Positions 1 through 64,000 of a DNA stretch of 64,000 bases are shown in pieces. The position numbers were made by a program, and so were the translations under genes. The number at the start of each line of letters is the position of its first letter. Within the stretch, counting starts at the first letter, position 1. Source of the stretch: Eledone cirrhosa (taxonomy: Eukaryota); the NCBI GenBank assembly GCA_964016885.1, contig OZ024742.1:118172001-118236000 (forward strand). The letters run 5' to 3'. The notes below the pieces were generated by a model. The model worked only from the letters and a program-made list of their open reading frames with translations. It was not told the origin of the DNA and searched no databases.

Positions 1-10
1 ATATATATAT

Positions 11-176
11 ATTGATCAGCTCAAGGTTCGATGATATGTATCGATCTATATGTATATATATATATATATATGGATTGTAACGTCCACTTTTGATTCCAGA
101 GTCAGGCTACATCGATACAAATCATCGAACCTTGAACTGATCAATTGCGAAACGCGCGGCAATACTCAATAAACGT
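11..176. mobile_element. Short PLE pseudo-LTR-like fragment with inverted repeat
   Basis: 11-45 is the near-perfect reverse complement of 111-145; GAAACGCGCG follows; related sequence at ~21760-21900 and ~36410-36670; (TA)n adjacent. Confidence 0.45.
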
Positions 177-203
177 ACTGATGACATAAGAAATCGTCCT
201 CTT

Positions 204-392
204 GATTTGGCAGTATCGGTAGAGGGTCGGACGCCATGCTTTCCAGCACAGTTACGTCCCTTTATGGTCTGAGTTCAAATCCCGCCGAGGTTAACTTCTC
301 CTTTCATCCTTAAGGGATGGATAAAATCAAGTATCAGTAATGTACTGGAATAATTGCTGGCCTTGTGCCAAAAGTAGAAACAATTATTATTA
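204..392 (+). mobile_element. tRNA-derived SINE (Nin/Deu-domain-like core)
   Basis: A-box-like TGGCAGTATCGG, B-box GAGTTCAAATCC, core CCTTTCATCCTT..GATAAAA, ATT tail; many copies in window. Confidence 0.85.
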
Positions 393-574
393 GGCAGTAT
401 CGGTAGAGGGTCTGACGCCATGCTTTGCAGCAAAGAGTTACCTCCCTTTATGATCCGAGTTCAAATCCCGCCAAGGTTAACTTTGCCTTTCATCCTTACG
501 GGGTCGATAAAATAAAGTACCAGTAATACACTGGGATAATTGCTGGCCTTGTGCTAAAAGTAGAAACAATTATT
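393..574 (+). mobile_element. tRNA-derived SINE, tandem second copy
   Basis: Same consensus, directly after the ATT tail of the first copy. Confidence 0.85.
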
Positions 575-721
575 TAACATCCGTTTTTCCTGCTAACAAC
601 ATTTGGAGGGCTTTCGCAGACCATGTCAATACTCAAGCGGAGCTACCGACCTCTCTGACGGGCCGGAGCCCTACATTTCGCTTACTTGCGTGCTCTACTG
701 AGTGACAGCACTAGGCAGGTA

Positions 722-1072
<351 letters not shown>

Positions 1073-1400
1073 TGGGATAACAAGTTATCGTTATAGGTAA
1101 TCCAGTTAGAGGTTGTGAGTACTCTGTATTGTGGATAGTTTTAACGTACGGCTTTGTTTGACTCAACAAGATGTTTCCATAGTTAGGTCGCGAGTTCGCG
1201 AGAATTCCTATACAGGTTATACTTGGAGTAATAATAGTGATTAGCGGCCTTTAGACTCACATAATCAATGAAACAATTGTTAATACTTGAAATAAAACCC
1301 CTTGTTGTACTGCCGACCATGTTATTCTTCAATCTTCCACTATATATATATATATACAATGATATTAAATAAATGGAAACTATATTTATAAAACCATATT

Positions 1401-1462
1401 TATTCTATTATATATATTTCAAGGGTACCAAAACCTTTGGTACGCTATCATCAGATAAAATA
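1401..1462 (-). ncRNA. Minimal type I hammerhead ribozyme in PLE 3' pseudo-LTR
   Basis: Minus strand reads UAUUUUAU-CUGAUGA-stem II (GUACCAAA/UUUGGUAC)-GAAA-UAUAU-AUA-AUAGAAUA; 8-bp stem I; palindromic stem III. Confidence 0.75.
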
Positions 1463-2082
1463 CAAAATGTTTTATAAATATCTGACATGACCAAGGATAA
1501 TATACCTTAACGGTTCAAGTTATCCCTGGAAAGTGAAGGGAAGAGAGAAGAAAAGTCAGATATTTAAAATTATTAATATGAGTATGCAAATGATGTGTAT
1601 ATTAAAGGGCTGAAAAAACGTTATTTTAGACGCTATGGAAAATTTTAATATTTATTATAAGGAAGGAAAAGAATAACGTTAATTTGGGGGAAAAGATTTT
1701 TGTTACATATATTATGAGTTATAAAATTATATGAAGAATTATGGGTGTAAGTATTTACATTAGGATAGGTTATATGTATATAAATATCTCTATATATATT
1801 AATAAGTTGCGTATACATTGATTGTTTATATAAACAAATATGAGTTACGAAGGATGTTGAACATTTTATTTTCAAGTTGTGAGATTAGAATAATTTGTGG
1901 ATTCAAAAATTTCAACATTGAGAATGTTTTCAGAATATTGTTAATTTAACGAAGCTATATAAATTATCAAACTCAAATTGTTAAAGAAGAAGGAAAAGGA
2001 AGACCACTTGAACGTTAATTTAGAGAAAATATATTCAGACATTTGTCTATATTTATATGGAGAATTATTTATCTTATTATAA

Positions 2083-2160
2083 GTTATACGGGGTCGATAA
2101 AATAAAGTACCAGTAATGCACTGGTAATTGCTGGCCTTGTGCCTAAAGTAGAAACAATTA
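2083..2160 (+). mobile_element. 5'-truncated SINE inserted into the PLE 3' region
   Basis: 3' half of SINE consensus; duplicated AATTATTTATCTTATTATAA at 2063-2082 and 2156-2175 (TSD). Confidence 0.8.
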
Positions 2161-2898
2161 TTTATCTTATTATAATAATATATAAATATTTATATTTATA
2201 TTTTAATAATAGCATATGTGTTTTATTTATTAAAAGGATAGTTTGTTTATAATATGAGTTACGAGGGATGTTGGTTTATAAATAAATAAATAAAATAAAT
2301 AGGTGTTTGTTCCTAATATAAGTTACTAGGAATGTTGATTTTATGTAAATAAATAGGTAGTTACAATTTATAAGGTTAAATTAACGGAGTTATGTATAAA
2401 ACAGTTTTTATGATTGAAAGAAGGAAAGATAACTCCAATTTTTTTTATTAATCTCTAGTGTGGGATTAATTATTTATTCTAAAGAAATATGAATATTTAA
2501 ACAACATCCTGAATAGGATACATTTTACTAAAAACAGTTAATGGTTATTAATCTACATTTAAAAATTAGCTTTAGAGGGTGTCATTGGAAAAATAAAGCT
2601 TTAGAGGATGTCATTAGAAAAATAAAAAATTAAGAAAAAAGAATTAAAGAATTTAAAAGAATTAAAATTAAAATTAAAATTAAAATTAAAATTAGAATTA
2701 TATAGAAGTACATAATGTAGAAGTACATAAATATATATAAATATCTATACATACACACGTATATATATATATATATATATATTATAAGAAATTTTAAAGA
2801 TATGATTTAGAGATTTTAATATATTAAAAGCATTCAAAATATAAAATGTTAGAGTAGATAAGATCATTTTGGAGATTAATAGGAATATTATAAGTATA

Positions 2899-4860
2899 TT
2901 ATAAGTTACATATAGTTCTGAATGTAGAATTTTGGCGATGTCTGCAACAACTAAATATTTCTGTTCTAAGGTTAATAGAGTTCTTACAATTAATTATATA
3001 GAAAATTTCTTCAATACATAATTTACAGAATCTTGATAAGGCCGTGTTTCGGTAAGCAGGTGCTTGAAATCGTTTTCCAAGATAATGAATAGTCTATATT
3101 CCTGCTTTTTAAGTTCCATATAAGAGATGAGAGGGTAGTAGAATATTTTTTGTCAGATCTTCTAAAAGAACAATTGTGGTTATTCCAGCGAAGTTTAAAT
3201 TCTGTAGAAGTGGCACCGATATAGTTGAATATATTATCACTAGTTTTAACTGTACATTTATAAACTATGTTTTTATCTAAACACTTATTTTGTAAAGGGC
3301 AGTTTGATTTGATTCTACAGTTACATTTTACGGAGTTGTTGTTGCTCAGAACGGTACTATTATACTGGATATTGCTAGAAATATTATTATTACTATTATG
3401 GTTATTTTGGTTTAAATTTAAGTTTCTATTATTAATTCTATTTATATTTTGTGCTATGTTCATAGTAGTAGAGTAGGATAGTTTTATAGTGTGTCTGTTA
3501 AAGATTGAGTGGTATCTGTTGGTTTTAGGAAAACATTTGTCTAGTGCTTTAAAGAATAGCTTTGCTAAAGGTGTTTTCACGCTTAATGAGAATGGGAGTG
3601 AGTACCAAATACTATTTCTAGTTCTATTTCTTTTGTTTGTTTTAGAGTTTAAGTTAAATTGTTTATTCTTATTAATAGTAGGGTGATTTGCCTTATTATT
3701 GTTGTCAATGTATTTAATTTTATTCGTATACCCTGCTCTATTTAAAGCTTCATTATAATATTCAGCCTTATTCTCAAAAATATTTTTATTAACAGAGATG
3801 CGTGAAATTCGTTACTGGACGCTATTGACGATAGTGTTCTTAATAGATCTAGGATGCTTAGAGTTAAAACTTACGTAATTTAGATTCTCATTGATTTTAT
3901 GGAATGGATAGTAAAGCCCTGAGCTAAGGTTTAATGTTACGTCTAAAAAGTTAACGATTTTATAGTTATTCTTTATTTCTAACTTAAGGTTATAATTATT
4001 GAAGAATTGTATTATGGATTTTCTTTTCCTATTAATTTCACAATTACTATGGTTTTCAATTAAAAGTAGCATATCATCATGATATAAACCACCGGTCATC
4101 TCTGGCATTTTTCTATGCAGTGTATTATTAATAAATAAGTCCACAAGATCCGTTATTTGCGCCGAGTCGGATGATCCCATGGTGATATCAAAGTTATTTT
4201 TCCTATCGGCTCTAGTCCAGGGATGATTGTTGAATTCAATTAAAGTTTTCCGTGCAATTAAAATGATATGCATTTCTTCACTAGATAAATCTGTATGTTT
4301 AGATGCATAGATAAGAGCCCTATTAAGTAACCTAGGAGTAATAGAGGAGTAGTAATTTGCAATATCCATTTGAATGAATTTTTTGTTATGTTTAAATTGT
4401 ATGTTATTGAACCAATCTATAACCTCATTAGTACCATTCCATAGTTTTAGGTGTGATTTTTCTTTAAGTTGTGGTATGATTCTATCTAATATATGTTTAC
4501 TAATTATGCCTAAGTCTGATTTAGATGGTGCTATAAGTCTGACTGGTAGTTCTATTTCAAAGTTTTTTTTGTGGCCTTTCAGGTTAATTTTCGGTATTCT
4601 AGGTATAAAGGGTTCAGTCCTATTTTGGATGACTAATTTATGAATTATTTCGGAAGCTTCTCCATTTAACGTTGCAAGATCTTCATTAGTTGTTATTCTG
4701 TAATTTTTCTGAGTTCCTTCAATATAAGATTATCCTTTGCATTCCGTATAGATTGTTAGTTTTATCAGATTTAATTAGGATCTTCTCAGTTTTTTCAAGA
4801 TTGTCTATATTATTCTTAAGGCCTTTAAGGTATTCCTGTCGAGTGCTCTGAATCAATTGT
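2899..4860 (-). pseudogene. Disrupted PLE reverse transcriptase + GIY-YIG endonuclease
   Basis: KSDKTNNLY, MDIANYYSSI, FDITMGS, GGLYHDD, VNFLDVTLNL; CNCRIKSNCPLQNKC linker; NIVYKC..YIG; after a frameshift CKLCIEE..INLRTEIFSCCRHR; several stops and frameshifts. Confidence 0.85.
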
Positions 4861-4903
4861 AAACATCTATATTTGTTGGATTTCCTACAAATTAAATATC
4901 TCT

Positions 4904-5001
<98 letters not shown>

Positions 5002-5005
5002 AAGG

Positions 5006-5056
5006 AGCTTCTACAGGACTAGTACTGTTTCATTCAGATGAAATCTTCAGGAAGCT
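5006..5056 (-). ncRNA. Type I hammerhead ribozyme
   Basis: AGCUUC-CUGAAGA-UUUCAUCUGAAU-GAAA-CAG-loop-CU-GUA-GAAGCU; 6-bp stem I; truncated relative at ~21935-21980. Confidence 0.75.
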
Positions 5057-5318
5057 GGGTGTCATATTAAGTTCTGGTATTTATACATTTAGGTAGTGGT
5101 AAGGGAGGGGTGGTGGCTGGGGGGGGGGGGGAGGATGGTATTTAGATACACAGGACCACAACATGGCAGAGGCCGTTTTTTCTTTGGGGAGTGGTCAATT
5201 AGCCAGAGTGCTTTTTTGAAATAAATAAATAAGTAAATAAATAAATAAATGAATAAATAGATAAATGAATAAATAAATAAATAAAATAAATAAAAAAATA
5301 AATAAATAAAAACCCCAA

Positions 5319-5382
<64 letters not shown>

Positions 5383-5415
5383 CGTGAATTTTATATCCGG
5401 CGATATACGGTATGT

Positions 5416-5625
5416 TGGTGAGAGTTGGCAGAATTGGCAGACCATCGGATAAAATACCATTGAGATATTTGTTCTGGTTCTTTGCATTCTGTGTTCAAAT
5501 CCTACTAAGGTCAACTTTGCCTTTCATCCTTCCGGAGTCGATAAAATGAAGTACCAGTCAAGTACTGGGGTTAATTTAATCAAATTTGCCCTTTTACCAA
5601 ATGTTCTGGCCTTGTGTCTAGATTT
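5416..5625 (+). mobile_element. tRNA-derived SINE, diverged
   Basis: GTTCAAATCC B-box and CTTTGCCTTTCATCCTTCCGGAGTCGATAAAA core. Confidence 0.75.
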
Positions 5626-6217
5626 AACTGATCAATCAATATTTAAAATGTTATGAACATTGTCACTGTTCAGTTTATAGATTGAATTTCGAAAGTGCAT
5701 GTTAGATCAAACGTTTCTTTGCTTCAAAACTCCAGTTTATCCAGATTACTATTTTGACAATAACATAATGTAGAGGTAGGGCATTTTGTCCTGGGCAAAT
5801 GTGTGAATTTGCAGTCTCTGACAGTACATAACCTATAACGCAAGGGAGACGCACTGGAAAAGCCACTCCAACTCGCGGGGTTCATACCTGCGGCAGGCCA
5901 GCTCAGCGCCTATGGTAGTGAGTAGGGAGGTAACCCTAGGACCGAGGACACCAGAAGTCTCCACTGCCAGGGGTACAACCGCAATAACATAATTAATGTT
6001 TGTTTTTTTTCTTCGGAGAATTCAAGCTGATCACTAACAAAGTGACAAGGCATTTTTCTTTGAGTTAAGATAATTCCTGGAATTTGTAAATATGTAAATG
6101 CTTACTGTGAGCATATATGTAGGTGTTTGTGTCGATATATTTGCGCACATGTGATAGGTATATATGTCACTTTAGTGTACGTGTATGTATGATTATTCCT
6201 TATGTTTCTGTGTATAC

Positions 6218-6341
<124 letters not shown>

Positions 6342-6381
6342 GATATTAAATAAATAGAAACTATATTTATAAAACCATATT

Positions 6382-6447
6382 TATTTCATTATATATATTT
6401 CAGGGATATCATATTAAAAATATGGTATGCCTTCATCAGACAAAATA
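6382..6447 (-). ncRNA. Hammerhead ribozyme (mirror copy)
   Basis: Reverse complement of 6529-6594. Confidence 0.7.
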
Positions 6448-6528
6448 CAATATAAACAGTCTTATAAATAGATAGATTTGACATACCTTACAACTTCAAC
6501 TTCCATTTAAAAAGTTGATTTTATATTG

Positions 6529-6594
6529 TATTTTGTCTGATGAAGGCATACCATATTTTTAATATGATATCCCTGAAATATATATAATGAAATA
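6529..6594 (+). ncRNA. Hammerhead ribozyme
   Basis: TATTTTGT-CTGATGA-stem II (AGG..CATATT/AATATG..CCT)-GAAA-TATAT-ATA-ATGAAATA. Confidence 0.7.
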
Positions 6595-6720
6595 AATATG
6601 GTTTTATAAATATAGTTTCCATTTATTTAATATCGTAAATATACTCCAAATACTTGTTGAGTGCTTTTATATCAGTTATAAATATTTACTCGTTGTAACC
6701 CAACAATTTAAATAAAACTT

Positions 6721-6794
<74 letters not shown>

Positions 6795-7079
6795 CCCTAT
6801 AAGTGATTATGTTTATATGTTAATTCAAGGAAACTCAGATTGAGATGCTTTGCAATGCTTTACAAATCTTGATTGTAACAATATTTGATTGGATTTGGGA
6901 AATGCTAGTTAATTTAACTTGTTCTTCCTGTGAAGAACAAAGCATTTTCTTGTTTTTATATAAATACGTCGTTACTTAGCCCAGTGAACCTATAATAATA
7001 GACACAGATTATAATCTCTAGTCTTAATACTGGAGCTGTAATTTCTACTTTACTTCATCATAGATGATCTTTTTTTCAC

Positions 7080-8180
7080 AATTTTAGACGAGACATTCCC
7101 ATTCGTATTAGTGCATGACTTTTGATACCTACCCCATAGGTTTTTGAACTGGGTTGTTGCTTTTATTTGGATATTCGCCCAGCATTCCCTATTTTTAAAT
7201 GTGCAAATACATTCTGGTTCTAGTTCTGGTTCTGGTTAGATAGCATTGTAAATAATTTTACTCCAGAATGTATTATAAATAATAATAAAAACAATGTCAT
7301 GTTGCATGGCATAATTTTGAGCATGACGCAGATAATATAATTTTACACTAATATGGCACGGTCAACAATTTTTATCACAACGTGAAACTTTAAATGCATC
7401 GTTATCCCTTTTATTTATCAGGTATTTAATAGCTATCTTTTGTGTCTGAATAGGAAGGCGTACTCGGATATAATGTATCTAACACAGGTTCTGAGGAGGG
7501 GTACTTTTTTTCTGAATGTTGTTAATATGCACCAGCTTGCGAGATATATGTACCCATGCATAATTTTCTTCTGAATTGTTGTGCTTCTTCTGCAAGGTCA
7601 TATTTAAGTAGATTATTCCAGGTACTATTGGGTCAGATGGAACAGCTGCACACCCAGAATATCTATTCAAGAATTCTTTACCTGCTCTCAAGATGTTATT
7701 ATTTTCATTGTCGAGCTTTGCATACAGCAATAACATATGTTACATTCTCATCAATTCCGAGCGTGATACTTGTGGCATTCATCGTTGGAGATGGGGAAAG
7801 ATAGACAGTGCATTGACATCTATATTCCTCATCAGGTCAACAAGTTTTCTTCTTATTAAATATAAACACTTGTCCTAACTAAAATCCATTTCTATGCCCG
7901 TGAAAAAATTGTCACCGGCTCTACATGTGTATAGATGTCATGAATATTACACAAAAATGTGTGGATGACATTAGTTTTCCTAGCTACTGTAGTTTCTTAC
8001 ATGTAGGCATGGCATTTCTATAACAGAGATGCCAACAGATTCACTTTTACGACGGCATAGCCCACAAATTCTTTCGTGTTTTCCTATCTGTTCATCAGTT
8101 ACGATAGATTTTTTTTCGCAGTGATCTTTGAGAAACACACTCAAACATTTTAAGAACTCTATTGGACTGTAGTTTTTGTC
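7080..8180 (-). mobile_element. Highly decayed R4/Dong-like (RLE) LINE remnant
   Basis: Hand translation gives IQTQKIAIKYLINKRD..RCDKNC-PC..HDIV and MDF..DKCLYL-like motifs; may continue at ~10000-10870. Confidence 0.45.
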
Positions 8181-8235
8181 ACATACATCTCCTAGTTCTA
8201 ATATTGTCTGTACTCCTTCCAGTCATTGATGTTTG

Positions 8236-8430
8236 CAGACCTGTCAACTCTCCCGTCCGACGGGCAGATCTCCCACCAACTTTGGGGTGGGTGAGAGATG
8301 TCTTCTCTTGGGAAAATGGTTATAGCTTTTATTATGTGAAATCTCCCCATTTTGCCTCATTTCTCCCCGTTTTGGAGGCACTCTTTTTCATGGTACTCCC
8401 CGTTTAGATTTTTAGAGGTCGGTAGGTTTG
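8236..8430. mobile_element. MITE-like non-autonomous DNA transposon (hAT-like TIRs)
   Basis: CAGACCTGTCAACTC ... GAGGTCGGTAGGTTTG imperfect TIRs; TSD not clean. Confidence 0.4.
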
Positions 8431-8745
8431 CGTTTGTTCTAACAGATTGACGAAAGCTTTCCTACTCGAGGTGATAACCAAATATTACGTTTCTGCCAGG
8501 AAATTTGTTCATTCGGTAGATTCGTAAAAACTGTCATGATTATTTCCCTTGTGATGTCATATGCTTATGGAGAAACGTTTTCACAGTACGTACTCTGTAA
8601 CTCACTCAGTTGTGTTGCTTATTTACATTAAAGATTCCAGTTTCTGTCAAAAGAACTCGAGATCTGAGGAGCCGTTCAATGCTGCGATCTACAGTTTATA
8701 AGTTTAATGTAAATTTACTGTTGATAACGCCACATACTTGTAAGT

Positions 8746-8916
8746 AGATTGGTAGTATCGGTAGAAGGTCGGACACCAAGTTTTGGTATGGCCCTCTACG
8801 TTCTGAGTTCAAATCCCGCTGGGGTTAACTTTGCCTTTCATCCTTACGGGATCGATAAAATAAAGCACCAGTAATGCACTAGGATAATTGCTGGCCTTGT
8901 GCCAAAAGTAGAAACA

Positions 8917-8947
<31 letters not shown>

Positions 8948-9165
8948 GATTGGCAGAATCGGTAGAGCATCGGACCCCATGCATCCCGAATAGAGTTACG
9001 GCCCTTTATGTTCTGAGTTCAAATCCCGCCGAGGTTAACTTTGCCTTTCATTATTACGGGCTCAGTAAATAAAGTTCCAGTAATACACTAGGGTCAATTT
9101 AATCGACTTTTCCCTTCCCTTGAAATTGTCGGCCTTGTGCCTAAATCAGAAACCATTATTATTAT
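8746..9165 (+). mobile_element. Two tandem tRNA-derived SINEs
   Basis: Two consensus copies separated by an (ATT)n tail at ~8918-8945. Confidence 0.85.
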
Positions 9166-10945
9166 TTTCGGTAACAAAGCTTCCAATGCAATAAGACATT
9201 CAAAGTCTAATTAATATCTAGAGCGTTAATATGTGTTGGGTGATTTTAGCAACTTAATCGATAAACACATCAATAAAGTCAGTAGGTTTTCTGTCGATTC
9301 CTATTATACGTGGTGTATCATTTAGAGGTTTATTGATGTAAATTATGAATATCTTTGGTTTTACTGTGCGCTGTGTTTTCGGCTATATGTACTTTTCATT
9401 AATTTCTATTTGTTCGTAAGTGCCTACCACGTGTACGTGTAATGCCGACAATCCTAGCACTGTTATTGGTAGCGTTGTTGTTGTTTTTTTGTTTAGTTTT
9501 TTCATGTCATGGTTCATATTTTTAGCAATTTTCTTGAGGGAAGAATCTACTCAGCTGCTCAGATCCTGTTATTTGCTATACATTTTTTATGGTAGAGCAA
9601 CATATTCCTTTTCAACTAATGAATCTTGCTAGCGTAATTATTTTACACTGAAATGTAAGTAGTTGGGATGTTTGCATCCCAGTAGCTAACGCATATATGT
9701 ATGTGTGTATGTATGTATGTATGAATGCATGTGTGTATGTATGTATGTATGAATTCATGTATGCATGTATGCATGTATGCTTGTATGTATGCATGTATTC
9801 TTGTATGCATGCATGTATGTATCTTCGTTTGTATGTATGTATGTATTTATGTATGCATGTATTTATGTATGCATGTATTTATGTATTTATGTATGCGTGT
9901 TTGTTTGTATATATAAATGTATATATATTTATATGTATGAAGCAATGTATGTAGGTTTTTCTATTCCTAATTGAAGTTTTAGACTTTATTTTGACCGGCT
10001 TCCGGCTCGGTGGTAAGGTTTTAAAGAAAAACATTATTTCCTTGTTCTCTTCGTCATCCATTGCACACATTTTCCAGAAGATCTCAGATTTTTGTTGCCC
10101 CTGATAACATTTCGCCTGTAGCATATGAATTATGGAGCTATATCTTTCTCCAAAAATCCAATTTCAGCCATAGTTTCATACACGTGGGTTGGTAATTGCC
10201 CTGTTTCTCCAATAATAATCTCTATTTTAGTTAATAGATTTGTAGGATTGTCATTAATAGTCTCCTGTGTTTTATGTACTACGCTGATGTCAAGCGGGCA
10301 GCAGACTTCCAGGGAAAAGCATGTTTTTTATGGTCCTAATAATATCAGATGGGACATGTTTTAATTCATTTGCTGCTTTCTTTCAAGGTTTCCACCAATA
10401 TTCCTTTGATCAACCAGTCTCAATTTGTACACTTTTATTTGTTCCCACGTGTTTTCTGTTTTAGTTGTTCTGTTAAACACAACAAGCCTCTGGAAAGGTT
10501 GTATCGAAAGTGTATGTTCTAACAGTTGGCAATCATGTGGTAAATAACCTAAGGTTTTGCAAAGCCTACATTTGTGTTTTGTGTAGAAGCTGTTGGTGGT
10601 AATTTCTTGTAACAGTCCAGGTGAGTTAATATCATTTTTTCGGGACTATGTCAGGCTATTAGTGATGTATATTCCCTCTATGGTATGTGTTGTTTTTTTC
10701 TTTTCAAGTATTAATACAAAGCATTCTCAGTGAACTGTTCTACTTTATTTTATTTTGTTAAGTAGGTCTTTTAAATGTTTCTTTGAAAGAGATCCGTGTC
10801 AACTTATATTTCCTGTCTCTTCCCAAGTTTATTAGCTATCCTAAGAATGTTATTATTTTTGTTCTCGTAAACTTAAGCAAGTTGTATGTATGTATTATAT
10901 GTATGTATGTATGTATATATGTATGTATGAATGTATGTATGATCG

Positions 10946-11260
10946 CGCGGTTAAACCACTGGGAGTGAAGGACTCCTAGCCTTTGTCAGGGCATTCTTCT
11001 AGGAGAAGGCAACTCAGGAAACTGGGATAACTCCGACATAAAACCTGCGGCTCAGTAGTTACCGATGATGTTGACCTTTTCTTCTTTTCGGTTTATAGCT
11101 ACTGTCGTTCAGGGAGTGGGGTTGGCCCAGTGCACAGTCTTTCCTCACTTTATAAAAACATCTTCACAAACAGGCATAGCACGATAGAATGAATTCATAA
11201 TTATTAATAATGTTATATTGTGCAATGGCCATACTCGATAACGAGGGGTAAGACATCATG
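10946..11260 (+). mobile_element. RTE-derived non-autonomous element, 5'-truncated
   Basis: RTE 5'UTR-type motif CTAGGAGAAGGCAACTC joined to a short 3' end GGCCATACTCGATAACGAG and a (TATG)n tail; homologous to 53222-53747. Confidence 0.7.
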
Positions 11261-11380
11261 TATGTATGTGTGTGTGTATGTATGCATGTATGTGTCTATG
11301 TATGCATGTATGTATGCATGTATGCATGTATGTATATATGTATGCGTGTATGTATGTATGTATGTATGTATGTATGTATT

Positions 11381-11894
11381 TCTTGGTGAGGAGGGTGACT
11401 TTGGACATCCTGCAGGACTAAAGACAAAACCTGTCAAAGGGCAAAGGAGTTCTTAAGAGTCAATGGCCATCCAAAATCACCGGGAGAGATGACCCCTTAG
11501 CCTTTGTCAAGGCAGAATTCTAGGAGAAGGAAAACTCTGATATAACACCTGCAACCCTGATGGTAATCAATGATGTTGACTTGTTCTTCTTGTTGGTAAA
11601 TATCATCTTGGTTAAGAGAGTGGGACTGGCTTTGTGCAGTGCCTTTGCTCACTATAAAAGCTTCATGGCACAGGCATTGCTTTATATCTGGAGATCTCTC
11701 TGAACTTGTCATCACAGGGTACAATGGGCCCAGCACTATGTGTCAGTAATTGTCACAAGTGTAGTGTTTGTACCCGAGTTTTCAAGTCGCTGGCTGGACT
11801 AAAAAGTCACACTCGTTGAGCGCATCGGTGGGGGTTCTCCTACATGGATATAAAGTAGTGGCCGTACTCGAAAACTAGTTGGCAGCTACCACCA
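11381..11894 (+). mobile_element. Internally deleted RTE (5'UTR fused to last zinc finger and 3'UTR)
   Basis: CTAGGAGAAGGAAAACTCTGA motif; 11726-11894 matches reverse complement of 56826-56990; (TATG)n tail to ~11980. Confidence 0.75.
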
Positions 11895-12388
11895 TGTATG
11901 TATGTATGTATGTATGTATGTATGTATGTATGTATGTATGTATGTATGTATGTATGTATGTATGTATGTATGTATGTATGTACGCATGTTTGTATTTACG
12001 TACGTTGGCGGAAAGTATCGGATCGACTTCAACTGTAATTCAAAGGACCGGCCTTATCACACATTCTGGCATACTAAATATCCTCCTGAGTTACATTAAA
12101 GGTACGCGTAGTATAGGAATACTCAACCACTTACACGTTAATTAAAAGTAGTAAGCTGAACAACTAGAACACTCATTGCCAAAAGCAACGAAGTTTAATT
12201 TGTGTATGCATTCATATACGTATGCCTTTTATTGTTATTATTTAGGCTCATGTCAGCTATGGTCAAATACATTCTGGTTATCTAGTCCATCTTGTCCTTT
12301 TCCAGATATAGAAGTCTTTCTTTTAGATGGTAGGATGGGATTAAATGGAGAATTGGGTGTTATTTCTAGTAGATCAAGTGACCATTTC

Positions 12389-12456
<68 letters not shown>

Positions 12457-12533
12457 AATTAGTATATCTACCAACATATATATACAGATGCATACCTATG
12501 CCACCAAATATATAGGTTTTGTCTTAGTAACAG

Positions 12534-12616
12534 ACTTCCTGATGACGAAAGGCCTCCTCCATGTGTTCCATTCGGAAACCATGTTTATTCCCTTTCAGAA
12601 ACTAATTAGTTGGAGT
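12534..12616 (+). ncRNA. Type I hammerhead ribozyme with large stem II loop
   Basis: ACTTC-CTGATGA-C-GAAAGG...CCTTTC-A-GAAAC-TAATTA-GTT-GGAGT; within a ~200-bp (TA)n-flanked island. Confidence 0.65.
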
Positions 12617-12677
12617 GAAATTTTAGTAAGTTAATTTTTATAATTTTCTTATTTTACGTCTTTCATATATATATATA

Positions 12678-12768
12678 GGAAAATATTCAATACCCCACTC
12701 TACTACCCTAAGTATTGAGTTCTCTGGTGCGTTATGGTCCACCTGGTTCCTTACCACACTTCCTTCGT

Positions 12769-12770
<2 letters not shown>
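12678..12770 (+). mobile_element. 3' fragment of the 301-bp hammerhead element family
   Basis: Matches 14160-14242; (TA)n on both sides. Confidence 0.7.
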
Positions 12771-12799
<29 letters not shown>

Positions 12800-12951
12800 A
12801 TGAGGATTGAAAGCAAAATCTTTTGCTTTTAAGAAACCACTGGTAAATGGAATAATTGCCTTATGTTGTTTATTACATAATAATAATTAAGCTCTGTTAC
12901 CTACATAGAGCACTCTTTTTTCCTGGACTTTTCCGACGGAATTATTTCATT

Positions 12952-13045
<94 letters not shown>

Positions 13046-13085
13046 ATATATTAACAAATGGAAACTATATTCATAAAACCATATT

Positions 13086-13151
13086 TATTCCATTATACAT
13101 ATTTCAAGGGCCACCAAAGCAGATGATCGTGCGCTTTCATCAGCTAAAATA
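13086..13151 (-). ncRNA. Diverged hammerhead of the Hydra-like pseudo-LTR family
   Basis: CUGAUGA..GAAA-UAUGU-AUA-AUGGAAUA within 13045-13200, homologous to 1357-1500. Confidence 0.55.
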
Positions 13152-13294
13152 TAATATAGATTAGTTTTATAAATAGATATTGACATAGCCTGAAAAATGC
13201 AACCTTCACCCTCTCTCTCTATATATATGTATGTATATGTGTGTGTATGTCTGTGTGTAGTAGAAAGGTTTGAAACCATGAATGTATATGAATA

Positions 13295-13500
13295 TTCGTA
13301 AAATTTGAGTATTCTCAGCGCGAAAGGTAGCCGTTACCAGCTGCATACTATTTGGGGGGGGGGGGTAAGATATGACCACAAAACGACCGGAGAGCGTGGG
13401 GGCGAGAGGGAGAGAGAGATATGAGAAATGAGGGGGTTAGCAGAGGAGAAAATTGTGGACTAGAACGATCGTTCTAGTACACATTTTTCTCCTCTCCACC
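13295..13500. mobile_element. Short repeat family copy with terminal hairpin
   Basis: 13295-13440 is homologous to the reverse complement of 15361-15526; hairpin AGAGGAGAAAA..TTTTCTCCTCT at 13442-13496. Confidence 0.5.
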
Positions 13501-13576
13501 CCTTCTTCTCTCTCTCTCTCTTTCTCTCTCTCTCTATATATATATATATATAGAGTGGGTAATAGGAACCAGTAAG

Positions 13577-13656
13577 ACCCCGACAGCTGAGCTCAAGCCG
13601 TTTCGACGGCTAATTCTGGACTCCTGGTATTTAAATAGCCGATCTTCTCAAGGGGT
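13577..13656 (-). ncRNA. Hammerhead ribozyme, U3-A8 core (mirror copy)
   Basis: Reverse complement of 14068-14147. Confidence 0.65.
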
Positions 13657-14067
13657 GTTCTTGGTAGAGAAGTCAATGTTGTGTTTTCGCATGGTGCGGG
13701 TGAAATGAATTGAGCTTAGCGGAAAAGTCTGGATACGGCGTGGTAGGGTCGGAAAGTGCTCTACTACGGGGGTAGGAGCTAGATAACGAAGGAAATGTGG
13801 TAAGGAACCAGGTGGACCATAACGCACCAAAGTACTCAATACTTGAGGTAGTAGAGTGGGTAATAGGAACCAGTAAGACCCCGACAGCTGAGCTAGGGGC
13901 GTTATGGTCCACCTGGTTCCTTACCACATTTCCTTCGTTATCTAGCTCCTACCCCCGTAGTAGAGCACTTTCCGACCCTACCACGCCGTATCCAGACTTT
14001 TCCGCTAAGCTCAATTCATTTCACCCGCACCATGCGAAAACACAACATTGACTTCTCTACCAAGAAC

Positions 14068-14147
14068 ACCCCTTGAGAAGATCGGCTATTTAAATACCAG
14101 GAGTCCAGAATTAGCCGTCGAAACGGCTTGAGCTCAGCTGTCGGGGT
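14068..14147 (+). ncRNA. Hammerhead ribozyme, U3-A8 core
   Basis: ACCCC-TTGAGAA-GATCGGCTA..TAGCCGTC-GAAAC-GGCTTGAGCTCAGCT-GTC-GGGGT. Confidence 0.65.
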
Positions 14148-14519
14148 CTTACTGGTTCAAATTACCCACTCTACTACCTCAAGTATTGAGTACTTTGGTG
14201 CGTTATGGTCCACCTGGTTCCTTACCACATTTCCTTCGTTATATATATATATATATATATACTGGTTTTATCTTTTATTTTTTATCATTAATTTTGCTTT
14301 GACCTGTTTAGCTTGATTTGCTTTTTTGGGCTTAGGTAGTTGATGCTTTCTTGACCACATTTTCAGTTTTGTATGGCTTCTTAACATATTGTTTAGCTCT
14401 GGTTTTTAACTATTGAGCACTTTGCCAGTGTCATTTCTGATTTTTGCGTTTCGTTTCGCCTTTCCTACCCGCCGATATGCGATTCTCGCTGAATCTATAT
14501 TTATATATATATATATATA

Positions 14520-15340
14520 TATAATAAAAAATTGAACAGGGACAGAACAGAGAGGCAGTACGACAAATGTTTATTAGATTCACGCTCAGGAGAGTGGGGG
14601 GTAGGTGAAGGACGACGTTTCGGGTATAAGCCCTTCTTCAGGTAAGAGTTCAAAAGGTGTGTAGGGGAGTGGTGGAGAGACATATAGCGAAAGGAAACGG
14701 TGCGAATGAAAAATTAACAAATAAAGACAAAAATATAATAAATAATAAATAAAAATAAAGCATGATCAAAATACAAGGAATGAGAACATTTAAAAATAAA
14801 GGCATGATCAAAATAAACTGAAATTAAAAGGGGGGTAAACAGGTGGTGGAAGGGTGTGGGGTGAATAGAGGTGGAGGCGGGTGGAGTGGGGAGAGGGAGA
14901 CGGGGTGTCCGAGCGGGGAGGGCTGAAGGTGGTGTGTGTGGTTAGGTGTGCGTGTGTGTGTGTGTGTGTGTATGTGAAAGTGAGGGTTGGGGGAAGAACG
15001 GGGTTGCATGTTCAGGAAGGTGTGTGTGGGGGGTGTTTTTGTGTGTCGGAGGGTCTGTGCGTGTGTGGATAGGGGGTGGGGGGAGAGGAATCAGGGGGCT
15101 GAGGGTGTAAATATGTGGTGGGAAGCACGTGTGTGTGGTTTAAGCGTGTTGTGGGTGTGGGTGGCGTGTGGATAAAAAAATTTGTTTTGGGATGTGTGTG
15201 TGGGTGAGTTATATAGGTGATGGTGTTAGAGGATGGTTGAAAAGTGGTAAGTTACACGGATGTATGGAGATTTTGGTTGGAAGTCAAAACGCGTGTGGGT
15301 AATCCAAGAAGCGGTGGTCGGAAGAGGAGAGATGTGGGGT
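14520..15340 (-). mobile_element. Probable PLE 3' region with hammerhead-like core
   Basis: Minus strand CUGAAGA-AGGGCUUAUACCC-GAAACGUCGUC at ~14611-14641 (stem I poor); C-rich low-complexity body; (TA)n flanks. Confidence 0.45.
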
Positions 15341-15523
15341 ATATATATATATATATATATAACCCCCTTATTTCTCATCTTTATTTCTGCCTCTCTCTCC
15401 CACTCTCCGTTCCATTTGTGGTTATATCTTACCCCCCACCCACCCACCCAAAATGTTACTATTCAAATAGTATACAGCTGGTAACGGCTACCTTTCGCGC
15501 TGAGAATACTCAAATTTGACGAA

Positions 15524-15558
<35 letters not shown>

Positions 15559-15561
<3 letters not shown>

Positions 15562-16348
15562 TATGTATACGTACATACATATAGTACAGTAGTATGTATA
15601 TATATATATATAAATACATACATGAACACATATATATGTGTACGTATGGATTCACCGAACATTTTTTATAATGCTCGGTGTCTTTGTAAACAAACATCCC
15701 GAATTAAGCCGTACAGTGTCTAGCAACCATCGTTGCTCATTTGTTCAACACTGACAAAGGAACGCTGTACTAGTTTCAAGCTTATTAGCTATCGCCAGCA
15801 GCGTATACCTTCCTGCCAGATGGTTGAACGTCTGAAAGTATATACTTTCCTCATGCATATTAACGGCTGAGCAGCCTAATTTGCATATCGAGTGAGTTAA
15901 TCGGCCGGGGTACCAAAAACGATAAACGGAAAAAATGAAACGAAATTTCATTTCTCACTCTTAGTTCGGCTGTTACTTAAATATAAGTATGTATACGTAC
16001 ATACATATATGTATACAGACGTACAGTAGTATATATATATATATATATATACATACATGCACACATATATATATGTAAGTATGGATTCACCATGAGCAAC
16101 GATGGTTGCTAGACACTGTACGGCTTAATTAGGGATGTTTGTTTACAAACACACCGAACATTATAATAAATGTTCGCTGAATCCATACGTACATATATAT
16201 ATATATATGTGTGCATGTATGTATATATATATATATACATACTACTGTACGTCTGTATACATATATGTATGTACGTATACATACTTATATTTAAGTAACA
16301 GCCGTACTAAAAGTGAGAAATGAAATTTCTTTTCATTTTTTCCGTTTA
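15559..16348. mobile_element. ~426-bp unit element, partial tandem plus inverted copy
   Basis: AAGTATGTATACGTACATAC at 15559 and 15985; 16092-16348 is an inverted copy of the unit. Confidence 0.75.
15762..15804 (-). ncRNA. Minimal hammerhead ribozyme (A6G variant)
   Basis: ACGCUG-CUGGCGA-U-AGCU-AAUA-AGCU-U-GAAAC-UA-GUA-CAGCGU; 6-bp stem I. Confidence 0.6.
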
Positions 16349-16356
16349 TATATATA

Positions 16357-16692
16357 CTTGTTCACGTGACAGTCATAATTTCATTTATAACCAATCAAAT
16401 TATATTTATAAAAAAAAAAGGCTTTAAAGTAAAAAGAAATTCAAACACAAACTGGCGCGAAAGCTGATGTGCTTATTCACGTGACTGCATCAACCAGCCA
16501 AACTTCACACATATATTTTTTCCATATACACACCACATTTGAACACCAACCAGATGTGAGAAAACTCACAAACCCTCCATCTCAATTCTACTTTTGAAAA
16601 GCACAAGAACTGCGAAACCGGTAAAGGAACCAAATAAATATATTTTAAAAAAAGACCCCAGTTGCATTTTCGATTTCATCTTTTTTACTTAT
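16357..16692 (+). mobile_element. Solo PLE pseudo-LTR (Neptune-like family) with promoter-like motifs and hammerhead
   Basis: Homologous to 59903-60130 and, more distantly, to 45290-45640; TCACGTGAC, CCAAT and TGGCGCGAAA motifs. Confidence 0.65.
16586..16629 (+). ncRNA. Minimal hammerhead, U3-A8 core
   Basis: TTCTACTT-TTGAAAA-GCA-CAAGAAC-TGC-GAAAC-CG-GTA-AAGGAA. Confidence 0.55.
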
Positions 16693-16705
16693 ACATATAT
16701 ATATG

Positions 16706-16930
16706 AAAATTAGGATTGGTGCTCTGAAATAGCGATGTATACATGAATATATGTATAGTATATTTGGCAATATACTGTATGCTTAATTAAAAACATTTAA
16801 AGACCTTGCGCTATTATTTTAAAGTAGTGACTATGTCACTTACTTCTTTTTTCAACAAGCGAAGGGAGATAAGCTGACAGATCTGTTTCACACTGTTGGT
16901 GATCATCAGAGCTTAGCATTCGCCGATCTC
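16706..16930 (-). mobile_element. Hammerhead element related to the 19.3-20.3 kb and 26.3-26.8 kb families
   Basis: Shares GCTCTGAAATAGCGAT and ACATTT..AAGACC blocks with both. Confidence 0.7.
16870..16915 (-). ncRNA. Canonical minimal type I hammerhead ribozyme
   Basis: UAAGCU-CUGAUGA-UCACCAACAGUGU-GAAAC-AGAUCU-GUC-AGCUUA; 6-bp stem I; palindromic stem III. Confidence 0.8.
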
Positions 16931-17342
16931 ACCTGGCCACTGACATAATTCCGCTGGGACTAATTTGACACTTAATTACAGCCCAGGTTTTATCAGTCCG
17001 GTGTTTTTATTTTATTTTTATCAACCATCGAATGAATATAAATAATGACTTTTGAAAGAACAAGAGCAGCATGACTTCATATAAAAGCTTTACAATTCAA
17101 ATTTAGACTCATAAATACTACTGTTGATGTTGCTGTTAACTAACAACAATTACACTAACAATACCAACAAGAAAACCCATGTCAAAAAGCTTTTAAGCCC
17201 TGACCGTCTAATCATTTTTCACTCACTATATTTAAGACTATACTTTCCAAATCGTCCTTTCAATTTTAAGGCAGTAAGGTGGCGTTTAATGAAGATTTTT
17301 CTGCCATTTATAGCAGGTCGGGCATGAAGGTGTTATCAGTAA

Positions 17343-17512
17343 TATAATTGTTTCTACTTTTGATACACGGCCAGCAATTACCCCCAATGCATTACTGGAG
17401 CTTTATTTTATCGACCCCGTAAAAATGAAAGGCAAAGTTAACCTCGGGGAGATTTAAGTCCAGAACGTAAAGGGACATAACTCTATACCGCAAAGCATGG
17501 TATTTGACGCTC
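17343..17512 (-). mobile_element. tRNA-derived SINE
   Basis: Reverse complement of SINE consensus. Confidence 0.8.
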
Positions 17513-18689
17513 AAATAGCAAAACGATACATATGTTTAGGCAAGGTATCTTTTAAACACTCTATGTACCATGTCTCCAATGCAAATATTTCTAATAGTCA
17601 TATTTTATAGCAACCACAGCATTTCAGTTGTTAATATTTATTTGTATTGAAAAGGAAAAAAAAAATCCCATAACCTATTGGCTCGGTGTGAAGCCACGGA
17701 CGATTTCATCTTCATATTATATGTCAGCATCAAGTTAACTCAGCATATTTCCACGCTATTGACTACGTTTAAATTCAACTGTAATGTCAGGAGCTAACGA
17801 AAACTATTGGAAAGTAAAAAACGACGGTCGTACCCTTTAATAATAAATCGAACTAAAATAATACTAGTAGTTTCGTTATTTGATTACCATAAATATTGGA
17901 CAAGCATAGGTTTCAGTGAGATTGCTTGTATGTGGTCGCTCAAAATAACTAATAAATCTCATTTCAGTCCCACTCTACATTCTAATAAGACACATTGGAT
18001 AAATTATTCTTTGGCATGTTGTCTGGAATAAGACGTGGTGGTCAAGGCTATAATGTCTTTTTTATTATAAGTCAGCTCGATCAAGACTGACCTTGAGCTA
18101 AACAACAACAATATTACCAGTTTAAGTAAGTCTTTACGTAAATATTACGACATTATCACGGGATTTTCAATTGGAATAGCCCCACAATTAATATGTACGA
18201 TAGCTATAATTATAATGTATAAAATTCTATTATACGTTTGAAAGTCTATCCATTATGAGTAGAAATTAATTGGTTGTAATTAGTGCGGACGTTAGGAGAT
18301 GTATAAGCTGTGATTACTCTTCAGACATTAGACATAGCAATTTCTCATCATTTTACGGTCAACACACCTCTTGTTTTTCTTAACTTTATATAAAGTAAGA
18401 AGCCTTGCTTTAGAAAATATATTGTATTAGTAAATTTAAATCTTTGTTAGCAAGATGAATCAGACAAAAAAAAACTATTATAAGAGAAATGGAAATGTAA
18501 TTAAGTAGAAAGTGTATTATCTAATGCAGATGACAAACGGATGATTCCTTTTGTATTGACTTGTCTCAAAAATAAGATTTTGACTAGACTATGCTCCACT
18601 TAACTGATGTCATATTGTACCAATACGGAACTGAAATTGTATGAGTGTTATTGTTCATACAAACACACATACACACACGCACACAAATG

Positions 18690-18774
<85 letters not shown>

Positions 18775-19498
18775 CATACATACATCTCCTCCTTTCTACT
18801 CATTATATATATATATATACAGTGGCGGACTGGGTCTAAAAATATTGGTTGCCCACCTACATATAGAATGCTATCATTTAATTTTTATAATGAATAAATA
18901 ATATTTTCGAAAAATACATAAGTAGAAACAAAACAGTGCAATAAAATTTTTGCGGAAAAATATCTTACTTTCTCTCATAAAAAAATTATGTAATTTGCGA
19001 AATCCAGAGACTTTCAATAATGACCAGAAGTCGACCCTAAATATTACTAATAGCGCTAGGAAAGCCATGAACGACACCACAACTTTTTAACTTGGAATTT
19101 GAAAGTAGGTTTATAATTATCAATTTTCATTATGCTATCGGTGGCCTAGTTGGCGAAGTCATAGGCGGTGGCGATCCTGGTCTGAAATTCGATCCTGGTT
19201 GGGAGTAGGGTTACCGGTAAACCTTTTCAGTTTTTTTCTATTCGTTGTAAAATAAAAACTGAAAAAGGTTACATCTTGAGCAGGATTGAACCCAAAGTCA
19301 GGATCTCCACCGTCTTTAGTACCTAAGAGCGGTTGCCGGTCCGGCAGAAATTAGAAATTGGAATAAATGCTCTGAAATAGCGATATATATGTGAATATAG
19401 ACATAGAATATTCGAAAATATTCTGTATGTTTATAATAAACATTTTGAAGACCTAATCGCTATAGAATAGAATACGTCACGTAAAAAGCACTGGATAT

Positions 19499-19541
19499 GT
19501 AGTCTTGAAGATTTCTAATAAGAATGAAACGCGTAGATTAC
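19499..19541 (+). ncRNA. Hammerhead copy 1 (C3U substitution, likely impaired)
   Basis: GTAGTC-TTGAAGA-...-GAAAC-GC-GTA-GATTAC. Confidence 0.6.
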
Positions 19542-19808
19542 TTCCCTTGCTTTTATCGAGAATCTAATTGTAATACGTGACGTATTCTATTCTATAGCGA
19601 TTTGGTCTTCAAAATGTTTATTATAAACATACAGAATATTTTCGAATATTCTATGTCTATATTCACATATATATCGCTATTTCAGAGCATTTATTCCAAT
19701 TTCTAATTTCTGCCGGACCGGCAACCGCTCTTTCAAACCAGTTCCTGTACACAGCTAAGTATTCTATAAGTCTCTAGCTGTGTCATTCTCGATAAAAGCA
19801 CTGGATAT

Positions 19809-19851
19809 GTAGTCCTGAAGATTTCTAATAAGAATGAAACGCGTAGATTAC
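19809..19851 (+). ncRNA. Hammerhead copy 2 (canonical core)
   Basis: GTAGTC-CTGAAGA-TTTCTAATAAGAAT-GAAAC-GC-GTA-GATTAC; 16-bp extension 19785-19800/19858-19873. Confidence 0.8.
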
Positions 19852-20118
19852 TTCCCTTGCTTTTATCGAGAATCTAATTGTAATACGTGACGTATTCTAT
19901 TCTATAGCGATTAGGTCTTCAAAATGTTTATTATAAACATACAGAATATTTTCGAATATTCTATGTCTATATTCACATATATATCGCTATTTCAGAGCAT
20001 TTATTCCAATTTCTAATTTCTGCCGGACCGGCAACCGCTCTTTCAAACCAGTTCCTGTACACAGCTAAGTATTCTATAAGTCTCTAGCTGTGTCATTCTC
20101 GATAAAAGCACTGGATAT

Positions 20119-20161
20119 GTAGTCCTGAAGATTTCTAATAAGAATGAAACGCGTAGATTAC
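20119..20161 (+). ncRNA. Hammerhead copy 3 (canonical core)
   Basis: Identical to 19809-19851, 310 bp downstream. Confidence 0.8.
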
Positions 20162-20390
20162 TTCCCTTGCTTTTATCGAGAATCTAATTGTAATACGTGA
20201 CGTATTCTATTCTATAGCGATTAGGTCTTCAAAATGTTTATTATAAACATACAGAATATTTTCGAATATTCTATGTCTATATATATATATATATATATAT
20301 GTCACCGAATTCATACTGAACCCGGTCATTGAAATGATCATAGTATAATAAACCTTTTCAGGAATTACACCAGTCCAGCCTCCTGTTATT

Positions 20391-20431
<41 letters not shown>

Positions 20432-20574
20432 TTAATACGTACCTTACTTACTGTGGTTACCTCCGATTGAACCCGAGATAAACTTATATATTTTTTCATA
20501 TATTGTTTCCTCTCTCATTTTGTATCTTGGTCCACAGAATGGCGTGGCCATCTTTTTCTTCACACGTCATGAGG

Positions 20575-21250
20575 GTGGCGACAATGTGGAGAAGACTCGC
20601 TGGCTGGATCTTAAGGACTTTCCAGACAAGAGACCGAGAGATCATGTTGATACTATGGAAGACATTTGTCCTAAGCTGTCTGGACTACTGTTCACCCCTT
20701 AGTATCAAACTAACCACGGAGCTTGAGGCAATTCAACAAAGCTACACCAAGATGATTGCCACGATAAAGGAGATGAGCTACTGGCAGAGGTTAAAAGAAC
20801 TGAAACTCTACTCCTTGGGACGAAGACGAGAGAGATACGCTGTGATATACATATGGAAAGCCCTGGAGGGACTAGCTCCAAAATTTGGCATTGAGAGCTG
20901 GACCAACACCCGAACAGAACGTCACTGTGTGCTGCCAAAGGTCCCGTCTTTCACATTTAGAATAAGGAGCATATATTGCAATAACCTGGTGTTCAAAGGC
21001 CCTCAAATCTTCAACAAGCTGCCAAGAAATTTGAAAGGCCTGCATCGTGTGGACGTGGATGTTTTCAAGAAAGATCTTGACACCCTGCTATCCAGGATCC
21101 CCGATGAGCCCACAGCACGGTACAAAGGTAACCTAAGGGCAGCTGCAACGAACTCCCTCTTACACAAATGCCCAGCCAACACTGGCTTGAGAAAGAACGT
21201 GTAGCAAAAAGGGCGGCTCCCAAGCATGGCCTTAGCCGGATGAAAGAGTA
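20575..21250 (+). mobile_element. 5'-truncated CR1-group LINE (RT C-terminus and 3'UTR)
   Basis: ORF 20503-21204: LWKTFVLSCLDYCSP, LEAIQQSYTKMI, SYWQRLKELKLYSLGRRRER, FNKLP, FKKDLD. Confidence 0.8.
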
Positions 21251-21271
21251 AATGTGTATATATGTGTGTGG

Positions 21272-21328
<57 letters not shown>

Positions 21329-21537
21329 TGTGTGCGCGCGTGTGTGTGTGTGTGTGCTTGTGTGAGTGACTGAGTGTACATATATACAAAGAACCTCATT
21401 TCAGGTTCCGTCCGGCTGCGTGATACCCTAAACATATGTCTTCTCCCATTGTCTTAGGTTGACCAATGCCGTGTGAGTAAACTGCGTAGACGCACGTCAT
21501 GCATTCATGTTTGTATCTATGCAAATATATATATATC

Positions 21538-21745
21538 GGTGGATTGGCAGTATCGGTAGAGGGTCGGACGCCATGCTTTCGAGCATAGTTACGTCCCTTT
21601 ACGATTTGAGTTCAAATCCCGCCGAGGTTGACTTTGCCTTTCATCCTTACGGTGTAGATAAAATCAAGTACCAGTAATGCACTGGGTAATTACTGGCCTT
21701 GTGCCTAAAGTAGAAACAATTAATAATAATAATAATAATAATAAG
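21538..21745 (+). mobile_element. tRNA-derived SINE
   Basis: Full consensus with (TAA)n tail. Confidence 0.85.
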
Positions 21746-21896
21746 AAGAAGAAGAAGAAGAATGAGGGCGAAGTTTTAGATCTTCATTACATTTATTGAG
21801 GTGTGACGCGAATGATCAGCTCAAGGCTCGATTTCCATCGATCTGGCCCGACTCTGGTATCAGAAGCTCGTCGGACTTCTGTTATGGTATTGACAG

Positions 21897-21932
<36 letters not shown>

Positions 21933-22070
21933 TATCGATGATTTCTCTCGAATGAAACGGTTCTAGTCCTGTAGAAGCCATTTCTATATTTATACTCTGC
22001 TATGTATTGAGTACCTTACTTACTGTAGTTACCACCGATTGAACACGGGATAAACTTATATATATATATA

Positions 22071-22259
22071 GGAAAAGGTTCAGGACCCCGACAGCAGAGC
22101 TCAAGCCATTTCGATGGCTATTTCTGGTTCAGAAATAGCCGTCGAAACAGCTTGAGCCGTCGGGGTCCTGAACCTTTTCCTATTACCCACTCTACCACCC
22201 AAAGTATCGAGTACTGTGGTGCGTTATGGTCCACCTGATTCCTTACCACACTTCCTTCG

Positions 22260-22262
<3 letters not shown>
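22071..22262 (+). mobile_element. Short fold-back copy of the 301-bp hammerhead family
   Basis: Hairpin 22071-22180 centred in hammerhead stem II, then the family 3' end; (TA)n flanks. Confidence 0.8.
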
Positions 22263-22311
<49 letters not shown>

Positions 22312-22314
<3 letters not shown>

Positions 22315-22874
22315 CAAACCACGCAGTATCCTTCTTTCTTCTCATGTTTTTTATATATATTTACCTCGGCTGCGTTTGTCTGTTTCTCTCTTACTGCTTG
22401 CCCGCTCTCTCTGTTTCTCTCACCTTCTTTCGCCCCCTCTGTCAGTTACACTTCCTCTCGACTGACCTCTTCCTCGCACTTCCACTCACTCACTCTCTGT
22501 TTCTCCCCTTCTCACTTCCTCCCGTTTGGCTAACAGTGGGCCTCTTCTTGCTTACATCTCACTCACGTCGGACGTCTGTACCTTTTGCTCATGAAATCCA
22601 CCCAGCTTATGCTGACCAGGACTACCATGTTGTTTGTTTATTTTCTTTCTTTGGTTTGTTTTTATCCTTCTATGTCGTTCACTTGTCCCCCTCGCTTTAC
22701 GCGATTACTGGTCCCAATAACTTTTTTTAGATTATTGCTCGCACCAACCTGAGGTATCTGATTTTTAATGCGATGAAATACCAATGATGGTTGAAAAATC
22801 ACTGACGAAGGACTATTTTTATCATATGTAACCCATGCGCAAACCACGCAGAATTCTTCTTTCTTCTCATGTTT
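22312..22874 (+). mobile_element. ~526-bp unit with short terminal direct repeat (solo pseudo-LTR-like)
   Basis: GCAAACCACGCAG..CTTCTTTCTTCTCATGTTT at 22313 and 22839; (TA)n flanks; degenerate CTGA..GAAA at ~22749-22792. Confidence 0.55.
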
Positions 22875-22954
22875 ATATATATATATATATCATAAATGTA
22901 ATCTGAGTTTTTCGAATATTAATATCACTCGATTCGTTTGTTTGAAACTATGCA

Positions 22955-23029
<75 letters not shown>

Positions 23030-23164
23030 CAAAAGGGATATTCAATTTGTTGGTATTTCAACAAATATAAATGTTTATAACTGATTCAAAGCACTCGACA
23101 AGTTTTCTGGAGTATAATATACAATGATATTAAATAATGGAAACTATATTTATAAAACAATATT

Positions 23165-23225
23165 TATTCTATTATATATATTTCAAGGGTACCAAAACTT
23201 TGGTACGCGCTCATCAGATAAAATA
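23165..23225 (-). ncRNA. Hammerhead ribozyme (mirror copy)
   Basis: TATTCTAT..TTTC..TCATCAG-ATAAAATA on the plus strand. Confidence 0.7.
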
Positions 23226-23355
23226 CAAAGTTTGTTTTATAATTACTGACATAACCAGGAAAGAATAACTTAACGGTTCAAGTTTATCCCAGGAAAAACT
23301 TGAACCGTTAAGTTATTCTTTCCTGATTATGTCAATATTTATAAAACAAACTTTG

Positions 23356-23416
23356 TATTTTATCTGATGAGAGCGTACCAAAGTGTTGGTACCCTTGAAA
23401 TATATATAATAGAATA
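23356..23416 (+). ncRNA. Hammerhead ribozyme
   Basis: TATTTTAT-CTGATGA-GAGCGTACCAAAGTGTTGGTACCCTT-GAAA-TATAT-ATA-ATAGAATA. Confidence 0.75.
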
Positions 23417-23492
23417 AATATGGTTTTATAAATATAGTTTCAATTTATTTAATATCATTGTATATATATATATAGAGAGAGAGAGAGATTAG

Positions 23493-23658
23493 AGCGCTCT
23501 ATCTCAAAATTATTTTTGAAAAACATTAGAAATGCGCAACCGGTAAAAACTTAAAACTAAAACTGAATAGTAACCAATACTTATTACTAATTTATACTTA
23601 TTCCTAATTAAACTATTTTTCACTGGGAAAAATTTGTCAGCATTTTCTTTTCCTTTTA

Positions 23659-23662
<4 letters not shown>
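23493..23662 (+). mobile_element. Solo 3' end of the Neptune-like PLE family
   Basis: Homologous to 45583-45760. Confidence 0.75.
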
Positions 23663-23707
<45 letters not shown>

Positions 23708-23939
23708 CAATTGGGTTGTCCAGAGGCTCGTATGTCAATGTTGAAATCTTAAATGCAGTGAACCAGTGATTTTTCTGTTGGTCATTTGTAAACAATGATA
23801 TGATTGTTCATAAAATACCATACAAAATATAAATAAATCTGTATCTCAAGTAAACAGTAAAGCTACTGAGAACACAGATAAAGATATATGGAGATACATA
23901 TGCTTTCAAGAAAACATATTCTGAAACGTTAACTTGCTC

Positions 23940-24082
<143 letters not shown>

Positions 24083-24156
24083 TCTCTTTGCGCATACGTG
24101 TAATACATTTGCACAACCCGGCTGGAATATATTTCACATGTAATTTCTATTCGAAA

Positions 24157-24799
24157 GTGGCTTGGCAGTATCGGTAGAGCGTCGGTATGCTTTGCAGCAT
24201 AGAATTACGGTCCTTTGTGGTCTGAGTTCAAATCCCGCCGAGGTTATCTTTGCCTATCATCCTTACGGGGGTCGATAAAATAAAGCACCAGTAACGTACT
24301 GGAGTCGATTTAATCGACTTTCCCCTCCCCCCTAATTACTGACCTTGTGCCTATACTAGAAATCATTATATTTACATCAAGGGCAGTGGCTTGGCAGTAT
24401 CGTTAGAGGGTCAAACACCATGCTTTGCAGCATAGAGTTATGGCCCTTTACGTTCTGAGTTCCAATCCCGCCGAGGTTAACTTTGCCTTTCATCCTTACG
24501 GGGTCGATAAAATAAAGCACCAGTAATGCACTGGGTAATTGCTGGCCTTGTGCCAAAAGTAGAAATAATTATATATACATCATAGTGATAGATGGACAGA
24601 ATTCGAGCATCGGATAAAATGTCATTGAAGCATTTGTTCTGGCTCTGCATTCAGAGTTCAAGTCCCACCAAGGTCCACTTTTCCTTTCAGCCTTCCAGAG
24701 TCGATAAAATACAGTATAAGTCAAGTAGTCGGATTGAATTAATCAACTTTGCCTTTCCCACAATTTTGTTGGCCTGGTGCCAACATTACAAATCATTAT
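24157..24799 (+). mobile_element. Cluster of three tRNA-derived SINEs
   Basis: Copies at ~24157-24371, 24386-24572 and 24585-24799. Confidence 0.8.
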
Positions 24800-24822
24800 A
24801 GACACAAACACACGCACACACA

Positions 24823-24860
<38 letters not shown>

Positions 24861-24900
24861 CACACACACACATATATATACACACACACACACACGAACG

Positions 24901-24959
<59 letters not shown>

Positions 24960-26425
24960 ATGCATACATACGCTATTTGTACTTTAAGCTGTCACAGCTA
25001 CGTCGTATATTTTTATTTTTATCTCAAATAGTTGATGTGATTTACTCTCTAAAATATGTTTATGATATAACTATTTGTTTGATAGGCTAAAATATGTTTA
25101 TGATATAACTATTTGTTTGATATAGTATAAGGTAAAATAAGAACGTGTTACATTACTGTGTTTTTCTCTGGGCTTTAGCTGTGTACGTGAATTTTATTGG
25201 TGGCCACTGGGAACTGGCACACTAATGTTTAGTGTTTAAATAGAAGCTTCGTAACTCTTGAAATAAAACAATAGCCCACCCACTTCTTTGACAAACAATG
25301 GAAATTTAAAGAGTGTAGGGGAGTTTTGATTTCTGAGAGTATCAGAGGTGCAGTCAAAGAATATAGCAATAACCAAGTATTGAAACTAGATTTACTATCA
25401 CTGCTCGTTGAGAGTTTGCCTTTAGCTTTATAAAACAAACTCTAAATTTGCGAAATATTATAAGACCATTTTTAATGCCGTTTATAAAATAGGTCTAATT
25501 AAATGCTAGTGCTCAAGTAGTTTTCTTTGCCCTCTCGTGTATATATGTATTCTTCAAACAGGATGGTAGTTAGTTTATTTTCTATTATGAAGTTAGAAAG
25601 TCTATATGTATCTAATCTTCAGCATTAAGCGTGGCAGAGAGAAATGAGAGAAGACCTTGCATGAGAAGTAGAGATAAGGGAAAGCTGTGCGAAGCAAAAA
25701 GTGAAGGACGTGTAAGGAAGGAGGGAGGAGTATGTGGTAATAGTATTGAAGAAGTAGATTAAAAGAAGTAGATTAAATGATAGGCAGAAAAATAGTTCAT
25801 ATTAATTTGTATAGAGTTTCCCCAATGACTAACTCAGCTTTTTATTTATTTACTAAATGGATTTTCTCAAAATTTCTCTCTCTCGCTCTCTCTCTCTCGA
25901 TATATATATATATATGTGTGTGTGTGTATATGTGTGTGTGTGTGGGGGGGGGTTAGACTTAATTAACAAAGAGAGGAAAGGGCAACGAACGAAAACAAAA
26001 CAAAACGAAAATGAATTTTTTGAGGGGAAACTCAAAAAATTATTTTAAAAAAATAAAAATACAAACAAAGGTCACAGAACTCCATGATCGGCCGTTGAGA
26101 TGAACTTTGGCAGTTTCGTCCCCTACCAACGGTACTACTGGTCCACCCGTGGTCACACCGTCTGACATAAGCCAAACGGTGTCCAGTGAAGTAAGAGACG
26201 AGAGATAAAACATTAATTTATAGCAATTAAAATAATAACACATACACACGCATGCTTATATATATATACATATATATACATATACATATATATATATATG
26301 AATGTATATATAGTGTATTTTGCAATAGACTATATGCTTAATTAAAAACATTTTGAAGACCATACGCTATTGTTTTAAAGTAGTGACATTGTCGCTTAGT
26401 TAAATTTTCGGCAGACAGGGGGAGA

Positions 26426-26472
26426 TAAGTTGACAGCTCTGTTTCGCACATTTTGGTACTTATCAAAACTCA
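26426..26472 (-). ncRNA. Hammerhead, U3-A8 core (mirror copy)
   Basis: UGAGUU-UUGAUAA-GUACCAAAAUGUGC-GAAAC-AGAGCU-GUC-AACUUA. Confidence 0.65.
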
Positions 26473-26590
26473 CTACTCTCCCTGTGTGCCGAAAATTATG
26501 TGCGTTGGATTCTTATAGAATTCCAGTAACAATCAGGAACTGATTTTACAGAATCCAACACACATACTTTTCGGCAGACAGGGAGAGTAG

Positions 26591-26637
26591 TGAGTTTTGA
26601 TAAGTACCAAAAAGTACGAAACAGAGCTGTCAACTTA
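26591..26637 (+). ncRNA. Hammerhead, U3-A8 core
   Basis: TGAGTT-TTGATAA-GTAC-CAAAAA-GTAC-GAAAC-AGAGCT-GTC-AACTTA; extension TTCGGCAGACAGGG/CCCTGTCTGCCGAA. Confidence 0.7.
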
Positions 26638-27078
26638 CCTTCCCCTGTCTGCCGAATATTTAAGGAAGCAACAATGTCGCTACTTTAAAACAATAGCGTA
26701 TGGTCTTAAAAATGCTTTTAATTAAGCATACAGTGTATTGCAAAATACACTATATATACATTCATATATATATATCGCTATTTCAGAGCACCAATTCTAA
26801 TTATATATATATATTGTTATACTTGGGGAGAGTCATATTGTTGTAATAATATTGCCAGAATTAATAACAGAACACTCACTGTTTGGTTAGTTTTCGCTTC
26901 TGTATCTTTTATATCAGTAAATTTATTCGGTCCTTAATGTTTACCATTGACTGACCAACGGTCAAAAATACAGATATAATATAGTCACAAACACATATAT
27001 ATAGTCTAACAAAGTTCTTTCGTTGCACATCTGCAACATCGTCAGTTGTGCTATTATGTATATATATATATATATATA

Positions 27079-27283
27079 GGAAAAGAGTCAGGATTCCGAT
27101 GGCTGAGCTCCAGCCGTTTCGACATCTAGATCGGAACTGATCGTTCGGATCTAGCTGTCGAAACGGCCGTAGCTCAGCCGTCGGAGTCCTGACTCTTTTC
27201 CTATTACCCACTCCACTACTCTAAGTATTGAGTACTCTGATGAGTTATGGTCCACCTGGTATCTTACCACACCCTCTTTGTTA
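27079..27283 (+). mobile_element. Short fold-back copy of the 301-bp family (diverged subfamily)
   Basis: Hairpin 27079-27202 centred in stem II, then the family 3' end. Confidence 0.75.
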
Positions 27284-29449
27284 TATATATATGAATAAGA
27301 TAAAGTATTTCATGTTTCTGCTTTAATATTTGCTTTCTTTTATTTAATAATGCATGAGGTTATCACAAATTATTGCGGTGTACTTAATTAGCTCTCGTTT
27401 TCAAGGTAATTATACACCCTCCTTTGTTATATACAGCAGCAATTTCTCGCATGTTTCGATCATGGAACAATTCATTGTCCAGGTTATATATTAATTAGAA
27501 GGCGTTTAAAAATCCTTGCCCTGCTAATGTTTCTTTTATCAAGGTTTTACAATTGATGTGAAATGTCAGAACTAATGCCTTATAAATTTCAAGTTTGATC
27601 GATAGCAGGATTTTATAATGAAGACATACATTTTGGTCGTTTAACAGCACTTCACATTTTGAAATAATTATATTTCGAAAGGCTTCTCTTATTATTTTGT
27701 TCTTTCATAGAAAATTTATCGCTAAGTTAGTTGAGTCACTGACGCTGATAATAAAGATAAAAAAATCTAAATACAATGTTTCTCTTTCAGGATCTTAATT
27801 CATTACACTACAAACATTCCTAGCATAATTTCTTGATGTTTTAATTTGATAACTGTAAAATCACCCATTTGATCAAACATAATTGGTGATGTTCCTGCTG
27901 CTGTTATTGTTGTTGTTGCTTTTGTTTTATCCCAAGTCAACATTGACTGAGTAGGCTTATGATTGAAGGCACTGAAGCTATGAATTTTTCTGTACTTGAC
28001 ATTTTCCCGTACTTGACATATCTAAAACTACATTATTCGGCATATTCCTCTCTTTCTCAAGACAGTAGAGGAAATATAGAGGAGATATGGTTGTTATTTC
28101 TATAAAATAATGTCACCCTATAGTGGAGGTTCCTTTATTGGCTCGAACCTAAATTTATCTATCCATTCTGTAACGTTAAACTTTTTTATAGATAATTTGT
28201 CATTTACATGAGATGGAACTCGATCGCACGAGTCTCCCTGTATTTGTTCCTAATCCTAAAGAGCAGTAGCTATGATTGTTAGAGTATTATCAGCATTAAT
28301 TGCTTGCTGTAGCCGTTTGGTTTCAGTCTGGTATATATTTTATCGATTTCTATTTGTCAAATCGCTAACTAAACGGGATATGAATTGATGCAAACATAAA
28401 TACTGGCACAAACACTATCACACACACATCCACACAGACAAATATATATATATAATAAAAGACTAGACTTAAATGTTAGGTTACATTTCACACAAATACT
28501 AACCCTCATAGTTGTTCTCATTTTGGACAATGTATATATATACCAGATAAGGCTTATGTTCAGCTTTTATCTTGCATACATTGAAATTCAATGTGGTAAC
28601 AATGGCAGAATTAACCGGTGTTACTTTGAGAATATTTTGTTATCTAGGGAATCAAAACTGTTGTAATTTTCATAGAATTCTAAAGATTTGTGGAACACTG
28701 ATCTTTAGATAGTTCTTGTTTAGTGTTGTATTCTTCCATGCGTATATTGTATCATTCAGTCATATCCATGATATTATCCTTAAACCTAAAACGAGGACTT
28801 CCTACGATTTCTTTTCGGTGATAACTTATTGCATTGCAGCATTTTTTTCTGAATAGGATTGTCTTCCAAGTAAATAATGTTAAATGAAGGTGATCTTTCA
28901 TAAACACGTTTTACAAGAATATGAAAAGAATACTTCAATAATATGTGAAATATTATACGTTCTTCTTTGAGAGTTTTAAGTGGAAATATTCCAGGATTTT
29001 TTTTTTTTTTTTTTTTACAAGAGGACTTGCCAGTTATTGCCATCCAGCGGTTCGGATACCACAAAAGCAGTATGTGGCAGTATTTTTGGCAGAAAGAGAC
29101 GAACTAACTCCAAATTTAAAAATTCCTTAGTCACTTAACTCAACCTAATTGAAATCTCATCACACACTGTGGTACAGGATAACATGGTATTTTAAAGGTA
29201 GTGGAGCTTGTTCACAGCAAATTATCATTTAGGTGATTGAAGGATAACAGTCGAAACAATTAGTTGAGACAATGGATGAAACATTCTCAGGACAATTAGC
29301 TATGAGAGGAGTGTATTTAGGTAGTTTTCTTGTTTCTCTCTCCCTCTCTCTCTCGCCCACTCTCACTCTCTCTCCCTCTCCCGAAATATAACCTAATCTT
29401 TGAAATCATGCTATAACGTATGGGAAACAGTTATTATCAGTCACCACTT

Positions 29450-30150
29450 TTAGTATTTTGTGTGGCCATTAGTAGAGTTTCTGTAGGGCCAGACCTACAA
29501 AATGACTGCTCCACTTTTTCATTGAGAACGCTGTCGAGACCCATGTTGTTGCACTTGCCATCTTGTGTTTCGAATAAGAAAGTGCTTGCTCATTTCGTTT
29601 CTTATAGACGGCATCCACTTCAGATTTCTCGGATCAGAAGCATTTTCTCATAGTTCCCAATTACACAATATGTCTGATAACTACATATTTCTGGAGTATC
29701 TCAATGTCAGTTATGACTCCTCACACTTTCTTCTATATGTTAAAAGCCTCAGTTTTGTCCTTCTAGCAATATTTATGGCATTCTCAACTGGGAACTTAGC
29801 TGCTGTGTAACGTGTGTTGGTTTAGAATATTAAATTAAACACGATTAATTCCTTTGACGATGGAGAGACAGTGTAAAATGTCTTGATCACTGATTTGGGA
29901 TATGCTTTAACCCTGACAGTAGTGTTGCTCCATCAAGAAATAGTTGGTGTTTAGATGACTTCTCTGAATCAACAAACGGCTTTCAATTCATCATATAGTG
30001 CTTTCGTTGCTATAGTTTCAAGCTTCTCGGACAGCATGGATTCTTCAGGGATTGTGATTACTGATAAATGGTTCGTTTACACTATCAGTCAATCGTTTGA
30101 TATACGTGTTTTCTGAAGCATTTTATGTATGCCTTTTATTCAGTTTAGTT
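29450..30150 (-). mobile_element. Possible very old LINE (RTE-like) remnant
   Basis: Weak RT-like fragments (KALYDEL-like) on the minus strand; no ORF. Confidence 0.25.
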
Positions 30151-33100
30151 GGAGTGGGCACTGGTTTCTCCCCTCAAGAAAGCAAAGTCGCTTCATACTA
30201 GTGAGGTCACGTAGCACTGATGGCATTGTGTTTTGCTGATTGCAAACATCTATCTCCTGGGGGGTATTCGTTGATGAATCTCAGGAAGACTTTCACCAGT
30301 TAACTGTATATTAACGAGGCTTATAGGTGAGGGCTTTACTTGATTAAAAGGGTTGTTGGTATACTTGTTAGAAATTAGACGTTATCAGAAATGTAGATTT
30401 AATCTCTGTATGAAGGGGTCTAATTTTAATACTTCGAGAAGTGTTCATTAGTGTGTAGTCAATTAAGTTCCAAGATGGTGTTTGTAACAATGACTCTACA
30501 TTCACAGCAGATCTAACGAGCTTATGTTTTCAAATGATCATTAAGAAAATGTTTCAGTAAAAATCTATTTTAATAAATATGCTGATAGTATTTTAAGAAA
30601 TATTTAGGTGTGTGTAGATACGACTAGAGAATTAATTGTTTTTCTGTTGCGAAACTGTTCTTGGTTTTACTAATTGCTACAATATGGTAACTGATCTACA
30701 ACGACTACGTCCTTTACCTTCCTGCTATTGGCGTTAGATATAATAACTGTAATTATAGTCTTTATAGTGATGGCGCCCATGATTATAATGGTGATGAATA
30801 CTGATAATAGTAATAGTAAGAAAAATGGGACAGAAGTTGAAAATGAAGATTATGTTGATAGATTTAGTATGTATAGGCATGCATTTATTTGTTTATTTAC
30901 TGAGTTTTATAATTTGAATAATGTTTTCTCTGTCTGAAGCTACGAACCAGGGCAGTTTTCAAGTGCACATGAACTGTCTTAAACATGAACTCGCATTTTT
31001 TAACAGAATTAATTTGTGTTGCCTCCTTTGGTAGAACATTACAGTAGCATGCAAACTTGTATCAATCAAACTTTGCTCTATCTAAACGAAATTAATACGG
31101 CATGTTTTTCATCTAACTGTTTTAGTGTAAGCTGGTAACTACTATTTATGCAATCTAATTATAAAATAAACAAATTTCTGTATTTTCCTTTCGCTTCTTA
31201 TATCCATGTTTATAAAATTCATGTTCTTTTCTATAACTCTAATATTTTATTCTGAATTTTGACGCCAAAAAGCAAACTAGATACAACATATTTACGTTTA
31301 TTCATTTTAAGACGCTTATTTGCTTGGCGTTTATTGTGCATTTCCCCATAGCTTTTATATATCTAATCTTTCAACTGTTTTATCTCTTGTGAAAAGAAAT
31401 ACGGTTTCTTGATTAACTTGTATTTTATTTCCAGTTCAAGTTCAGAATTCTTCTCTCGTTCCAGTTTCCTCCTAACAAAAACATTATGTTACCATTAGTA
31501 TTCTAATGAGTGTGGAGTGCATCAGGGATTTCTCTGTATATTTAGTTAATTTTCCGGTGGAACTCCTTCACCCACAGCGCTAATGACATTGAAAAGGATA
31601 AATTCTCATTTCTCTTCAAGCTCCTTCCTCAGGGTTTGATATTAAAAAGAAGATATGTGCTAATGTTGCGGAATGCAGACGATTGTGTAACTTTCCGCGG
31701 CTTCAAAGATACAATACATCTTTCTAGAATATCATTGCAGCTGCGAAAAAAGTTATATTTTGGTCTTTGATTATTTTCCTGAATTCCACTCATTGGTGAG
31801 TAGTGTTAACATTTTTCATCTTTTTGTCCCCAAATGATAAAGTACACCAATCCTCTCGACGTGAGGGGCTCCATAGCCTATTGACATCTTTTGGAAGATG
31901 CATACCATGAACAATGACCAAAATTAGTTTTGCGTCTCGTAGCCATAATACCCGTGTGGTCCGTTTTACTTATTTTAAACCTGGATAGAAGGGCTTGGAT
32001 TAAGGCTACTTTTATTTTGTTAAGTGAAGGGTAGACGGTTTTCTGAAACCTCTTTCTCCGGTAATTGATCTTGCTTTATACGTTCTTACACACCATTTTC
32101 TATTGACACCCAATTATGTATTTGACTCTAATTATCATTTCAGGTTGTTATAAAGGTCTGAGAGAATACTGATATTTTCTTTTCATTTTCAGAATATAAA
32201 AGTAATGTTCTTTTTTAAAGCATATTCATGTAGTGGAGTTGCAGCAATTATATTATTTCTTATAGAATAATTTGTTTTGAAGGAGAAATCATAAATGTGC
32301 ATTGAATAGTGCTTGGCAACTTCAAACCAATAAACATTTAAAATGCTGAATACATTAAACCTTCAACGTGATTGGTTTGCTTCTACTTGTTGATAGTCGA
32401 AAATGAGGAAATAACCGTAGAAGTGATATGCTGCAGTATAAATTATAACTTTGAAGTATATTTGATGTAATTCACAACATGGCAAATTAAAAAATTATTT
32501 TGAAGTAATTGCCTTGAAATGTTATAGATGCAATCATTCTGAAATATTACAGCAAACGTAGTGGCATTAAAATTTATATAAAATAATAAAAACTACCGAT
32601 TTAACTGCCCTTTTACATTGCTTTGTGTTTCTTTCTTTCTAATTTCTGTTATTTTCCATTTCTCTACCATATTACCGGAAGATGCAGCAATAACCGATGA
32701 GGCATATCTGCACCCTAGATAAGTCACCTCTCAATTTTAGATTTTTTGTTTATGCCATTTGAATTCAGTGCAACCGTTAGTTACCTACTGTGTCCGCTTT
32801 TTAAAGCAACGACACCCTCAAACTGACATGTGACTTGTATATTTCAATTCATTTGTTTCTTAGTTAGATGTCTCTAATCGTGTACTATTGTTGTGCTTAG
32901 GAGTGTATCTTTCTTTAGTTTCTTTTATTATTTTTTCATTTGTTTTTTTATATATAACAATTGATTTGTTTATCACTGAACGCTATTCTAATCCAACATA
33001 TATTATATTAACATTGCCCCTCCATTTTAGTTTGCACATAATATCAATATTTCTAGACACATCTACATGAAATTCTTTACACATGGTCTATCAGCAGCTA

Positions 33101-34666
33101 ATATCTATTTACTCTTAATCGATTTTCTACATTTTTTATTGCTAAGATAAGTTGTCAGTTGACAACTTTCTCTTGACCTTCTTCTTTTAATGCATTTCTT
33201 GCAAATATAGACTTTTATTATTCGATAACGAATCAAGTATTTATTCCATGATTTGTTTTCTTTTTCTCGTATATCGTATAATTAGCAATTGCTATTATCC
33301 AAAGTATTTGAACATATTTTTCTATACACTTTCATACTAATGGCTTGAGTCAATATTGTTTCTTTATTTATTTTTCGTTAATACTATATATTATAACTTC
33401 CAATAGTGTTTTTCTTCACTATTTGTATTGATGTATGGATGGATGAATATATGCATTTATACGCATGTATCTTTTTATGTCTTATTTATCCTATCAATCC
33501 ATAGTTTTGAACAATATATATATAATGGATTGTTGTTGGAAATCTATGGAGCAAATAGAAAAGAAATAGGTTATCTAACGTCATTGAAATCAGTAGTACT
33601 TTATATTTCGACCACTTTGTTTTCCCGCCAACGACACATTGAAACTGTATTGTTGCAGTCCCTTCTCTAAATTTAGCAAAGCTTAATCAAAAGCTAGGAG
33701 TATGTATACTTTTCTCGCAAGCTTAATTTCATTGCTCCACCATTGAAACAAGAGTGGTGACCTGTTAGCAAACATATCCTTATGTTGTTTTTTTTGTCTA
33801 TTTTTTTTTTTTTGTTGGCTTACCAAGCACAATTACATTCTCCCTATTCCCAGTTTAATGGAAGCTAATCTTGTTGCGTTTGGAAACGACTGTGATGTAC
33901 ATGTAACTGTTTAGTCAGGAAGAGAAAGGCAGTTCCGATGAACCTTTACTAGATGACTGAGGTGTGAAGGAGAGAGAAATGCGTGTACCCTCGAATCGGG
34001 GAGCTTATACGAAGGCTTGAAGCAAAGTGCGCCTATGGGTCAAGTAGTGAGGTTAAACAGAGAGACAGAGTATGAATTTCATCCATTTGATGGTTTATGT
34101 AACCGTTCTCTTTCTAATCATTCGTGACATTTGTACATCATCTCTGTCCTGTTTGCCTAGTTATGTTATAGTAGACCATATTGTCGTGTCGTAGATACAT
34201 TTCAGTCACATTTCCGGTTAATAGATGTTGTCTGTAATGATGAGGCCGTATTTGTAGCAAAGTAGCCTATTTTTTGTTGTACAACAACTTAAACTTGGGC
34301 ATTAAAATGTCCTGTTAGTATCTGCTTGTGCATCTGGAGTATGCTGCAGAACTCTTCTGTTTCATCAAAGCACTGAGCAAGGTTGCATAGAATTTCTTTC
34401 CTGTGAGAATTATCAACCCCATTATCCGGTCACAAATATAATAACTGCTAAATCGACGCTGCTTCTTTCCACCACTAATTCCACGAAGTGGTGTACCTCT
34501 CCAGTCCCCTAGTATCTCCTGTTTCTAACAACAGCCCACGGGACATTATTTTACACCTTTGGGCAGGAAACAGTCAACGTGATCTTCGGTAATCTCTGTG
34601 ACAATCGATCCATATATAGACACATATATACATACATACATACAAACATATACATGTGTGTCTCTC

Positions 34667-34763
<97 letters not shown>

Positions 34764-35626
34764 TATTTATCCTGTTCTAAATCGAAAACTAATCGAGAAA
34801 TATGTTCCCTATGAACGTATTGCTGAAACTTTACCCTCGCCTTTGTTTTGCTTGACAACATAATTTCAGTGCATTAATATGAATTTGTATAAACAGAGAA
34901 ATAATATTGAGCATCGTGGGGGTTAGCTGACAGGATTCTCTCGCACTGTCTAGGAAAGTTTTGTAACTTGAAGCAGTTAAATGAAAGCCTTCGTAAATTC
35001 TCATTTCAACACTCGGAATTCAGACCAACTGTCTAATATACAGTATTTTTTTACCTCACTATGACTCACAATAACCAAGTGATATCACGGCTTCTCATTA
35101 GTTAGTTTTCAAAAGCAAAAGAATTATTCACACTGAAAAGAATGTTATGTAAACTGAGCCTCACAATCTTGTGTGGCAAAAATTTTACAAATTTAATAGT
35201 TAATATGTTTTCATATCGAGAATATTTATTTATTTCCTGTATTTGTAGTATTGCTGTTGGGCAAGCCTTTCTTGGTTCATTTGACTTCAGCATTCAAAGC
35301 AATTAGCAGGTAATTAGTACGGAGCTACTGACGAAGAAATGCTCTTCGTAACGGGAGGTAGTAAGTTACTCCCATCGTACATTTAAGCCAACGCACACTC
35401 CATTCAAGCACACCTGTCCCAGATATGCCAGAATTCACAGCTGGTGGCAGGGATTCAGAATTTTATGTCAAGGCTGCCTATGTTTATACTCGAACAAATG
35501 TAATAAGAAGAAAAGTATTTATAATCTGCCAAGTTTCAGCAGATATTTTCTTCCAGTCAACAAATATTGATATTGTGTATTCTGTTAAAAAAAGGTCTTA
35601 TGAAACTGAGTAAACCTATCTATTTA

Positions 35627-35766
<140 letters not shown>

Positions 35767-35873
35767 TGCCCGCGCGTGTGTGTGTGTGTGTTTATGTAAT
35801 AGTTTCTTTTAAATTTGCTTTCATTTTGTACGCGGAATCATGAAATTCTATGTATGCATGTTCACACTTACGA

Positions 35874-35955
<82 letters not shown>

Positions 35956-36193
35956 TATTTGTCATTGTTTTCCTAGGTGTCACACTCTTTAACTTTTGCG
36001 TTTACTCTGGATAATGTATTAACTTGTTGCTCCATGAAGTGCTTTGCGATTGCCTCAAACAATGCGATTAGTACCTCCTGTATTGCGACTACAACTTCGA
36101 TATATATATATATAGATAGATAGATTGGTAGATAGATAGAGAGAGAGAGAGAGAAAGAGAGAGGGGAGGAGAGAGAGATAGACGTATGAGCCC

Positions 36194-36249
36194 CACCATG
36201 ACCACAAGTGGTTTCGACTTGTGTGTTCAACAAGGCTTTTCAAGCGTGT
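36194..36249 (-). ncRNA. Degenerate hammerhead, U3-A8 core
   Basis: UUGAAAA-GCCUUG..CAAGUC-GAAAC-CACUUGUG-GUC; stem I poor. Confidence 0.4.
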
Positions 36250-36314
36250 ACTCTGCATCTCCCCATGCATTGAGTACTCCCATGATTTGTGATCTCCTCG
36301 GTCTCAGCACCACA

Positions 36315-36402
<88 letters not shown>

Positions 36403-36755
36403 GTATTTAGTGATTGTAACGTCCAGTTACTATAGGTTCACCACAGTGAGTATTCGATACGTAGTTTCCAGTAGGTATATTGATATCGTACTAGGCAGTG
36501 TGTAATATTAATAATAATAAAAAGGATGAAGGTTTAAATCTTCATTATGTTTATATGGGTGTGACGCATGTTTCGCAATTTATCCGTCCTTACCATAACA
36601 GAAGTCCGACAAGTTTTTTATTCCAGAGTCGGGTCAAATCGAATACAGATCGAGCGTTGAGCTGATCAAGAATAGATATTATTCGGAAGTTATGCACAGT
36701 GAATGAGACTTCATTCAGTACAGTAAGGGTATTTAATACACAAACCTGTGCAACA

Positions 36756-36801
<46 letters not shown>

Positions 36802-36804
<3 letters not shown>

Positions 36805-36987
36805 AACAAGTATGACCCCGACAGCAGAGCTCAAGCCGTTTCGACGGCTATTTCTGGATATAGCCGTCGAAACGGCTTGAGCTCTGCCGTCGGGGTCATA
36901 CTCGTACCTATTACCCACTCTACTACCCTAAGTATTGAGTATTTTGGTGCGTTATGGTCCACCTGATTCCTTACCACAATTCCTTCG

Positions 36988-36990
<3 letters not shown>
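36802..36990 (+). mobile_element. Short fold-back copy of the 301-bp family
   Basis: Hairpin 36802-36910 centred on GACGGCTA..TAGCCGTC; (TA)n flanks. Confidence 0.8.
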
Positions 36991-37050
<60 letters not shown>

Positions 37051-37069
37051 TGTGTGTGCTTGTGTGTGC

Positions 37070-37113
<44 letters not shown>

Positions 37114-38519
37114 GGTATGCATGTTGACTAATCAGTGAATGATGATGTAATTCGATTTAAGCATTCAACGTCATGTATTTTCTTCTAAATATGATTTGTT
37201 AGTCAGTAACGGAGTATATGTTGAGTAAGAACAATGCGAAGTTCGGTGTAGATGTTAAGAAGGTCTTTATTAACAAAGCTGTGATACATATTTCAATGAC
37301 GATCGTGGCTACCTGATTGTTCAGTCATACAACCAGTCACACGATACCATGAGACAGCATCTCATTTAATAAGGTAACGGACAGAAATGATGTTTTCATA
37401 GCCAAAGTTCGTATATATGTGCGTGTGTGTGTCTGTGTGTCTGTCTGCATAATTTTAACTCATTTAAAGTTTTGAGTCGTTATATTTATATTAACTTCTG
37501 TTTTCTAGTAGCTGTCAGTTATGGTACACGAGAGTTCATATTTTAAATATAAGAAATCTTTATATCCCATGCGGGTGAGTCGGAAATGCCATCTGAAAGC
37601 TCACGTTCGCCTTCTTTTGAAGTCAATCGCGGAGACAATATTATAAATGAACATTTTATTATGTTACCGAACGGAGATGAAATATTCTTGAGGATATAAC
37701 TTGAAGATGGTTGTCTATTGCCAGAATCAGTTCCTTTACATAACCTGAATTGAGCCTTCTCTATGTTTCTCTTGCATACGCATCATTAATTTAGTATGAT
37801 ATTTAATACCTCGTGCTCTCTCTATTGTTATCATTGTATGTATTTATGACACATATATGTATGCCGCACAAACAAAATAATTATCCTTATCTTTTGAGTT
37901 AATGTTAAAATTCCAAGTTTAAACACTCCTTCCCTTTCACCGACAGAGTAAAAGAGAAAAGCGACGTTATGTATTTAAAATTGAAATTTATTTTAATCGG
38001 CTTTATTTGAGATATAGTCTCGAAGACAGATAAAATTTGTATAAATAATTAACTTTATCAAAATTAAACGGCTTTCTTTAATATTTATGAAGCATAATTT
38101 GTTAGAGTAAGTTTTGTAATATTTACCAAAAGATTTGTATGATAAAAGTTTGTTTATATATGTTTACATAAATATGTTTGGCTTACACACATATTCGAAT
38201 GCACAACTGAAGACTAAATAAAAATGTAACGTTTATCTTTCCAAATTGAACAAATAACTTGATACGATGTATTCAAAAGGCATGCAATAATTCAGAAAAA
38301 AACATATTTCATACACCATAAACATATATGCATTTGAAACAATCCATTTTAATAGGTGCATAAATGCGTTTACAAAAGGAGAGGTGAGGTTTTCCAATAC
38401 TGAAAACTTATTAACCGATCACTGGAGGGTGTTTTTAAGCCCTACTATTATAACTCAGGCCCATATAACCTGGACTACCAGAGTTCAGAGCATTAGGAGA
38501 TAAACCAATACCTAATAAT

Positions 38520-38708
38520 TGTTTCTACTTTTGGCACAAGGCCAGCAATTATCCCAGTGCATTACTGCTACTTTATTTTATCGACCCCGTAAGGATGAAA
38601 GGCAAAGTTAACCTCGGCGGGATTTGAACTCAGATCATAAAGGGAGGTAACTCTATGCTTCAAAGCATGGCGTCCGACCCTATACCGATACTGCCAATCC
38701 ACCACCCT
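38520..38708 (-). mobile_element. tRNA-derived SINE with 11-bp TSD
   Basis: TACCTAATAAT at 38509-38519 and 38709-38719. Confidence 0.9.
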
Positions 38709-39649
38709 TACCTAATAATGTTACTTATTTACAACTAAAAGATTAGCCCAGCATGCGTTGAGCATCTTGACCAAAAATTCCGCGAGGGAAGATCACGAAT
38801 CAACAACTCTTGGCCAGTTCAGTAATCTGGTTGGCATTGCCAAATTGTATAAACAACTACTTAAGTATTTATTACAAATTAGGTAATGTTGGCAAACTGT
38901 CTCAAAAGATTACATCCTTGGTGATAATATGTATACTCAATTACTATATCATCACATCACTAAGTTGTTTGTGCTTTACATCTGGATATAAGATATGATA
39001 AATTTGATAAACAAAGAACAAGTTGACATAAACTATAAGGTGAATCTATTGCGCCATAGAATGATTCACTAAAGTATATTATGAAATACTGTAAGCTATA
39101 TATAATGCACGATGAAATATATTTTACTTATAAGTTCCATTGATTTTTAATTATTTTCCAAGCAAATGTCGGTTAGCACTTCAGCAAATATGGCAAACAG
39201 AGAGTTTTGATATTTAAAGTAGTTTGTTGATATAATTGTGGAAGTCTTCTAAATGATGTCAGATAGACATTTGATATTTTACTCAGTTATTACTTTACTT
39301 TTGCGTCTACTTTTTGCTTTCAGTAATTTTATGAAAATGAGATTCTCCTTGAAGTTGCTCAACGGCATTGCATTCTTTTATTAAAAGAGGATTTCGATAT
39401 TTCATAATTGTATGTATTCATAGTTATATAATAGTGAGAAATTAATGTTTTTATGGAGGTGGCAGCTTTTCATTACTAATGGCTTCTTTCTAATTATTCA
39501 TTGATATTCTAAAGAATCTACAGAGTTTCTATTTACTTTTGCTTCTCTTGAAATAGAAGAAAAATCCATTATATAAATCTGTATAAAGAGGAAGATGAAG
39601 ACGTCGAGTATAATTACATATACATACAGCCTAGAAAGAATGCCCTGGC

Positions 39650-39870
39650 AGAAAATTACGGCCCATTATGTTCTGAGTTCAAATCCCGCCGATGTTAGCT
39701 TTGCCTTTCATCCTTACGGGGTCGATAAAATAAAGCACCAGTGAGTATTGGAGTCGATTTCATTAAATTGCTGAACTTGTGCTTAAAGTAGAAACAATTG
39801 TTTGTTCCGGCTCTCTGCACTCTGAGTTCAATTCCCATCGAGGTGAAATTTGCCTTTAATTCTTTAGTTC
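39650..39870 (+). mobile_element. SINE fragments
   Basis: B-box and core motif, two partial copies. Confidence 0.7.
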
Positions 39871-40066
39871 TAGATGGTGGGTTGGCGGAATTATTAGATA
39901 TCTTACTGTAGTTGTTTTGGTTCTTTGAGTGCAGAGTTTTTGCATAATACGTAGCTGTAGTGGATTATAATTCCGCCCTTCTTCTTGTCGGTCTCAGAGA
40001 TCTTGAACAAATAAAAGGTCATGGGAATGGCCTTTCCACCACGGACTAAACAGTTCAAATATATGA

Positions 40067-41704
<1,638 letters not shown>

Positions 41705-41832
41705 TACACATATATTTTTTTGTGTTGCAGCATAGAGCATGTGTGTTTACGTATGTCATTGTGTTTATATGTGGGTAGAGATGTGTGCTGATGTAGGTAT
41801 GTATGTTGACGTGTGTATGTTGTGGGTTCGTC

Positions 41833-44530
41833 TTAGGGAGAAGTGTTTAGACGGGGTCCGTATTTGTTAATGAAGTAAGATTCCTTGCTGATGCGCTGGG
41901 TGTGGGTGGCATTATCTTTAAATTTGTAGAGGGGAAAGATTCTGAAGTTGGGATGATTTTGGGCGGCACAGGTATCAATGTGTTCACTCAGTGGTATTTT
42001 TCTGTATTCCCGTATTTTAATTTGGGATCTATGCACAGTCATGCGTTGGCGGAGGTTGTTTTTGGTCGGGCCTATGTATTGTTCTCGACAACCTGAGGAA
42101 GTTAATACATATATTAGATTTTCCGATGCACATGTGAAATTGTGTTTTACTATAAAACGTTGTCCTTCTTTGAAATAGAATTCCGAACCCTCTATTAGGT
42201 TGATGCAAATGCCACAGTTGGGTCTATCGCATTTTTTTACTGTGGGTTTCGTTGTTGTGGTTGGCAGTACTTTGGCATGTGTTAGGATGTTTTTCATTGA
42301 CTTGGATTGTCTTTTGCTCTTTATGATATCGTGTGTTCGTAGGATTTGGTTCATTCCGTGGTCCTTTTTCAACACAGGGATGTTCTGGAGGATGGTGTCA
42401 AAGGCCTCATTGTTGAGGGGGTTGTGTGTGGAGATGTATGGAAGAGCTTTTAGTTTCGGTTGATTTACTTTAGGGTGTCTAAGGTACTGAGTTTTAGGAC
42501 ACGTTGGATTCCATTGTCAATTAGTGATGCAGGGTAGTCCCTGCCTATGAGTGTGTCCTTTAGTTCTTGTAGCCGTAAGTAACAGGTGTTTTTATTGGAG
42601 ACAGATTCTCTTGGCTAAGTTGTAGGGAATATTAATTTTAACGTGTCTAGCGTGGCAAGAGTTGAAAGGGAGATATTGCTTGGAGTCTGTGGGCTTGTAG
42701 TATATGTCTGTTTCTATTTTTTTGTTATGGATCTTAATGAGGATGTCGAGGAAGGGGAGTTGTTGATGGCTGTATTACATCGTGAAGTTAATATTCGTGT
42801 TGAGCCCATTTATAAGGGTGTGAAATTCTTTAAGTTTTTCGATGTTTTCGTGCCAAAGGATGAAGCAGTCATCTAGATATCGCTTCCAGTTCCTTTCAAT
42901 GTGTAAGTGGAGGGTGTTTCCAAATTTGTTTAGGACTTTAGTGTAGAGGGTGATTTCCAGGTATCCCATGACTAGGTTGGCATAAGTGGGGGCTGTTTTC
43001 GTTCCTATAGCGGTCCCAGATTTCTGCCTGTAGGGTTTTTTATTGAAAACGAAGTAATTGTTCTCCAAGATAAATTTGAGTCCCTCTATCACGAATTCTT
43101 TTTTGATGCGTTGTGGGAGTTCATTGTAGAAATTATTCAGCCAGAATTGGATAGCTTCTATTCCTAGGTTGTGGGGGAGGTTGGAGTATAGGTTGACTAC
43201 ATCGAACGTCACTAGTAGGGTTTGTTCAGAAAGTGGCATATTAGGGAGGCGATTGAGCATATCTAGGTCGTCCCTTATATAGCTTTTGATGTGTTTGAGA
43301 AAGGGTTTGAGAAGGGTATCAATGAAGTTGCTAAGGCGGTGGGTTTCGCAAGCGGGGCCTGCTATTATAGGTCTTAATTTGAGATCATTGGGTGAGGGGA
43401 CATTGATGACTATGTCTGTGGCTTCCTTGCATGCCTTACTTATTAATTCGTTTTTATGTACTTTAGGGATACCGTAGAAAAGGCTGGATTTACTTATGAA
43501 GTCTGTGATGAAGTTGAATTCCTTGTTAGTGAGTCCTTCTTTGTATTGGTTGATTAGAGTTTTTAGGTTTCTCATAATTTTCTGTTGATTGTAGTGTTCA
43601 GCCTTTTCGTAGTATGTTTCGTTTTCCAAAGTGGAGAGCGCTAAGTTGATATAGAATTCTGTCTCCATTAGGACTACTGTACTCCCTTTATCAGCCTCTT
43701 TAATTGTAATGGTTCTGTCGGTTTTTAATCTATTTAATTCTTCCCATTCTTTCTTGTTGAGGTTTGGCTTGTGTTTTTGTCTGTGCAAGTGTTGGTAAGG
43801 GAAGTTTGTGATGTGTTCACAGAATTCGTCCAGGATTTTATTTCTACCTTTTGAAGAGGTGTAATTGCTTCTATTTCTGGCTAATGATTCATCCTCATTG
43901 TACTGGTCGAATAGTTGTTCACTAAGTCGTAACTTTCTACAGAAGTCTGTGATGTCTTCCTTCATTTCATAGTAGTTAGGACGTAGTGGGGTCGGTGTGA
44001 ATTTAAGTTGATAAGGTTGGGTGTTGGTTCTGCACTAGTAAGATTGATAATTTTTATTACTATCGGTTTCTCCTCCCTGTCTTGTGTTATTTTGTTTGCC
44101 TGTATCTGTGTGCTGTGTCTAAAAAATGGTTGGGGTAGAGGGGTTGTCTGCTGATGTTAAGTGGTCTCCTGTGTTTGTTATATTCCTTGTTGTTGTAAAA
44201 TGTGGTTCGGGTTGGTGGTTGTAGATTGAATGGGGTGTTCCTGTACTGCGAGTATGGGTGTGTGTTTCTATGTGCCATGTTGTATTGTGGTGTTATAAGT
44301 GGCCTACGTTGTTGGTTGTATCATGTGGTGTGGGTTTGTTGTGTATTGTGGAAGCGAGAGTTGAGTAAATGGTAATTACCTTGCTGTCCCCTTGAAGCGG
44401 GGAAATTGTTACATCTATCATGGTGGTGGTATCTTTTCCCTATGTTTGACGATGAGGCATCCGCGTAGTAGTTGAGTGATTTGGTATGGTGTCTCCTTGA
44501 AGGGGGAAAGTTGTAAATGTCATTCTGGGG
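41833..44530 (-). pseudogene. Penelope-like (Neptune/Nematis-type) RT + GIY-YIG ORF, disrupted
   Basis: KEADKGSTVV, FYGIPKVHK, LRPIIAG, FDVVNLYSNLPH, QKSGTAIGT, RYLDDCF; CDRPNCGIC linker; NLIYVL..QYIG..HRS..SEH..ESYFI..LN; TAA stop at 42775 and frameshifts. Confidence 0.9.
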
Positions 44531-44534
44531 GAGA

Positions 44535-44655
<121 letters not shown>

Positions 44656-44795
44656 ATATCATTTCACACCTTTTATTGTTAAGATTTTTTATGTTCTATT
44701 AAGAGAACCGATTTTACTGAAGAAATCGAATAATGTACACCATTTTACCAGGGGAAAAAAATACTGGTCCACCCCCACACACACACACACACATT

Positions 44796-44880
<85 letters not shown>

Positions 44881-45077
44881 CAAACACATACACACACACA
44901 CATATATATACACACATACACACGCGTACATTAACATACAAAGAGACTTATACACACACAGACACACTTCTACGTATAAGACAAAAGCTGAAAAATATCT
45001 TTTGACCTGCTAAAATACCCCCCACTGCTTACAGACACATTCCTACTGACCATCCCTGCTACCACGAATTACTCTGC

Positions 45078-45178
<101 letters not shown>

Positions 45179-45294
45179 ATCTTAATAGCCATTTGACACA
45201 TATCCCTGCTAACCATTATCACAACATCGAACACCTTACGACTACTACTACACACACACACACATATTTGTTGTGAAAGAGTCATTTCTCAGTC

Positions 45295-45463
45295 TTGGCG
45301 CAAAATCAATTTTTTATTCACATGACCTCTACCGACCAATCAAAATTGTTTTGACCACAAGAATTTTTGCAAACACCAAGTAGCGCTGGAGCCACTTTTT
45401 AACATAAAAACAGTCTTGGCGCAAAATCAATTTTTTACATTCACATGACCTCTACCGACCAAT
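45295..45463 (+). promoter_or_regulatory. Duplicated E2F-like / E-box / CCAAT module in pseudo-LTR
   Basis: TTGGCGCAAAA (45295, 45416), TCACATGAC (45318, 45441), CCAAT (45336, 45459); similar module at 16362-16485. Confidence 0.4.
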
Positions 45464-45595
45464 CAAAATTGTTTTGACCACAAGAATTTTTGCAACACCA
45501 AACTAGCGCTGGAGCCACTTTTTTAACATAAAAAGAGGTAGAATTCCCAAAACTAATCAGATCAGAGCAAACAACACGGACACTCTATCTCAAAA

Positions 45596-45637
45596 TTATT
45601 TTTGAAAAGCATTTAGAAATGCGCAACCGGTAAAAAC
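45596..45637 (+). ncRNA. Atypical hammerhead-like motif (UUGAAAA / GCAA)
   Basis: TTT-TTGAAAA-GCATTT-AG-AAATGC-GCAAC-CG-GTA-AAA; same motif at ~23511-23550 and mirrored at ~40729-40770. Confidence 0.4.
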
Positions 45638-45792
45638 TTAAAAACTTAAAACCACAACTGAATACTAACCCATACAATTACTAATACTCTTTTATTCCTA
45701 ATTAAACCATTTTTCAACTGTGAACAATTTGTCAGCATTTTCTATTCCGTTTACCAATATATAATAACTTGTGTGTTACACCTCTATTCTTT

Positions 45793-45847
<55 letters not shown>

Positions 45848-46001
45848 AAGTGAAGTAACGGAATCAGAAACTCGCGTTTGTCACTGTAATTCACGAGCTC
45901 AAAGGAAAAAGAGTCCCGGGCTCTTCAAATATAATATAGAGAAGAAAACACACTAGAGAGAGTGTGTTGTTTATCAAACACACACTCTCTCTAGTGTGTT
46001 T

Positions 46002-46108
<107 letters not shown>

Positions 46109-47235
46109 GATTGTGTGTGTGTGTGTAAATACTAGTGTTGTTTATATTGTGCTCATATATCTCCTGTTATATTACAGTTCGAAAAATGGGGATATTTAAA
46201 ATAAGTACCAACCTAGGATCGATATAATACACGACCGGAGTCCAAGAACCCAGACTAGTAAGATGATTTAAAGAAGGTTGGGAAATTTATTTATTTTTAT
46301 GTTGTATATTTGATATTCATTTCGTCAGAATCTCGAAGATCGTGTTACTCGTTTAGATAAATAGTTTTTTTAGGAACTTCCCCTGTGTGATTCACATTTG
46401 TTGCTATGATATTCAACTTAGTGTTATAAGGATGCTATGTATGATGTTAAGCTATGCGACGCATTTAATCAATACTCATCCTGGACTAGAACAATGTGGT
46501 GTGTGTTTTATGTCACTGGCAGAAAAGTACATAAAAATCAGATATGTCATTTTACCGAGAGGCGTTAAGAGGAATATTAATTTTTACTACTTTCATGTCA
46601 CGCCAACCTATCGCACGTTTTCACCTGTATTTGTATTTGTAAACCAATTCCTGACAACATAGATCGCAGTTAGTTTCTATCAACTAGTTATTCTTAATAG
46701 CTGTATTTATATCTAACGGTGTGTGTAGTCGTAAATATGAAACAAAACTGGCAACTGTGTAAATAATTATAAAAGACATTAAAGAATAGAGTCAAGTTAC
46801 ATGAATTTTAATTGTTGTGCTGGTTTACATAGTAATGAAGCTTCATCCTATTTAATTTAAAATTAGGATTTTATCTTCTGACATAAGTGGGTGTTTAACC
46901 GAGAGAACACCGTGTAACGTTTAACGTGAGAGGATGCTACGTGACTGTTTTGAAAAATATTCAATAACTCAAATTAAATAACAAAGAATTAAATGGAAAC
47001 AAACTAAAATATTGAAGATATCTGTCTAAATAATACAATGATTTTTGTGTAAAATGTATTAATCTTTACATCATATAGTTAATGTAATGCAAATTTTCGT
47101 GGGATTCGATACCATGTTTAAACAAACTACTAAACCATAAGTCATGACACCATTGAAATACTTCAGTCTCCACTCAAAACAAATAACAAACAATTCAAAT
47201 AAGAACCATATCATTCAACTTAAAAAATAAATAAT

Positions 47236-47485
47236 AATAATGAAATTATTGTGTACAGTGCTCAGGTGCACTACAACTCATCAAAGGTGCATGTATAGTA
47301 CATAGAATAATGTACAAATGTCAGGAAAATGAACAGTGTACGAGTCATGATATAATAACAATAACAATAATGAAATATTGTGTACAGTGCCCAGGTGCAC
47401 CACAACTCATCAAAAAAGTGCATGTACAGTACATAAGGTAATGCACAAACATCAGTAAAATGAACAGTGCACGAGTCATGATACA
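47236..47485. repeat. Two diverged tandem ~130-bp units
   Basis: AATAATGAAAT(T)ATTGTGTACAGTGC at 47236 and 47366. Confidence 0.7.
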
Positions 47486-48494
47486 CACATGTGTGCATGT
47501 GCATGAAAGGGGTACATCAGGTGTAGTTTTGGCGTATTTCAAAAGAAAATGCTTATTTTGGATGAAATGAAAAGTACAAAAAAACGAGTATGCAAAACTC
47601 TGCGTTACCAGAATGCAGTAAACCAGAACTCGATGAAGTTTCAAATTATAAAAGGCATGAATGAACCAGAGATATATGCATTTGTGTTCTAAATTATGCA
47701 ACCAGAATACATCCATAAAAAGTATTCTTATATACTTTTGGAGAGAAGGTAACACTGACTGTGAATCCCAATAGACTAGCTAACTTAAGAAGATCGATTC
47801 AGAACAGCTGAAACATACCAGAAATTGAAATATGACGATTAAACAAATTAATAGAAAACGAAAACACAAATAACGAATGAATACATAGCGAAAACAGAAA
47901 TAACGAATCAAAGCAAACAGAAAATATAGAAACTAAAAACGATCTCTCAATCCTCAATGGAAAAAATCACAACAATGAAAAACATTAAACAAATGGTACA
48001 GCGATACAACACAAAAAATAGAAGTTCCCGAAATCGAAGAATACATGAAACATATGATCCTAGCTAAATCGCAAAGAGTCCGTCAACAAGGATTCCTTAA
48101 AAAAAAAAACAGTTAGACTCCAAACCTAAATAATTTTATAAAGAACTAGACAAAAATAAAATAGTAAGTGTTAGTGGAAGTCTGATGATGAGTATAGGCT
48201 TCTGGTTAAACTATTTAACAGGGTTACATAAGGTGGTGGCAGAGATATTTGGTAAGGTACTGAAGGAGCCGATGTCTTCACCTCACTGGTTCGCAGAGAG
48301 GGGAAATCATCTTAATCCCTAAAATTACAGCAAACGTTAAAACAAACAAAAGAAAACAGACCCATAACATGTCTTACTACAACTTATAAAGACTTAGCTG
48401 CAATAATCTCACAGAAGAAAAAATAAGCATGTAAAACAAAGCAGCCTGGTTTCAAAAGAACAGAAAATATGTTATAAAGGTATATGTGGTTGTA

Positions 48495-49368
<874 letters not shown>

Positions 49369-50371
49369 TTGTAAATGTTTGTGTGACTATAAAGATCAAT
49401 CTACAGCTGATGATTATAGATTGAAGAAGTATTTGGGCATTAACAACTAGGAACATTTGGACTCGAAGTTCCTGAAAACATTGATTAGGTGTATGGTTGT
49501 CCAAAATAATAAGCAGATACATTAAATACGTCATGAATAAATGTTAAACAGTTCTGCAGACACAGAACAAAGGAAATTATAAAAATGAACCCCATCTCTA
49601 TTATAAGAGGAATATTTGAAAGGGATCATTTACCCCATCCAATTTTTCCTGGTGTAAATACTTTTGGAGTTGTACGCTGAAGTTAATGAACAACTATCAG
49701 TTCGTCAAGTATGAAATTTGTAGAAATTTGTAGAAAAAAGACAAATTTCTACAAATCTCATACTTATTGACACAATAGAATCACTAGATGACTTGTTATG
49801 AGATTAAGATTAATAAAATATGCTACAGCAACCTCAAAGAGAAGATAATTATTTTAAAACGCTAGTAGATAAAGAATCAGAGTACACTATGAACAAATAA
49901 AAAAGGATTAGTCTTGAATATTATAGACACATTAGATTAATACTTAAAACAACCAAATGCAAAAATAGAAATATGGCAATAAACTTCAATACTCTTCCTG
50001 TAATAGCACTTCCTGTAATAAATTATAATTATGAAATCCTCAACCGGATATTAAAGACATTAGTAAGACTAATACTAATATTTTGATTACACTCCCTAAA
50101 CTTTGACACAACGATATATATAGAGGTATGGACATTATACAACTAAAACAACTATTATAAAATAGTTATTGTACATTTATTGTACATTTTAAACTAGGAT
50201 AGTAAAACATGTATCAACTCGATTATATTTGCAACAAACAAGAAATTGACTGTTTTCGAGGGAAAGTCTGAACCTAAGATTCGAGAACTTTGTACCCGAT
50301 ATATAAATTAAAACACAATCTCTAGTGTGCATGAATAAATACGGTCTGAAGAAGTAATAGATACAATAATA

Positions 50372-50616
50372 CAGAGGTTCAGAAACTACACACAAATTGT
50401 AAATAATATATAATAAATAAAAATCGTTAATTTATATATAATAAATAATATATATAAAATGTATAAATAAATATTATATATGTTTTATTTTACTACATTT
50501 ATATATAATCCTTTGATATTTAATATACTATTATATTTCTATCCCCACCACTCCCTTAGGACCCGGCCCCAACCCACCCCCTGGACCTTCTTAAGCCCTC
50601 CCTTTGAGAACCTCTG
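50372..50616. mobile_element. hAT (Charlie-like) MITE
   Basis: TIRs CAGAGGTTC / GAACCTCTG; degenerate 8-bp TSD CAATAATA / CAACAATG. Confidence 0.6.
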
Positions 50617-51396
50617 CAACAATGTACGCGAGAGAAGAGCAGACCACTACTACTAAAAGTAATGAAAGAAATATCCACACTTTTTCAATATAAATAACAA
50701 ACAGCACTTGTGTATTGTATTTCTGAAACAATACATCACATTGTATCAGAATGTCCTACATTGGTTCCAACAAAATATATTTTGTGACTCAATACCTGAG
50801 CAAATCTGCTCTATATTCTCAACCTAAGTTCAACAGCTTCAAGAAAATATTCCCTGGTATTTATAAGGGGTTTCGCCGGTTTTATAAAATAACAATGTGA
50901 AAATATTGTGATAATTTAGCATACAGACAGACGAAGGATTAGCATGTATTAAGCCCGACATAATTTTTCATGATGAAAATGACAATAGCTTGTAAAAGAC
51001 TATAATTCTGTGAGCTGAGTAATTACGTCAGCTTTGCTGTGTATTAATATATTATGGCAGTTAATACATGTTTTTATCATCTCATTTATAATTGCTACAA
51101 CTGAAATCAAACACAACCACTTCTGTATAGACATCGAAATATTACTTAGGATAGACATAGGCACGTTCCAAATATAGCTTTAAGTATGTTTAAAGTTTTT
51201 AAGTGGAAACATGTCTTGTATACGTTATATGCATTCAATTATAATGCATTTTAAAAATCTGTTTTCGCAGTAATGATTCGAGAAATAATATATGCAGAAA
51301 CGGAAAGTAAGATGATTTTGAGACAAGATCACAATGCTGCGAAATGCCAAAGGTTTGCAACAGACGCCAAAACCAACTATCTACTATATTAATAAT

Positions 51397-51583
51397 TGTT
51401 TCTACTTTTGGCACAAGGCCCGCAATTACCCAGTGTATTACTGGTAATTTATTTTTATCGACCCCGTAAGGATGAAAGGCAAAGTTAACCTTGGCGGGAT
51501 TTGAACTCAGAATGGCAAGGGCCGTAACTCTACGCGTCAAAGCATGGCGTCCGACCCTCTACCGATACTGCCAATCCATCGCC
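51397..51583 (-). mobile_element. tRNA-derived SINE with 13-bp TSD
   Basis: CTATATTAATAAT at 51384-51396 and 51584-51596. Confidence 0.9.
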
Positions 51584-53095
51584 CTATATTAATAATGAAT
51601 CTTTATATCGTCACAAGTTCTTGCAGGAAGTGTATAATAATTAAATCAATAGAACATGATTAGTATTTATTGTTTTAGTGGATATATAAAGTAAATCCTG
51701 GTTGGACAAAAACGAACAATTACACTAAAATCTAATACTCTGCTATTCCCTGTCTTTCCACTATATAAATAATAAATTGTATATTGTTAAAAGATGTTAT
51801 CTAAATTCAATATATAATTGGCTTTCAATAATACATGATTGCAAGTATCGCAGATGGTGACTGTTTCAAATATAGATATTGATTATGAAGGGAATTTTAT
51901 TGACAGAAACAATATTTTATGTAAATATTATTTCTATTGTTGCTTATCTCATTCTCCTCAAAAGACAATGAAATCACGTCATTAAATAGGCTCCCGGCTA
52001 GTTTATTTCGTACCATCGTTTCGTTTTTGGTTTGTCCTTTCTCTCATTTACGTCGTTAATTTTCTTCAGAAAACTGTACATGACAAAATTTCACATCTAT
52101 CACTCTATTATTCTAAGGGTGTAAAGTTTTAGGTTCTTGGACTCACAATCAAAAGGTCGGAGATCCGATTACTGGACTGAGATGTGCGTTGTGATCTTGT
52201 GCAAAATACCTTATTTTACTAATTGCGCCAGAAGTTGCGGCCAACAGATAGTAACATCAAGTGAAACATTGTTTCCTTGGTTCGAACTGACAATCAGCAT
52301 TTTTCCCTTTCTAAAATATAGCCTTTGTTACGAGAAAATTCGGAGTTTGTTAAAGCGAAATTCCAAATTCGATGTCATAATAAAGCTTGATTGTGAGTAT
52401 TCTATCATAGAGTGAGAAAGAGTTAAATAAAATAAGCAATGACAAACCACTAAGACGAAATGACTCCCTTTATAACTTGCAACGTGTCTTCAACACCTGA
52501 GTATTAAGAAATATTGATTAACAAAGTATTCAATATTATGATATTTATTGCTGGGCATCAGTCGGTACAATAAGACACGTGAATACTAATGGTTGAGATA
52601 CAGCAGCAACAAATCAATAATAATATGTTAACCTCAAAGGCTTGTACTGTAGATTAGATGCAGCGTTTTATAAAAGTAAGTCAATTAAATATAATTTCAA
52701 TTTCCGGTCGCAACGATTTCAGTTTCCTAGTTCATCCAAGAAAACTATAAAAATTTGATTTCCTATTCATTATGGCTTATTCATTAACTCTTAAAGAGAT
52801 GCAGCATGATATAATGCTTATATATTATTAATGCTTACCAAATCAGTATGTTAATTTCTAATTGCATGCATATTTTTGTTCAATTTCAAAATCCTGGTTT
52901 TATTCCAAAGTAATTACAAATAATTGTGGTGGCTATTGTTCCTTAGCCCCTGTGGACAATATAATATAATCACCAAGCTTTCAATGATATTACCAACCTA
53001 AATGTAGATAGGTATTACATAATAGGAGAATTCACAGTAATTTACGTGGCGAGTGTTTCATTGTTTTGCAGTCCTGGGGTCCCGTATACACACAT

Positions 53096-53140
<45 letters not shown>

Positions 53141-53221
53141 CATACATACATACATACATACATACATACATACATACATACATACATACATACATACATA
53201 CATACATACATACATACATAC

Positions 53222-53747
53222 ATGATGGCTGCCTCCTCGTTATCGAGTATGGCCATTGCACGATATACCATTATTAATAATTATCAATTAATGCTATCGT
53301 GCAATGCCTGTATGTGAAGATTTTTTTAAACTGAAGATTTTTTTAAAGTGAAGAAAGACTGTGGACTGAGCCAATCCCACTCTCTGAGCGAAAAGAAGAA
53401 AAGATCAACATCATCGGTAACTACTGAGCCGCAGGTTTTATATCGGAGTTATCCCAGTTTCCTGAGATGCCTTCTCCTAGAAGAATGCCCTGACAAAGGC
53501 TAGGGGTCCTTCACTCCCAGTGGTTTAACCGCGTGGTACATGTCTATATACATATTTACACACTTTCGGATGGCCTTGAGTTCTTCCGCCCTTTGTCAGG
53601 TTTTGTTTATTGTCCTGCAGTGTGTCCAAAATCACCCTCCTCACCAAGTAAACTTGGTGGGGTTGCCGATTTAGTCGCCGACGACCCGACCATGCGACAG
53701 ATTGTACTGGATTACATGTTACCAGTAGCACTCAAGGGTGACCCGCC
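53222..53747 (-). mobile_element. Apparently full-length RTE-derived non-autonomous element (~525 bp)
   Basis: Homologous to 10946-11260 and to the 5' part of 11381-11720; (TACA)n on both sides. Confidence 0.75.
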
Positions 53748-54089
53748 ATGCATACATACATACAGGTATTTTGAAGGAATTTACGACATGTTTTCATTTT
53801 TATTCCTGTTTCAACAAAAAGCATAACTTTACCAATTTGATTTTTCACCCAATTATATACATATATATGTATATCAGTATATATATATATATATATATAT
53901 ATCAGTATGTTTGAGTGTGTGTGTGTGTTTTCGTGCGCATGGGTGTGCCTTCAAACTTCGAAGGTACTGCCAACTTTGTCTGGTATACAGCAGATGTGTG
54001 GTTGGATTCCCGCAGACAATACCGTCGCGTTGTTTTCTGCCATATCTAGCTTATATGTCAATGTATCATTTAAGTCTGAGGCTTATCAT

Positions 54090-54317
54090 AAAACGGTAAT
54101 CTCCCTTCTGGAACTGGAAGGGCGACAAATTCATGTGCAGAAACTACGGGTGCATCACCCTTCTCTCCATCCCAAGAAATATCTTCACCCACAATAAGCC
54201 GGACTCATGCCTAATCGATCCACCACCGACCACATTTCTGCCCTCCGCCTTATTATTAAAAGATTTCGAAAGTTCCACAGAGATTGCTGCCTCTATGTCA
54301 CCTTCGTCGACCTTAAG
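54090..54317 (+). pseudogene. RTE LINE RT fragment
   Basis: KGDKFMCRNYGCITLLSIP..MPNRSTTDHISALRLII..YVTFVDLK. Confidence 0.7.
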
Positions 54318-54339
54318 TAATAATAAATACAAAGACCAT

Positions 54340-55350
54340 TATTATTACAGATTATTATTACAGATTAAAGTTTAAGCATAGAACTTCTGCCTTCAGCCTA
54401 TACAAGTTAAATTATTTTTATATTCCTATGCCAACATTTCGAACAGTCGTTGCCCTTACCCTGCTCATGAGGTTTGAGATGGACTATATTTCAAGCAATT
54501 TTATAGACTTTTGCATTGTTATTTATTAAAGAACCATACATACTTTAATATGCTTGTGTGAAAAGATATTTCCGGATTTCGTGAAAGGAAAGCGTACATG
54601 TTGATTATATTGCGTGTTGATTGCATTGCCACTTCATCTAGTATTTTTTTAATTATAAATAATTTGCAGAATAATCTATGGGCTTTAAAAAATTGATTTT
54701 TCGATAGAAAATGTATTGAATTCAAAGACTTACGTTTGCGAGGAGTATTCGATGTAGAAGTTTGTTCAAGGTTTATACTATTAATGTATGTTCTTTGCGT
54801 TACAAATTTATGTAAACCTGAAGCTAAATTTAACATTGTTTCTATTAATATATTATTACATTTATGCTTCTTCGGAAACTGTTTGTATTCTAAGTAAACG
54901 AAATGATTCGTGATACGTGTACTTATATTGAAATTAAATTGGGCATTCAAACAGATAATTGTACATTTTATATTTTTACATTTCTAGAATTGGTATTATA
55001 TACAAATATAATTTGATCTTTAAATCCGCTTTATTTAACACTTCATTCTACTAATTGAAGGAAGATTTATCGGAAGAAATAATGGATAACCATATAGTAA
55101 CAGTTTCACTATATCATTAATTGTTGTAGATATATAATTTGAAGCTATATTTAAAATTTTTATTGGGTTCTTTACAAATGGAATATTTATTTTGTTTATA
55201 AACCTGAGGCGATACGTAGAAAATTAACTATATATAAATTTGGTTTAAATAATTTGAAGAGATCTTTTTCTGAATATTCAGTTTTGTACAGTAAATTTCA
55301 CATCAGAAAAAGTGGTTCAAAATTGTATTTGTCATTTTATTTGTTTGTAA
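54340..55350 (-). mobile_element. Old Hydra-like PLE remnant
   Basis: KQFPKKHKCNNI-(fs)-NRNNVKFSF parallels KCFPKTNRYHSIFNRHTIKLSY of the 3-kb element; end motif CAGATTAAAGTTTAAGCA recurs at ~60820 and ~61840. Confidence 0.55.
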
Positions 55351-55861
55351 CGAACACAACCACAAGGATATGGTCCGAACGTGGAAGAGCCCAAATCCCA
55401 CTGTCACCGCCTCCATCTCTTTCACCCACCCCATCTCTCTGTATGGTGAGTAAATGGGGGTGTTCATTTTCGGGATGTAGACTCCATTAAAAATATTTTA
55501 AAATGTAAGATATGAAAGCCAATGAACTCACGAATTCTTGCAAAGTCCAGGAGAATTAAAAAACTTTCTTCATTACCCAGAAAGCATTATTGAAAAGCGG
55601 TTAAACATCATGCGTGCACTATTGTTTTGATATTCAAACCACTTATTTAAATAGATTTAGTGAACTGAATGTTCTTAGGATCTTATTATCAAGGGCCAAC
55701 ATTCAATGATGTCCTGTTGGTTAAGTCTATATATCTATTTCTTGTTTTTAAAACGTTTTTTTTTAATCTTTTTTTTTTCGTTTATTCGAAAATATAACCT
55801 CGTTTAAAAAACATTTACATAGCTGGAATTTGGCTCGGTTTAACAATCTTACAAGATGAAT

Positions 55862-55896
<35 letters not shown>

Positions 55897-56092
55897 AGGG
55901 GTATTGTGGGGGCTTGTAAACATAATTTTCCCTGATCGTTACATATTTGCAAGTGGTGAGATCGGCGACTACTATTATACTTTCGGGAGTACATAGTTTC
56001 TGTGGGCTCCTTCTCCCATAATTCCATCCTGTCACACTGCCACATATATGTACGAGAGAGAGAGAGAGAGAAAGGGGGGAGGAGAAAGAGAA

Positions 56093-56124
<32 letters not shown>

Positions 56125-56885
56125 CGCGTGCGTGTGTATGTATATATGAAGGTGTTGGACGGATCTAGGAACATGGCATTTATTTATTTATGCCATAACA
56201 TTAACAGATTTTGCTACCATTTCGGTGACTTGATAAATGCATATTGCGAAAGCTTGCGGTAAATTTTCTACTGATATTTTTTTTTCATAAATAAATCAAT
56301 TATATCAGCTGCACAATCACAGTTCCAGTCGAAGTGTCCTGCAGAAATACCATATCTGTTGTTAGGTAGTACAATTCTGTTCTTTATATTGGAATTTTAT
56401 CAGTCTCTATAAAATTATGACAAAAAGAAGAAATCAATATGTTGTATAATTATATGATGCAATACAAAGTCGAGTAAAATGATATATTAGCAAGCTATTA
56501 TAAGATGTCTTTTAAAAAAAATCAGCTACTTATTTATATAATAATAGCATCGAGGAGAGGTTGTATAGAATAAAGACATTCGTGGTTTCTTCTAATCCAT
56601 CTTAATCTATCGTAATCAGCAGTGAGTAATGGCTTCACAAGAACTATCGTTAGATTATGTTGCAGTGAGAATTATGCTTATGTAATTTTAAACACACACA
56701 CACACACACACTCACACAGAGGATGTACACACACACATACATACATATATGCATACATCCATCCATCCATACATACATACATACATACATACATACATAC
56801 ATACATACATACATACATACATACATGGTAGCTACCAACACGTTTTCGAGTACGGCCACTACTTTATATCCATTTAGGAGAACCC

Positions 56886-57899
56886 CTACCGATGCGCTGA
56901 ACGAGTGTGGCTTTTTAGTCCAGCCAGCGACTTGAAAACTCTAGTACAAACACTACACTTGTGACAATTACTGACACCTAGTGCTGGGCTCATGGCACCA
57001 TGTGACCCGAGGTGTCGTGTGAGATCACTACTCGACCTGCATACCCTTCCACAAACATCACATTTCGTCGTCTGATGAACACTTACAACTCCACAGGTGC
57101 CTGCTTCCCTGTTCTTGTGCACTCTCAGGTGACTCTTTAGACCTGCTATGCTCAGACAAACCCTATTACAGGTCTCACATGTCAGGTCAGGCCGTCTGTC
57201 AGTGCCTTCGGGAAGGCCAACATGGATTCCTTTCCAGACATCTCTTTTTAGTGTCGCGTGCTTTCTTCTTGTTTCCTCAAATAAACTCTTGCCACTTAGC
57301 CACTGCTTACCTCCACTGCAATCGATCGCTAGCACATGCTTCCCAGTGCTCACAATGGATTTTACTTTTCTTGAGCGCCCCTTGATGCAGTCCTTAAAAC
57401 GCATCTTGGGTTTGCTCGCGTTCCTTTTTCCCATTTGGAGCTCGCCATAAAGCAGCTGCTTCGGCATTCGCTTGTCATTCATCCTTACAAGATGGCCTGT
57501 CCAGCGCAGCTGATGTTTCAAAATCAAGGACTCGACACTATCACAGCCACTTCTGTCCAGAACCTCGACGTCACTGACAAACATTTGCCAAGTCATGCCG
57601 AGGATCCGACGTAAGCAGTACTGGTGGAACCCCTCAAGTCGCTTCATCTATCTACGGTAGACCACCCACGTCTCACAAGCATAAAGAAGTGCCGCGAGCA
57701 CACACGCATGATGCACTTTGAGCTTTGTCTTTACCGAAATTCTGTGTTGAGACCAGAGACGCTTGTTCAGTTTTCCAAAAGCATCATTGGCTTTCTGTAT
57801 CCTGTTTGATATTTCCTCATCAAGATCGCAGGACATACTCAGAGTGCTTCCAAGATATACAAAACTGCCAACGACCCTTAGTCGTTCACCATAAACCAA
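56886..57899 (-). pseudogene. RTE ORF C-terminal part with three C2H2 zinc fingers
   Basis: FVYLGS, LLYACETW, QLRWTGHLVRM..RMPKQLLYGEL; CxxC..HxxxH three times; in-frame TAG at 57648. Confidence 0.85.
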
Positions 57900-58977
57900 G
57901 ATGCATCAGGATTGGTTTGACCAAAATGACAAGCTTATAGACAAGCTTTTGGAGGAGAAACATATGCTCCACTCCGCATTGCTTGGTAGTGATTTAAGCA
58001 CCGATCGGCAGAAGACAATCGCTGATAAGCTGATGTGCAACGAAAATTGCGTGAAATGAAGAATAAGTGGTGGAATGACAAAGCCGATGAAATACAACTT
58101 GCGTCGGATGTGAAGGACGTTAAGGCAATGTATAATCTTCTTCGTGAAGTGTATGGACCACCTATATCACCAGTTGCGCCTCTTAGGACAAAGGATGGCA
58201 ATCAGCTCCTTAGAGATCCCAATGATATCCTGTTGAGATGGCGGGAACACTTTGACGAGCTTCTCAATAGGGATTCAGAGGTTGACGAAGAGTTTATCAG
58301 GTCTATACCTGATAAGCCAGTAAAGGAAATCCTTGCTGAGCCTCCAACGATCGAGGAGGTTAAAAGTGCTGTCAGGAAACTCAATGGTGGGAAGTCGCCT
58401 GGATTGGATGGACTGTATGCTGAGATCTTGAAGCACGGTGGAGAGAATCTCTTGCACCGACTTCATTCTTTGGTTCTGGATGCCTGGAACAACAATCATG
58501 TTCCCGATGACTGGAAGGATGCTGTGATGGTTATTTTGTACAAGGGAAAGGGAGACAGGGATGACTGCGGAAACTATCGTGGGATATCACTGTTGTCTGT
58601 TGTCGGCAAAGTTTTTGTGTAGAATTCTGTTGGACCGTCTATTGCTCCACATTGCTGTTGAAGCTCTACCAGAGTCGCAATCGGGTTTTCGGGCTGGGCG
58701 TGGCACTGTGGACATGATCTTTACAGCCAGACAACTGCAGGAAAAGTGTGTTGAGCAGAATGTGGATCTCTACCAGGTGTTTGTTGATCTGACAAAGGCG
58801 TTTGACACGGTAAACAGAAAGGCTTTATGGGATATCTTGAGGAAGCTGGGGTGCCCTGAGAAGTTAGTTTCCATTTTGCGTTTGTTCCATGATGACATGA
58901 CGGCATGGGTAAATGTTGGTGGAAAGCTCTCTGCGCCGGCGACGGTCGAGAATGGAGTCAAACAGGGTGACATTCCA
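57900..58977 (+). pseudogene. Inverted RTE RT N-terminal part
   Basis: ORFs 58035-58622 and 58561-58992: RWREHFDELLN, KSPGLDG, LPESQSGFRAGRGTVDMIF; frameshifts. Confidence 0.85.
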
Positions 58978-59855
58978 ATAAGCTATAGATAATTTGCCGG
59001 TGATTCGAAGAAGAATTAAAAAATCGAATGGTAAAATGGCAGATAAAATTCAACCCAAAAGAAAATAAATGTTTGCAGCAAAATATCATTACCAAAATAC
59101 CTTCTATTTAGTCAATTAGGAAACAAAAAATGGCAGCCAAATCTCTCGTAGATCCCACTCTAACAACTTTAAAAGAATGATATATTTGGTAGACATTTGA
59201 GATAAACTATGTCTAAACAAACACAAGGATCACAGCTAGAATGTTGTATCTGTCTGGAAGATTATTTGCCTATTCGTATCTCATTACAAGTATTTTCTAC
59301 GTGGGCAAATGGATTAACATGATTTACAGTTGTTTGGAGTACTTTAGATCTTTAATTACATTACCTACAAAAGTTTATATTATTCTACAACTTTAACATA
59401 TCTGTTATCAATGGAGATAAAAGCCTTGATGTCTGACGACAAAAATATACAAGTGTCTGATTCTTCTCACCATTCATAAAATTCCTGGGAATAGTTATTG
59501 GTGTCTGAGAACATTAGTTCTAGAGTCTTTATAGACGAGTAGATCATGAAAGAATGTTTCTCCTTATTTAAAAATGACCAGTTGTGATTTCTAAGATGAT
59601 TTGCTAAAACGTTATAGTAAATGAATAAGACATTTAACATAAACATAAGTGTATTTTAAGAGTATTTGCAGGCCGGAAATATATACAGTATCAAATTGTT
59701 TTTATTTTCTCATACATTCTTTTCAAGCTGCGTGTAAAAACTGAGGAGGGCTATATGCGCCAAATGATTGCATTTAGAAATATTCCGTTAAAGAAAAATA
59801 TAAATGACTTGGTTCGATATTGCATTTTTCAATGCCTTTGCAGGAAGGAAAAATA

Positions 59856-59902
<47 letters not shown>

Positions 59903-59908
<6 letters not shown>

Positions 59909-60130
59909 AAAAAAAATGAAATCGAAAATGCAACTGGAGTCTTTTTTTTTTTTAATATATATTTATTTGGTTCCTTTACCGGTTTCGTAGTTCTTCTGCT
60001 TTTCAAAAGTAGAATTGAGATACAGGGTCACAGAGATGTGAGAAAAACAACAGACCCTCCATCTCAATTCTACTTTTGAAAAGCAGAAGAACTGCGAAAC
60101 CGGTAAAAGGAACCAAATAAATATATATTC
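59903..60130. mobile_element. Fold-back pseudo-LTR with two U3-A8 hammerheads
   Basis: Arms ~59955-60021 and 60061-60128; TTGAAAA-GCAG-AAGAA-CTGC-GAAAC-CG-GTA at 60076-60105; same family as 16357-16692. Confidence 0.7.
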
Positions 60131-60194
60131 AACAGCTAGATCTAGCTGTCGAAACAGCCAGAGCTGAGCCGTCGGGGTCCTGACTCTTTTCCTA
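60131..60194 (+). mobile_element. Fragment of the 301-bp family beginning at stem II
   Basis: ACAGCTAGATCTAGCTGTCGAAACAGCC..GTCGGGGTCCTGACTCTTTTCCTAT. Confidence 0.6.
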
Positions 60195-60203
60195 TATATA
60201 TAT

Positions 60204-60251
<48 letters not shown>

Positions 60252-60263
60252 GTGTGTGTGTGT

Positions 60264-60403
<140 letters not shown>

Positions 60404-60880
60404 ATCGCTATCGGGGATTTGAAGAAACAACAACAATAATCCACCCATAGCATATCACAGAAAAAATGCTGCATGGGTTATTTTAGTCATTCTATTGTTA
60501 TTCATGTAATTTTTATTCATGCAATTTTCTATTTATGTAACCGCCGTCGGTTGAGGTCGTAACTGTTACATCATATTTGACATCGAAATATATAACAGTG
60601 ATTATGTAATCAAAAATAAAATGAAATAAATTCTCACTTACTGGCTTCTACTTCATTGTTATATCAATACTCCGGAGTACACAGACCTACATGCTCTACC
60701 CTGCGTACACTATATATATATATCACTTAAGAAACGGAGAATCAGTGGTGCGACGAATTAAAATTTATTAGACATACATATATATATTAGACATATATAT
60801 ATATATATTTATTAAAATAACAGATTAAAGTTTAAGCAAAGAATCGCTGCTTCAAATTTAGTCTTCAAATTTATTATTAT

Positions 60881-60944
<64 letters not shown>

Positions 60945-61984
60945 ATAATCACACACATATATATATATTTATGTATATGAATACTCACACATACACACAT
61001 ACACACACACACTCACACATACACTCTCACACACACACACATATATATATATATGTATGTGTGTGTATGTGTGTGTGTGTGTATAATTGGTGTTTGAATT
61101 TGTTTTGCAAAATTTCGTATCTGAAAACGTGTATTGAAACAGTTATTGTTATACTTTGGGAGGGCCATGCTGACAGTAAAAACACAAGCTCCTTTTGTTT
61201 TTCACTTCAATTTATTATAAACTCACAACCGAGTGGTTGTTTAGTTATTGTCAACAACCATCGAATAATTGGATGTACAACTCTCTTCAAACATGTGTAT
61301 GGAATTAAAATTTTAAAAGCTAATTTGTTCATCTATATATTTTATTATATATGTATATATATATATAAATTACACAAATATCAAAGTTATGTTCAAATCA
61401 TTTAATTGCTGACATTTGTTTCTTCCAAACGAAAGTTTGGAGTCATCGGAGCATTATCAATGTTTGTACATATAATTAACCTCCTATTCAACTGAACAAT
61501 CATATAGATACATATATATTGATGTTGTGAACAACAGTTTAGTATTTACAGGGTGTAATGGATGCGACATATATTATACGAGAATTGTACACAATTTTAA
61601 TTAAAATTAAAACCATAGAGTGGAAAACATGCAACAGATAATACAAGAGAATAGTCTAATAATTAAAGAGAACAACATGGTATATTCCTGCTCTGTAAAA
61701 CACCTGACGTTCTTACATTGAACTATTTCCCTTACTGGTGATAAGGTAGTAATAAATTACTGACCTTTCCTGTTGATAGTATATACATAACTATAAATAA
61801 TATCATTATTATATATATATATATTTATTTATTAAAATAACAGATTAAAGTTTAAGCAAATAATCGCTGCTTTCACCCTTAACTTTGGATTTTAGTCTTC
61901 GCATTTATTATTATTAATATATATATATATGTGTGTGTGTGTGTGTATGTGTGTGGTGTGTGTGTGTGTGTGTGTGTATGTATG

Positions 61985-62054
<70 letters not shown>

Positions 62055-62582
62055 GTGCGTGCGTGTGCGTGTGCGTGTGTGTGCATATATATACATATAT
62101 ATATATGGATATACATTGATATATATGTGTGTGTGTGTGCTGGCGTGTGTCTGTGTTTGTGTCTGTGGAGACAGCTGAAGTGTTTTGATGAATTTAAAAT
62201 AGAAACAATGAAATTGAAACTGGTTGAATTAGGATTAGAGTTTAAGTTAATGGTTGATTTTTATCCTAATGTGATTTTTATCTATCTATCTATCTATCTA
62301 CCTATATCTGTTCATTTGTCTATCAATTGATAATTCTTTATCCGCATAGTTTGGGCTTTTAATCATTTGAAATCATTACATTGCCGCAATGCTCTGGAAA
62401 ATTGCCTTGAAATTACATTTCTATATATATGTATGTATACACAATTTAGTCTGTTTGGTAAACAAATATATTATCTATATACACATTCCCATGTACAAAT
62501 ACACGCTCACACAGATGCACGTATATCTGTGTAAAGCATGTTGGACACTAGTGTAAACGTTTGTATATTCTTTTATATAAGT

Positions 62583-62850
62583 ATAGCGAGTACATCCCCG
62601 TACTGTGACAGGCAATAAAGTACTATTTTCTTAGTGGGTAAAGCTAATAATTGAATATTGAGAAAACAACAGGGGGATTTGACAGTAATATGTTCATTGT
62701 CAGAGAGGAAATAATATTCTTATAATGTGTATAAAACTTTTCTAGGATAAGAGATATTTTCATATTAGAGGGTCCGATATTATGTGACGATAAGTTAATG
62801 GAACAGACCATGAGGGAGAACGTTGTAAAATATTATAAGGTATGATAGAC
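62583..62850 (-). mobile_element. Possible non-autonomous Helitron-like element
   Basis: Minus strand starts TCTATC; weak GC-rich hairpin near a degenerate CTAR end. Confidence 0.25.
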
Positions 62851-63760
62851 TACGATATTATTATATTATTGTTAAAGTTGGTTTTGTCCGTTCAACAGCG
62901 CTGGCTATAATTAGTATTTCCAGGAAGAGAGATAATATTTCTTGAAATGTAAGCAGTTCCCGAAAATCTCACTTTGGGATTTGAGGTATTCTTCAGAAGA
63001 TTTTAAGCCCTCTTTCTATATATGTACTTATGTAACATTTAACTTCAATTAAGAAATAGGGCATGCCTTCAAAATTGGGTTTTTATAAAATATCATTGAT
63101 TTATAAAAATTATTTATTAAATATTGCTTTCTCAAGTTAGCAATACAGTAACTTATTAATCTGATAAACTTGTATAATAACCGAGTAATTTTCCTATATC
63201 TAAATTAGAACACCCATGTAAAACAGCTTTATTTATTATCAACAAATGCTTAACATCCCTCAATTAAGACATCTTTTCTCAGAAGATTTATTACCCCCTC
63301 TTTTACGATCTTCTTATCTCCCCTTTCTTCTTCTTCTTCTTCTTCTTCTTCTAATCCATGTTATTCTACCTCTTCTTCTCACTCTTCTTCCACTTCTTCT
63401 CTTCCCCTTCTTCTTCTACCTCTTCTTATCCCTCTTATTCCACCTCTTCTTCTCCCTCTTCTTCTCGCGTCCTTTTTCTTCTTCTTCTTCTTCTTCTTCT
63501 TCTTCTTCTTCTTCTTCTTCTTCTTCTGCTACGTCCACTTACTCCTCTAATGATAGTGGGGACAAGGTCCTGGAACACTCCTTCCACTATCTTTATCAAT
63601 CAAAGGAGGCAATCTGGAATACATATTCGTATGGTATACCTATTCTTATATCTACCCTGTTTATATACAACAAATAAAGATTCTAACTTCATTGTTTCCG
63701 AAGACGGTATGATCGAGCCTATATATTATGTCTGATAGTATACAGTTTTCTGTGTATATA

Positions 63761-63857
<97 letters not shown>

Positions 63858-64000
63858 ATGTGTGTGTGTTTCCATGTGTGTGCATGTGCTTATGTGCGCG
63901 AGTGTGTGTGTCTGAATTTACGTGACGATTTGACATAAACGTGTAAAAGAAAATATGTACCAGACTTGAAAAAGTAAGTTCTGAAATCAAAACAATCGAC

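Follow-up and report, generated by a model that had tools for sequence, protein, structure and literature searches.

A young non-LTR retrozyme family in Eledone cirrhosa, likely spread into TA microsatellites by Penelope-like machinery

A non-coding array of 310-bp units bearing type I hammerhead motifs, found in a 64,000-nucleotide stretch of Eledone cirrhosa DNA (hereafter the window), probably represents a young non-LTR retrozyme, spread by a Penelope-like element (PLE) reverse transcriptase-endonuclease that likely copied a circular 310-nt RNA into TA microsatellites. Judged by its sequence, the class is a known one and the family a new one with an unusually clear mechanistic record. Because the family is both young (about 0.04% one-unit substitutions) and abundant, each insertion still records its template and both of its priming sites.

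The copying of retrozymes from circles by PLE enzymes is still presented as a hypothesis where PMC7229834 and bioRxiv 10.64898/2026.07.22.740005 treat it, as is the origin of the inverted arms and tails of PLEs where PMC8557442 discusses it. The family described here yields testable rules, namely a single start site on each strand, a common template for the two arms and amplification from one unit; the circle-template and PLE-mechanism hypotheses become simple tests that call for a 310-nt RNA and a (TA)n target. At more than 1,100 loci the family has also recently given rise to long inverted repeats.

Results

The array in the window

Units are numbered here from the base after the predicted cleavage site. 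TRF reports a period of 310 bp at 19484-20294, with 2.6 copies and 99% matches, and two of 310 bases (19505 and 19603) distinguish unit 1 from unit 2, which bears out the near-identical tandem units described in the initial annotation of this DNA; the unit start given there as 19491 moves to 19484, where the array begins. The inverted 159-bp 5' piece, the (TA)n 3' flank and the lack of coding capacity reported at that stage all hold (Table 1), the longest stop-to-stop frame being 59 aa and the longest ATG frame 30 aa. GC content of the unit is 34%. The main arm stops at about unit 122-127, where a short TA stretch grades into the flank, while the outer end of the inverted arm lies at unit 197 in non-TA DNA, at neither of the two family-wide end sites defined below. 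In this left arm end and in its mutated first hammerhead the window copy is atypical for the family.

Two tRNA-like segments face inward in the left flank (19140-19324) and contain what we take, going by the consensus, to be A/B-box-like motifs; ARAGORN called no tRNA on the flanks of the insertion. Unit positions 39-50 (19884-19895 in the window) form a palindromic ACGTGACGT hairpin, presumably resembling a CRE-like site.

Table 1. Features of the 310-bp array and its relatives in the window
Feature	Position	Strand	Basis
Sister-family copy	16707-16930	-	About 77% identical over unit 59-235, different hammerhead
Inverted second arm, 159 nt, unit positions 39-197	19325..19483	-	100% complementary to 19884-20042
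Main arm, 2.6 tandem 310-bp units	19484..20282	+	TRF and unit comparison
Hammerhead copy 1, core change C3U at 19505, likely impaired	19499..19541	+	Sequence
16-bp helix (19785-19800 with 19858-19873) extending stem I and enclosing the hammerhead	19785..19873	+	z -5.4; compensatory changes in older sister family
Hammerhead copy 2, type I, intact; predicted cleavage after 19845	19809..19851	+	Sequence and folding
Predicted 310-nt monomer between two predicted cleavage sites	19846..20155	+	Folding z -4.6, better than all shuffles
Site A, unit 130-139, AUAUAUAU: 3' end used across the family, with complementarity to the (TA)n target	19975..19984	+	Junction matches and arm ends
Site B, unit 160-170: second family-wide 3' end	20005..20015	+	Junction matches and arm ends
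Hammerhead copy 3, intact; predicted cleavage after 20155	20119..20161	+	Sequence and folding
(TA)n target flank	about 20278..20300	.	Read from sequence
Sister-family copy, two-armed in (TA)n	26288-26810		About 77% identical over unit 59-235, different hammerhead

The hammerhead motif

The motif combines a 6-bp stem I (GUAGUC/GAUUAC), CUGAAGA, a U.U-closed 4-bp stem II, GAAA, the palindromic ACGCGU and a GUA site. A strict hammerhead descriptor matches the window 7 times, compared with 0.01 expected from 100 simulations of matched composition, so the motif is not due to chance; Rfam covariance models gave no hammerhead match at E<=1 in 17000-23000. The GUA site, the palindrome and the enclosing 16-bp helix had been noted at the outset and recur here (Table 1). 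An intact hammerhead had been claimed for each unit, which is true of copies 2 and 3, while copy 1 reads UUGAAGA. Likewise, the motif is of type I as first proposed, but 'minimal' is not the word for it under the definitions of PMC4209133: helix I of 6 bp, helix II of 4 bp and a short palindromic helix III make up the canonical metazoan type I form there, whereas the min-HHR of PLEs has a long helix II (7-8 bp) and a short helix I (4-5 bp), dimensions that the motif of the 310-bp unit does not share.

Folded freely, a two-unit RNA is predicted to adopt a double hammerhead (-109.9 versus -94.6 kcal/mol), and in the modelled circular monomer the probability of stem III is about 0. According to PMC4209133, a stem III that forms only in multimers means cleavage there and none in monomer circles, and the predicted folds of the 310-nt unit match this arrangement. 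None of 11 array-fixed variants in the hammerhead region falls in the core, against 6 of 12 one-unit variants (Fisher p=0.014); the fixed ones sit at N7, at 10.1, in loop II and at stem I positions where pairing is kept. In an older sister family, compensatory changes preserve both the long helix and stem II: of 63 predicted pairs, 14 are changed on both sides, with an overall covariation term of only -0.2. Core sparing, covariation and fold thus indicate constraint on the predicted ribozyme rather than its activity. By analogy, the finding that 8 of 9 predicted Xenopus retrozyme dimers stayed uncleaved in vitro (bioRxiv 10.64898/2026.07.22.740005) would count against active self-cleavage in the 310-bp family.

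A dispersed and very young family

Copies were located in the host genome, which comprises 3.0 Gb and is rich in microsatellites, by exact sequence patterns. A single 33-nt variant of the core is matched exactly at 1,586 places, in dispersed arrays, and the unit-(TA)n junctions of the two end types at 1,058 and 1,114; a 40-nt pattern with a guessed end had no match in the genome. The genome holds at least 1,100 near-identical insertions, and capture-recapture from the end position lists puts the number at roughly 1,900. One-unit substitutions amount to about 0.04%, and the family is very young.

We resolved 74 whole insertions out of more than 1,100, comprising the window copy, 11 located with the core pattern, 42 from 40 regions chosen for their paired ends and 20 chosen as apparently unpaired, all but the window copy coming from the first 245 Mb of one contig. 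A duplicated, gap-adjacent locus (L038) and a small internal inversion in L215 were left out of the counts. The initial annotation had raised the question of whether copies throughout the genome are permuted tandems; they are dispersed tandem arrays whose 3' ends are set at two sites, variation being limited to the inner 5' ends. It had also considered that most copies might be ordinary termini of ORF-bearing PLEs. No RT ORF is attached to the unit at any of 60 end-centred loci or in any of the 74 whole insertions, and all 60 end-centred loci show unit sequence only, up to the inner end of the insertion or the edge of the locus. An apparent ORF link at L055 proved to be an assembly gap, and those at L104, L118 and L256 were read as neighbouring or nested insertions. 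In four sequencing runs of unrecorded kind, where tandem DNA and circular RNA are not separable, the unit closes on itself, with a single 340-nt contig in three of them.

Two arms and two end sites

The usual insertion consists of two arrays set head to head, their RNA-sense 3' ends facing outward and each joined to (TA)n. At site A, where 8 nt form an AU match to the (TA)n target, the last non-TA base is unit 129 or 131, inside the element given in Table 1; at site B it is mostly 163. Of 105 arm ends, 103 abut (TA)n, and 98 of these do so at unit 129, 131 or 163; most of the loci behind this count were found through TA-junction patterns, and all 8 complete two-armed arrays found by core pattern agree with (TA)n ends. 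The A-to-B stretch, about 26-34 nt, is a Penelope-type tail, and the insertions display the inverted 5'-truncated arm and the tail at one end by which PLE-mobilised copies are recognised.

Each insertion as a rule uses both sites. An A arm faces a B arm in 64 of the 74 whole insertions, with no A/A and no B/B case; regions chosen because their ends paired supplied 41 of these 64, and among insertions not so chosen 23 of 32 are A/B. The remaining 10 are single-armed, gapped, not reached or atypical, the window copy included. On one contig (C1), 55 of 93 B ends among the ends listed have an outward-facing A partner, again with no A/A or B/B pair.

Arms range from 1 to 27 units, with means of 4.0 for A arms and 5.6 for B arms (54 insertions), and the lengths of the two arms within an insertion are uncorrelated (rho 0.15, p 0.30, n=49). 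The inner 5' ends, 142 in number, are scattered over the unit and form no pile-up at the predicted cleavage site; a cluster at 294-296 was an artefact of variants there. Most of the head-to-head junctions show 1-5 nt of microhomology.

Haplotypes and the template

As a rule, a variant is fixed throughout an array, in all units of its two arms. The two arms carry the same haplotype in 48 of 51 arrays (24 haplotypes; permutation mean 5.5, maximum 15). Fixed array-wide are 32 variants, and 19, in 15 arrays, are private to one array, in the sense of private among 74 of more than 1,100 insertions. By comparison, none of 95 one-unit variants is shared, and none of 51 testable one-unit variants is mirrored in the other arm, the mirrored single variant of L220 being counted apart. 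For a variant to be fixed across a two-armed array of 20 units, one unit must have been amplified; the copying of linear multimers cannot lengthen arms, which argues against a multimer template. A circular monomer fits the fixed variants, the arm lengths and the spread of 5' ends. End-to-end jumping on cleaved linear monomers was rejected, since it would pile 5' ends at position 1, where no such pile-up exists, and junction indels near the cleavage site, considered as ligation scars, turned out to be stable haplotypes at position 3.

Two mirror-image mosaics occur among 49 arm pairs: L043, in which two reference units are followed by variant units in mirrored order in both arms, and L220. Such mosaics are impossible from a one-unit circle and call for a heterogeneous multimer or later conversion. 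In L364 and L374 the arms differ. A minority of events, represented by these four loci, probably used multimers or two RNAs.

Resident PLEs and the search for a partner

The two-site (TA)n ends recur in autonomous PLE families of the same genome. Since such ends also appear in the literature on PLEs and autonomous elements are resident, PLE machinery is the likely mobiliser. A survey of 60 loci with RT hits, 30 with GIY-YIG and 44 longer stretches turned up no autonomous PLE sharing the unit sequence. Three autonomous families were studied. Over 28 nt only, the hammerhead core and stem II of the unit agree at 25 positions with the pLTR hammerhead of one of them, whose likeness to the unit is limited to the hammerhead. 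The other PLE families sampled, which with this one make up part of the PLE diversity of the genome, showed no match to the unit, and no pLTR homologous to it was found among the families sampled. A young family that its linker cysteines suggest is of the Neptune clade has two-site (TA)n ends like those of the 310-bp family; it contains no sequence alignable to the unit and, by descriptor, no hammerhead. By age and end pattern it is the best candidate partner.

An older sister family

A second, older retrozyme family with units of about 318 nt (1,367 matches to a 29-nt stretch) is collinear with the 310-bp unit over its length, as seen in 22 aligned units. Because of this collinearity, a swap of hammerhead modules between families was rejected. 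The sister family ends at the same two sites at the loci inspected, and none of 30 of its loci leads into an ORF. Its cores include both C3-G8 and U3-A8, the latter a covariant reported in PMC4209133.

Discussion

Comparison with known systems

In its sequence the 310-bp family has what defines a non-LTR retrozyme, with type I hammerheads in two or more successive units, no ORF and dispersed multiple copies. It shares with the animal non-LTR retrozymes of PMC7229834 and bioRxiv 10.64898/2026.07.22.740005 non-coding tandems, dispersed multimers and co-occurring PLEs; its units fit the range described for them (150-450 bp, GC below 50%, a type I hammerhead in each), and the U.U at the base of helix II together with a short helix III matches the description of axolotl HHR_Amex2 (PMC7229834). 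The retrozyme reading first offered for this array is further supported by the array-wide fixed variants, as one-unit copying predicts, and by the predicted double-hammerhead fold of a two-unit transcript. The two-armed head-to-head arrays, fixed start sites, (TA)n targeting and array-wide haplotypes are absent from the retrozyme descriptions compared. Circles have been demonstrated for the retrozymes of those two reports; for the 310-bp family a circle is predicted. A literature search, with most subscription journals and repeat databases outside its reach, found no description of the family or of strict one-site-per-arm use.

On the other side stand the PLEs. According to PMC8557442 (Craig et al. 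2021), PLEs target (TA)n and carry a truncated copy in inverted orientation, with a tail of 30-40 bp at one end. In PMC11167929 (Frangieh et al. 2024) a purified PLE protein nicks both strands and extends both from two internal sites that bound the tail; this anole element was inserted without hammerhead cleavage and with no strand difference in start site. EN+ PLEs and the 310-bp family thus have in common the inverted 5'-truncated copy, the one-end tail (about 26-34 nt here), the (TA)n or AT-rich target and the two start sites. Unlike them, the 310-bp family has no ORF, both of its arms are multi-unit and each arm strictly uses one site; the RT and GIY-YIG ORF between pLTRs that marks an autonomous PLE is lacking. 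The 8-nt target match at site A also differs from the anole element, which starts without homology (PMC11167929).

In L1 twin priming, two target-primed cDNAs produce an inversion joined by microhomology. The 310-bp insertions would share these features with L1; they differ in that both primers start at fixed sites about 26-34 nt apart and that the inner ends of the arrays are unrelated to site A or B.

A model for insertion, and its alternatives

On our preferred reading, a retrozyme spread by PLE protein, an array would be transcribed and neighbouring hammerheads would pair their palindromic stems III and cut at GUA, freeing a 310-nt monomer, as the predicted fold and the sequence constraint suggest. 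The monomer would be closed into a circle, presumably stable because stem III cannot form in it. A PLE protein may then have cut both (TA)n strands and used the same RNA as template for the two 3' ends, starting at site A for one and at site B, about 26-34 nt downstream, for the other, as the observed ends would imply. Each polymerase would have circled through 1 to 27 units, the arm lengths seen, before the two cDNAs were joined head to head by the few bases of microhomology present at the junctions. A more specific version, to which we give slightly less than an even chance, has a dimeric Penelope-type enzyme performing two simultaneous rolling-circle reverse transcriptions on one ribozyme-made circle, each subunit having its own (TA)n strand and start site. 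If it is true, retrozyme circles would be directly shown to be the template of transposition, and the inverted arm and one-sided tail of PLEs would be explained by one mechanism. The insertion of uncleaved RNA by the anole PLE and its equal start sites on the two strands would, by analogy, count against our preferred reading, as do the mosaic arrays, the arrays with differing arms, the atypical window copy and the lack of a PLE sharing the unit sequence among the loci surveyed.

The same PLE-driven insertion could instead have taken a long, uncleaved multimeric transcript as its usual template, the hammerhead and circle being a side product or used occasionally. The mosaics of L043 and L220 and the unprocessed RNA used in vitro by the anole PLE (PMC11167929) favour such a template, and 5' ends that do not stop at the cleavage site fit uncleaved RNA as well as they fit a circle; yet a multimer could only have shortened arms that reach 27 units, private array-fixed variants number 19 against 2 mirrored mosaics among 49 pairs, and the inherited variants spare the catalytic core, so that we judge this reading unlikely. 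An origin at the DNA level, in which short inserts or extrachromosomal DNA circles were expanded and homogenised by unequal crossover and gene conversion, seems to us very improbable. Both outer ends of the insertions fall at two set sites and place the RNA-sense 3' ends in the flanking (TA)n, a pattern shared with the resident autonomous PLEs, and inverted arms share private variants while 95 one-unit variants were left unhomogenised, even though a local-amplification model is discussed in bioRxiv 2026.07.22.740005 and the block mosaics of L043 and L364 could be conversion tracts. The units might, lastly, be pseudo-LTR remnants of an ORF-bearing PLE that escaped sampling. The PLE-like grammar of the ends, the resemblance of core and stem II to one pLTR hammerhead (25 of 28 nt) and the partial scoring of PLE diversity lend themselves to this idea; set against the absence of an ORF from all 60 end loci, 74 insertions and 30 sister-family loci, and against a self-closing unit that aligns collinearly over its length with an older tandem family, they leave it with hardly any probability.

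Neighbouring and related elements

Several other elements lie in the window. A broken PLE with RT and C-terminal endonuclease (3023-4729, minus strand) belongs to a family whose pLTR hammerhead, with a TATATA-type stem III, is also found at 6439/6537 and 23364; it was considered as the partner of the 310-bp family and rejected, its pLTR hammerhead being unrelated. At about 5000-5060 (minus strand) is the pLTR hammerhead of another autonomous PLE family (loci L331-L338; 12,272 matches to a 33-nt pattern), which has left many tiny two-armed inserts with 5' ends a short way upstream of the core; part of its tail is present at about 20437-20475. The Neptune-type element itself occupies 41833-44034 (minus strand), between inverted repeats at 40086-41647 and 44623-46371; it is very young, with many intact 784-aa frames and an overlapping upstream frame of 455 aa. 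LINE-type reverse transcriptase fragments occur at 20482-21204 (plus strand), where there was no Pfam match, and at 56886-58992.

Elsewhere in the genome, a 163-bp tandem of the sister family (L199-L201, C1:56078493-56078847) has no hammerhead and keeps the start-site region. Another tandem hammerhead family, with a period of about 475-510 bp, the same geometry and a CUAG palindrome (L300:7568-9528), is probably a further retrozyme.
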